DNA from: Elusimicrobiota bacterium
GTDB lineage: Bacteria > Elusimicrobiota > Elusimicrobia > 2-01-FULL-59-12
DNA length: 24,742 nt
NCBI GenBank assembly: GCA_041486625.1
Contig: JBGPLV010000001.1
Location: forward strand, 1 to 24,742
Direction of reading: 5' to 3'
Shown here: positions 1 through 24,742 of the stretch, one piece after another
Position numbering within the stretch: the stretch's first letter is position 1
Layout of the letters: every line of letters begins with the position of its first letter
Program-made: the position numbers and the translations under genes
Notes under the pieces: model-generated
What the model saw: only the letters and a program-made list of their open reading frames with translations
Told to the model about the DNA's origin: nothing
The model's database searches: none

Positions 1-1
1 G

Positions 2-1246
2 CCTCTGTTCTTTTGCGGTCCTCATCATCCTTGGGGATCCCGAGGGATCGCGGCCGGGATTTTCCCGCTTTGCTTTTCGCTCGGATACCTGACGCCGCGT
101 CTCGTAGACGCTTACGCCAAAGGTTCTCCTTCGAGAGCCGGGTCGGCTTACGCGTTCAACGTGGCCGGTTGCATCTTGGGGCCTTTGGTGACGTCCTATC
201 TTCTCTTACCGCACCTGAGCGCGAAGGCGGCGATGCTTTTATGGGGCGCCGCGTTCGTAGCCCTTTTTTGGATGTTCGCGCACACGTTAAAACGAAAGGG
301 GGAATTCCAGGCGTGGATGGCCGTGATGGGGGCCTTCTTCATCTATTCCGCGGAGCGGGCGCAGGATTTTGAAACATTTATCTTAAGCCGGGATCCGGCA
401 GCGGTGGTCTACCGCGACGCGGCTGCCTCCACCCTTGCTTTCGGGGAGGGGTTGGATAAGAGGCTCTTCACCAACGGCAGCGGGATGACGGTGCTCACTC
501 CGCTGACAAAAGTCATGGCCCATTTGCCGTTGGCAATGCTTCCGCACGCGCCTGAGAAGGCCCTCGTGATATGCTTCGGGATGGGAACCACGTTCCGCGC
601 GGCCCTCTCATGGGATATCCGCGTAACGGCGGTGGAACTTGTTCCCGGCGTGAAGCGGGCATTCGGCTACTTCTTTTCCGACGCTTCCGATCTTCTGGCG
701 CGGCCGAACGCCCGCGTGGTGATTGACGACGGCCGGCGCTTCTTGCGCCGGACAGAGGAGCGCTATGACCTTATTACGCTCGATCCGCCGCCGCCGCCCG
801 AAGCGGCGGGATCCAGCCTCCTTTACTCGCGGGAGTTTTACGTTGTGGCGCGGGCCCATCTCACCGACGGCGGCATTCTTCAGCAGTGGTTTCCGGCCGG
901 GGAACGTAAGACTCTGGAAGCGGTGGCCCGGTCGCTCCAGGATGTATTCCCGTATGTTTACGTCTATAGGGCTCTGGAGGTAGATTGGGGTTTTCACTTC
1001 CTGGCTTCAAACCGGCCTCTGGCCCCTATGACCGCGGAAAGGCTGGCGGCCCGGCTGCCTCCTAAGGCGCGGCAAGATCTGATGGAATGGCAAAAAGGAG
1101 AAGCGCTTCTTCATGTAGCGCGCCGCATCGTGAACGGCCGCACCCCGGTGGCGGAGTTCTTGCCGAGCGATCCGTCGATAGCCATCACCGATGACCGGCC
1201 CTACAATGAGTATTTTTATCTTCGGAGATGGCGCTCTAGAACTTAA
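2..1246 (+). CDS. Membrane-fused spermidine synthase-like SAM-dependent transferase (5'-partial)
   Basis: The frame is open from base 2, upstream of the listed GTG at 161 (GSAYAFNVAGCILGPL helix). TM segments are followed by the SAM-binding motif LVICFGMGTT, VELVP, DDGRRFL and DLITLDPPPP...LYSREFY. Confidence 0.85.
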   Translation, partial: PLFFCGPHHPWGSRGIAAGIFPLCFSLGYLTPRLVDAYAKGSPSRAGSAYAFNVAGCILGPLVTSYLLLPHLSAKAAMLLWGAAFVALFWMFAHTLKRKGEFQAWMAVMGAFFIYSAERAQDFETFILSRDPAAVVYRDAAASTLAFGEGLDKRLFTNGSGMTVLTPLTKVMAHLPLAMLPHAPEKALVICFGMGTTFRAALSWDIRVTAVELVPGVKRAFGYFFSDASDLLARPNARVVIDDGRRFLRRTEERYDLITLDPPPPPEAAGSSLLYSREFYVVARAHLTDGGILQQWFPAGERKTLEAVARSLQDVFPYVYVYRALEVDWGFHFLASNRPLAPMTAERLAARLPPKARQDLMEWQKGEALLHVARRIVNGRTPVAEFLPSDPSIAITDDRPYNEYFYLRRWRSRT

Positions 1247-1535
1247 AGGCGATGACGGCGAGAAAACGGACGTGTCCGTCGTGAGCGTTGACGATCGGCT
1301 GGAATTCGGTCTGGCTCGGGACTGATACGGTCTGTCCGCGCAGGCTCATCACCCAGCGCAGCACTTTGGTGGGCGTAATGGTTTTGTCTGCACTGGCTTC
1401 CCAGCGGAGGTCCTGCTCATAGGTGGCATCCCTGTCCAGGGTCGTTCTTCCCTGGTTTGAAGAAGAGGCCCAAGCGCTGCCAGTCAGCAGGCTTAATATG
1501 ATAAAACTTAGTATCCGACGAACGGGTGTCTGCAT
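1236..1535 (-). CDS. Small secreted hypothetical protein (99 aa)
   Basis: GAGGA SD upstream, signal peptide ending AWA, C-terminal ...IAFKF. Overlaps the convergent gene by 11 bp. Confidence 0.65.
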   Translation of the reverse strand: MQTPVRRILSFIILSLLTGSAWASSSNQGRTTLDRDATYEQDLRWEASADKTITPTKVLRWVMSLRGQTVSVPSQTEFQPIVNAHDGHVRFLAVIAFKF

Positions 1536-1734
1536 GAAAGTATTCCTCTAATTTCGTATACACCCGATGTTAAGACGTGTCAACACTCAAAAATGTCACG
1601 AAAATGGGGTTCAAAACGAGCTTTATTTTCAGTCTATTTCAGTATTGAATGAATAAGAAATGTTACTGCGAGCGAACCTCGAGGTTCCAAGTAACGGGGT
1701 TGAGAAGGCAAGCGAACGTACAGGGAGGTGTTCC

Positions 1735-2310
1735 ATGAAGCTCAAAACGCTTCATCTCGTGTGTGGATTGGCCTTAACGATGACGGTGTGGCTCCCGCTG
1801 CACGCGGCAGAGCCCGACGCGGACGACACGAAGCTGCAGGTTGAACAGCAGCACATCGACAAAGACAAAACCGAGAAGACGGACGACCAGAAAGTGGATG
1901 CCCTGGCCAAGCAGTTCAGTGTGCCGGAATCCACGGTGCAGGATCTGCGCAATAAGGGCCAAGGATGGGGAGAAATTACGATTGGATTGGCGACGGCGCA
2001 AGAGCTCGCTAAAACCGATCCCAAAACCTATCCGACTCTGGCTGACGCCCTGACCAAAGTGGAATCGATGCGGGCTTCGGGAGAAGGCTGGGGCAAGATC
2101 GCCAAGGATCTGGGTTTTAAGCTGGGACCCGTGGTCAGTGCGGCGCATCACGCTCGCCACGAAACGCATGAGACTCTTCATGAGGAAAGGGCTGAACATA
2201 AGCACCATCATGAAGAACTGGGAGAACATGAACAGGGGGAACGGCTGGAGCATCCTGGCCATCCGGAACACTCTGAACATCCGAACATGCCCGATCGGCC
2301 TGGCCATTAA
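1735..2310 (+). CDS. Secreted hypothetical protein with two GWG(E/K)I motifs and a His/Glu-rich C-terminal tail
   Basis: SD GGGAGGTG before ATG 1735 (preferred over the ORF-track start at 1660), signal peptide ending LHA, His-rich tail. Confidence 0.8.
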   Translation: MKLKTLHLVCGLALTMTVWLPLHAAEPDADDTKLQVEQQHIDKDKTEKTDDQKVDALAKQFSVPESTVQDLRNKGQGWGEITIGLATAQELAKTDPKTYPTLADALTKVESMRASGEGWGKIAKDLGFKLGPVVSAAHHARHETHETLHEERAEHKHHHEELGEHEQGERLEHPGHPEHSEHPNMPDRPGH

Positions 2311-2317
2311 TTCCTGA

Positions 2318-3115
2318 GTGGGCCGCACAAGCCCTCACGCAAGGCTCTGGCTTTGTGGCGTTGCCATGTTCGCGGCGACGGTCGCCGCGGCGACCGACAA
2401 AGCGACGTGGCAGGCGGGGGCTTCCATTTATACGGAAAGCGGCGATTACGGTACAGGTTCGAGGACCACGACCACGTACATCCCGTTCAGCATTCGTCGC
2501 TACTTTGAGCCCGGGGATCTGGAGCTGATTGTTCCCTTGATCAGTGTCACTTCCCAAGGGCAGGTCATTGTGGTGGAGGGGGTCCCCACCCGCCAGGGAA
2601 ATGGGAGAGCGGCGAGCCGCGTGACCCACGGGGGTCTGGGCGACATGGTTTTCAAAGGGCGTTACTATCTCGTTGAAGAGCGTGATTACATTCCTTCTAT
2701 TGATGCCGTAGGCAAGATCAAATTCCCGACCGCTAGCCGTACCAAGGGCTTAGGGACCGGAGAATTTGACGAAGGCGGGAGCCTGGAATTCTCCAAGTCC
2801 ATCGCCGAGCGTTACGTGGCCTTGGCCGATGCCGGCTACGTGATCATCGGCAGCCCGCCGGGCCTGGAGTTACGCAATCAATGGCATTACTCGCTTGGAG
2901 GCGGATATTGTTTCCTGCCTAAGAAGCTCCTGGGAAGTCTCACCTACGAAGAGTACCGGGCCCTTATCGCGGGCGATCCGAACCCGAAGGATCTGCTTCT
3001 GTCCGCCGAATACTTCGCCACACCGCGATTGCGGGTGGACGGCGGGATCATGATCGGCCTCTCCACCACCACCGCCGATTTCGGGATCAACGTCGGCGCC
3101 CACCTGAAGTTCTAG
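2318..3115 (+). CDS. Putative outer-membrane beta-barrel (transporter / MetA-pathway-of-phenol-degradation-like)
   Basis: Signal peptide, alternating hydrophobic strands, GLGD and GLGTGEFD motifs, C-terminal ...VGAHLKF. Confidence 0.7.
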   Translation: MGRTSPHARLWLCGVAMFAATVAAATDKATWQAGASIYTESGDYGTGSRTTTTYIPFSIRRYFEPGDLELIVPLISVTSQGQVIVVEGVPTRQGNGRAASRVTHGGLGDMVFKGRYYLVEERDYIPSIDAVGKIKFPTASRTKGLGTGEFDEGGSLEFSKSIAERYVALADAGYVIIGSPPGLELRNQWHYSLGGGYCFLPKKLLGSLTYEEYRALIAGDPNPKDLLLSAEYFATPRLRVDGGIMIGLSTTTADFGINVGAHLKF

Positions 3116-4590
3116 GACAGGGCGGCCAGGATTTCGTCCAAGGGAATTAGAGCGAACCCCGTGACGCGGTCCGACATGCCGTAGGGCAGAACCAGCTGAT
3201 CGCCATGCACCAACGCTCCACAGGTATAAAGAACATTGGGCACGTAACCTCCCCGCTCACTCCCTTCGGGACGCATCAGTGGTTCTTTCAGGCGTCCGAT
3301 CACCCTGGAAGGATCCTGCCGGTCCAATAGGAAGGCGCCGAGGCAGTATTGCCGCATCGGCCCCACGCCATGGCTCAAGACCAGCCACCCCGCTTCCGTT
3401 TCGATGGGAGAGCCGCAGTTGCCTATCTTCGTGAACTCCCAGGGATAGAGCGGTTCCATGACGCGCCGGGTCTCAGGCCAAAAATGCACGTTGTCGGAGT
3501 AGGTGAGAAAAATGTTCTCTCCGTCCTGCCGAGAGAGCATGGCAAATCGCCCTTGGATCTTGCGCGGGAATAAGGCCATGCCTTTGTTCTGCGCGCCGGG
3601 CCCGTTCAAGGTGGTGAACTTAAAATGCCGGAAGTCCTCTGTGACGAACGACTGCGGGAGCACATTTCGCCCATCGTAGGCGGTGTAGGTCGCGAAGTAA
3701 GTCGTTTTATCGTTCTCCTCCCGGTACGCCACCAGCCGCACGTCCTCGATCCCATTGCTTTGGAGGGGGGTGACGGGAAAAATGACGCATGCCGAAAGGT
3801 CCTGGTCTGACGGAAAGCGGATTTCATAATTGCACTTGGCCAAAAGCCACAGGCCGCCGGCGACGGGATGGTCCTCAAACCGCCGGTGCGGGGCCATATC
3901 CCGAAGGGCATCCCTCAGGCGGTCTCGTAAGTCTGCCAGGGCGAAACTGTCACCGAGCCGGTCCATCACACGGTTCGCCCATTCGCCGGCCAAACCCATT
4001 TCAGCGATTTTGCGCCTAAAAAGCGATTTGTCGTAGGACGGGTTTTCGATGAGTTCTGGCTCGGTCAAAAACCGTGAACCGGGATCCACGGAAATCTTGT
4101 TGTGAGCATCGATGACCCCGCTGCGGAAAGAGATGGAAGAGATGTGGCCTTCCCCCGTCGACCGGAGGCTAAGAAGAAAGCGCAGGGTGCCTGCCGGCAA
4201 ACCGGATTGATCCGGATGGGGAAGGATGGACGGGTTGAAGAGCCCTGCGGATTCGATGGAATATTCGAAGAGAAAATAGGACCCGATCAAAAGTTTCCGA
4301 GTTTTCGATAGGTTGCCGCCGGGGGGCAGGAAATGCTCGAGGTGACCAAACCTCGCCAAAAAGCGCTCGGCCAATGCCCGATGGCGGGAGGAAAACTCCG
4401 CCAAGACGTGGTCCAGCTCCCGGCGAGCATCGGCTTCCGAGAGCGCCAGCACCCGGCGGATGATCCGGATGTATTCTTCATCGGTCCCTAATCGAAAAGG
4501 CCGCAATACAACCCGGTTTTGGTCCGGGGACAGCCGGACGGAGGTCCGGCGAACGGTGATGGTCTTGGAGTGAACGAGGGGCTGTTTCAT
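3112..4590 (-). CDS. Glycoside hydrolase family 130 protein with N-terminal extension
   Basis: FNPS, GIEDVRL, TYTAYDG, NKGMALFPRKI, KIGNCGSPIET, HGVG and VPNVLYTCG motifs. ATG directly follows the stop of the GT4 gene. Confidence 0.9.
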   Translation of the reverse strand: MKQPLVHSKTITVRRTSVRLSPDQNRVVLRPFRLGTDEEYIRIIRRVLALSEADARRELDHVLAEFSSRHRALAERFLARFGHLEHFLPPGGNLSKTRKLLIGSYFLFEYSIESAGLFNPSILPHPDQSGLPAGTLRFLLSLRSTGEGHISSISFRSGVIDAHNKISVDPGSRFLTEPELIENPSYDKSLFRRKIAEMGLAGEWANRVMDRLGDSFALADLRDRLRDALRDMAPHRRFEDHPVAGGLWLLAKCNYEIRFPSDQDLSACVIFPVTPLQSNGIEDVRLVAYREENDKTTYFATYTAYDGRNVLPQSFVTEDFRHFKFTTLNGPGAQNKGMALFPRKIQGRFAMLSRQDGENIFLTYSDNVHFWPETRRVMEPLYPWEFTKIGNCGSPIETEAGWLVLSHGVGPMRQYCLGAFLLDRQDPSRVIGRLKEPLMRPEGSERGGYVPNVLYTCGALVHGDQLVLPYGMSDRVTGFALIPLDEILAALS

Positions 4591-6873
4591 TTAAGCGGGC
4601 ACCGGCTTTTGATAGGCGGCCAGCACATTGTGCGCCTGCTGCATCTCCGCCAGCGAGACGAGGAAGGCCAGGGTGGATTCGGCCCCTTGGTTCTGGTTCA
4701 CCCGGTCCACGTGCAGCCCGTCCCGGCAGCCGCCGGTATTGGGATCGTAGAGGAAAAGGCCCAGGTCGTTCCGTCCCAAAAACCAGTCAAAGGCACGGCG
4801 CGCCTGATTAAACCAGTAATCATCCGAGGTGCACCGATAAGCTTCTAAGCAAGCGGACACCATGGCCTGAACCTCGATGGGTTGTTGGTCAAAATGGGCC
4901 GGGACGCCGCCGCGCTTATAAAAACCATTAGAGCCGATCGGACGGAGATAACCCCCTTCGGCGGTCTGGATTTTGGTGAGCCAGCGCAGAGTCTTCAAAC
5001 CCGTCTCGAGCACATGGGCCCGCGCAGTCGACCGGCCGCTTAAAATCAGCGCATGAGAAAGCCCGGCGTTCATATAGGTGACCGAGTCTTCGAACCAGGG
5101 CCACTCGGGGGCGGCGGTGCGTTCGTAGAGTCCCATTAGAAGGTCCGTCAGGGCGTCCCGCACTTGACTTACCTGACGATCTCCGTTGAACCGGCGCAGG
5201 TATTCGTGGGCGCCCATCAAGGCCAGCGCCCAGGCCCGGGGCGAGCTGAATTCGGTGACCGGAGCGAGCGCTTGCGCGAAAACATGTCCCGCCAGGGCTT
5301 GAAACCCGGCGTTCTTCGACCGGCCCACGCAGGTCCCCAGGGCCAAGAGCGCGCGACCGCAGGAATCCTCGGAGATGGCCTCATCTCTCCAGGACCGGTT
5401 GAATTCCATGACATTGTGAAAACGCCTTAGCTTCGGGTCGAAGGCGTATTGAAGGAAGGCGGCGTAGGTGCTGGCGGCGTTTAATAGACGGGGAGAATCT
5501 TCCCCCAACTCTTCCAGAAGCACCGTCATGATCAGGGCGCGGGCGTTGTCGTCGGTGCAATATCCGGTGGAAAAATTCGGCACGGCCACGATGGCGTGTT
5601 GAAAGAGCCCGGTGGAGTCGGTCATGCGGTAGAGATGGTCGAGCTTCATTTCGGGAAGTTCGGTGAGCTGTTTGTCCAGCGTCTTCACCATGAATAGCTT
5701 TCGCGTCAGGCCGGCCCGTTCGTTCCGGGCTTTTTCAAAGGACTGCATGTAGGAACCCGCCACGTTGCCCCATACCATTTCCCGCCCCATTTTGTAGGCG
5801 TTCTCGCGCATGGCATTGCGCCGGGGATCGTCCGTCAGAAGCCCCGTCACCGCCCGGGCGATGGCGTCCGGGTCGTTGAAGGGAACCAGCACCCCGCGGT
5901 CATCTGCCAAAAGCTCCTGGGCATACCAATAGGGCGTGGACACCACCGCCTTGCCCGCGCCGAAACAGTAGGCCAGCGATCCGGATGTAATCTGGGTCTC
6001 ATTCAAGTAGGGGGTAATGTAGATATCCGCAGCGCCGATGAACTCCTTCAGCTCCGCCAGTTCCACGAACCGGTTGTAAAAGATCACGTTTTTTTGAACG
6101 CCGTTTTTTTCGGCCAAGAGTTCCAGGCTCAAACGGTAAGACTCGCCCGCATCACGCAGAAGGTGCGGATGGGTCGCTCCCAAAATGATGTACACCACGT
6201 TGGGGATCTCGGCCGCGATTTTGGGAAGGGCGTTGAGCACATTCTCAATGCCCTTGTTGGGAGAGAGCAGACCGAACGTCAAAAGCACCTGCTTGCCCTC
6301 CACGCCGAAGAGGTCCTTGTAAAAGCTGGAATCGACGAAGGAGGTTTCCGGAATGCCGTGGGGAATCCTGTCGATCTTGGCGGCAGGCGCCTTGTAAACG
6401 TCCTTCAAGAACCCCTCTCCCTTTTGGGACATCACCACGAGGCGCGTAGACATTTGAATCAGTTCCTTCATCACACGCTTTTGATCGGCGTTGGGCTCTT
6501 TGAGCACGGTGTGCAGCGTGGTCACGATGGGAATGTTCACCTCGCGCAGGAGGGCGAGTAAGTGCCCGCCCGCTGTTCCACCGTAGATGCCGAACTCATG
6601 CTGAACGCTGATCACGTCCACGTCGCTGATGCTCAAAAAATCCGCCGCCCGTCGGTAGGACGCCAGGTTCTGTTCCTCAATTTCAAAGCGGACCTCCGGG
6701 GGGTAGTCGTACCCTTCCTCCACGTCGTTCACGGGGACGGAAAAGCACTGTACCTTGGGAAACTGGACCGCCACGGAGGTGCACAAATCCGTCGTGAAGG
6801 TGGCGATGCCGCACCTCCGCGGCAGGTAATCCCCCAAAAAGGCGATGGTTCTGATCTCAGAGCGAGGTTTCAT
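4591..6873 (-). CDS. Glycosyltransferase family 4 fused to a C-terminal (alpha/alpha)6 glycosidase-like domain
   Basis: PRRCGIATFT, QHEFGIYGG, FGLLSPNKGIE and PY...QITSGSL...GKAVVSTPY motifs; C-terminal GLFQHA...YCTDDNARAL and NQNQGAESTLA. ATG 6873 preferred; GTG 6876 is the alternative start. Confidence 0.92.
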   Translation of the reverse strand: MKPRSEIRTIAFLGDYLPRRCGIATFTTDLCTSVAVQFPKVQCFSVPVNDVEEGYDYPPEVRFEIEEQNLASYRRAADFLSISDVDVISVQHEFGIYGGTAGGHLLALLREVNIPIVTTLHTVLKEPNADQKRVMKELIQMSTRLVVMSQKGEGFLKDVYKAPAAKIDRIPHGIPETSFVDSSFYKDLFGVEGKQVLLTFGLLSPNKGIENVLNALPKIAAEIPNVVYIILGATHPHLLRDAGESYRLSLELLAEKNGVQKNVIFYNRFVELAELKEFIGAADIYITPYLNETQITSGSLAYCFGAGKAVVSTPYWYAQELLADDRGVLVPFNDPDAIARAVTGLLTDDPRRNAMRENAYKMGREMVWGNVAGSYMQSFEKARNERAGLTRKLFMVKTLDKQLTELPEMKLDHLYRMTDSTGLFQHAIVAVPNFSTGYCTDDNARALIMTVLLEELGEDSPRLLNAASTYAAFLQYAFDPKLRRFHNVMEFNRSWRDEAISEDSCGRALLALGTCVGRSKNAGFQALAGHVFAQALAPVTEFSSPRAWALALMGAHEYLRRFNGDRQVSQVRDALTDLLMGLYERTAAPEWPWFEDSVTYMNAGLSHALILSGRSTARAHVLETGLKTLRWLTKIQTAEGGYLRPIGSNGFYKRGGVPAHFDQQPIEVQAMVSACLEAYRCTSDDYWFNQARRAFDWFLGRNDLGLFLYDPNTGGCRDGLHVDRVNQNQGAESTLAFLVSLAEMQQAHNVLAAYQKPVPA

Positions 6874-6880
6874 CACTTAG

Positions 6881-6886
6881 ATGATA
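6881..6886 (-). promoter_or_regulatory. -10 element (TATCAT) of the GT4-GH130 operon, leaderless spacing
   Basis: TATCAT-ctaagtg-ATG on the minus strand, with no SD. Confidence 0.5.
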
Positions 6887-6974
6887 GCCTATCGGCAGGG
6901 ACAGCGTGCTCGAAATCTCAATTTCTCATTGAAATCAGGCCTTTTTCGATGTATTCCTATCGCGAGGCTTTTTC

Positions 6975-7352
6975 ATGGCGAAAATCTTAGTAGTGGATGA
7001 CGACAAAAGCATTGTCGACCTGCTGCAGGCGCTCTTGACCCACAAAGGTCACGAAGTTTACATCGCGATGGATGGCAAAGCGGGGCTGGCCGCGGCCAGG
7101 CAGGAGAAGCCCGATCTCATCATCCTGGACGTGATGATGCCGGAAATGGATGGGTTCACGGTCAGCGGGCTGCTCTTTCAGGATCCGTCCATGAGGATGA
7201 TCCCGGTACTGATCCTCACCGCCCAGGGACACACGCGCAATATTTTTGAGCTGGTGCCGAACGTCCGTTTCTACATCCATAAACCCTTCGGGCCTCAGGA
7301 CCTGCTCGAAAAAGTCCGGACGCTGCTGCAAACCCAATCCAAAGCCGCCTGA
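6975..7352 (+). CDS. Single-domain response regulator (receiver only)
   Basis: ILVVDDD, PDLIILDVMMPEMDG, ILTA and YIHKPF motifs. Confidence 0.93.
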   Translation: MAKILVVDDDKSIVDLLQALLTHKGHEVYIAMDGKAGLAAARQEKPDLIILDVMMPEMDGFTVSGLLFQDPSMRMIPVLILTAQGHTRNIFELVPNVRFYIHKPFGPQDLLEKVRTLLQTQSKAA

Positions 7353-7504
7353 GCCCCATCCGTACCTGGGGCGATGGCCCCTGCTCCTTAGAAAATAGGA
7401 TCCAGGGACCTAAATTCGCTGACCACACCACGTACCGCGCCGTTCGATTACGCTAAATACCGGTCACTTTAGGCCGGGCTCCACCGACGCACAGAAAATC
7501 AAGA

Positions 7505-7510
7505 TATAAT
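7505..7510 (+). promoter_or_regulatory. -10 element (TATAAT), leaderless spacing
   Basis: TATAAT-gggcc-ATG(7516). Confidence 0.55.
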
Positions 7511-7515
7511 GGGCC

Positions 7516-7716
7516 ATGGGAGAAGAGTTAGCCCTCGTCATTCTGTGGGTCGCGCTGTCCCTCGTGGGATTGTGGGCCCTTCTCCGGTTCCTCCCGATCC
7601 TGATTAAGTTTTTCGTGCGGGAATTCCGTGAAGCGAAGAATAAAGGCGTCGATCCGGAAACGGAAACGATGACGATCAAAGTGAAAAAGGAAGCCAAGGG
7701 AGAAAAAATCAAATGA
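7516..7716 (+). CDS. Small single-TM protein (66 aa)
   Basis: Hydrophobic N-terminal helix with a charged tail; ATGA overlap with the SPFH gene. Confidence 0.7.
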   Translation: MGEELALVILWVALSLVGLWALLRFLPILIKFFVREFREAKNKGVDPETETMTIKVKKEAKGEKIK

Positions 7717-8585
7717 GCGAGTGGCGAAACGGCGATCCTGAGATTTCCGCCATTTTCAAAAACGCGGCTGTCCTGGTGTGGGCGGTCGCGTCTCTGGCCG
7801 GCTTGGCGGCGATCTTATCCAGCGCGGTGTATATCCCGGCGGGGTTCGAGGGCGTCAAATTCAACGTGTTGACCGGCCATGTCGCCGGCGTGACGCTCAA
7901 GCAGGGATGGCAACTGCGCCTGCCCTTCATTACCAAGGTCGCCGTCTACGATTGCCGGCGCAAGGATTACACGATGTCCGCCAATGCGAATGAAGGCCAG
8001 TACAAGGGCCAATCGGACACGAACTGGTGTCCGACCTCCGATGGAAACTCCGTAGGTTTAGATATGACCGTTTGGTACCGCATCCCCGCCAACAGCGCGC
8101 CCAAAGTCTATTTGAACCTGGGCGATCAAGAATGGTGCGAGGAGCACGTCATTCGCCCGATTATCCGAAACGCCATTCGCCTGACAGTGGCCAAATACAC
8201 CGCGCCCGAAATCTATGGACCGAAACGCACCGAAGTCCAGGACAGAATCAAGGACCTCATCGCCAAATCCCTCACGGATGACGGGTATTTCATCTTGGAT
8301 GGCGACGGCGTGTTCTTGCGGGACGTGCATTTGACGGAATCCTATCAGCGAAGCATTGAAGAGAAGGTCGCTGCCCAGCAGGCGATCCAAAGGAAGCAGT
8401 ACGAAGTGGAACAAGCCAAGCAGGAGGCGCTCGCGATCCGCATCAAAAACGAGGCCCTATCGTCCGCGAAGAGTTATCTGCAGCTCCGTACGATCGAGAT
8501 GCTTGAAAAGAAAGATTTCAAGGTGATGGTCGTACCCCAAAGCCAGGGTCTCATCTTGAACCTCCAGGACGACCGCCAGAAATGA
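7713..8585 (+). CDS. SPFH / prohibitin (band 7) family membrane protein
   Basis: N-terminal TM helix, GWQLRLPFI, TSDGNSVGLDMTVWYRI, LRDVHLTESY...IEEKVAAQQ coiled coil. Confidence 0.92.
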   Translation: MSEWRNGDPEISAIFKNAAVLVWAVASLAGLAAILSSAVYIPAGFEGVKFNVLTGHVAGVTLKQGWQLRLPFITKVAVYDCRRKDYTMSANANEGQYKGQSDTNWCPTSDGNSVGLDMTVWYRIPANSAPKVYLNLGDQEWCEEHVIRPIIRNAIRLTVAKYTAPEIYGPKRTEVQDRIKDLIAKSLTDDGYFILDGDGVFLRDVHLTESYQRSIEEKVAAQQAIQRKQYEVEQAKQEALAIRIKNEALSSAKSYLQLRTIEMLEKKDFKVMVVPQSQGLILNLQDDRQK

Positions 8586-8596
8586 AGTGATCGGCT

Positions 8597-8624
8597 ATCG
8601 GCTCAGCCGATTGGCCCGGGCCAA
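8597..8624. repeat. Two abutting palindromes
   Basis: ATCGGCT-C-AGCCGAT (8597-8611) and the perfect 14-mer TTGGCCCGGGCCAA (8611-8624). Confidence 0.7.
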
Positions 8625-8660
8625 ACTCCGCAACGCCCCCGAAACCCCTCCAGTCCGAAC

Positions 8661-8733
8661 GTCAAAGGCCCCCGAATTCCAGCGGAGCGGCTACACGATT
8701 TTAGCCCTGAGGCGGGGTTCGGGGGCCTTTGAC
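8661..8733. repeat. 73-bp element with perfect 16-bp terminal inverted repeats
   Basis: GTCAAAGGCCCCCGAA (8661-8676) pairs with TTCGGGGGCCTTTGAC (8718-8733); inner GGCTA/TAGCC hairpin. Confidence 0.85.
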
Positions 8734-8783
8734 AGAACCCAATTTTGGCCGTTTCAGCAGGGGTAAACAGGTCCATTTTGATC

Positions 8784-8800
8784 TGGTGCCCGAGGAGGGA
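8784..8800 (-). other. Orphan tRNA 3'-end fragment (tRNA-Leu-type), att-like site
   Basis: The minus strand reads T-CCCTC-CTCGGGC-A-CCA, i.e. base 60, the 3' T-stem strand, the 3' acceptor strand, discriminator A and CCA. The similarity stops at the T-loop. Confidence 0.7.
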
Positions 8801-8815
8801 GTTTAGGAAAAAGTA

Positions 8816-9103
8816 TTATGCCGCTTTGCGAAGCTCTAGGCGGATGGTCTTTTCGAGGAGAGTATGGATCAGGGTTTGATAGGGGACGTGCTTCTTCATC
8901 GCCAGATGTTTGACTGCCTGGAGCAAGGATTCATGAAGGCGAATAGAAATAAGACGTTTCTTGAGCTTGGACAAAAACTCCACCCGGGTCGGTCGGAAAT
9001 CATAATCTAGCGGACTGTGGTGGTCCCAAAAATCCGCTTCTTGCTCCATCGTTTTAAAGTGAGGGATCGATTTCTTCTTCTTGATCATCGTTTTTTTAAC
9101 CAT
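8816..9103 (-). CDS. BrnA / CopG-family antitoxin
   Basis: IPHFKTMEQEADFWD N-terminus and ISIRL...VPYQTLI ribbon-helix-helix C-terminus. Overlaps the toxin gene. Confidence 0.85.
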   Translation of the reverse strand: MVKKTMIKKKKSIPHFKTMEQEADFWDHHSPLDYDFRPTRVEFLSKLKKRLISIRLHESLLQAVKHLAMKKHVPYQTLIHTLLEKTIRLELRKAA

Positions 9104-9348
9104 CGTCTTTCACACGCTTCCATGTCTCGGGCAGAGATCACTCGGATCAATCCTTGCCCCAAAGGGATAAAGATCACCACCAGGTATCGTCCAGCCTCGG
9201 TTTGCCCATAGGCGGCGTATCGCCCCAGCCGGCTTCGCAAAAATGCTTTAGCCTGGAGGCAGGCTTCTTCCGCCTCGTCGGGCTGGACCGCATGCTTGGC
9301 AATATGATCTTCATTACCGGAGTCCCATTGAAAATCTCGAATGTACAA
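9085..9348 (-). CDS. BrnT-family ribonuclease toxin
   Basis: FQWDSGNEDHIAKHAV...EAEE, G.T..GRYLVVIF and IRVISARDM motifs. TTG 9348 follows a GGAGGT SD (preferred over 9381). Confidence 0.88.
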   Translation of the reverse strand: MYIRDFQWDSGNEDHIAKHAVQPDEAEEACLQAKAFLRSRLGRYAAYGQTEAGRYLVVIFIPLGQGLIRVISARDMEACERRWLKKR

Positions 9349-9362
9349 CCGACGACCTCCCC

Positions 9363-9391
9363 AGTTTAGCTGTATATACACATCTTGTCAA
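9363..9391 (-). promoter_or_regulatory. sigma70 promoter of brnTA with palindromic operator
   Basis: TTGACA (9391-9386), 17-nt spacer, TAAACT (9368-9363); perfect palindrome TGTATATACA (9371-9380) in the spacer. Confidence 0.75.
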
Positions 9392-9809
9392 TCAGACACC
9401 CCGTTCCCCTTCATATCTTTGATGCAAAACTCGGAAAAATATTCACGGTTTTTTAAAAATAGTTTCATCGCCCTTCTCTGTGGGCTGGTCCAGAGGGGTC
9501 CGGGGCCCCCTCACCAGGACAATCCGGTCCTCGTCGGACAGATCACCTTCGGCACAATCGGCTTAATGCCGATTGTTTTGCCGGTGGCCATTGCTCCTTT
9601 AAGAATGGAAGGCAAAGGTCCCCTCGCCTCGAAGACCTCGAAGCCCTTTGGCCCGTACCTAAAGTCTTTCGAATTCCAACGGAAGAGTAATTTCGTGCTT
9701 TGAGGAGGCCCAGGGCCTTTTAGCCCCCATTTTTGCCCTTTTGCTCCGTTTAATCGCGTCACAGATCTTTCTAAAATTACCTTCCGTACGTTCCCCGCGT
9801 TCGAGAACT

Positions 9810-10216
9810 ATGCCAAAACACCTTGTCCGCATCTTTGCCTTTCTTTTGGTCCCATGTTTAATCTCGGATCCGGTATTGGTTTCTGCAATGACCCTTTCCC
9901 CAGCGTGGAAGAGCATTTCTACAGGCAAAGCGCGAGGGCAAAGTGAAGGGGATCTTTTCACAGTGCAGGCCCTGGCATCCGTCTCTGCTTTGCCGTCTAC
10001 TGCCCTGCCCGGCCCAGTAAAACCAATTCAACAAGCGGCTCTCTTGTTGGCCATACGCCGTTACTCATTGCCCCGGCCAGTCCCGATACCCATGCTGAAA
10101 AGCGCCAAAAAATCCTGATACCTCTTTGGGTACTTGAGACAGCCCTGAATCTGCCGGGGCGCCAGATCCTATCGTTGCAACCGGAAGAGATTTCGGCCCT
10201 TTTATCCCGCCAATAA
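9810..10216 (+). pseudogene. Probable frameshifted or truncated secreted-protein gene
   Basis: ATG 9810 opens a signal-peptide-like N-terminus (MPKHLVRIFAFLLVPCLISDP) that stops at 10118. An overlapping -1 frame (...QKILIPLWVLETALNLPGRQILSLQPEEISALLSRQ*) stays open to TAA 10214-10216. Confidence 0.4.
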
Positions 10217-10251
10217 CCGACCGGACAACCGACCGGACCAACCGACCGGAC
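10215..10251 (+). repeat. Three tandem 12-bp repeats AACCGACCGGAC
   Basis: Copies at 10215, 10227 and 10240 (one extra C before the third); the last runs into the 64-bp repeat. Confidence 0.9.
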
Positions 10252-10305
10252 CAGGTCTAGTTGATGCGTTTAATTGCTCCACTAGACCAGGTCTGGGGTC
10301 GCGAA
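10242..10305 (+). repeat. Hairpin-forming direct repeat, copy 1
   Basis: 55/62 aligned identities plus a 2-nt indel versus 11372-11433; internal inverted repeat GACCaGGTCTAGT...ACTAGACCaGGTC. Confidence 0.85.
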
Positions 10306-10442
10306 AAGGTGCAGTTTAGTGCGAAATTTAGCTGGTAATAGGGTCGTTGAGCATTTGATGGAGATCCCCGAAAATACGGTCCTGGTGGGGGGCCGGCGAG
10401 GCTAACTCAGAAGGGGGGAGTCTTTGGGGCTGATTTGCCCTC

Positions 10443-10471
10443 TTGCCAATTCGTAACTAATAGGTTACACT
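10443..10471 (+). promoter_or_regulatory. sigma70 promoter with inverted-repeat operator
   Basis: TTGCCA (10443), 17-nt spacer, TACACT (10466); GTAAC-N6-GTTAC (10453-10468) overlaps it; ATG lies 9 nt after the -10 box. Confidence 0.7.
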
Positions 10472-10480
10472 CTAAGAACG

Positions 10481-10813
10481 ATGGCATTACGACTGTTGGA
10501 CTATTGTCGGGCCCGAAAACTTTCCTTGGCCGAACTGGCGCGGTGGACAGGCATCGCGCGGGTGAGCCTCTCCCGGTACGCGCACGGAGCGCAGGACATT
10601 TCGCTCGGCCAGCTCCTCAAGATCGCTTCGCGCCTGGGGTGCCGGGTGAGCGACTTGGTGGACGACCGGGAAGACCTTTCATCGCCCGCCTGGAAAAAAG
10701 CCATCCGTAAACAGGCGTCAGATCCCGCGCATAAACGGGATAAATCATGGGTCCCGCGCGCCCTCTTGGCCGCCCGCTCGGCTTGGCAAGCCGCTTCTCA
10801 TGAGAAAGCGTAG
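10481..10813 (+). CDS. XRE-family helix-turn-helix protein (putative antitoxin/regulator)
   Basis: LSLAELARWTGIARVSLSRYAHGAQDISLGQLLKIASRLGCRVSDL. Confidence 0.88.
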   Translation: MALRLLDYCRARKLSLAELARWTGIARVSLSRYAHGAQDISLGQLLKIASRLGCRVSDLVDDREDLSSPAWKKAIRKQASDPAHKRDKSWVPRALLAARSAWQAASHEKA

Positions 10814-11351
10814 CGCTGCGGCCTCGCTGCCGAACCCTTACCATCTCCTGCTTCGGGAACTGACCCGGGCCGGTGTCGAGTATATGGTCATCGGCGTCTC
10901 CGGCATTAATTACTTTGCGAAAGATGCGCGCACGCTCCTTTCGACCGCCGATTATGATCTTTTTTTGAGGCCGACACCGGAAAATATGACTCGCGCCTGG
11001 AGGGCTTTCCAAAAGAGCGGCTATACGGTGGTGGTCCGAAAAGGCGACCACACGGTGGCGTTGCGCAGGCTCAGCCCTCGGGGCGGCCAGACATTGGCCA
11101 AAGATCAGCGGACTCTCATCGCGATCGGTCCGTATCAGTTGGTAGCCGAGGGTCTTTTGGCGGTCTCCGGCTTTACCTTCGATGAAATGAAACGCCGGGC
11201 CGTCTGGATGAGAGACCGCGAACTCAGGTTTCGCTTTCTTGTAGGCGGTTTGGCCGATCTCCTGGAATCCAAGCGTCTGGCCGATCGAGAAAAGGACCGC
11301 CTATTTCTCGCCCGATACAAACGGCTTTTACTGGACGATCAGCAAAAGTAG
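10800..11351 (+). CDS. Nucleotidyltransferase-fold protein (DUF6036 / AbiEii-like putative toxin)
   Basis: GVEYMVIG..., ST.DYDL acidic dyad, C-terminal LADLLESK...REKD. Overlaps the HTH gene by 14 bp. Confidence 0.75.
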   Translation: MRKRSAAASLPNPYHLLLRELTRAGVEYMVIGVSGINYFAKDARTLLSTADYDLFLRPTPENMTRAWRAFQKSGYTVVVRKGDHTVALRRLSPRGGQTLAKDQRTLIAIGPYQLVAEGLLAVSGFTFDEMKRRAVWMRDRELRFRFLVGGLADLLESKRLADREKDRLFLARYKRLLLDDQQK

Positions 11352-11371
11352 GAAGAGTGACCTTGTTTGAG

Positions 11372-11433
11372 CCGACCGGACCATCTAGTTGAAGCGTTTA
11401 ATTGCTCTGATAGACCAGGTCCAGGATCGCGAA
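11372..11433 (+). repeat. Hairpin-forming direct repeat, copy 2
   Basis: Same orientation as 10242-10305; starts 20 nt after the nucleotidyltransferase stop. Confidence 0.85.
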
Positions 11434-11500
11434 GCGGGGCTGGCGCAGCTGCAGGGGCGCAGCGGCTTCTGAGGGCTCGCCCTTTGTACTAGAATGAGCG

Positions 11501-12127
11501 ATGGGCGAGATTTTAAGACGGGCGGAATATCTTTTATCGGAGATCAACCCGCAGCGGCTGGCACCGGCAAGAGCGGAAGTGGCCTTCATCGGACGGTCGA
11601 ACGTGGGGAAGAGCTCGCTTCTCAACGCGTTGTGCCAGCGACGAGGACTGGCCATTGTCTCGAAGACGCCGGGCCGCACGCGCGCGATCAACATCTTTGC
11701 CGTTAGTCCTCTGCGTTGGTTGGTCGACTTGCCTGGCTACGGTTACGCGGCAGGTCCCCTCTCGTCGCGCGAAGGGTGGTCTCATATGATCGAGGGTTAT
11801 TTGACCAGCCGCCCGTCTTTGCGCGGTCTCTTTCTGCTCATCGACAGTAAGGTGGGACCGACCCCGCTGGACCACGAAATGCGGGAATGGTTAAAAGTTC
11901 ACGGACTGTCTTACCGTCTCGTGGGCAACAAGATCGACCAGGTGAAACCCTCGCAGCAGCGGGGACAAAAAAAGCGAATCGCCGAGGGACTCCATGTGCC
12001 CCTGTCAGAGATTCAATGGGTCAGCGCAACCGAAGAAACCGGAATCGCCTCCCTTCGCCAGGACATCGTCAAGCTTCTGGAGTGGAACTCTCAACATGAG
12101 ACTCCCGTCAAATCTTCTAGAATGTAG
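11501..12127 (+). CDS. engB: Ribosome biogenesis GTP-binding protein YihA/YsxC
   Basis: EVAFIGRSNVGKSSLLN, SKTPGRTR, DLPGYGYA and NKID motifs; preceded by TAGAAT-gagcg-ATG. Confidence 0.95.
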   Translation: MGEILRRAEYLLSEINPQRLAPARAEVAFIGRSNVGKSSLLNALCQRRGLAIVSKTPGRTRAINIFAVSPLRWLVDLPGYGYAAGPLSSREGWSHMIEGYLTSRPSLRGLFLLIDSKVGPTPLDHEMREWLKVHGLSYRLVGNKIDQVKPSQQRGQKKRIAEGLHVPLSEIQWVSATEETGIASLRQDIVKLLEWNSQHETPVKSSRM

Positions 12128-12134
12128 ATAAGAC

Positions 12135-12644
12135 ATGAAAGCGGCCCCCCTGAAAAAGTCCATGAAGAGCAAGTTGGAAACGAGCCCCGCCATCACCCAG
12201 GAGCTTCCCGACCGATTGGCCGAACTGGAGGTGGAACTTCGCTTGTATCCTTCGCGCTCCGCCGGCGAGCCATCACTCGAATCCATCGAGAAGCCGGTGG
12301 AAAGTGCGATCGGCAATGAAAAGGTCGTTCAATTTCTGCTCCGCAAGAAACTCTATGCCGCCGGGCATACCGACGCGACCTATTCGGGTTCCAACCATAC
12401 CCGCGGTGTCCGGCACGTCCGCTTTTATGCGGCCGGGAAAACCGTCCTGGATATCGAAGGCGACTATGAGGACCAGCAGTTTGGACCGAACTTCCGGTTT
12501 CAGAACATCGACGTCTACGTGCCGGGGGAGTGGGAAAAGGATTTTGTGAAGCTCACCGATGAATTCCGCCACTACAAAGCGACAAGAAGAAACGCATTCA
12601 ACAAGAAGCGCATCGCCGAGCGTCGCCGGCTGCATCGCGGCTGA
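12135..12644 (+). CDS. Hypothetical protein (169 aa)
   Basis: Fills the gap between engB and rsgA; TGATG overlap with rsgA. Confidence 0.75.
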   Translation: MKAAPLKKSMKSKLETSPAITQELPDRLAELEVELRLYPSRSAGEPSLESIEKPVESAIGNEKVVQFLLRKKLYAAGHTDATYSGSNHTRGVRHVRFYAAGKTVLDIEGDYEDQQFGPNFRFQNIDVYVPGEWEKDFVKLTDEFRHYKATRRNAFNKKRIAERRRLHRG

Positions 12645-13711
12645 TGCCCTCCATTTCTCTGGAAGACTTGGGATGGGGCGAGCCGTTCAAATCCGCCTTT
12701 GAAGCGCGAGCCGTGGAAGGCGAACTTCCCGCTCGTGTCATGGAAGAACAGCGGGGAGCCTACGTGGTGCGGTCCGAGGCCGGTGAGTGGCTGACTGGCA
12801 TTTCAGGCCGGCTGCGGCATGCGGCTGTGCGCCGGACAGATTTTCCAACGGTGGGCGATTGGGTGGCCATTAAAATCCGTCCTGCGGAAAAGAAGGCAAC
12901 GCTGCAGGCGATTCTACCGCGCAAGAGCAAGCTTTCCCGCAAAACCTCCGGACACGAATCCGACGAGCAGCTCCTCGCGGCCAATGTGGACATTGTTTTT
13001 GTCGTCACCTCCCTGAACAAAGACTTCAACGCCCGGAGGCTGGAGCGATACTTGGCGATGGTGAGAGACTCCGGCGCCGCGCCGGTGGTCCTCTTGAGCA
13101 AGGCGGACTTGGCCCACGATAAGGAAGCCATCCGGCGCGACGTGCAGGCGGCGGCCGCCGGGGTCCCTGTGCATACGATTAGCGCGATCACGGGATTGGG
13201 CCTGGAGTCCTTACTGCCGTTTCTAAAGAAAGGAAAAACCGTCGCGATTATTGGGTCCTCCGGAGTCGGAAAATCCACGCTCATCAACCGACTTCTGGGC
13301 TCCCATCGCCAGGCGGTGCAGGATGTCCGAGAAGGCGACGACCGCGGTCGCCATACCACGACGTTTCGCCGACTGGTCCCATTGCCGCAAGGCGGCATGC
13401 TCATCGACACGCCGGGAATGCGTGAACTCCGGCTCTGGGAAACCCAGGGAGTGGTCGACACATTTGCCGACATCCTGGCGCTCACCCAAACCTGCCGGTT
13501 TCGCGATTGCCGGCACCATACCGATGCCGACTGCGCGGTTCAGGCCGCGATCCAGGAGGGTCGCCTGCCCCAAGACCGCTACGCGAACTACCTCCGACTG
13601 GGAAAGGAGTCCCAAGATTTGGCCCTGCGGCGCGAAACCGAAGCTCGGACCAAAGCCAATGAAAAGATCAAAAAAACAAGGGCCGCTTACAAACGCGAAT
13701 CCCGTCAGTAA
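12644..13711 (+). CDS. rsgA: Ribosome small subunit-dependent GTPase A
   Basis: PTVGDWV, AANVD, RRLERYL, LSKAD, GSSGVGKSTLIN, GRHTTT, DTPGMRE and the CRFRDCRH...C zinc site. Confidence 0.96.
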   Translation: MPSISLEDLGWGEPFKSAFEARAVEGELPARVMEEQRGAYVVRSEAGEWLTGISGRLRHAAVRRTDFPTVGDWVAIKIRPAEKKATLQAILPRKSKLSRKTSGHESDEQLLAANVDIVFVVTSLNKDFNARRLERYLAMVRDSGAAPVVLLSKADLAHDKEAIRRDVQAAAAGVPVHTISAITGLGLESLLPFLKKGKTVAIIGSSGVGKSTLINRLLGSHRQAVQDVREGDDRGRHTTTFRRLVPLPQGGMLIDTPGMRELRLWETQGVVDTFADILALTQTCRFRDCRHHTDADCAVQAAIQEGRLPQDRYANYLRLGKESQDLALRRETEARTKANEKIKKTRAAYKRESRQ

Positions 13712-13759
13712 GAGATTACGGGGTCTGACGGCGGTTTGCTGGGACACATGGAAGAGAGT

Positions 13760-14263
13760 TCAGAGCTGGGCCAGGACATTCTGGAGCTCGATGCTGTGGG
13801 TCTTAGGGTTGACCGAGCGATTGATGTAGACGATGTTCCCCCGCTTATCGATGACAAAGGTTTGCCGGCTCGCATAAAGAAGCCCGGACGCTCCATAAGC
13901 TTTGGAAATGGAGTGGTCCAGGTCCGAGAGCAGGACGAAGGGTAGATAGTACTTCTGAATAAATTTTTGGTGGGATTTGATGGAATCATAGCTGATGCCA
14001 AAGACTGTGGCCTTGAGGTTGCGGAAGGCGGCGAAATCGTCACGAATGCCACAGGCCTCCTTGGTGCAGCCCGGCGTGTCATCTTTCGGATAGAAATAGA
14101 GCACGATCGGCGCGTGGTCCTGCCATTCTCTTAAATGGACCCGCGATCCGTCGCTGGCCGGCGCGTTAAAATCCGGCGCCGGAGAACCCACCTTCAGTTC
14201 GTCCGCTTGGGCTTTCGAGAAAAACATGAGCATAACCCCCAACACCAGGCCGATTTGTTTGAT
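13760..14263 (-). CDS. bcp: Peroxiredoxin, BCP/PrxQ family, with signal peptide
   Basis: APDF and LYFYPKDDTPGCTKEAC motifs. The start is uncertain: GTG 14245, or a non-canonical ATC at 14263 after a GAGGGG SD. Confidence 0.9.
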   Translation of the reverse strand: MKQIGLVLGVMLMFFSKAQADELKVGSPAPDFNAPASDGSRVHLREWQDHAPIVLYFYPKDDTPGCTKEACGIRDDFAAFRNLKATVFGISYDSIKSHQKFIQKYYLPFVLLSDLDHSISKAYGASGLLYASRQTFVIDKRGNIVYINRSVNPKTHSIELQNVLAQL

Positions 14264-14454
14264 AGCACACCCCTCGGCTGCATCATACTACAGTAGGGTT
14301 CGATGCCAGATTCAGCGGCGGGCAGAGACTTTCTCCCATTCATTGTCTTGCCCGTTGTAAAATGTTCGGTAGGAGAATTTGAACGACTCACTATCTTCCT
14401 CTTGACGCGTGGCATTTAATCCGGAGGCTGGCGCTGCAGCACCCGCCGCGGCTG

Positions 14455-14622
14455 ATGGGGCCCATCGCGGTATTTTTTATCCTTTACGCTCTGATCGGCC
14501 GGCTGCGATCGGGCCGCCTGCTGGATTCCATTTGTTTGTCCGCCGTGATCACGGCTATCCTTATTTTTGTTGGCGCCTGCGTGTATATTCTTCTCACGCG
14601 CCCCGGCTACCGGCTATTTTGA
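14455..14622 (+). CDS. Possible 55-aa two-TM membrane protein (not in the ORF track)
   Basis: MGPIAVFFILYALIGRLRSGRLLDSICLSAVITAILIFVGACVYILLTRPGYRLF*; start site poorly supported. Confidence 0.35.
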   Translation: MGPIAVFFILYALIGRLRSGRLLDSICLSAVITAILIFVGACVYILLTRPGYRLF

Positions 14623-14712
14623 TCCGCTTCGATGCGGAACCAGCCGGATTGCCCGCCTTCCTTCCCCCCGAGTAGAATATCTCAAGACAATGAACATGGA
14701 AAGGAGCTTATC

Positions 14713-15000
14713 ATGGCCACGAAGGAAGAGTACCAAGCCAAAATGGAGGCGCAGCTGAAGGACGTCACCGCTAAATTGGCGGAGTTGATGGCCAAAGCCG
14801 ACAGCGCGCAGGCCTCCGCGAAGGCGCAGTATCAGGATCAGATCAAGCACTTGCGGGCGAAGCTCAACGAAACGCAAGGCCGTCTGCAGCAAGTCAAAAC
14901 CTCCAGTGGCGAAGCCTGGATCACCCTGAAGGAAGGCACGGAGAAAGCCTGGGGAGAATTGCGCGGCGCCCTCGACAACGCGCTGGCGAAGTTTCGCTAG
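14713..15000 (+). CDS. Small coiled-coil protein (Sll1863-like stress protein)
   Basis: AAGGAG SD before ATG 14713; KEEYQAKMEAQL...SGEAW..LKEG.EKAW.EL..A...A..KF pattern. Confidence 0.85.
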   Translation: MATKEEYQAKMEAQLKDVTAKLAELMAKADSAQASAKAQYQDQIKHLRAKLNETQGRLQQVKTSSGEAWITLKEGTEKAWGELRGALDNALAKFR

Positions 15001-15018
15001 GGTGGGAAAAAATTGAAC

Positions 15019-16065
15019 ATGCGACGAGAACTTTACCGCACTCACGCGGATCCCAAGAAGCGGATTGCCAGCATCGTGTTGGGAAGCTTGTGCGTTTGCC
15101 TTTCATCGCTCGGTCATGCGGAGGATCGGGCGGTCGATCTCGAAAGGCCACTCATGCTCGGTGAAGGAGCGGCGCCGTCCGCTAATTCAGTGGACTATCA
15201 GTTGTGGGATTCCCCGGGACAATCTGGTGGATCCCCGACAATGGTCGATCAGAGAGAAACCGGACGTTTCATCGTCTCCAAGTCCGCGAGCGATACGTGG
15301 TCGGTCAACGAGCGTATGGGCCATCTGGGAATCGGCGCGCCCATCGCGATCCCGCTGGCGAACACATCGGTTCCCCAGGACCTCTGGTCGATCGAGACGG
15401 GAGCCGCCTACAACCATCTGTTTACGAACGGTCGTCAGGTGGGTTTGAACTTTAATGTTGGGTCAGACAGCGATCATCCCTTCTATTCCATTCACGAGAC
15501 TGTTTTCAGAGTGACCGCGAGCTACCGGCTTCCCTCCGGCGACCATAATGCCTGGCTCTTTTTTCTCAACTACTCGAACAACCGTCACTTCTTGAACGGC
15601 ATCCCGCTGCCGGGCATCGGCTATTACTTCCAGGCTTATGAGAATCGTTTGCAAGGCATCGTCGGGTTTCCTTTTATTTCCATACGCTACAAGCCGACGC
15701 CGGAATGGACCGCGCAGTTTTCGATTTTTGGGCCACGGAATGTCAACGCCGAGATCGGACGCAAGATTTACGGTCCTCTGAGAATCTATTCCGCGTTCCA
15801 GTGGGGTTCCCAGGAATGGCTCATCGCAGACCGGCAGGATTATTCAAACCGCCTGGTCTTTGTTAAGAAACGAGCCGCTCTGGGCCTGCGGTCCCCTCTG
15901 CCCTATGGGTTCGCTTTCGATTTGTCCGGCGGAAGACAGTTTGACCAGCGCTTCTTTGTGAACGACTCCTCTTCCTACAGCAGCGTTCCCACGGCGGGGT
16001 TGTCTCCGACATGGTTCGTACAGACGAAACTCTCCTACCGCTTCGCGATACCGGCAGATCAATGA
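15019..16065 (+). CDS. Putative outer-membrane beta-barrel protein
   Basis: Signal peptide ending GHA, many amphipathic beta strands, LPGIGYY and C-terminal LSYRF. TTG 15013 is the alternative start. Confidence 0.7.
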   Translation: MRRELYRTHADPKKRIASIVLGSLCVCLSSLGHAEDRAVDLERPLMLGEGAAPSANSVDYQLWDSPGQSGGSPTMVDQRETGRFIVSKSASDTWSVNERMGHLGIGAPIAIPLANTSVPQDLWSIETGAAYNHLFTNGRQVGLNFNVGSDSDHPFYSIHETVFRVTASYRLPSGDHNAWLFFLNYSNNRHFLNGIPLPGIGYYFQAYENRLQGIVGFPFISIRYKPTPEWTAQFSIFGPRNVNAEIGRKIYGPLRIYSAFQWGSQEWLIADRQDYSNRLVFVKKRAALGLRSPLPYGFAFDLSGGRQFDQRFFVNDSSSYSSVPTAGLSPTWFVQTKLSYRFAIPADQ

Positions 16066-16358
16066 TCGGGGGCGAGGGGTCTGACCAACGAACCACGCAT
16101 GACTTGGAGAAAGAGCTGACGGTGGAGGGGTATCGGCTGCATACGTGGTCGAATGGGCCGGAGTTTTGGTATCCCGTGCATGATCATCCGTATCAGAAGA
16201 TCATCGTGGTGCTGAAGGGGTCGATTACGTTTTATCTGCCGGGCGAGAAGCGGGAAGTGGCCATGAAAGCCGGGGAGCGCCTGGAGCTGGCGCCTCGCAC
16301 CGAACATTCCGCTTCCGTCGGCCCGGACGGCGTCACCTGCCTCGAAGGCCAGCGGTGA
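16062..16358 (+). CDS. Cupin-domain protein
   Basis: YPVHDHPYQKIIVVLKGSITF...LELAPRTEHSASVGPDGVTCLEG; ATGA overlap with the upstream gene. Confidence 0.85.
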   Translation: MIGGEGSDQRTTHDLEKELTVEGYRLHTWSNGPEFWYPVHDHPYQKIIVVLKGSITFYLPGEKREVAMKAGERLELAPRTEHSASVGPDGVTCLEGQR

Positions 16359-16483
16359 AGCTGACACGATACATCAAAGTGAAAGTTCGGGCGGGGGCGC
16401 GGCGAGACGCGTTTTCAATCAAGTCCGAACTCTGGATCGTGAAGGGGGTTCACACCCCGGCGAAAATTGTAGCGATCCGTTGA
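16355..16483 (+). pseudogene. Internally deleted DUF167/YggU-like remnant (42 aa)
   Basis: GTGA overlap with the cupin gene. MKLTRYIKVKVRAGARRDAF resembles the DUF167 N-terminus and IVKGVHTPAKIVAI the C-terminus; the central ANxxL helix is absent. Confidence 0.45.
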
Positions 16484-16515
16484 TGCGAAGAAATTAAGAG
16501 GTTTTTTTGCCTGTC

Positions 16516-16524
16516 TGCTATAAT
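16516..16524 (+). promoter_or_regulatory. Extended -10 promoter (TGcTATAAT) of the left tRNA half
   Basis: 5 nt upstream of C1 of the tRNA fragment. Confidence 0.7.
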
Positions 16525-16529
16525 AGCGT

Positions 16530-16606
16530 CGCGGGGTGGAGCAGTCTGGCATGCGCTTTCCTCTCGTGCGCAAGCCCCACGGTCGTAAGTGGGGTAGCTC
16601 GTCGGG
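16530..16606 (+). pseudogene. 5' half of initiator tRNA-Met with a 45-nt D-loop insertion (attL-like)
   Basis: 16530-16549 plus 16595-16606 match 21489-21520 at 31/32 nt; insertion at 16550-16594; no 3' half follows. Confidence 0.85.
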
Positions 16607-16715
16607 GAAGATTCATAATTCTATCTACTTTTAGATCTATTTAGCTCTTCTACGTTGCGTTTAATACCCCTATTTCGTCCTGTTTAGCCCGCCTTCGCTG
16701 GACCGAGTTGTAGAG

Positions 16716-16745
16716 CCGATCAGAGTTCCGATCAGCACCGATGAG
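16716..16745 (+). repeat. CCGATCAG direct repeats, left cluster (putative integrase arm-type sites)
   Basis: CCGATCAG at 16716 and 16728, CCGATGAG at 16738. Confidence 0.7.
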
Positions 16746-16771
16746 CTATATAACGCTTTTCTATCGCTCAT

Positions 16772-16814
16772 ACTTGACGAATCACTTGACGAATACTGGA
16801 CGATCAGGTAGACT
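16772..16814 (+). promoter_or_regulatory. Fic gene promoter with tandem operator-like repeats
   Basis: TTGACG (16786), 17-nt spacer, TAGACT (16809), 6 nt, GTG; ACTTGACGAAT at 16772 and 16784 plus a degenerate third copy at 16795. Confidence 0.7.
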
Positions 16815-16820
16815 CTTCCC

Positions 16821-17846
16821 GTGCCTTACAAACCCTGTTTTACGATCACCTCTGAAATTCTACGGCGCCTGGAAACGATCCAGGCGTTGCATGCACGCAT
16901 CCAGGCCGCGGCTATAAAGCTCCCGGCACTGCCGCTCATCCAAAAGGATGTGGTTGTACGTTCCGCCCACGGATCAAGCGCGATCGAAGGTAATCCTCTG
17001 ACGTTGGAGGAAGCTCGGACGGTACTGGAGGGGAAAGATGTCCCCACCGCCACGCGCCGTTCACTTCAGGAAATCCGAAATGCCGCGGCGGCGATGAAAT
17101 TTATTCAGCGTCAAGGCGATGCCAAACTCATCCGCGAAGACGATGTCTTCAAAATTCATACTTTATTGGGTGCCGGAGATGCTCTAGACCGAGGACCGAT
17201 CGGGGCCTACCGCACGTACGGAGTTCAGGTGGGAGGCCATATCGCCCCACATTTTTCCGATGTCCCGCATTTTATGAAAGAGCTTCTGGAATGGCTTAAC
17301 AGCGAAGCTGCTCAGTGGCCGGCGGTCGTCAGCTCAGCGGTACTTCATTTCCGTTTTGAGTTTATTCATCCTTTTGGAGACGGCAATGGTCGTGCGGGCC
17401 GAGCGCTGGCGGCTTGGGAGCTGTACCGCCGGAAGTTTGATAGCCAACATATCTTCGCTGTCGATGAGACGCTCTGGAACAATCGGCGTCTTTATTATTC
17501 GGCTCTGGACCGCACGCAAAAACACCAACAGCAAGACTTATCTTCGTGGATTGAATTTATGGCGGAAATGGTGGAGATCACGCTTGATCAAACGTGGAAA
17601 CGCATGGATGATCTTCCACAGGCGAAGTCCCGTGAGAAGATTCATCTGACGCCACGGCAAGAAAAGCTGTTGAAACTTCTTCGCACTGGGCCTATGAGGC
17701 CCTCCGAGCTTCAAAAAGAATTGGAAGTCACCAAAGGCGGTTTACACTTTATGCTGAAGCCCCTACTCCACGCTGGACTCGTGCAGCGCGCAGGCGGCTA
17801 TAAAACGGGTGTATACCGCATCCCTGACGCACAAGAAAAAGTCTAA
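16821..17846 (+). CDS. Fic-family protein with N-terminal inhibitory motif and C-terminal winged HTH
   Basis: Canonical HPFGDGNGRAGR motif, SSAIEG (S/TxxxEG/N) motif, and LTPRQEKLL...ELEVTKGGLHFMLKPLLHAGLV wHTH. Confidence 0.93.
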   Translation: MPYKPCFTITSEILRRLETIQALHARIQAAAIKLPALPLIQKDVVVRSAHGSSAIEGNPLTLEEARTVLEGKDVPTATRRSLQEIRNAAAAMKFIQRQGDAKLIREDDVFKIHTLLGAGDALDRGPIGAYRTYGVQVGGHIAPHFSDVPHFMKELLEWLNSEAAQWPAVVSSAVLHFRFEFIHPFGDGNGRAGRALAAWELYRRKFDSQHIFAVDETLWNNRRLYYSALDRTQKHQQQDLSSWIEFMAEMVEITLDQTWKRMDDLPQAKSREKIHLTPRQEKLLKLLRTGPMRPSELQKELEVTKGGLHFMLKPLLHAGLVQRAGGYKTGVYRIPDAQEKV

Positions 17847-18153
17847 TGCAGCACCGTCCTCTGCCTGAAGTCGCTGAAGGCGACTTAACTCGCCGGTGCA
17901 GTCCCGACAAAATAGCTCGCCATCGGCGAGCGATATAGGGGACGGGACAGCGTTACGCGCACGGTCGGAAGGCGGCTCCTGCCGCCCACCTCTACCGCCG
18001 CACCCGATCGGCTTGCCAGGCCCGAGCGGGCGCCTCTCCCCCGGCCACGTCCGCCAAGCAGCATTGTCTCTGGATAAACAACTCCCCTTAGCCACTCCAT
18101 CAATTCAGCAGCCCCTTCCCGTTCCCGTCCTTATTGCCGAAAAAGTATCCTAG

Positions 18154-18173
18154 CCGATCAGAAATCCGAACAT
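18154..18173 (+). repeat. CCGATCAG repeat, internal cluster
   Basis: CCGATCAG at 18154 and a degenerate CCGAACAT 12 bp later at 18166. Confidence 0.5.
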
Positions 18174-18277
18174 CGGAGTAAAATGAAGTGTAACGAACTA
18201 CTATGAAATCCCCGCAAAAACAGCCAAAATAGCACCTAGCTTAAACGAAGACTGGTAGCTTCTAAGGCTAGGTCCTA

Positions 18278-21200
18278 TCACGTACCCCCGCTATTGTAAA
18301 AACCGAGTGCTTCCCATTGCTCTGCGGAAACTCCCAGGTGCGCGCGAACCGAATCGTTCAGTTCTCTCGAAAGGGTGATTATTTTGTCATTAAAAAATGA
18401 TTTGTCACGGTCCGTTCTCACTCTCACCAGCCCATCGTAAGACAGTTCAATTGTCTTTGCTGCGTGTGCGATCGCGTTATGACGCGAAACGTCATCTTTT
18501 TTATCCCAATTAACTCGGCGAATCGGAAGCAATTTTAGACGATTCCAGAAATATTCGTATATTCCTGCGCTTTTTAGCTTCGCAAGTTTAAGGAAACGTA
18601 GGGTTAACAAATCTGCGTTCAGTAATCCTAAAAAATAGTACAGGTTTTCCTTCGTTTGTTTAGGAAATAAAACCGTGGTGTCTGTAAGGCCAAGAAAACA
18701 ATTCGTGGAATCTACTGCGAACCGATTATTAGACGCTAAATATGGGCAAAGAACCTTTGGGCCACCATATCTTTCTTCATGCAATGGCCATGTGAATTTC
18801 CACCACTTACAGTCTCCGCGAAGGTATGCGGCCCGCGCTGTAAGAGATGCCTTATTTCTGTTGAGGTGCTCCTGCAATTTCGCGGGAAGTTGTGAGAAAT
18901 CATCAAACCTTTCAAGATAAATTACGAATTTATTCTCATGCTCGATATTAAACTTCTGAATTTGAGAATTCGTCGCTCTCTCGAAAAATTGACCCGCTTT
19001 AAGCTCAAACGCATCTATTTCTGCCTTCGTCCGTTCGCCGAACACGTCATTACATCCAGTCTCCATCCCTTTCCCTAACCAGAATGCCTCGGACAAGGGG
19101 ACAGTATTGCAATCAATCAGCGAGATTATCTTTTCCTCTTGGTCTGTGACGACGTTCCAAGGCTCCGCTCCGAGTGCGTTTGAAGGTTGTAGAGTCCTCT
19201 GAAATGCTTCCGCATTAGCGAGAGTCTCTGCGAGATTCGGCTCGTTCTCAAATTCGGGTTTTAAGTCTATTCTTTCAGTTGATATTCCTCGCTTCTTGGA
19301 CTCGAAACAGATAATGCAGGTAGTAACTCCAACCCCGGGGAAAACGTACCTGTTCTTAAAATCGACTATCTGAGTGATGGACAATTCATCATCATTGCTT
19401 TGCGAAGCTTTGTGGCCTTGAATGCTTCCAACATAGCGCGCGATACAATAAAGCCATTCTTTCCTTTACTGAGGCTTTGCGCCTTTCTGAGAAAATAAAA
19501 AAGCACATCTGTCTTATCGGTATGTACGTCAGGATATCCGCGCTTGAGAAGGGCTAAACGATAATCTTTACGACCCCATGTTGAATCGACGTTGTAATAT
19601 GGCGGGTTTCCAATGACTGCGTCGAATCCGCCTTTATTGAGAATCTTTCCGAAGTGCTGGTGGTAATCGACGGGATTGAGTGACCTCTCTTGCTCTTGAG
19701 TCAGTGTGCTAGACCTGGTGATTTCTCTGTCGATTATCGAATTTCCACAGATTATATTCTTGGCTAAAGATGGAAGAATGGCGTTTTTGAATTCCTCTTG
19801 GTAATTTATTGCGGTCTCGTGAGTTTCCTCTTCGAGAAGTTTCAGTGATAGCGACAGCTGCGCGACTTCGACTGCCTGAGGATCCAAGTCTATTCCGAAC
19901 ACATTGCTGACCAATATATCCCGTTTCTTTTGTAGCGTGAGATGGTAATGCCCATCGCTGTCCTGAAAGCAATCTTTAAGAGTGGTTTCGCTCGGATTCG
20001 CGTTGTAGTATGAGGTGTGATATCGCAGAAGTTCATCGTATATACCCAGCAGGAAGGAACCGCTGCCACAGGCAATATCAATGAATTTTAAAGCCGATAT
20101 CGCCTTTGGGGTCTTATTTTGAATTAGGGGCCGAATTGTATTTGACACTATATAATTCACAATTGCTCGTGGTGTGTAATAGATGCCATTGGCTTTTCGG
20201 AGTTCTGGTTTAGGTCGCAGTTCAATTCGTCCGTCACGGTTTTCAATGACTTTCCCGAGAAAGCGCTCATAAATTGAACCCAAAATCTCGATCGGAACAG
20301 TATTGAAGAGATAAGGAGATGTGTCAGAACGGAAGTCATCGGTGACATCCACAAAGACCCGCTGATCAACTTCAAAGGATTGCCGGTCTAGGATTACATG
20401 CTCTTTAAAGACTACGCCGTTATAAGCGTCATCCATAGTCTGTCGCACAGAAACGAAGTCCCGCCACGGCGTTGCAGATTGTCCGCAGCGCTCAAGGATA
20501 GGTTCTGTTTCGATAGCCTTATCTTCCAAGAAGCGAGTTAGTACAAGTCTGTCGATAGTTCGCTGAGTCATTTCGGTTAAATCTGAATCCGAATAAGCCG
20601 GGTTGATTCCTGTAAATGCGCGAGCCAGTGTGAGTCGGGCTGTTTCGATAGTCTGTAAAAAATCGTCATCCATTGGTTTCGGCGGTGTTCGCAACAGCTG
20701 TAACTGGCGGTGGGGTAGACCGGCGGTTGATATTTTTGAGATAAAGCGCTGGATTGACCCGGAACCTACTGCCTGACGAGAAAGAAGGCTGTAGATTTCG
20801 CGAAATTTTAACTCGTCAGCATATTCTGAATAGTGGTAAATCTTTGCCCAGCGGTTGAGAACGGTATCATGATGGGGCTTATAGCGAGAGTCAATTATGT
20901 GAAGTTCTCGGAAGTTGGTTAGAACGACAATGGGGGTCTGACCATTCCAGCCGTAACGGATTGCTTGGAAATAATTGTCGGCTGTTGTTAATGGAACCGA
21001 AGGTTTTTTGGCCTCTAGGAACCAAACTGGGTCTTGGAAGTTAGGCTGAATGAAGAACGCATAATCTGCTTTCTTCCGGTGCCCCATGACGGTCACTCGT
21101 TGTTCAAGTTTGACCTCTTGGGCCGCGGGGTTTTATTGCGTCACGTGCCCTACGTCCCATCCTAAAGCAATCAACAACTCGTTTAGATAGTCGTTTCGGA

Positions 21201-21318
21201 GATGGGTTTCCTGATACTCAGGAGAAAGGTGGGTTTGCTCGTATGCTTGATAATGCGCAATACGGCGCTTCACATAAGCAAACGCTGTATCGAAACCAGT
21301 TCCAACAAGTTCTGCCAC
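18278..21318 (-). pseudogene. Type IIG (Eco57I/TaqI-C-like) restriction-modification fusion gene with two lesions
   Basis: Three ORF pieces join into one gene: in-frame TAA at 21135-21133 (WDVGHVTQ*NPAAQEVKLE) and a 1-nt frameshift near 19385 (KLRKAMMMN/LSITQIVDF). ADYAF..FLEAKKP nuclease motif, DIACGSGSF motif I, NPPY motif IV and a C-terminal specificity domain. Confidence 0.88.
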
Positions 21319-21404
21319 TTGCAGAAGATAGCCTTTTACTTATATTGCGGTCAATGAAACACCTGAACCCACTTAGCCTGACATGGCTGTAATTAGTATT
21401 CTTG

Positions 21405-21424
21405 CCGATCAGTAATCCGATCAG
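21405..21424 (+). repeat. CCGATCAG direct repeats, right cluster
   Basis: CCGATCAG at 21405 and 21417 (same 12-bp period as the left pair); CGGATCAG at 21455. Confidence 0.7.
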
Positions 21425-21474
21425 CATCATAAATCACCCCGTCGGACAAATTAACGGATCAGCTCGTTATCCCG

Positions 21475-21483
21475 TGCTATAAT
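21475..21483 (+). promoter_or_regulatory. Extended -10 promoter (TGcTATAAT) of the intact tRNA
   Basis: 5 nt upstream of C1, the same spacing as at 16516. Confidence 0.75.
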
Positions 21484-21488
21484 GGCTT

Positions 21489-21827
21489 CGCGGGGTGGAG
21501 CAGCCTGGTAGCTCGTCGGGCTCAATTCCGCAGAATCGAAGTCCAATCCGCCAATTAGATTCTGCGGTGGGCAACGCGTGGAGAAATCCGCGCGGGTTCT
21601 CCTGTCAAAGTCGGGGAAGCCACTAGCGGTGGTAATCCCGAGCCAAGGTCGCTAGAAGTTTAGCGACAAGGTGTAGAGACTTGATGGCAGGTACCCTAGC
21701 GCCGCACGGCGGCAAGGGTAAAGGGAAAGTCCAGACCACAAACTGGCTGATGTTTGGCGAGGCGACGAAAGCCGAAGTGGTAAGCATAACCCGAAGGTCG
21801 TAGGTTCAAATCCTACCCCCGCAACCA
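21489..21827 (+). tRNA. Initiator tRNA-Met (CAT), intron-containing
   Basis: Exon 1 (21489-21522) plus exon 2 (21785-21827) give a 77-nt CGCGGGGTGGAGCAGCCTGGTAGCTCGTCGGGCT/CATAACCCGAAGGTCGTAGGTTCAAATCCTACCCCCGCAACCA, with C1:A72 mismatch, GGG/CCC anticodon stem and encoded CCA. Confidence 0.96.
21523..21784 (+). ncRNA. Group I self-splicing intron (262 nt, no ORF)
   Basis: 5' splice site after U, terminal G. P1 GCU/CA pairs with UGGGC giving a U.G pair at the junction; P2 has a GAAA loop; P3 21601-07/21685-91; P4 21611-16/21636-41; P7 GAGACU 21676-81/AGUCC 21728-32; P8 TACCCT/AGGGTA; P9.0 ACCAC/GTGGT. Confidence 0.93.
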
Positions 21828-21859
21828 GGTGTTCACTGAAGGGTGGACACCTGGTTTTT
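21825..21859 (+). terminator. Rho-independent terminator after the tRNA
   Basis: CCAGGTGTTCAC-tgaagg-GTGGACACCTGG followed by TTTTT. Confidence 0.85.
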
Positions 21860-21882
21860 CGTTTTTGGGGGAAATGACGTCC

Positions 21883-23031
21883 CTAGAAAGGCCGGAAGTA
21901 GCCGCGCGCGGTGAGGCACCAGGCCAAGGTGATCATCAGCGTGGCGAAGAGAGATTTCTTAAGGGAACTCCCCGGTCGCCGGTGCAGCGATAGGCCCAGG
22001 ATCAGCATTGAAGCGATCTCGAAAGCGTCGAGCGGCCGCAGCCAGAATACGAGGGAAGGCAGCTGTGCGGAATCCACAATAGATTGGAGCGGCACAAGCG
22101 CCGGCACCCATCCCGCCAGAAGGACGCTGAGAGCCCGGAGTACAATGGGAATGGCAGCCCACGCGAGGATACCCACAGCGGCGCCGGCCTCCAGACTGAT
22201 TGTTAGAGCGGCACAGGTGGCCACAAGCAGCCCAAGCAAAAGCGCCCAGCCGCCCGCCGCAAAAGTGGCTGCTCGAATGAGGTCGGTTTTCGCGCCCGCC
22301 AGGGTCACCACCAAATGGACGGCAAATATGGACACGACAATCTTCCAGCTTACGGCGGGCGCATGTGCCGCGGCCGGTTCCATCTCCGGCTCCGGGGGCA
22401 GTGCTTTGGGCTCAACCGGAATAACAGGTTTCTCTGATAGAAAGGGGACGTTCGTCCTTTCGTAAGGAGAGAACTCCATGGCCACAGGTCTTTCAGCCGG
22501 CGCCGGGTTTTCCTCCAAGCGCATTAATTCTTCCTCAAATGGTGTACGCGGCAATGCCCTTGGCGGCTCTTGCAAGTCTGGTTCCGGCGGAACAATCGGC
22601 TCAATTTCCGCCATTGGCGTGGGCGCGGACTCGGAGGGGGCATGGTATTTAGCGGGACTGGTTTTTAAGAGGTGATGGACCTTTTCACCGATTTCGATCA
22701 TGCTGAAGGGCTTGAGCACATAGTCGTTGGCCCCCATGTTCTTTCCAATGTCCTTCTGATTCGCATTTTTGGCGCTCCCCGTCATCATGATAATCGGAAC
22801 CGAGTGGGTCGCCGGGTTCTGGCGAAACCTCCCCAGCATCTGAAATCCTGTCGCATCCGGCAGCATGACATCTAAGAGGATGAGGTCGGGAGGGGATTCT
22901 ACCGCCTTAGCGAATCCTTCCTCGGCCATATGCACGGCTTCCACCTCACACCCTTCGTTGGAGAGGTGCTCCTCCAGGAGTTTGGTGATCATGGCATCGT
23001 CATCGATGACCAAGACGCGCGATTTAGGCAT
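21883..23031 (-). CDS. Receiver domain + Pro/Glu-rich linker + multi-TM (Yip1-like) membrane protein
   Basis: VLVIDDD, DLILLDVMLPD and YVLKPF motifs, a low-complexity linker, and several C-terminal hydrophobic helices. Confidence 0.85.
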   Translation of the reverse strand: MPKSRVLVIDDDAMITKLLEEHLSNEGCEVEAVHMAEEGFAKAVESPPDLILLDVMLPDATGFQMLGRFRQNPATHSVPIIMMTGSAKNANQKDIGKNMGANDYVLKPFSMIEIGEKVHHLLKTSPAKYHAPSESAPTPMAEIEPIVPPEPDLQEPPRALPRTPFEEELMRLEENPAPAERPVAMEFSPYERTNVPFLSEKPVIPVEPKALPPEPEMEPAAAHAPAVSWKIVVSIFAVHLVVTLAGAKTDLIRAATFAAGGWALLLGLLVATCAALTISLEAGAAVGILAWAAIPIVLRALSVLLAGWVPALVPLQSIVDSAQLPSLVFWLRPLDAFEIASMLILGLSLHRRPGSSLKKSLFATLMITLAWCLTARGYFRPF

Positions 23032-23088
23032 AAAAAGGTCTTACTATGTATATCTGGCGAATGGCCGAATCACAAGGGGGTTTCGACT

Positions 23089-23799
23089 TCACTTTACGGG
23101 GGATTTTTTACGGAGCCATCTAAAAAAGCTAAGGAGAAAACGAACCGTGGCGGGCGGAAGTGTCGCTCCGTGCAGCGCCTGCCGAATGCGCGCCACCCGT
23201 GCGGCGGCCGTATAGCCGGCAGGGTAATCCGTTTCCCCGCCTAAGTCAGCGAGCGTTTCAATCAAAGGCTCCATCTCGAGCGACGGAGAAGCGGACGGCG
23301 GCGCTTGAGGGTCCCAACTTCCGCGCCGAAGCTCATAGAGGATAACGGCCACCGCCTGGCCCAGATTCATGGAAGGAGTGTCGTGCTGCGTGGGGATGTG
23401 GATGACGGCCAGGCAGCGCGAGAGTTCTTCGTTGCTGAGGCCGCTGCGCTCCGAACCGAACACCAGCGCCAAAGGGTCAGCGGCCGCATAGGCCGCTAAG
23501 TATTTGTTGAGGTTGGGGAGCTCAAGCGTCGCATGCTCAAACGGGCGTTGGTGAAAAGAGCTCGTTCCTAGAGTGATAGAGCAGTCCCGGGTCGCTTCTT
23601 CCCACGTGGAGACAGCCCGTGCTTCCAGCACGACCTTCTCCGCCTCAGGCGCTGAGCGCGTTTCCTTCCATACGGGCTCATAGGGGTCCACCACCACGAG
23701 ATCCGACAGCCCGAAGTTGGCCATGGCCCGCGCGCAGGCTCCGATATTGTTGGGGTTTCTCGGGCGGACCAAAATAACACGGATGGGGCGGTTCGGCAT
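23089..23799 (-). CDS. trmJ: SPOUT tRNA 2'-O-methyltransferase, TrmJ/LasT family
   Basis: VILVRPRNPNNIGACARAMANFGL, ALVFGSERSGLSNEEL and PSMNLGQAVAVILYEL motifs. Confidence 0.9.
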   Translation of the reverse strand: MPNRPIRVILVRPRNPNNIGACARAMANFGLSDLVVVDPYEPVWKETRSAPEAEKVVLEARAVSTWEEATRDCSITLGTSSFHQRPFEHATLELPNLNKYLAAYAAADPLALVFGSERSGLSNEELSRCLAVIHIPTQHDTPSMNLGQAVAVILYELRRGSWDPQAPPSASPSLEMEPLIETLADLGGETDYPAGYTAAARVARIRQALHGATLPPATVRFLLSFFRWLRKKSPVK

Positions 23800-23805
23800 T
23801 AAGGG

Positions 23806-23827
23806 ATTTTAGCAACCAATGTATAAT
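23806..23827. promoter_or_regulatory. Back-to-back -10 elements of divergent leaderless genes
   Basis: Minus-strand TGcTAAAAT (-10 at 23811-23806) lies 6 nt before the trmJ ATG; plus-strand TATAAT (23822-23827) lies 6 nt before ATG 23834. Confidence 0.65.
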
Positions 23828-23833
23828 CGCGGC

Positions 23834-24742
23834 ATGTCAAAATCCTGCCTGATCAAAGCGGGCCTTGTTTTCGCGCTCTTTATGAGCGCCATCGTGGGAT
23901 GGCATTGCCTCAACGACCGTCCCTCCTCCATGGATGAGACCAAGCACATGCAGCTGGCGATGGACTACCGGGACTGGCTCGTGCACGACGTGCCGCTCCA
24001 AAATCCTTGGGACCATGTCTACCCGCCTGTCTATCATTTCTCCATTTTCCCGGCCATGAGCGTCGGTGTTCCCACCGAATCCAAAGCGGTCATAACACAT
24101 GGCCTCTACGCATTGATTTTTCTCATCGGATGCCTGCTGCTGGGGCGCGCTCACGAGCTTTCCGATGACGAAAGCCTGGCGGCGGCCTTGCTCACGCTCG
24201 GATATTGCTACGTCCTTTGGGCTGCCCGCCGCGCGCTGACGGATTTTCCGCTGATGACATGGGCGACATTCACCATGGGAGTTCTGGCTTGGACGCGCGG
24301 ATTTGGATCGCGAAAGGTCAGCCTCTGGTGGGGGATCGCGGCGGGCGTCGGATTGCTCCTTAAGTTCACGTTTGCTTTCTTTTTCATCCTGCCGGTCCTC
24401 TGGACGATCCTTCGCGGCCGTGAGCCGGGCCGATTTAAAAATGGGATCTTCGCTTTGGCGGTCGCCGCCGTCCTGGGCGGATCCTGGTATTATTGGAACA
24501 GTGCCGTCTTTCTGGACAAGGCGTCAGGGTTGGTCAACGAAGTCACGGTCAGCGGCGGAGATCCCCACACGTTGGCCGGCTGGCTTTTCTATCTGAGATT
24601 ATGGCCGCAGCAGCTGGGCGTTCCGAACCTGATATTCACGGCTCTCGGAATGATGTTGGCCTTGGGCTCCAGTTTTCGTTCCCGGCGAGAAGGAGACGGG
24701 CTGTTGTGGGCGTGGTTTTTCTCCGGGTATCTCATTTTAAGC
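23834..24742 (+). CDS. Glycosyltransferase family 39 / ArnT-like membrane protein (3'-partial; absent from the ORF track)
   Basis: Open from ATG 23834 to the window end: MSKSCLIKAGLVF...DRPSSMDETKH (DE motif), YPPVYH, ALTDFPL and GLLLKFTF motifs, multiple TM helices. Confidence 0.85.
   Translation, partial: MSKSCLIKAGLVFALFMSAIVGWHCLNDRPSSMDETKHMQLAMDYRDWLVHDVPLQNPWDHVYPPVYHFSIFPAMSVGVPTESKAVITHGLYALIFLIGCLLLGRAHELSDDESLAAALLTLGYCYVLWAARRALTDFPLMTWATFTMGVLAWTRGFGSRKVSLWWGIAAGVGLLLKFTFAFFFILPVLWTILRGREPGRFKNGIFALAVAAVLGGSWYYWNSAVFLDKASGLVNEVTVSGGDPHTLAGWLFYLRLWPQQLGVPNLIFTALGMMLALGSSFRSRREGDGLLWAWFFSGYLILS

Follow-up and report, generated by a model that had tools for sequence, protein, structure and literature searches.

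Two copies of the first 32 nucleotides of an initiator tRNA gene (tRNA-fMet) bound an interval of the 24,742-nt stretch of Elusimicrobiota DNA analyzed here (hereafter, the window), and this interval is probably a tandem array of two genomic islands, inserted by a tyrosine integrase that used the initiator tRNA in the reversed (5′) configuration. Bounds of the kind recognized by Islander are present on both sides: an intact tRNA-fMet gene at 21489-21827 and, upstream of it and co-oriented, a 5′ fragment at 16530-16549/16595-16606. An initial annotation had described a single island between the two copies; the interval consists, in fact, of two tandem units split by a degenerate copy of the right end at 18140-18269. 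In turn, the proposal that a site-specific element has replaced the 5′ half of tRNA-fMet together with its promoter is supported by the detection of conserved ends around other cargo, of an integrase remnant, and of integrase homologs located upstream of tRNAs.

The working tRNA-fMet gene and the junctions of the array

The intact tRNA-fMet gene is made of a 5′ exon (21489-21522), an intron (21523-21784) and a 3′ exon (21785-21827); as with all features below, it lies on the forward strand unless stated otherwise. The segment that starts with the 3′ exon (21785-21866) ends in a strong intrinsic terminator (21823-21866). No other initiator tRNA was seen in this metagenome-assembled genome (MAG), which is 73% complete. 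The intron separates U33 from C34 of the anticodon loop and matches Rfam RF00028 with 43.7 bits (E 7e-9), a score that does not reach the gathering score of 50, while ARAGORN with introns allowed restored tRNA-Met(CAT) with an intron of 262 nt. Neither ARAGORN under default settings nor Rfam at gathering thresholds yielded anything in the window, because the intron hides the tRNA and its own score falls just under the Rfam cut-off. The intron boundaries (…GGGCT/CAAT…TAAG/CATAACCC) show a U before the 5′ splice site and a terminal G, and the tRNA is whole once the intron is removed. By these sequence features, it is a group I intron of the tRNA anticodon loop with predicted splicing, and it is part of the host gene, outside the island. 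The equivalent tRNA has no intron in the related genomes G002, G004, G005, G007 and G009.

The duplication of tRNA-fMet nucleotides 1-32 noticed in the initial annotation was found again. Over the tRNA portion, the left and right copies are identical at 31 of 32 positions and lie 4959 nt (4.96 kb) apart, each with its own extended −10 promoter (TGCTATAAT). Only the right copy runs on into an intron and a 3′ exon; in the left one, the tRNA sequence stops at nucleotide 32. The shared block starts at the −10 box, upstream of tRNA +1, and the promoter plus the first 32 nt of tRNA-fMet occupy 21475-21520 on the right, with a left counterpart that spans 16516-16606 and is split by an insert of 45 nt. 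The first part of this left copy (attL part 1, 16516-16549) contains the extended −10 promoter (16516-16524), 5 nt, and displaced tRNA-fMet nucleotides 1-20; it is identical to 21475-21508 at 31 of 34 positions, at a distance of 4959 nt and on the same strand (repeat family D4). Part 2 (16595-16606) carries displaced nucleotides 21-32 (TAGCTCGTCGGG), is identical to 21509-21520 at 12 of 12 positions, and marks the end of tRNA homology, which stops after 16606. In contrast to the junction copies of arrays, attL part 1 lacks upstream CCGATCAG arms, and it is probably the original host copy.

The 45-nt insert (16550-16594) interrupts the displaced fragment between nucleotides 20 and 21 and is made of two hairpins, with a predicted fold of −18.3 kcal/mol. 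Its second hairpin has identical copies on contigs C24 and C106, and is one of a family of 16 hairpins whose loop reads GGTCGTA(A/G)G. Insertion of this hairpin into the displaced fragment was probably a later accident.

To the right of attL lies the conserved left end (P′ arm, 16607-16745), a stretch of ~130 nt with two CCGATCAG repeats (16716-16723 and 16728-16735) spaced 12 nt. At the other extreme, the conserved right end (P arm, 21395-21474; repeat families D1 and D2) carries CCGATCAG at 21405-21412 and 21417-21424, and is followed by attR (21475-21522), which comprises the putatively element-supplied extended −10 promoter (21475-21483) and the tRNA-fMet 5′ exon. The middle junction (18140-18269) is a degenerate version of the right end: it contains CCGATCAG at 18154-18161, a second repeat that appears as a degenerate CCGAACA when aligned to the right end, a degraded −10 box, and CTGGTAGCTTCTAAGGCT at 18252-18269. 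Its homology ends exactly after GGCT, a boundary shared with variants in G007 and G001. At all three junctions, paired CCGATCAG repeats accompany a −10 box and a tRNA-like stretch, with spacing that matches. Differences between attL and attR are found at positions −6, −3 and +16; if they predate integration, the crossover would have occurred to the right of +16.

Cargo of the two units and the integrase remnant

Unit A (~16607-18270) holds a SoFic gene together with what is left of the C-terminus of a decayed tyrosine integrase. Unit B (~18270-21474), from which the conserved left end is absent, carries a frameshifted type IIG restriction-modification (RM) gene. PADLOC analysis upheld the view that the cargo (Fic, type IIG RM) is of the defence type. 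The Fic-domain protein of unit A (16821-17846; Pfam Fic, 5e-19) has a C-terminal HTH, and gave a full-length match to PADLOC profile PDLC03963 (SoFic, 2e-51, profile positions 20-346 of 361); hence, its gene is a predicted SoFic-type anti-phage defence gene. It has a promoter-like site of its own at 16786-16814, and TTGACGAAT repeats are found at 16770-16815. The counterpart protein in G002 is 88% identical.

The RM gene of unit B (18278-21096, reverse strand) matches REase_MTase_IIG in PADLOC with an E value of 6e-118 (PDLC03604, profile positions 77-615 and 621-996) and contains the Pfam domains Eco57I, MmeI_Mtase and TaqI_C. Type IIG enzymes are defined as single polypeptides in which nuclease, gamma-class methyltransferase and specificity domains are joined; here, all the domains are present but distributed across two overlapping frames of 576 and 368 aa (ORFs 19366-21096 and 18278-19384), and the homologs are single ORFs of 973-1042 aa. 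Either a frameshift mutation or a sequencing error would account for the split. In the GC profile, the RM region stands at ~45%, compared with 55-60% over most of the window outside the island. Upstream of the array, the DUF167 remnant of the initial annotation was not sustained by Pfam: the search was negative, and the neighboring ORF is weakly cupin-like.

The absence of a recombinase, claimed in the initial annotation, holds for intact genes only: a C-terminal remnant of a tyrosine integrase (pseudogene fragment) is found at 17884-18111, best preserved at 18040-18111 and directly before the middle junction. When the integrase of G007 (L014:11634-12782:−) was used as tblastn query, its residues 282-364 matched the remnant with an E value of 1.2e-6. 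PF00589 had zero matches on this contig, the tyrosine integrase gene that Islander seeks inside an island is represented here by the remnant only, and no intact cognate integrase was found either in the window or in the MAG. The intact G007 integrase (382 aa) lies within a 19-kb array, where its neighbors are type I RM, MT-A70 and Schlafen/AlbA_2 genes. Other remnants of the G007-type integrase were detected in G001 (contig C337), G000 (contig C203) and G007 itself. No close homolog was found in the complete genome G002, despite its canonical cassettes.

Many homologs of this integrase elsewhere in the class lie just upstream of tRNA genes: a co-oriented intact tRNA is found 30-140 nt downstream in 17 of the 30 best homolog loci. 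In G031 and G069, the gap between the integrase stop codon and tRNA-fMet is only ~30 nt and contains a promoter. Three of the 17 loci (one at tRNA-Ala, two at tRNA-Arg) have islands of 8.5-13.8 kb bounded by perfect 40-45-nt repeats of the 5′ portion of the tRNA, and every copy has its own TATAAT. Of 10 integrase-tRNA loci examined, 7 yielded no upstream 5′ repeat within the available DNA: none was found for the tRNA-fMet-linked integrases of G031 and G069 (within 8 and 30 kb) or for five further loci. A related-loci search of genome contigs with the integrase as query returned one irrelevant match. A large serine recombinase that adjoins tRNA-fMet in G002 and G004 was also considered as mobilizing enzyme; it was discarded on two grounds: paired arm repeats and remnants of tyrosine integrases are found at the ends, and the serine recombinase gene lies on the 3′ side.

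Recurrence in related genomes and alternative explanations

The initial annotation had recommended a search for 5′-half duplications with a linked integrase in other genomes, and such a search was fruitful: the ends recur in at least five related genomes, with the intact integrase in G007. The same left and right ends surround other cargo in G002 (two sites), G001, G005, G007 and G009. In these relatives, the left end spans ~130 nt and closes with two CCGATCAG repeats, while the right end has two CCGATCAG repeats followed by the promoter and tRNA nucleotides 1-33; the tRNA boundary fell at nucleotides 31-33 in every case compared. With nhmmer, the left end matched G002 (two sites), G005, G001, G009 and G007 with E values from 1e-17 to 1e-7, and the right end shares 86-92% identity with its counterparts upstream of tRNA-fMet in G002, G005 and G007. 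One of the two G002 sites is a tRNA-fMet gene without intron, where the conserved ends flank a Sel1 cassette of 1.2 kb. Chance is ruled out by the repetition of this architecture in several further genomes.

The middle junction recurs as well. A variant of it follows the integrase or its remnant twice in G007 and once in G001. Simple decay following a second integration fails to account for a degenerate junction that is itself kept between genera and that, in G007, comes after an intact integrase. The initial annotation had proposed that the element was either decayed or mobilized in trans. Decay is evident from the remnant; mobilization in trans is suggested by the decayed integrase-plus-junction module, which is 78% identical between genera, compared with 66-70% for housekeeping genes.

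Synteny around the locus is poor, and the relatives yielded no empty site between matching flanking genes. At the protein level, synteny was limited to GT4/GH130 upstream in G007 and to a homolog of ORF 23819-24742 near site 2 of G002, in inverted order. The tRNA-fMet gene of G004 has no CCGATCAG arm and a host gene 110 nt upstream; there is no synteny between its surroundings and the window. No excision or attP circle junction was detected in the low-depth contigs of public runs.

Could the left copy be a decayed second complete tRNA-fMet gene, or the product of a local tandem duplication, with intervening genes that arrived independently at a recombination hot spot? Such an origin would fit with a left copy broken by an insert, a strongly degenerate middle copy, and tRNA-fMet surroundings that are rearranged between relatives. 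It is, however, strongly disfavored and in our view very improbable: in six genomes the fragment ends at nucleotides 31-33 and is followed by the same conserved 130 nt instead of tRNA remains, integrase remnants and paired arm repeats occur at the expected places, and a pair of complete tRNA-fMet genes at the locus was seen in none of the relatives searched. Misjoining of MAG contigs at the short tRNA repeat would be conceivable in a MAG fragmented into 259 contigs and with a depth of ~2-6x in public runs. Nonetheless, each of the three junctions (from left to right, 16151-16810, 17717-18546 and 21299-21505) is spanned by Logan contigs of separate runs with 0-1 differences; they derive from three or four sediment metagenome runs with that depth, one of which may be the source sample. 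Since the same architecture is found in the complete, single-contig genome G002, an assembly artefact at the tRNA copies is extremely unlikely.

Another possibility is a cassette platform instead of an array of classical islands. The CCGATCAG pairs, the promoter and the tRNA 5′ part would then make up a site comparable to attI or dif, at which a recombinase encoded elsewhere would insert and swap defence cassettes that lack an integrase and have one such site each; every insertion would leave a spare copy of the site behind on the left. Integrase-less units with conserved ends do hold unrelated cargo (SoFic, another Fic type, Sel1, type I and type IIG RM), and both unit B and its G007 counterparts are flanked on both sides by site-like sequence, without the conserved left arm. 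The existence of canonical cassettes in G002 without a close integrase homolog, and the unusual closeness of the integrase-plus-junction module between genera, point in the same direction. Against this explanation, which we consider rather unlikely, most units have an asymmetric P/P′ pair of ends, as expected for attL and attR sites derived from attP; integrase genes or their remnants lie at the right end of the unit; more distant homologs are plain islands between tRNA 5′ repeats; and neither an integron-type integrase nor attC-like ends were seen.

Proposed mechanism and comparison with known systems

If the interval is an array of two islands integrated in the reversed configuration, the circular element would carry an attP of ~250-280 nt, made of two CCGATCAG repeats, a promoter, tRNA nucleotides 1 to ~32, ~130 nt of conserved sequence, and two further CCGATCAG repeats. 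The CCGATCAG pairs might act as arm-type integrase sites. Crossover with the chromosomal tRNA gene would take place within tRNA nucleotides 17-32, to the left of the anticodon loop and the intron. As a consequence, the host promoter and 5′ fragment would be displaced far to the left, forming attL, and the functional gene would be driven by the promoter and 5′ part of the element, forming attR. Unit A, with SoFic and the integrase, may have entered first, and unit B, with the type IIG RM gene and low GC, may have followed at the working tRNA, turning the right end of A into an internal junction. Afterwards, the integrase would have been reduced to a C-terminal stub, the RM gene would have acquired its frameshift, and a REP-like hairpin would have entered the displaced fragment. 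The array is probably fixed, as excision with the present attL would yield a tRNA-fMet with a 45-nt insert. Two ideas of the initial annotation, that the element end is coupled to host viability and that the intron-variable anticodon loop is avoided, may also apply.

A more speculative proposal, which we make tentatively, is that the class harbors an integrase clade dedicated to reversed (5′) tRNA use, with a promoter placed after the integrase stop codon and ahead of the tRNA. In the initiator-tRNA branch of this clade, the crossover would have shifted from the anticodon loop to the D-arm/anticodon-stem, and integrase-less defence cassettes would be mobilized in trans, forming an integron-like platform at tRNA-fMet. 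If so, the D-arm/anticodon-stem crossover would be a sublocation beyond the three classical ones, unaffected by the group I intron, and an element-borne promoter would control the only initiator tRNA that the cell has.

Integration at the 5′ side of a tRNA is a rare mirror image of the usual rule, and obliges the element to provide the promoter of an essential gene. The locus and its relatives form a comparative set, in which attP arms are conserved, one relative has an intact integrase and a dozen tRNAs serve as targets; it gives access to questions such as target orientation, promoter replacement versus tRNA supply, and the integrase-less spread of SoFic and RM cassettes. There are also consequences for annotation: arrays of this kind are missed by island finders that need a 3′ fragment or an intact integrase, and the tRNA-fMet gene is missed by tRNA finders that do not consider introns.

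Classical tRNA-targeting islands and prophages (P4, HP1, L5 type) replace the 3′ part of the gene, and no promoter is needed. Sublocation classes of tRNA-targeting islands were reportedly defined by Williams in 2002. As in classical islands, putative arm-type repeats of attP lie on both sides of a core that copies part of the tRNA gene, integration would restore the gene, and defence cargo is common. Unlike in classical islands, the 5′ part and the promoter are replaced here, and the integrase lies at the end that adjoins the 5′ side of the intact gene.

Islands that displace the 5′ fragment of a tRNA gene (reversed target orientation) were reportedly described by Zhao and Williams (2002, J Bacteriol 184:859, cited in PMC6563490). 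The reversed configuration is rare but documented: it accounts for 159 of the 3919 islands in the Islander database (PMC4383910). The array shares with those islands its bounds (an intact tRNA and a co-oriented upstream 5′ fragment), the contribution of the 5′ part and the promoter by the element, the involvement of a tyrosine integrase, and the formation of tandem arrays through re-use of the site. It differs in that the target is an initiator tRNA with a group I intron, the integrase is decayed, and the displaced fragment has a hairpin insert. Furthermore, the −10 box is part of the shared block, which here ends ahead of the anticodon loop, while in the Ala and Arg relatives it extends to nucleotides 40-44.

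In PICI satellites, damage to the displaced tRNA fragment has been discussed as an addiction-like effect (PMC10111431). Here too, the displaced fragment cannot rebuild a working tRNA upon excision; however, the damage in PICIs is a deletion at a fixed acceptor-stem site that occurs at integration, while that described here is the insertion of a REP-like hairpin in the D-loop region. The likeness to integrons lies in the stacking of small, integrase-less defence cassettes with conserved ends at a single site beside a strong promoter. Unlike in integrons, no IntI-type integrase adjoins the array (G000, G002), the ends are an asymmetric P/P′ pair and not attC hairpins, the cassettes have their own promoters, and the site lies inside a tRNA gene.

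Two tandem units in front of an intron-carrying initiator tRNA

The gene at the right-hand end is an initiator tRNA, with a C1/A72 mismatch and a GGG/CCC anticodon stem. Its 5' exon (21489-21522) and 3' exon (21785-21827) flank a group I intron of 262 nt (21523-21784), and a strong terminator lies directly 3' of the second exon. This tRNA-fMet gene, the only initiator tRNA found in the assembly, was missed by ARAGORN under default settings and by Rfam at gathering thresholds. The intron is also present in the distant relatives G011, G012 and G025 (74-77% identity) and absent from tRNA-fMet of G002, G004, G005, G007 and G009. Because G002 belongs to the same genus, intron turnover, either gain or loss, occurs on a short time scale.

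Positions 16516-16549, made of TGCTATAAT, 5 nt and tRNA nt 1-20, match 21475-21508, located 4959 nt away, at 31 of 34 sites; the differences between this left copy (attL) and the right one (attR) fall at -6, -3 and +16. After a 45-nt insert (16550-16594), tRNA nt 21-32 resume at 16595-16606 (12/12 identical), where tRNA homology ends. Paired CCGATCAG repeats, or arms, accompany both copies: one pair, its repeats 12 nt apart, at 16716-16735, about 110 nt right of the left copy, and another at 21405-21424, about 65 nt left of the right copy.

What the initial annotation described as a single island turned out to be two units, separated by a third, degenerate right-end copy at 18140-18269. In this middle junction CCGATCAG precedes CCGAACA, a degenerate form of the second repeat; a degraded -10 box and CTGGTAGCTTCTAAGGCT are also present, and GC content drops there from about 54% to about 45%. 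The proposal of defence-type cargo was upheld. Unit A encodes a Fic/HTH protein (PADLOC SoFic, 2e-51). In unit B lies a type IIG RM gene in two ORFs, which match positions 77-615 and 621-996 of the same PADLOC model; since its homologs in other genomes each form one ORF of 973-1042 aa, the copy in unit B is frameshifted. Three tandem TTGACGAAT-like repeats cover the promoter of the Fic/HTH gene (16770-16815) and are kept in the G002 copy (L013:6020-6070); they probably serve as an operator through which the protein, with its C-terminal HTH, regulates its own gene. Just 3' of the Fic stop, a sequence of about 100 nt (17849-17950) with a GC-rich hairpin is repeated on contig C155 of the same genome and at several places in G006, G007 and G009 (76-80% identity), and may be another small repeat element.

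The contig, C1, belongs to a 1.79-Mb metagenome-assembled genome, 73% complete. Misassembly was considered and is very unlikely: Logan contigs from separate runs (3 or 4) cross the left, middle and right joints with 0-1 differences. The runs that contain the stretch are sediment metagenomes. No excision joint was seen in Logan contigs of public runs, whose depth is only 2-6x.

Junctions in related genomes and a putative crossover

In the complete genome of G002, tRNA-fMet lacks the intron and shares its arm, promoter and 5' part with the window gene. The promoter and tRNA nt 1-32 are repeated about 1.5 kb upstream, followed by the conserved 130-nt sequence and a CCGATCAG pair, and a Sel1-repeat gene lies between the two copies. 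Full junction units (arm, promoter, tRNA 5' part, conserved left end) are also found at a second G002 site and in G001, G005, G009 and G007, and tRNA homology stops at nt 31-33 in every one of them. The tRNA-fMet of G004, which has no arm, lies 110 nt downstream of a host gene. It is a candidate unoccupied site, although the flanks show no synteny with the window.

This anatomy fits an attP with the order arm pair, promoter, tRNA 5' part, 130 nt, arm pair, in agreement with the earlier suggestion that the element supplies a new promoter and 5' half. Integration would move the host promoter and tRNA 5' fragment leftward. If the attL/attR differences are older than integration, crossover would have occurred within tRNA nt 17-32 (CTGGTAGCTCGTCGGG), a placement that we infer from sequence comparison. 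The octamer CTGGTAGC is the best-preserved part of degenerate junctions and also the site of the hairpin insert. The shared block stops short of the anticodon loop in intron-bearing and intron-less hosts alike; among the Ala and Arg relatives the loop is part of the block.

The 45-nt insert most plausibly arose when a REP-like element entered the displaced fragment in a secondary event. Its second hairpin (16573-16594) is identical to copies at C24:10919-10939 and C106:870-891, and the family has 16 dispersed copies with stems of at least 5 bp in the assembly. The loop GGTCGTA(A/G)G is conserved and the stems vary with compensating changes (e.g. attcccg...cgggaat); these copies look like REP-type elements. 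A side effect of the insert would be that the tRNA rebuilt upon excision is a damaged one. Different hairpin inserts occupy nearly the same D-loop-region spot in two other displaced tRNA-fMet 5' fragments, at the second G002 site (L012:3581-3675) and in G005 (L020:10421-10530, contig C51); one insert (CCCGCCTCCGCCAAGGCTTCGGCGGG) is common to both, though the genera differ.

Large serine recombinase genes adjoin the 3' end of tRNA-fMet in G002 (L011:2977-4668) and G004 (L018:4021-5355). In G002 the final codons of the recombinase gene run into the tRNA, where TAG stands in place of CCA. Therefore, tRNA-fMet may be targeted from both its ends in this lineage.

The tyrosine integrase and the middle junction

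The initial annotation reported no recombinase, which is correct for intact genes in the window. However, a tyrosine integrase C-terminus remnant is encoded at 17884-18111, directly before the middle junction (LSPGHVRQAALSLDKQLP vs LLPGHVRQAALTLDLQLP in the G007 integrase, E 1.2e-6). In G007 the array spans 19 kb from one copy of the tRNA 5' part to the other. Besides genes for type I RM, MT-A70 and Schlafen/AlbA_2 it contains a resolvase and the intact integrase (382 aa). Remnants of this integrase also occur on contig C203 of the window's genome (G000), on G001:C337 and once more in G007. Upstream of the two window units and of the G007 array lies a GT4 glycosyltransferase (4591-6876 and L015:10311-12671) with 91% protein identity between genera, compared with 55-76% for other shared proteins; recent transfer or strong constraint may explain it.

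When homologs of the G007 integrase were searched in 201 genomes of the class, 17 of the best 30 loci had an intact co-oriented tRNA gene (Thr, Val, Met, fMet, Lys, Ala, Ser, Glu, Arg or Gly) within about 150 nt past the integrase stop. In both G031 and G069 the gap between stop codon and tRNA-fMet is about 30 nt long and contains a promoter. Ten of the integrase-tRNA loci were inspected with longer upstream DNA. In three, tRNA nt 1 to 40-44 recur 8.5-13.8 kb upstream as an exact direct repeat of 40-45 nt, and every one of these repeats has a TATAAT of its own; no such repeat was found in the other seven within the DNA examined. Hence, the G007-type integrase lineage uses tRNA genes in a 5' configuration.

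The middle junction is puzzling. Together with the integrase remnant, it is 78% identical to a G007 locus, compared with 66-70% for housekeeping genes, and a similar degenerate variant lies 3' of the intact G007 integrase. Furthermore, every degenerate variant ends exactly after GGCT and is followed by unrelated cargo without the conserved left arm. These observations suggest that units spread as composites or without an integrase, or that cassettes are exchanged, a reading which we rank as the main rival to integration through an attP that carries the promoter and tRNA 5' part.

Comparison with known 5'-fragment islands

Islands with a 5' tDNA fragment make up 159 of 3919 in the Islander paper (PMC4383910), and the kind of island described here is therefore already known. 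The window islands are a new family within it. Their unusual traits are the target, an intron-carrying initiator tRNA; a shared block that includes the promoter; a boundary placed before the anticodon loop; and the content, defence genes with a decayed integrase.

What the first reader, a model, noticed from the sequence alone, without database searches (positions are those of the whole stretch)
16550..16594. 45-nt two-hairpin insertion inside the tRNA D-loop
Seen: the insertion sits precisely between the conserved GG and TAG of the D-loop, with GG at both boundaries. It folds as GCaTGCGC/GCGCAaGC plus CCCCAC-ggtcgtaa-GTGGGG. It is too short for a self-splicing intron. AAGCCCC...GGGGTAG loosely resembles IS200/IS605 subterminal hairpins. 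Possibilities: the footprint of a mini mobile element, a minimal intron remnant, or a tolerated D-loop expansion that predates island integration. If intact tRNAs elsewhere carry it, it would be a new class of bacterial tRNA insertion.
Basis: partly seen in the sequence, partly recalled or inferred. Interest (0 to 1): 0.65.

Follow-up and report, generated by a model that had tools for sequence, protein, structure and literature searches.

The report
Tiny double-hairpin element in dead tRNA
The 45 bases are a shortened copy of an apparently undescribed ~53-base double-hairpin mobile DNA element of one family of uncultured Elusimicrobiota; it landed in a leftover half-copy of the initiator tRNA gene, not in a working tRNA, and it carries two internal bases that almost always match the two bases it lands on.

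Summary
The insertion is real (contigs of three sequencing runs span it) but is not a new kind of tRNA. It lies in a 5'-half copy of tRNA-fMet at the left end of an integrated island; the complete, intron-bearing gene 5 kb downstream is clean. Relatives hold the same half either empty or with other short palindromes at other positions (4 of 8 halves filled, 0 of 12 intact genes). The 45-mer is a loop-deleted copy of a ~53-nt two-hairpin repeat: 52 parsed copies from seven genomes of one Elusimicrobiota family and JGI metagenomes, mostly nested in other REP hairpins, none in an intact tRNA. Both stems covary. Its layout is NN-hairpin-nn-hairpin-NN: the duplicated flanking pair NN and its internal complement nn change together (GA/TC/GA, TG/CA/TG, GG/CC/GG; 49 of 52). 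Closed into a circle it would be a dumbbell whose nn could act as a 2-base target guide. That mechanism is inferred: no enzyme was found and there is no replication-strand bias. This scan has reported similar mini-elements in broken tRNA copies on other DNA (Omnitrophota, Patescibacteria).

The parts
16550..16594 (+). The inserted element (45 nt; family full length 51-54 nt), counted with the right-hand copy of the duplicated GG
   Evidence: absent from matching halves in G001, G002, G007, G008; HMM built without it hits it at E=2.6e-4 in the genome; covariance model R1, whose training alignment included it, 47 bits
16548..16549 (+). Left NN (GG): the conserved D-loop GG, target dinucleotide
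   Evidence: parse; identical position in the intact gene
16550..16574 (+). Hairpin A (arms 16552-56 / 16568-72, closing C16550:G16574), loop shortened by 8 nt
   Evidence: family covariation
16575..16576 (+). Internal nn (CC), complementary to both flanking GG; candidate 2-base guide
   Evidence: three-way covariation in 49 of 52 copies
16577..16592 (+). Hairpin B (CCAC / GTGG stem, 8-nt loop); same loop as the genome's CGTC-type REPs
16593..16594 (+). Right NN (GG), second copy of the duplicated dinucleotide
16516..16524 (+). Extended -10-like box in front of the tRNA half (activity untested)
   Evidence: sequence; repeated before the intact gene at 21475 (D4)
16530..16606 (+). 5' half copy of tRNA-fMet (acceptor 5' strand, D-arm, 5' strand of anticodon stem), interrupted by the element; attL-like junction; not a complete tRNA
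   Evidence: no tRNA called even after in-silico excision
16607..16737 (+). Conserved island leader ending in a CCGATCAG pair; follows the tRNA half in relatives too
   Evidence: 71-79% identity in G001, G002, G003, G005
16821..17846 (+). Fic-domain gene (island cargo)
   Evidence: Pfam PF02661 E=5e-19
18034..18198 (+). C-terminal remnant of a tyrosine integrase
   Evidence: tblastn 55% identity, E=5e-11 to an ORF of L038 that matches PF00589
18278..21096 (-). Restriction-modification genes (Eco57I/N6 methylase and TaqI_C domains; island cargo)
21489..21827 (+). Complete tRNA-fMet gene with a 262-nt group I intron (21523-21784); D-loop has no insertion
   Evidence: ARAGORN with introns; Rfam RF00028 43.7 bits, E=3e-8, below gathering score

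Best explanation
A non-autonomous, ~53-nt double-hairpin mobile DNA element inserted into a tRNA-fMet half that an integrase-type island had already made useless. SHOWN: it is one copy of a dispersed family; matching empty sites exist; both stems are conserved by compensatory change; each copy has the layout NN-hairpin A-nn-hairpin B-NN with nn complementary to NN; most targets are pre-existing hairpins (other REPs, tRNA fragments); no copy was seen in an intact tRNA. INFERRED (order of events): an island crossed over in the D-arm core of tRNA-fMet, left the native promoter and 5' half behind and rebuilt the gene at its right end; the half then collected the element, which also splits the att core. 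INFERRED (mechanism): the element leaves as a single-stranded circle that folds into a dumbbell with NN paired to nn; a strand-transfer enzyme encoded elsewhere (an HUH/Y1 nuclease is the nearest precedent) swaps the circle's NN for a target NN next to a hairpin and joins 3' of it, so left NN is target and nn plus right NN belong to the element; guide variants arise by single steps (GA-GG-TG) through wobble or mismatched insertions. The identity and location claim deserves about 0.9, the guide-and-circle mechanism about 0.4; the confidence given is for the former.
For: Copies: 7 in G000, 1-13 in G001-G004, G007, G008, 6 in JGI metagenomes. Empty halves in G001, G002, G007, G008; other palindromes at other positions in G002, G003, G005; 4/8 halves versus 0/12 intact genes, Fisher p=0.014 (kin not independent). 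Stems: 93% of cells paired, 8 of 13 pairs with two-sided changes, far above slid controls; nn pairs equally with left NN. Three-way match 34/36 in the first set, 15/16 in copies found afterwards; one copy per target context 14/17 against 5.9 shuffled, p=5e-5. In the two clear exceptions (G000 C106, G001 C423) the mismatch is on the left and nn:right NN stays paired; the third (G001 C105) is a G-T wobble. Empty host REPs are common in G000 (52 and 25). By my count, 28 of 35 empty sites fold within the best 5% of random sites. Integrase remnant in the island. Guide-to-target pairing and circular ssDNA intermediates are established for IS608 (PMC5934647, PMC6006769).
Against: No enzyme found: none of 16 Y1-transposase loci holds the element, Y1 genes also occur in relatives without it, neighbours of the copies share no gene family, and the complete genome G002 has 11 copies but only a Y1 remnant. 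No replication-strand bias in G002 (5 leading, 5 lagging, 1 near the terminus), unlike IS608/ISDra2. Copies with identical cores carry different nn (L047 TC / L060 CC; L059 TC / L061 CC), which fits copying from the target at least as well as an inherited guide. Many copies share two host REP types and may have spread as composites, so independent insertions may be only about 17. The window's own target (the D-arm) is not a strong DNA hairpin. The model search favours copies with nn:right NN paired, which biases the exception pattern. No circle or excision was observed.
Confidence: 0.85

Rival explanations
1. Same element, but nn and the second NN are written from the target at each insertion (template switching or repair synthesis across the two hairpin caps: read NN, turn through cap A, read back nn, turn through cap B, read NN again), so there is no inherited guide.
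For: Identical cores with different nn; among pairs at core distance 0-1 only 1 of 6 share nn, against 47% overall; no strand bias; no transposase link.
Against: Only three dinucleotides in 17 contexts, linked by single steps; exceptions keep nn paired to the right NN while the target side differs, which copying from the target does not predict.
Confidence: 0.3
2. An ordinary REP-type dimer or MITE-like repeat with a 2-bp target duplication; the internal match arises afterwards by hairpin correction, and the numbers are inflated by composites spreading with their host REPs.
For: Most copies sit in two host REP types at fixed positions; hairpin B equals the core of the genome's CGTC-type REP; REPs nested in other palindromes are known (PMC3733652).
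Against: The match holds in 14 of 17 distinct contexts; a fixed mismatch in hairpin A stays uncorrected in most copies (pair 7:36 unpaired in 20 of 30), so general hairpin perfecting is not at work; no terminal inverted repeats and no GTAG/CGTC tag.
Confidence: 0.2
3. An RNA-level element: a minimal intron or retro-inserted RNA whose nn pairs with the exon end like an internal guide sequence and is spliced out, or a tolerated D-loop expansion.
For: nn can pair with the upstream flank; 5 copies lie in or near tRNA sequences; the genome has a real group I intron in this tRNA.
Against: No copy in an intact tRNA or a recognisable gene body; copies lie sense and antisense to tRNA sequences (sense here, antisense in L048); the host half stops before the C32-U33 splice site; no Rfam match; 0 of 12 intact tRNA-fMet genes carry any exon insert.
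Confidence: 0.04

Closest known systems
REP / BIME / REPIN elements with RAYT (TnpA-REP) (PMC3733652, PMC3116915, PMC2817692, PMC6006769)
   Same: Short, GC-rich, extragenic hairpins in pairs, stems conserved by compensatory change, nested in other palindromes; hairpin B is shared with this genus's CGTC-type REP.
   Different: No fixed GTAG/CGTC tag; two unlike hairpins joined by a 2-nt linker that varies with the target; 2-nt duplication; 1-13 copies per genome; not found beside any Y1 gene.
IS200/IS605 elements (IS608, ISDra2) and their non-autonomous derivatives (PATEs)
   Same: Hairpins at both ends; an element-internal sequence at the foot of a hairpin complementary to the target-side and end-side sequences; exceptions fit insertion 3' of the target motif.
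   Different: Guide would be 2 nt and naturally variable, not a fixed tetranucleotide; the target pair is repeated at the right end; no parent IS found; no lagging-strand bias in G002.
Small dispersed repeats (SDRs) of Nostocaceae (Elhai et al. 2008, PMC2527708; paper not held, content from memory)
   Same: Very small, structured, precisely inserted repeats of a narrow clade, found in tRNA genes, introns and other repeats, with no known enzyme.
   Different: SDRs are about 21-27 nt and, as I recall, have no target-matching internal dinucleotide; different phylum; sequence relationship not tested.
Double-hairpin elements (DHEs) of fungal mitochondria (described in PMC10085805)
   Same: GC-rich two-hairpin anatomy, intergenic or in structured-RNA genes, presumed mobile, no enzyme known.
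   Different: Mitochondrial; no guide/target covariation in the passage read; sequence relationship not tested.

Membership tests
REP/REPIN-RAYT | Short extragenic hairpin repeat in multiple copies | tested here: met
   7 copies in G000, up to 13 in relatives, non-coding
REP/REPIN-RAYT | Fixed tetranucleotide tag (GTAG or CGTC) at the hairpin foot | tested here: not met
   alignment A2: foot is variable nn, no tag
REP/REPIN-RAYT | Copies flank a RAYT gene | tested here: not met
   no copy in 16 Y1-transposase loci of G000, G001, G002, G003, G007; genomes partly incomplete
REP/REPIN-RAYT | Bound and cut by a RAYT | not testable with these tools
   needs biochemistry
IS200/IS605 non-autonomous derivative (PATE) | Subterminal hairpins at both ends | tested here: met
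IS200/IS605 non-autonomous derivative (PATE) | Insertion 3' of a fixed tetra/pentanucleotide without duplication | tested here: not met
   only 2 nt shared, three variants, repeated at the right end
IS200/IS605 non-autonomous derivative (PATE) | Guide sequence pairing with cleavage sites | tested here: inconclusive
   nn is complementary to both NN in 49/52 but may be copied from the target
IS200/IS605 non-autonomous derivative (PATE) | Ends shared with an autonomous IS in the genome or clade | tested here: not met
   no half-element flanking a gene; no match in plasmids or phages
IS200/IS605 non-autonomous derivative (PATE) | Orientation bias with replication direction | tested here: not met
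   G002: 5 leading, 5 lagging, 1 ambiguous; small number
MITE (DDE-type) | Terminal inverted repeats | tested here: not met
   ends pair internally, not with each other
MITE (DDE-type) | Short target-site duplication | tested here: met
   left NN = right NN in 50 of 52
tRNA intron or expanded-D-loop tRNA | Lies in a complete tRNA gene that is restored by removal | tested here: not met
   host is a 5' half; excision restores no tRNA in any of 36 copies; intact gene clean
tRNA intron or expanded-D-loop tRNA | Spliced or mature transcript | not testable with these tools
   no RNA holder listed
Fungal mitochondrial DHE | Two adjacent GC-rich stem-loops, dispersed, in intergenic DNA or structured RNA genes | tested here: met
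   definition from PMC10085805
Fungal mitochondrial DHE | Sequence relationship to described DHEs | not tested
   no DHE sequences held
Cyanobacterial SDR | 21-27 nt repeat related to SDR1-8 | not tested
   paper not held; length differs (51-54 nt)

The most novel reading that the evidence does not exclude
A minimal, naturally re-programmable mobile DNA: a ~53-nt single-stranded dumbbell circle whose central 2-bp junction serves as target guide (or is rewritten by each target), moved by an enzyme not yet identified, that seeks out hairpins in other repeats and tRNA genes.
Probability: 0.35. Interest if true: 0.7.

Novelty: new variant of a known kind. Interest (0 to 1): 0.42.

Why it matters
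It removes a false lead (no bacterial tRNA with a 45-nt D-loop insert) and shows dead tRNA halves acting as traps that record mini-element traffic: four different palindrome families in eight homologous halves. How tiny palindromic repeats (REP singlets, SDRs, DHEs) move is a long-open question; this family offers a sharp, testable handle, because the internal dinucleotide predicts the target dinucleotide, so a donor with a changed nn distinguishes a guide from target copying in one experiment. The interest is limited by the missing enzyme, the narrow distribution, and the fact that this scan has already noted several comparable mini-elements elsewhere.

Tried and rejected
Assembly artefact: rejected. 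One-off insertion: rejected. Exact hairpin B scan of GTDB representatives with the window's own nn: 0 hits; with nn free: 4 stretches, all Elusimicrobiota. Viral contigs, phages, plasmids: no match. Wider phylum: not found outside family f1 among 401 genomes by pattern or 141 by covariance model; these are samples. Rfam: nothing at the insert. Autonomous partner: none by Y1 loci, neighbour clustering or half-element search. Replication-strand bias: none. Low-threshold ARAGORN was pure noise and was replaced by the default run. A first parse mis-anchored six copies and was corrected. MAFFT misaligned the window row in A2; its register was taken. Whether the NN/nn/NN rule extends to the other palindrome families in these genomes: looked at, not general. 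No RNA holder listed, which says nothing on expression. Elhai 2008 could not be read. Paper searches for this element or a dumbbell-REP found nothing fitting.

Full report
Observation. The 45 bases at 16550-16594 sit between the GG and the TAG of a tRNA-fMet D-loop and end in GG. They fold into two hairpins (-11 kcal/mol as DNA, z -2.97). Contigs from three public runs span the insert with at most one difference and a fourth covers most of it, so it is in the organism. The closest relatives with names are Elusimicrobiota.

The host is not a tRNA gene. The sequence at 16530-16606 stops before the anticodon loop. The complete tRNA-fMet, with a 262-nt group I intron, is at 21489-21827 and has a normal D-loop. 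Between them lie a conserved 130-nt leader, a Fic gene, the C-terminal remnant of a tyrosine integrase (18034-18198) and restriction-modification genes. Relatives show the same half followed by the same leader, and some junctions keep only the D-arm core (L039, L040), so the half reads as the left junction of an island that crosses over in the D-arm and rebuilds the gene at its right end (inference). Of eight such halves, four are empty (G001, G002, G007, G008) and four carry short palindromic inserts, each of a different family or position (this window, a second half in G002, G003, G005). None of twelve intact tRNA-fMet genes seen has an exon insert (Fisher p=0.014; relatives are not independent). 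The insert therefore came after the island, into a sequence no longer under selection, and it splits the att core, which may lock that junction (inference).

The insert is a family member. Hairpin B occurs exactly at two other places in this genome and the whole unit, in full length, at many places in relatives. A profile built without the window copy finds it at E=2.6e-4 in the genome; it differs mainly by an 8-nt deletion in loop A. A covariance model gives 7 copies in G000, 12 hits in G002 (11 elements), 13 in G007, 13 in G008, 4 in G001, 1 each in G003 and G004, and none in G005, G006, G009, G010. It was not found outside this family in samples of 401 and 141 genomes of the phylum, nor in viral contigs, phages or plasmids.

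Anatomy. Every copy reads NN - hairpin A - nn - hairpin B - NN. Both stems are held by compensatory changes: 93% of cells pair, 8 of 13 pairs change on both sides, against at most 67% and 2 pairs when partners are slid. The flanking NN is duplicated and the internal nn is its complement: GA/TC/GA 34 times, TG/CA/TG 10, GG/CC/GG 5 (including the window), 3 exceptions. The rule was drawn from 36 copies (34 fit) and held in 15 of 16 found afterwards; the left NN is not paired in the model that found them. Taking one copy per target context, 14 of 17 fit against 5.9 expected (p=5e-5). nn pairs equally well with either NN; with one NN removed and the ends joined, the unit folds as a dumbbell rod.

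Targets. Removing the element restores a hairpin in most cases: two host REP types that are common empty in this genome (52 and 25 copies), other palindromes, a duplicated 3' part of tRNA-Leu (L048) and a D-arm-like fragment before tRNA-Val (L083). By my count 28 of 35 empty sites fold within the best 5% of random sites, although the window's own does not. Excision restores no tRNA anywhere, and the tRNAs next to copies are intact without it.

Mechanism. The nearest precedent is IS608, which moves as a single-stranded circle and picks its target by pairing a guide at the foot of a hairpin with the target; changing the guide changes the target (PMC5934647, PMC6006769). Here the guide would be two bases. 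In favour: only three NN types, connected by single steps; two exceptions with the mismatch on the target side and one wobble. Against: identical cores with different nn, no strand bias in the complete genome G002 (5:5), and no link to any Y1 transposase or other gene. Copying of nn from the target at insertion is a close rival. I put the guide-and-circle model at about 0.4, target copying at 0.3, ordinary repeat plus later correction at 0.2, RNA-level models below 0.05. None of these steps was observed.

Comparison and verdict. It works like a REP- or PATE-type non-autonomous hairpin element but fails the membership tests for both (no tag, no fixed target, no parent, no strand bias) and has no terminal inverted repeats. 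By anatomy it recalls fungal mitochondrial double-hairpin elements (PMC10085805) and cyanobacterial SDRs (from memory; paper not held). I found no paper on this family, in a library that lacks most subscription journals. Earlier notes of this scan describe comparable mini-elements in broken tRNA copies of Omnitrophota and Patescibacteria; they are unchecked and not support. Verdict: real, explained as a mini-element in a dead tRNA half; new variant of a known kind; interest 0.42, carried by the target-matching dinucleotide.

Noticed in passing
window 21523-21784: Group I intron in the anticodon loop of the only complete tRNA-fMet found in this assembly (Rfam 43.7 bits); relatives G011 and G025 also seem to have an intron there, most others do not.
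   Followed up: partly
window 18034-18198 and 18144-18269: Tyrosine-integrase C-terminal remnant followed by a CCGATCAG pair and a decayed D-arm core: the island is not integrase-free in origin and may be two stacked units.
   Followed up: partly
L037:6581-6680, L040:8438-8540 and 7245-7295, L009:986-1060: Homologous tRNA-fMet halves carry other palindromic inserts (about 30 nt after the D-stem, about 30 nt in the 3' D-stem, 40 nt in the 5' D-stem); each family also has copies elsewhere in G000.
   Followed up: partly
L046, L049, L050 (G002): Three copies of the element carry a second, ~62-nt double-hairpin inserted in the 3' arm of hairpin A, all inside a host REP: three nested levels.
   Followed up: partly
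G000 about 15 places (e.g. C215:1738, C36:3753); L012:1611: A 20-nt perfect palindrome is scattered through G000, and a one-base variant sits inside the tRNA-fMet group I intron of G011.
   Followed up: no
L030-L034 (G002); about 25 places in G000: A CGTC-type REP family has the same or nearly the same stem-loop as hairpin B, a possible source of that half of the element.
   Followed up: no
window 16550-16594, G000 C106:855-891, L172: The three copies with a shortened loop A all have nn = CC, and two of them are the exceptions to the rule; a short sub-lineage or coincidence.
   Followed up: no
L059:1707-1783: This copy is flanked by an 11-nt direct repeat; either a natural tandem repeat or a longer duplication. 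In L064 the same site has lost the left part of the element.
   Followed up: partly
L036:6977-8668: In G002 a large serine recombinase element sits at the 3' end of the same tRNA-fMet whose 5' end carries the D-arm island.
   Followed up: no

Follow-up and report, generated by a model that had tools for sequence, protein, structure and literature searches.

A group I intron without an ORF in the initiator tRNA gene of an Elusimicrobiota bacterium

Among the introns of bacterial tRNA genes, fMet.2Ug is given by Williams (2020, bioRxiv 10.1101/2020.01.27.920355) as one of four classical types, the suffix 2Ug standing for loop position 2, U-1 and omega-G; that listing gives all four as subgroup IC3 on the authority of the group I intron database. 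The earliest description of the tRNA-fMet intron was from cyanobacteria (Biniszkiewicz, Cesnaviciene & Shub 1994, EMBO J 13:4629, as cited in PMC2686568). The copy in Synechocystis sp. PCC 6803 is reported as 655 nt long, with a 150-aa ORF for the PD-(D/E)XK enzyme I-Ssp6803I (PMC1995217; PMC3384342; Bonocora & Shub 2001), and a 2012 review speaks of the I-Ssp6803I/tRNA-fMet intron as generally encoded by cyanobacteria (PMC3384342).

The insert considered here lies in the window (the whole stretch of 24,742 nt that was analysed, contig JBGPLV010000001.1) of an Elusimicrobiota metagenome bin of 1.79 Mb, in 259 contigs, 73% complete and with 2.2% estimated contamination. It is very probably a self-splicing group I intron of the fMet.2Ug type, located at U33/C34 of what is apparently the only initiator tRNA, a deletion derivative without an ORF, and horizontally acquired. 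The initiator tRNA-Met(CAU) gene (21489-21827, plus strand) is interrupted after U33 by 262 nt (Table 1). ARAGORN with introns allowed (-i) reports it as tRNA-Met(cat) i(35,262), with the intron after linear position 34, which is U33. The joined exons form a textbook 77-nt cloverleaf with the hallmarks of a bacterial initiator: a C1xA72 mismatch, an anticodon stem closed by three consecutive G-C pairs, the anticodon CAU and an encoded CCA. An earlier note on this DNA had claimed an insertion between U33 and C34, a CAU loop restored on removal of the intron, and a terminal G. All of these hold: U33/C34 is the sole cut in the loop at which U-1, omega-G and a restored CAU coincide, and the insert starts with CAAUU and ends with GUAAG, the last base being G21784.

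The extended -10 element in front of the gene was missed by a consensus promoter scan because that scan demands a -35 hexamer; the element is also present before the uninterrupted tRNA-fMet genes of two relatives (L129 and L131). ARAGORN found 28 tRNAs in the whole bin. Two others have a CAU anticodon, with G1-C72 and without the GGG/CCC anticodon stem, and are therefore elongator or Ile2 types; a second initiator gene was not found among the 28 tRNAs of this 73%-complete bin. As far as the assembly shows, the split gene is thus apparently the sole initiator tRNA gene of the organism, and if so, splicing of the intron would be essential for the host. Other calls of tRNAs with introns by ARAGORN -i, on contigs C27, C50 and C135, were treated as false positives, since by eye they resemble ordinary coding or intergenic sequence and the intron used as a query matches nowhere else in the genome.

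With default settings ARAGORN returns zero tRNAs in the 24.7-kb window, and Rfam at gathering cut-offs returns zero RNA families, so the expectation that standard annotation would overlook this tRNA was justified. A permissive Rfam search matches the Intron_gpI model (RF00028) over its full length (model positions 1-253 of 253, E 6.1e-10), but at 43.7 bits it falls short of the gathering score of 50, and the default search accordingly passes over the intron. For annotation, this means that the genome seems to lack an initiator tRNA when tRNA finders are run with default settings and Rfam at its cut-offs, and the tRNA inventories and quality scores of bins like this one are understated as a result.

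Table 1. Features of the split tRNA-fMet gene and its intron, in window coordinates.
Feature	Position	Strand	Evidence
Extended -10 element of the promoter (TGcTATAAT), ending 5 nt before tRNA position 1	21475..21483	+	Read from sequence
5' exon of tRNA-fMet, standard positions 1-33, 34 nt, ending GGGCU (U33)	21489..21522	+	ARAGORN -i; same as 5' half of uninterrupted same-genus and same-family genes
P1 5' strand GCU/CA, pairing with 21568-21572 (UGGGC); splice-site wobble U21522.G21570	21520..21524	+	G-C, C-G, U.G, C-G invariant in 50/50
Predicted group I intron, 262 nt, fMet.2Ug, without ORF	21523..21784	+	RF00028; homology to 89 other tRNA-fMet introns; covariation
P1 extension hairpin, 10-bp stem CCGCAGAAUC/GAUUCUGCGG (21528-21537 / 21558-21567), 20-nt loop	21528..21567	+	Alignments with L053 and L137; stem in MFE fold
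P2, 8 bp, GAAA loop	21575..21594	+	8/8 pairs compensatory; 93.3% of cells paired
P3 5' strand, pairing with 21686-21691	21601..21606	+	100% of cells paired; 4/6 pairs compensatory
P4 (21611-21615 / 21637-21641) enclosing P5 (21619-21623 / 21629-21633)	21611..21641	+	5 P4 and 3 outer P5 pairs 99-100% paired
P6 (21642-21644 / 21670-21672) and P6a (21648-21654 / 21661-21667)	21642..21672	+	6/7 P6a pairs one helix, all compensatory, 86.8% of cells paired
P7 5' strand G-A-GACU with bulged A, pairing with 21728-21732; guanosine-binding helix, pseudoknot with P3	21676..21681	+	5/5 pairs invariant in 50/50
P8, outer 4 bp (21694-21697 / 21715-21718) and inner extension	21694..21718	+	95.9% of cells paired; 4/4 compensatory; inner stem in MFE fold
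P9.0-type closing stem (21735-21739 / 21777-21781) around P9 region, including GAAA-loop hairpin 21763-21774	21735..21781	+	Helix 14 95.6%, helix 15 99.5% paired
Terminal (omega) G	21784..21784	+	ARAGORN -i; G invariant in 50-sequence alignment, no independent test since the intron extraction pattern demanded a terminal G
3' exon of tRNA-fMet, C34 to encoded CCA, beginning CAUAACCC	21785..21827	+	ARAGORN -i; exon positions 1-40 to 1-43 100% identical in relatives
Intrinsic terminator, 15-pair hairpin then T tract, overlapping CCA end	21823..21866	+	Terminator scan

The secondary structure was drawn manually from the sequence of the window (P1, P1 extension, P2-P6, P6a, the P7 pseudoknot, P8, a P9.0-type stem and the P9 GAAA hairpin) and then projected onto an alignment (A1) of 50 non-redundant ORF-less tRNA-fMet introns, the window copy and 49 relatives, chosen from 90 extracted homologues. 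Standard pairs make up 91.7% of the 3012 helix cells, compared with 32-44% in controls whose 3' partners are displaced by 1-3 columns; taking the structure from the window sequence somewhat favours such counts of paired cells, while the compensatory counts are independent of it. Changes on both sides that preserve pairing occur in 45 of 67 pairs, located in P2, P3, P6a, P8 and both P9 helices, and none of 500 shuffles attains any of the observed covariation measures. The drawing has 12 helices (15 runs on the alignment), 10 of which are 87-100% paired across the 50 members, with P3, P4, P6, P7 and P8 at 96-100%. P1, including its U.G pair, and P7 are invariant in all 50, save for the fifth P1 pair (A7-U51), which is unpaired in 12. 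Weaker pairing across the family is found in the variable P1 extension, in the inner two P5 pairs (paired in the window, 41% across the family) and in the seventh, loop-closing P6a pair (40%). The minimum free energy fold (-110 kcal/mol, z-score -4.64) recovers most of the helices without the alignment. Together with the full-length RF00028 match, the paired core helices and the covariation agree with the claim that a complete group I intron is present, and the 10-bp extension of P1 is found as had been described.

The distribution of such introns was surveyed in a set with a single genome for each species; a scan for the 5'-exon junction with CA next to it and any third base but T gave at least 119 stretches. 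These include at least 86 complete tRNA-fMet genes split at U33/C34, with inserts of 193-695 nt that start with CA and end with G, and about nine further introns cut by contig ends among the matches listed. At least 58 of the 86 or more split genes are outside the Cyanobacteriota, in at least 11 named phyla; non-cyanobacterial hosts are thus common for the tRNA-fMet intron in present data. By phylum, as taken from submitters' titles, there are at least 28 split genes in Cyanobacteriota, 24 in Bacteroidota, 14 in Nitrospirota, seven in Omnitrophota, three in Planctomycetota, two each in Methylomirabilota and Pseudomonadota, and one each in Actinomycetota, Armatimonadota, Vulcanimicrobiota and Thermodesulfobacteriota. 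The two remaining rows, a "Patescibacteria group" MAG and an unclassified "uncultured bacterium", were placed in no phylum. One of the two Pseudomonadota cases, from a MAG labelled Acetobacteraceae (L082), has an intron that nests inside the Nostoc copies, beside L020 (branch lengths 0.02 each), and the contig is probably cyanobiont DNA in the wrong bin.

Taken together with the published listing, the insert is best described as a new host record and an ORF-less variant of the catalogued mobile intron family fMet.2Ug, not as a new kind of element. The novelty implied by the earlier note falls away, since this type was already catalogued and is common outside the cyanobacteria. That note had itself held that novelty would fall if the host were cyanobacterial or the clade already catalogued; it is the second of these that applies, and the first does not.

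The scans also returned loci of other kinds. Five (L014, L047, L059, L070 and L119, from Bacteroidota, Dethiobacteria, Acidobacteria, Acidimicrobiia and actinobacterial MAGs) have initiator-type tRNA bodies, with the same D arm and GGG/CCC stem, and the anticodon CAG instead of CAU (GGGCUCAGAACCC). Others have tRNA-fMet-like 5' halves with odd inserts of 15-25 nt (e.g., CAACUCUUUAUAA...) before GAAGGUCG (L046, L055, L065, L081, L094, L100, L107, L108, L114-L116 and L123); these are from Shewanella, Catenovulum and other Gammaproteobacteria and are sometimes in tandem, with three copies in L055. Such inserts are too short for group I introns, and could be decayed copies, attachment-site remnants or mini-inserts. 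In the host's own class, ARAGORN reports a tRNA-Leu(CAA) with a 196-nt insert at another loop position (L006, G022:C106), which matches the window core weakly (E 1e-4) and may be a second group I intron type in that class.

Closer to the host, the intron was not found by DNA similarity in three same-genus and seven same-family genomes. Uninterrupted tRNA-fMet genes are present in two of the former (G002 and G003) and two of the latter (G004 and G005), with exons identical to those of the window and an empty site that reads GGGCU followed directly by CAUAACCC. The same comparison did detect it in one same-order genome and in two genomes of the same class (L003 and L004). L005, another match from that class, consists of a fragment lying at the end of a contig, in which ARAGORN finds no tRNA gene. 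In an even sample of the host phylum, the split junction occurs in three of 401 genomes, the host included.

A maximum-likelihood tree built on the ribozyme core (90 rows, 225 columns) pairs the window copy with one from a Planctomycetia MAG (L053; support 99/97), and the pair adjoins the cyanobacterial clade. The intron is thus beside the cyanobacterial tRNA-fMet introns and not inside them. The same-order copy is found among those of Nitrospirota and Methylomirabilota, and the same-class copies near those of Bacteroidota. Constraining the four host-phylum introns to one clade costs 37 log-likelihood units, with a borderline AU p of 0.048. These separate places in the tree and the AU result point, with moderate confidence, to several independent introductions of the intron into the phylum. 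Vertical descent from an ancestor of the host's class, with repeated loss instead of horizontal gain, would also account for the three other genomes of the same class or order that have an intron at the same site; the AU test rejects a single clade only marginally, and precise loss is easy, via reverse splicing or recombination with cDNA or an intron-less allele. It is nonetheless unlikely, given that the four introns group with differing foreign phyla, that the intron is so rare in the phylum sample and went unseen in the 10 other genomes of the family, and that this intron family encodes a homing endonuclease, a known vehicle of lateral spread. Horizontal gain is the reading adopted below.

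The host itself was examined through RsgA, encoded on the same contig as the intron. It is 63-83% identical to metagenome relatives, 52-54% to Brevibacillus, 35% to Trichodesmium and 30% to Melainabacteria, placing it far from the cyanobacterial genomes. Photosynthetic reaction-centre (Photo_RC) genes were not found in the bin or in 30 same-class relatives, with a positive Synechococcus control. The host is not an oxygenic cyanobacterium, as the earlier note had supposed from the sequence. A misbinned contig from some other organism, e.g., a cyanobacterium, would make this an artefact. The bin is a 259-contig metagenome assembly with some estimated contamination, and at least one public bin shows just such an artefact, the "Acetobacteraceae" intron inside the Nostoc clade. 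Here, however, close matches to the tRNA exons, and to about 60 nt of promoter region upstream of them, are present in G002 (same genus) and G005 (same family), the best matches of RsgA are to the metagenome relatives, and the intron is outside the cyanobacterial clade, all of which make misbinning extremely improbable.

No ORF of 80 aa or more overlaps the window intron, in keeping with the earlier claim that it has no homing endonuclease ORF. In members of the family of about 650 nt, an ORF begins a few bases past the 5' strand of the P1 extension. The ORFs of L002, L053 and L137 are I-Ssp6803I homologues (PDB 2OST E 1.1e-57; PF11645 167-169 bits). L137 (Ga0302326_10124558) was the one contig returned by a metagenome scan with a pattern specific to the clade of the window and L053, and is the closest relative. 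Its tRNA-fMet intron is 666 nt long and matches 233 of the 262 window bases (~89%; 87.7% over 268 nt by blastn), with an intact I-Ssp6803I-like ORF between the strands of the P1 extension. The final codons of this ORF double as the extension's 3' strand and as the internal guide. The contig is not syntenic with the window; tblastx shows only the tRNA and intron to be shared.

The 20-nt loop of the window's P1 extension is colinear with the 3' part of the L137 ORF, with 13 of 15 bases matching at 21543-21557, for which a rough calculation gives a chance expectation of about 4e-4. This remnant argues that the window copy is a deletion derivative from which some 400 nt of ORF have been lost. The P1 extension has about six pairs in L137 versus a perfect 10 in the window, and the stem appears to have been tightened after the loss. 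A search of the 73%-complete bin with 23 intron ORFs (tblastn) did not find a free-standing I-Ssp6803I-like gene; it hit the ribozyme core alone, where the relatives' ORFs read through the core. With its ORF lost and no free-standing homologue found in the bin, the copy is predicted not to be autonomously mobile. The ORFs of L053 (4003-4560) and L137 (2600-3208, minus strand) are 185 and 202 aa long, compared with 150 aa for I-Ssp6803I, and read through P1, P2, P3 and much of the ribozyme core, so that one stretch of bases both encodes protein and forms part of the catalytic RNA.

The splicing steps proposed here follow established group I chemistry. The gene would be transcribed from its own extended -10 promoter and ended at its own terminator. 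GCU of the exon and CA of the intron would pair with the internal guide UGGGC to form P1, with the U.G wobble at the splice site, and a free guanosine bound in P7 would attack after U33. Because the 3' exon begins with the same CA as the intron, it could then take the place of the intron's CA on the guide (P10). The CA start is conserved in all 90 introns, which fits this, although the search pattern required CA and the conservation is no independent observation. G21784 would enter the guanosine site and the exons would be ligated, restoring CUCAUAA and with it a normal CAU anticodon loop. As to history, the ancestor would have carried an I-Ssp6803I-type PD-(D/E)XK gene between the strands of the P1 extension, deletions removing about 400 nt would have left the intron unable to home by itself, and the intron would have reached this lineage by horizontal transfer, not by descent within the phylum.

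The main departures of the window copy from its family are in P9. Among 97 columns conserved in at least 90% of the alignment, it matches 94 and differs at three, all in the P9 hairpin; the family median is two. Two of the three form a compensated pair common to the window, L137 and L018. An A.C mismatch (21765 x 21772) in the 4-bp stem of the P9 GAAA hairpin is found in the window alone among the 50 sequences; the corresponding stem of L137 is perfect (CGGC/GCCG), and the mismatch is therefore derived. This mismatch, the incompleteness of the genome and the loss of the homing endonuclease ORF, a usual prelude to intron decay, could all be taken as signs that the intron is catalytically dead and the split gene a pseudogene, with an uninterrupted initiator gene in the unassembled 27%. 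That appears very unlikely when all core helices pair in the window, so few conserved columns deviate, and the exons are identical to those of the functional genes of relatives, with promoter and terminator intact. The perfect 10-bp P1 extension that followed ORF loss suggests continuing selection at the RNA level, and the 28 tRNAs found include no other initiator gene. An active intron is thus the preferred reading.

Other elements are found around this tRNA. At 4.96 kb upstream of the real gene is an orphan copy of tRNA-fMet positions 1-32 (16530-16606). It has its own TGCTATAAT promoter, is interrupted in turn by an insert of 45 nt, and loses its homology to the tRNA 2 nt before the intron site. 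Between the two is an island (16607-21488) with a Fic-domain gene (16821-17846), a 368-aa ORF (18278-19384) and a PglX-like adenine methyltransferase (19366-21096). The working gene and the intron-less genes of G002 and G005 have similar promoter regions. On the L137 contig, a large serine recombinase and a relaxase fragment (19-2537) abut the 3' end of tRNA-fMet, and some 450 nt upstream there is an orphan 26-nt copy of the tRNA 5' half (~3686-3711), whose end falls at another tRNA position (~27). tRNA-fMet has the look of an integration hot spot used by elements of several kinds.

A more far-reaching reading would have translation initiation wholly dependent on horizontally acquired self-splicing, and the anticodon-loop region as a contested landing site, where a 5-kb island displaced the original 5' half and, on the related contig, a serine-recombinase element sits at the tRNA; the intron would reshape the crossover sites of integrative elements or shield the gene from homing-endonuclease cleavage, and so be kept, without an ORF, for its benefit. 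As a whole this is decidedly unlikely. More soberly, the window copy leaves the known working of such introns unchanged and is a real but ordinary host record. It adds a further data point for the I-Ssp6803I/tRNA-fMet intron as a selfish element that crosses phyla and is not a cyanobacterial peculiarity, and offers a snapshot of a homing cycle, with empty sites in related genomes, an ORF-bearing near-relative, and a deletion derivative with a re-stabilised P1 extension.

Compared with the cyanobacterial tRNA-fMet introns, the window copy has the same host gene, insertion point (U33/C34), U-1, omega-G, CA start and long P1 extension hairpin, and a homologous core with up to 76% identity over 185 columns and the same P2-P9 architecture; it aligns over its full length with the tRNA-fMet introns of Nostoc, Scytonema, Trichodesmium and others. 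It differs in its host, which is no oxygenic cyanobacterium, in the P9a element, and in its position outside the cyanobacterial clade, as sister to the Planctomycetia copy in a pair adjoining the cyanobacteria. The Synechocystis intron with I-Ssp6803I belongs to the same mobile-element family, and the window's nearest relatives, L137 and L053, carry homologues of the enzyme at the same place in the intron; the window copy has lost the ORF and kept a 15-nt remnant. The seed Tpc1.fMet.2Ug, as given in Williams (2020), shares its long P1 extension and its core with the window, and it is from that listing that the subgroup IC3 under which the window intron is listed here has been carried over. The small IC3 ribozymes of Azoarcus tRNA-Ile(CAU) and Anabaena tRNA-Leu(UAA), likened here by description, are also compact introns of the anticodon loop, 200-260 nt long, in which GAAA tetraloops cap P2 and P9 and a P9.0 closing stem is present, but they are found in other tRNAs and at other loop positions (Ile2.5Ug and Leu.3Ug) and are without the ORF-bearing P1 extension.
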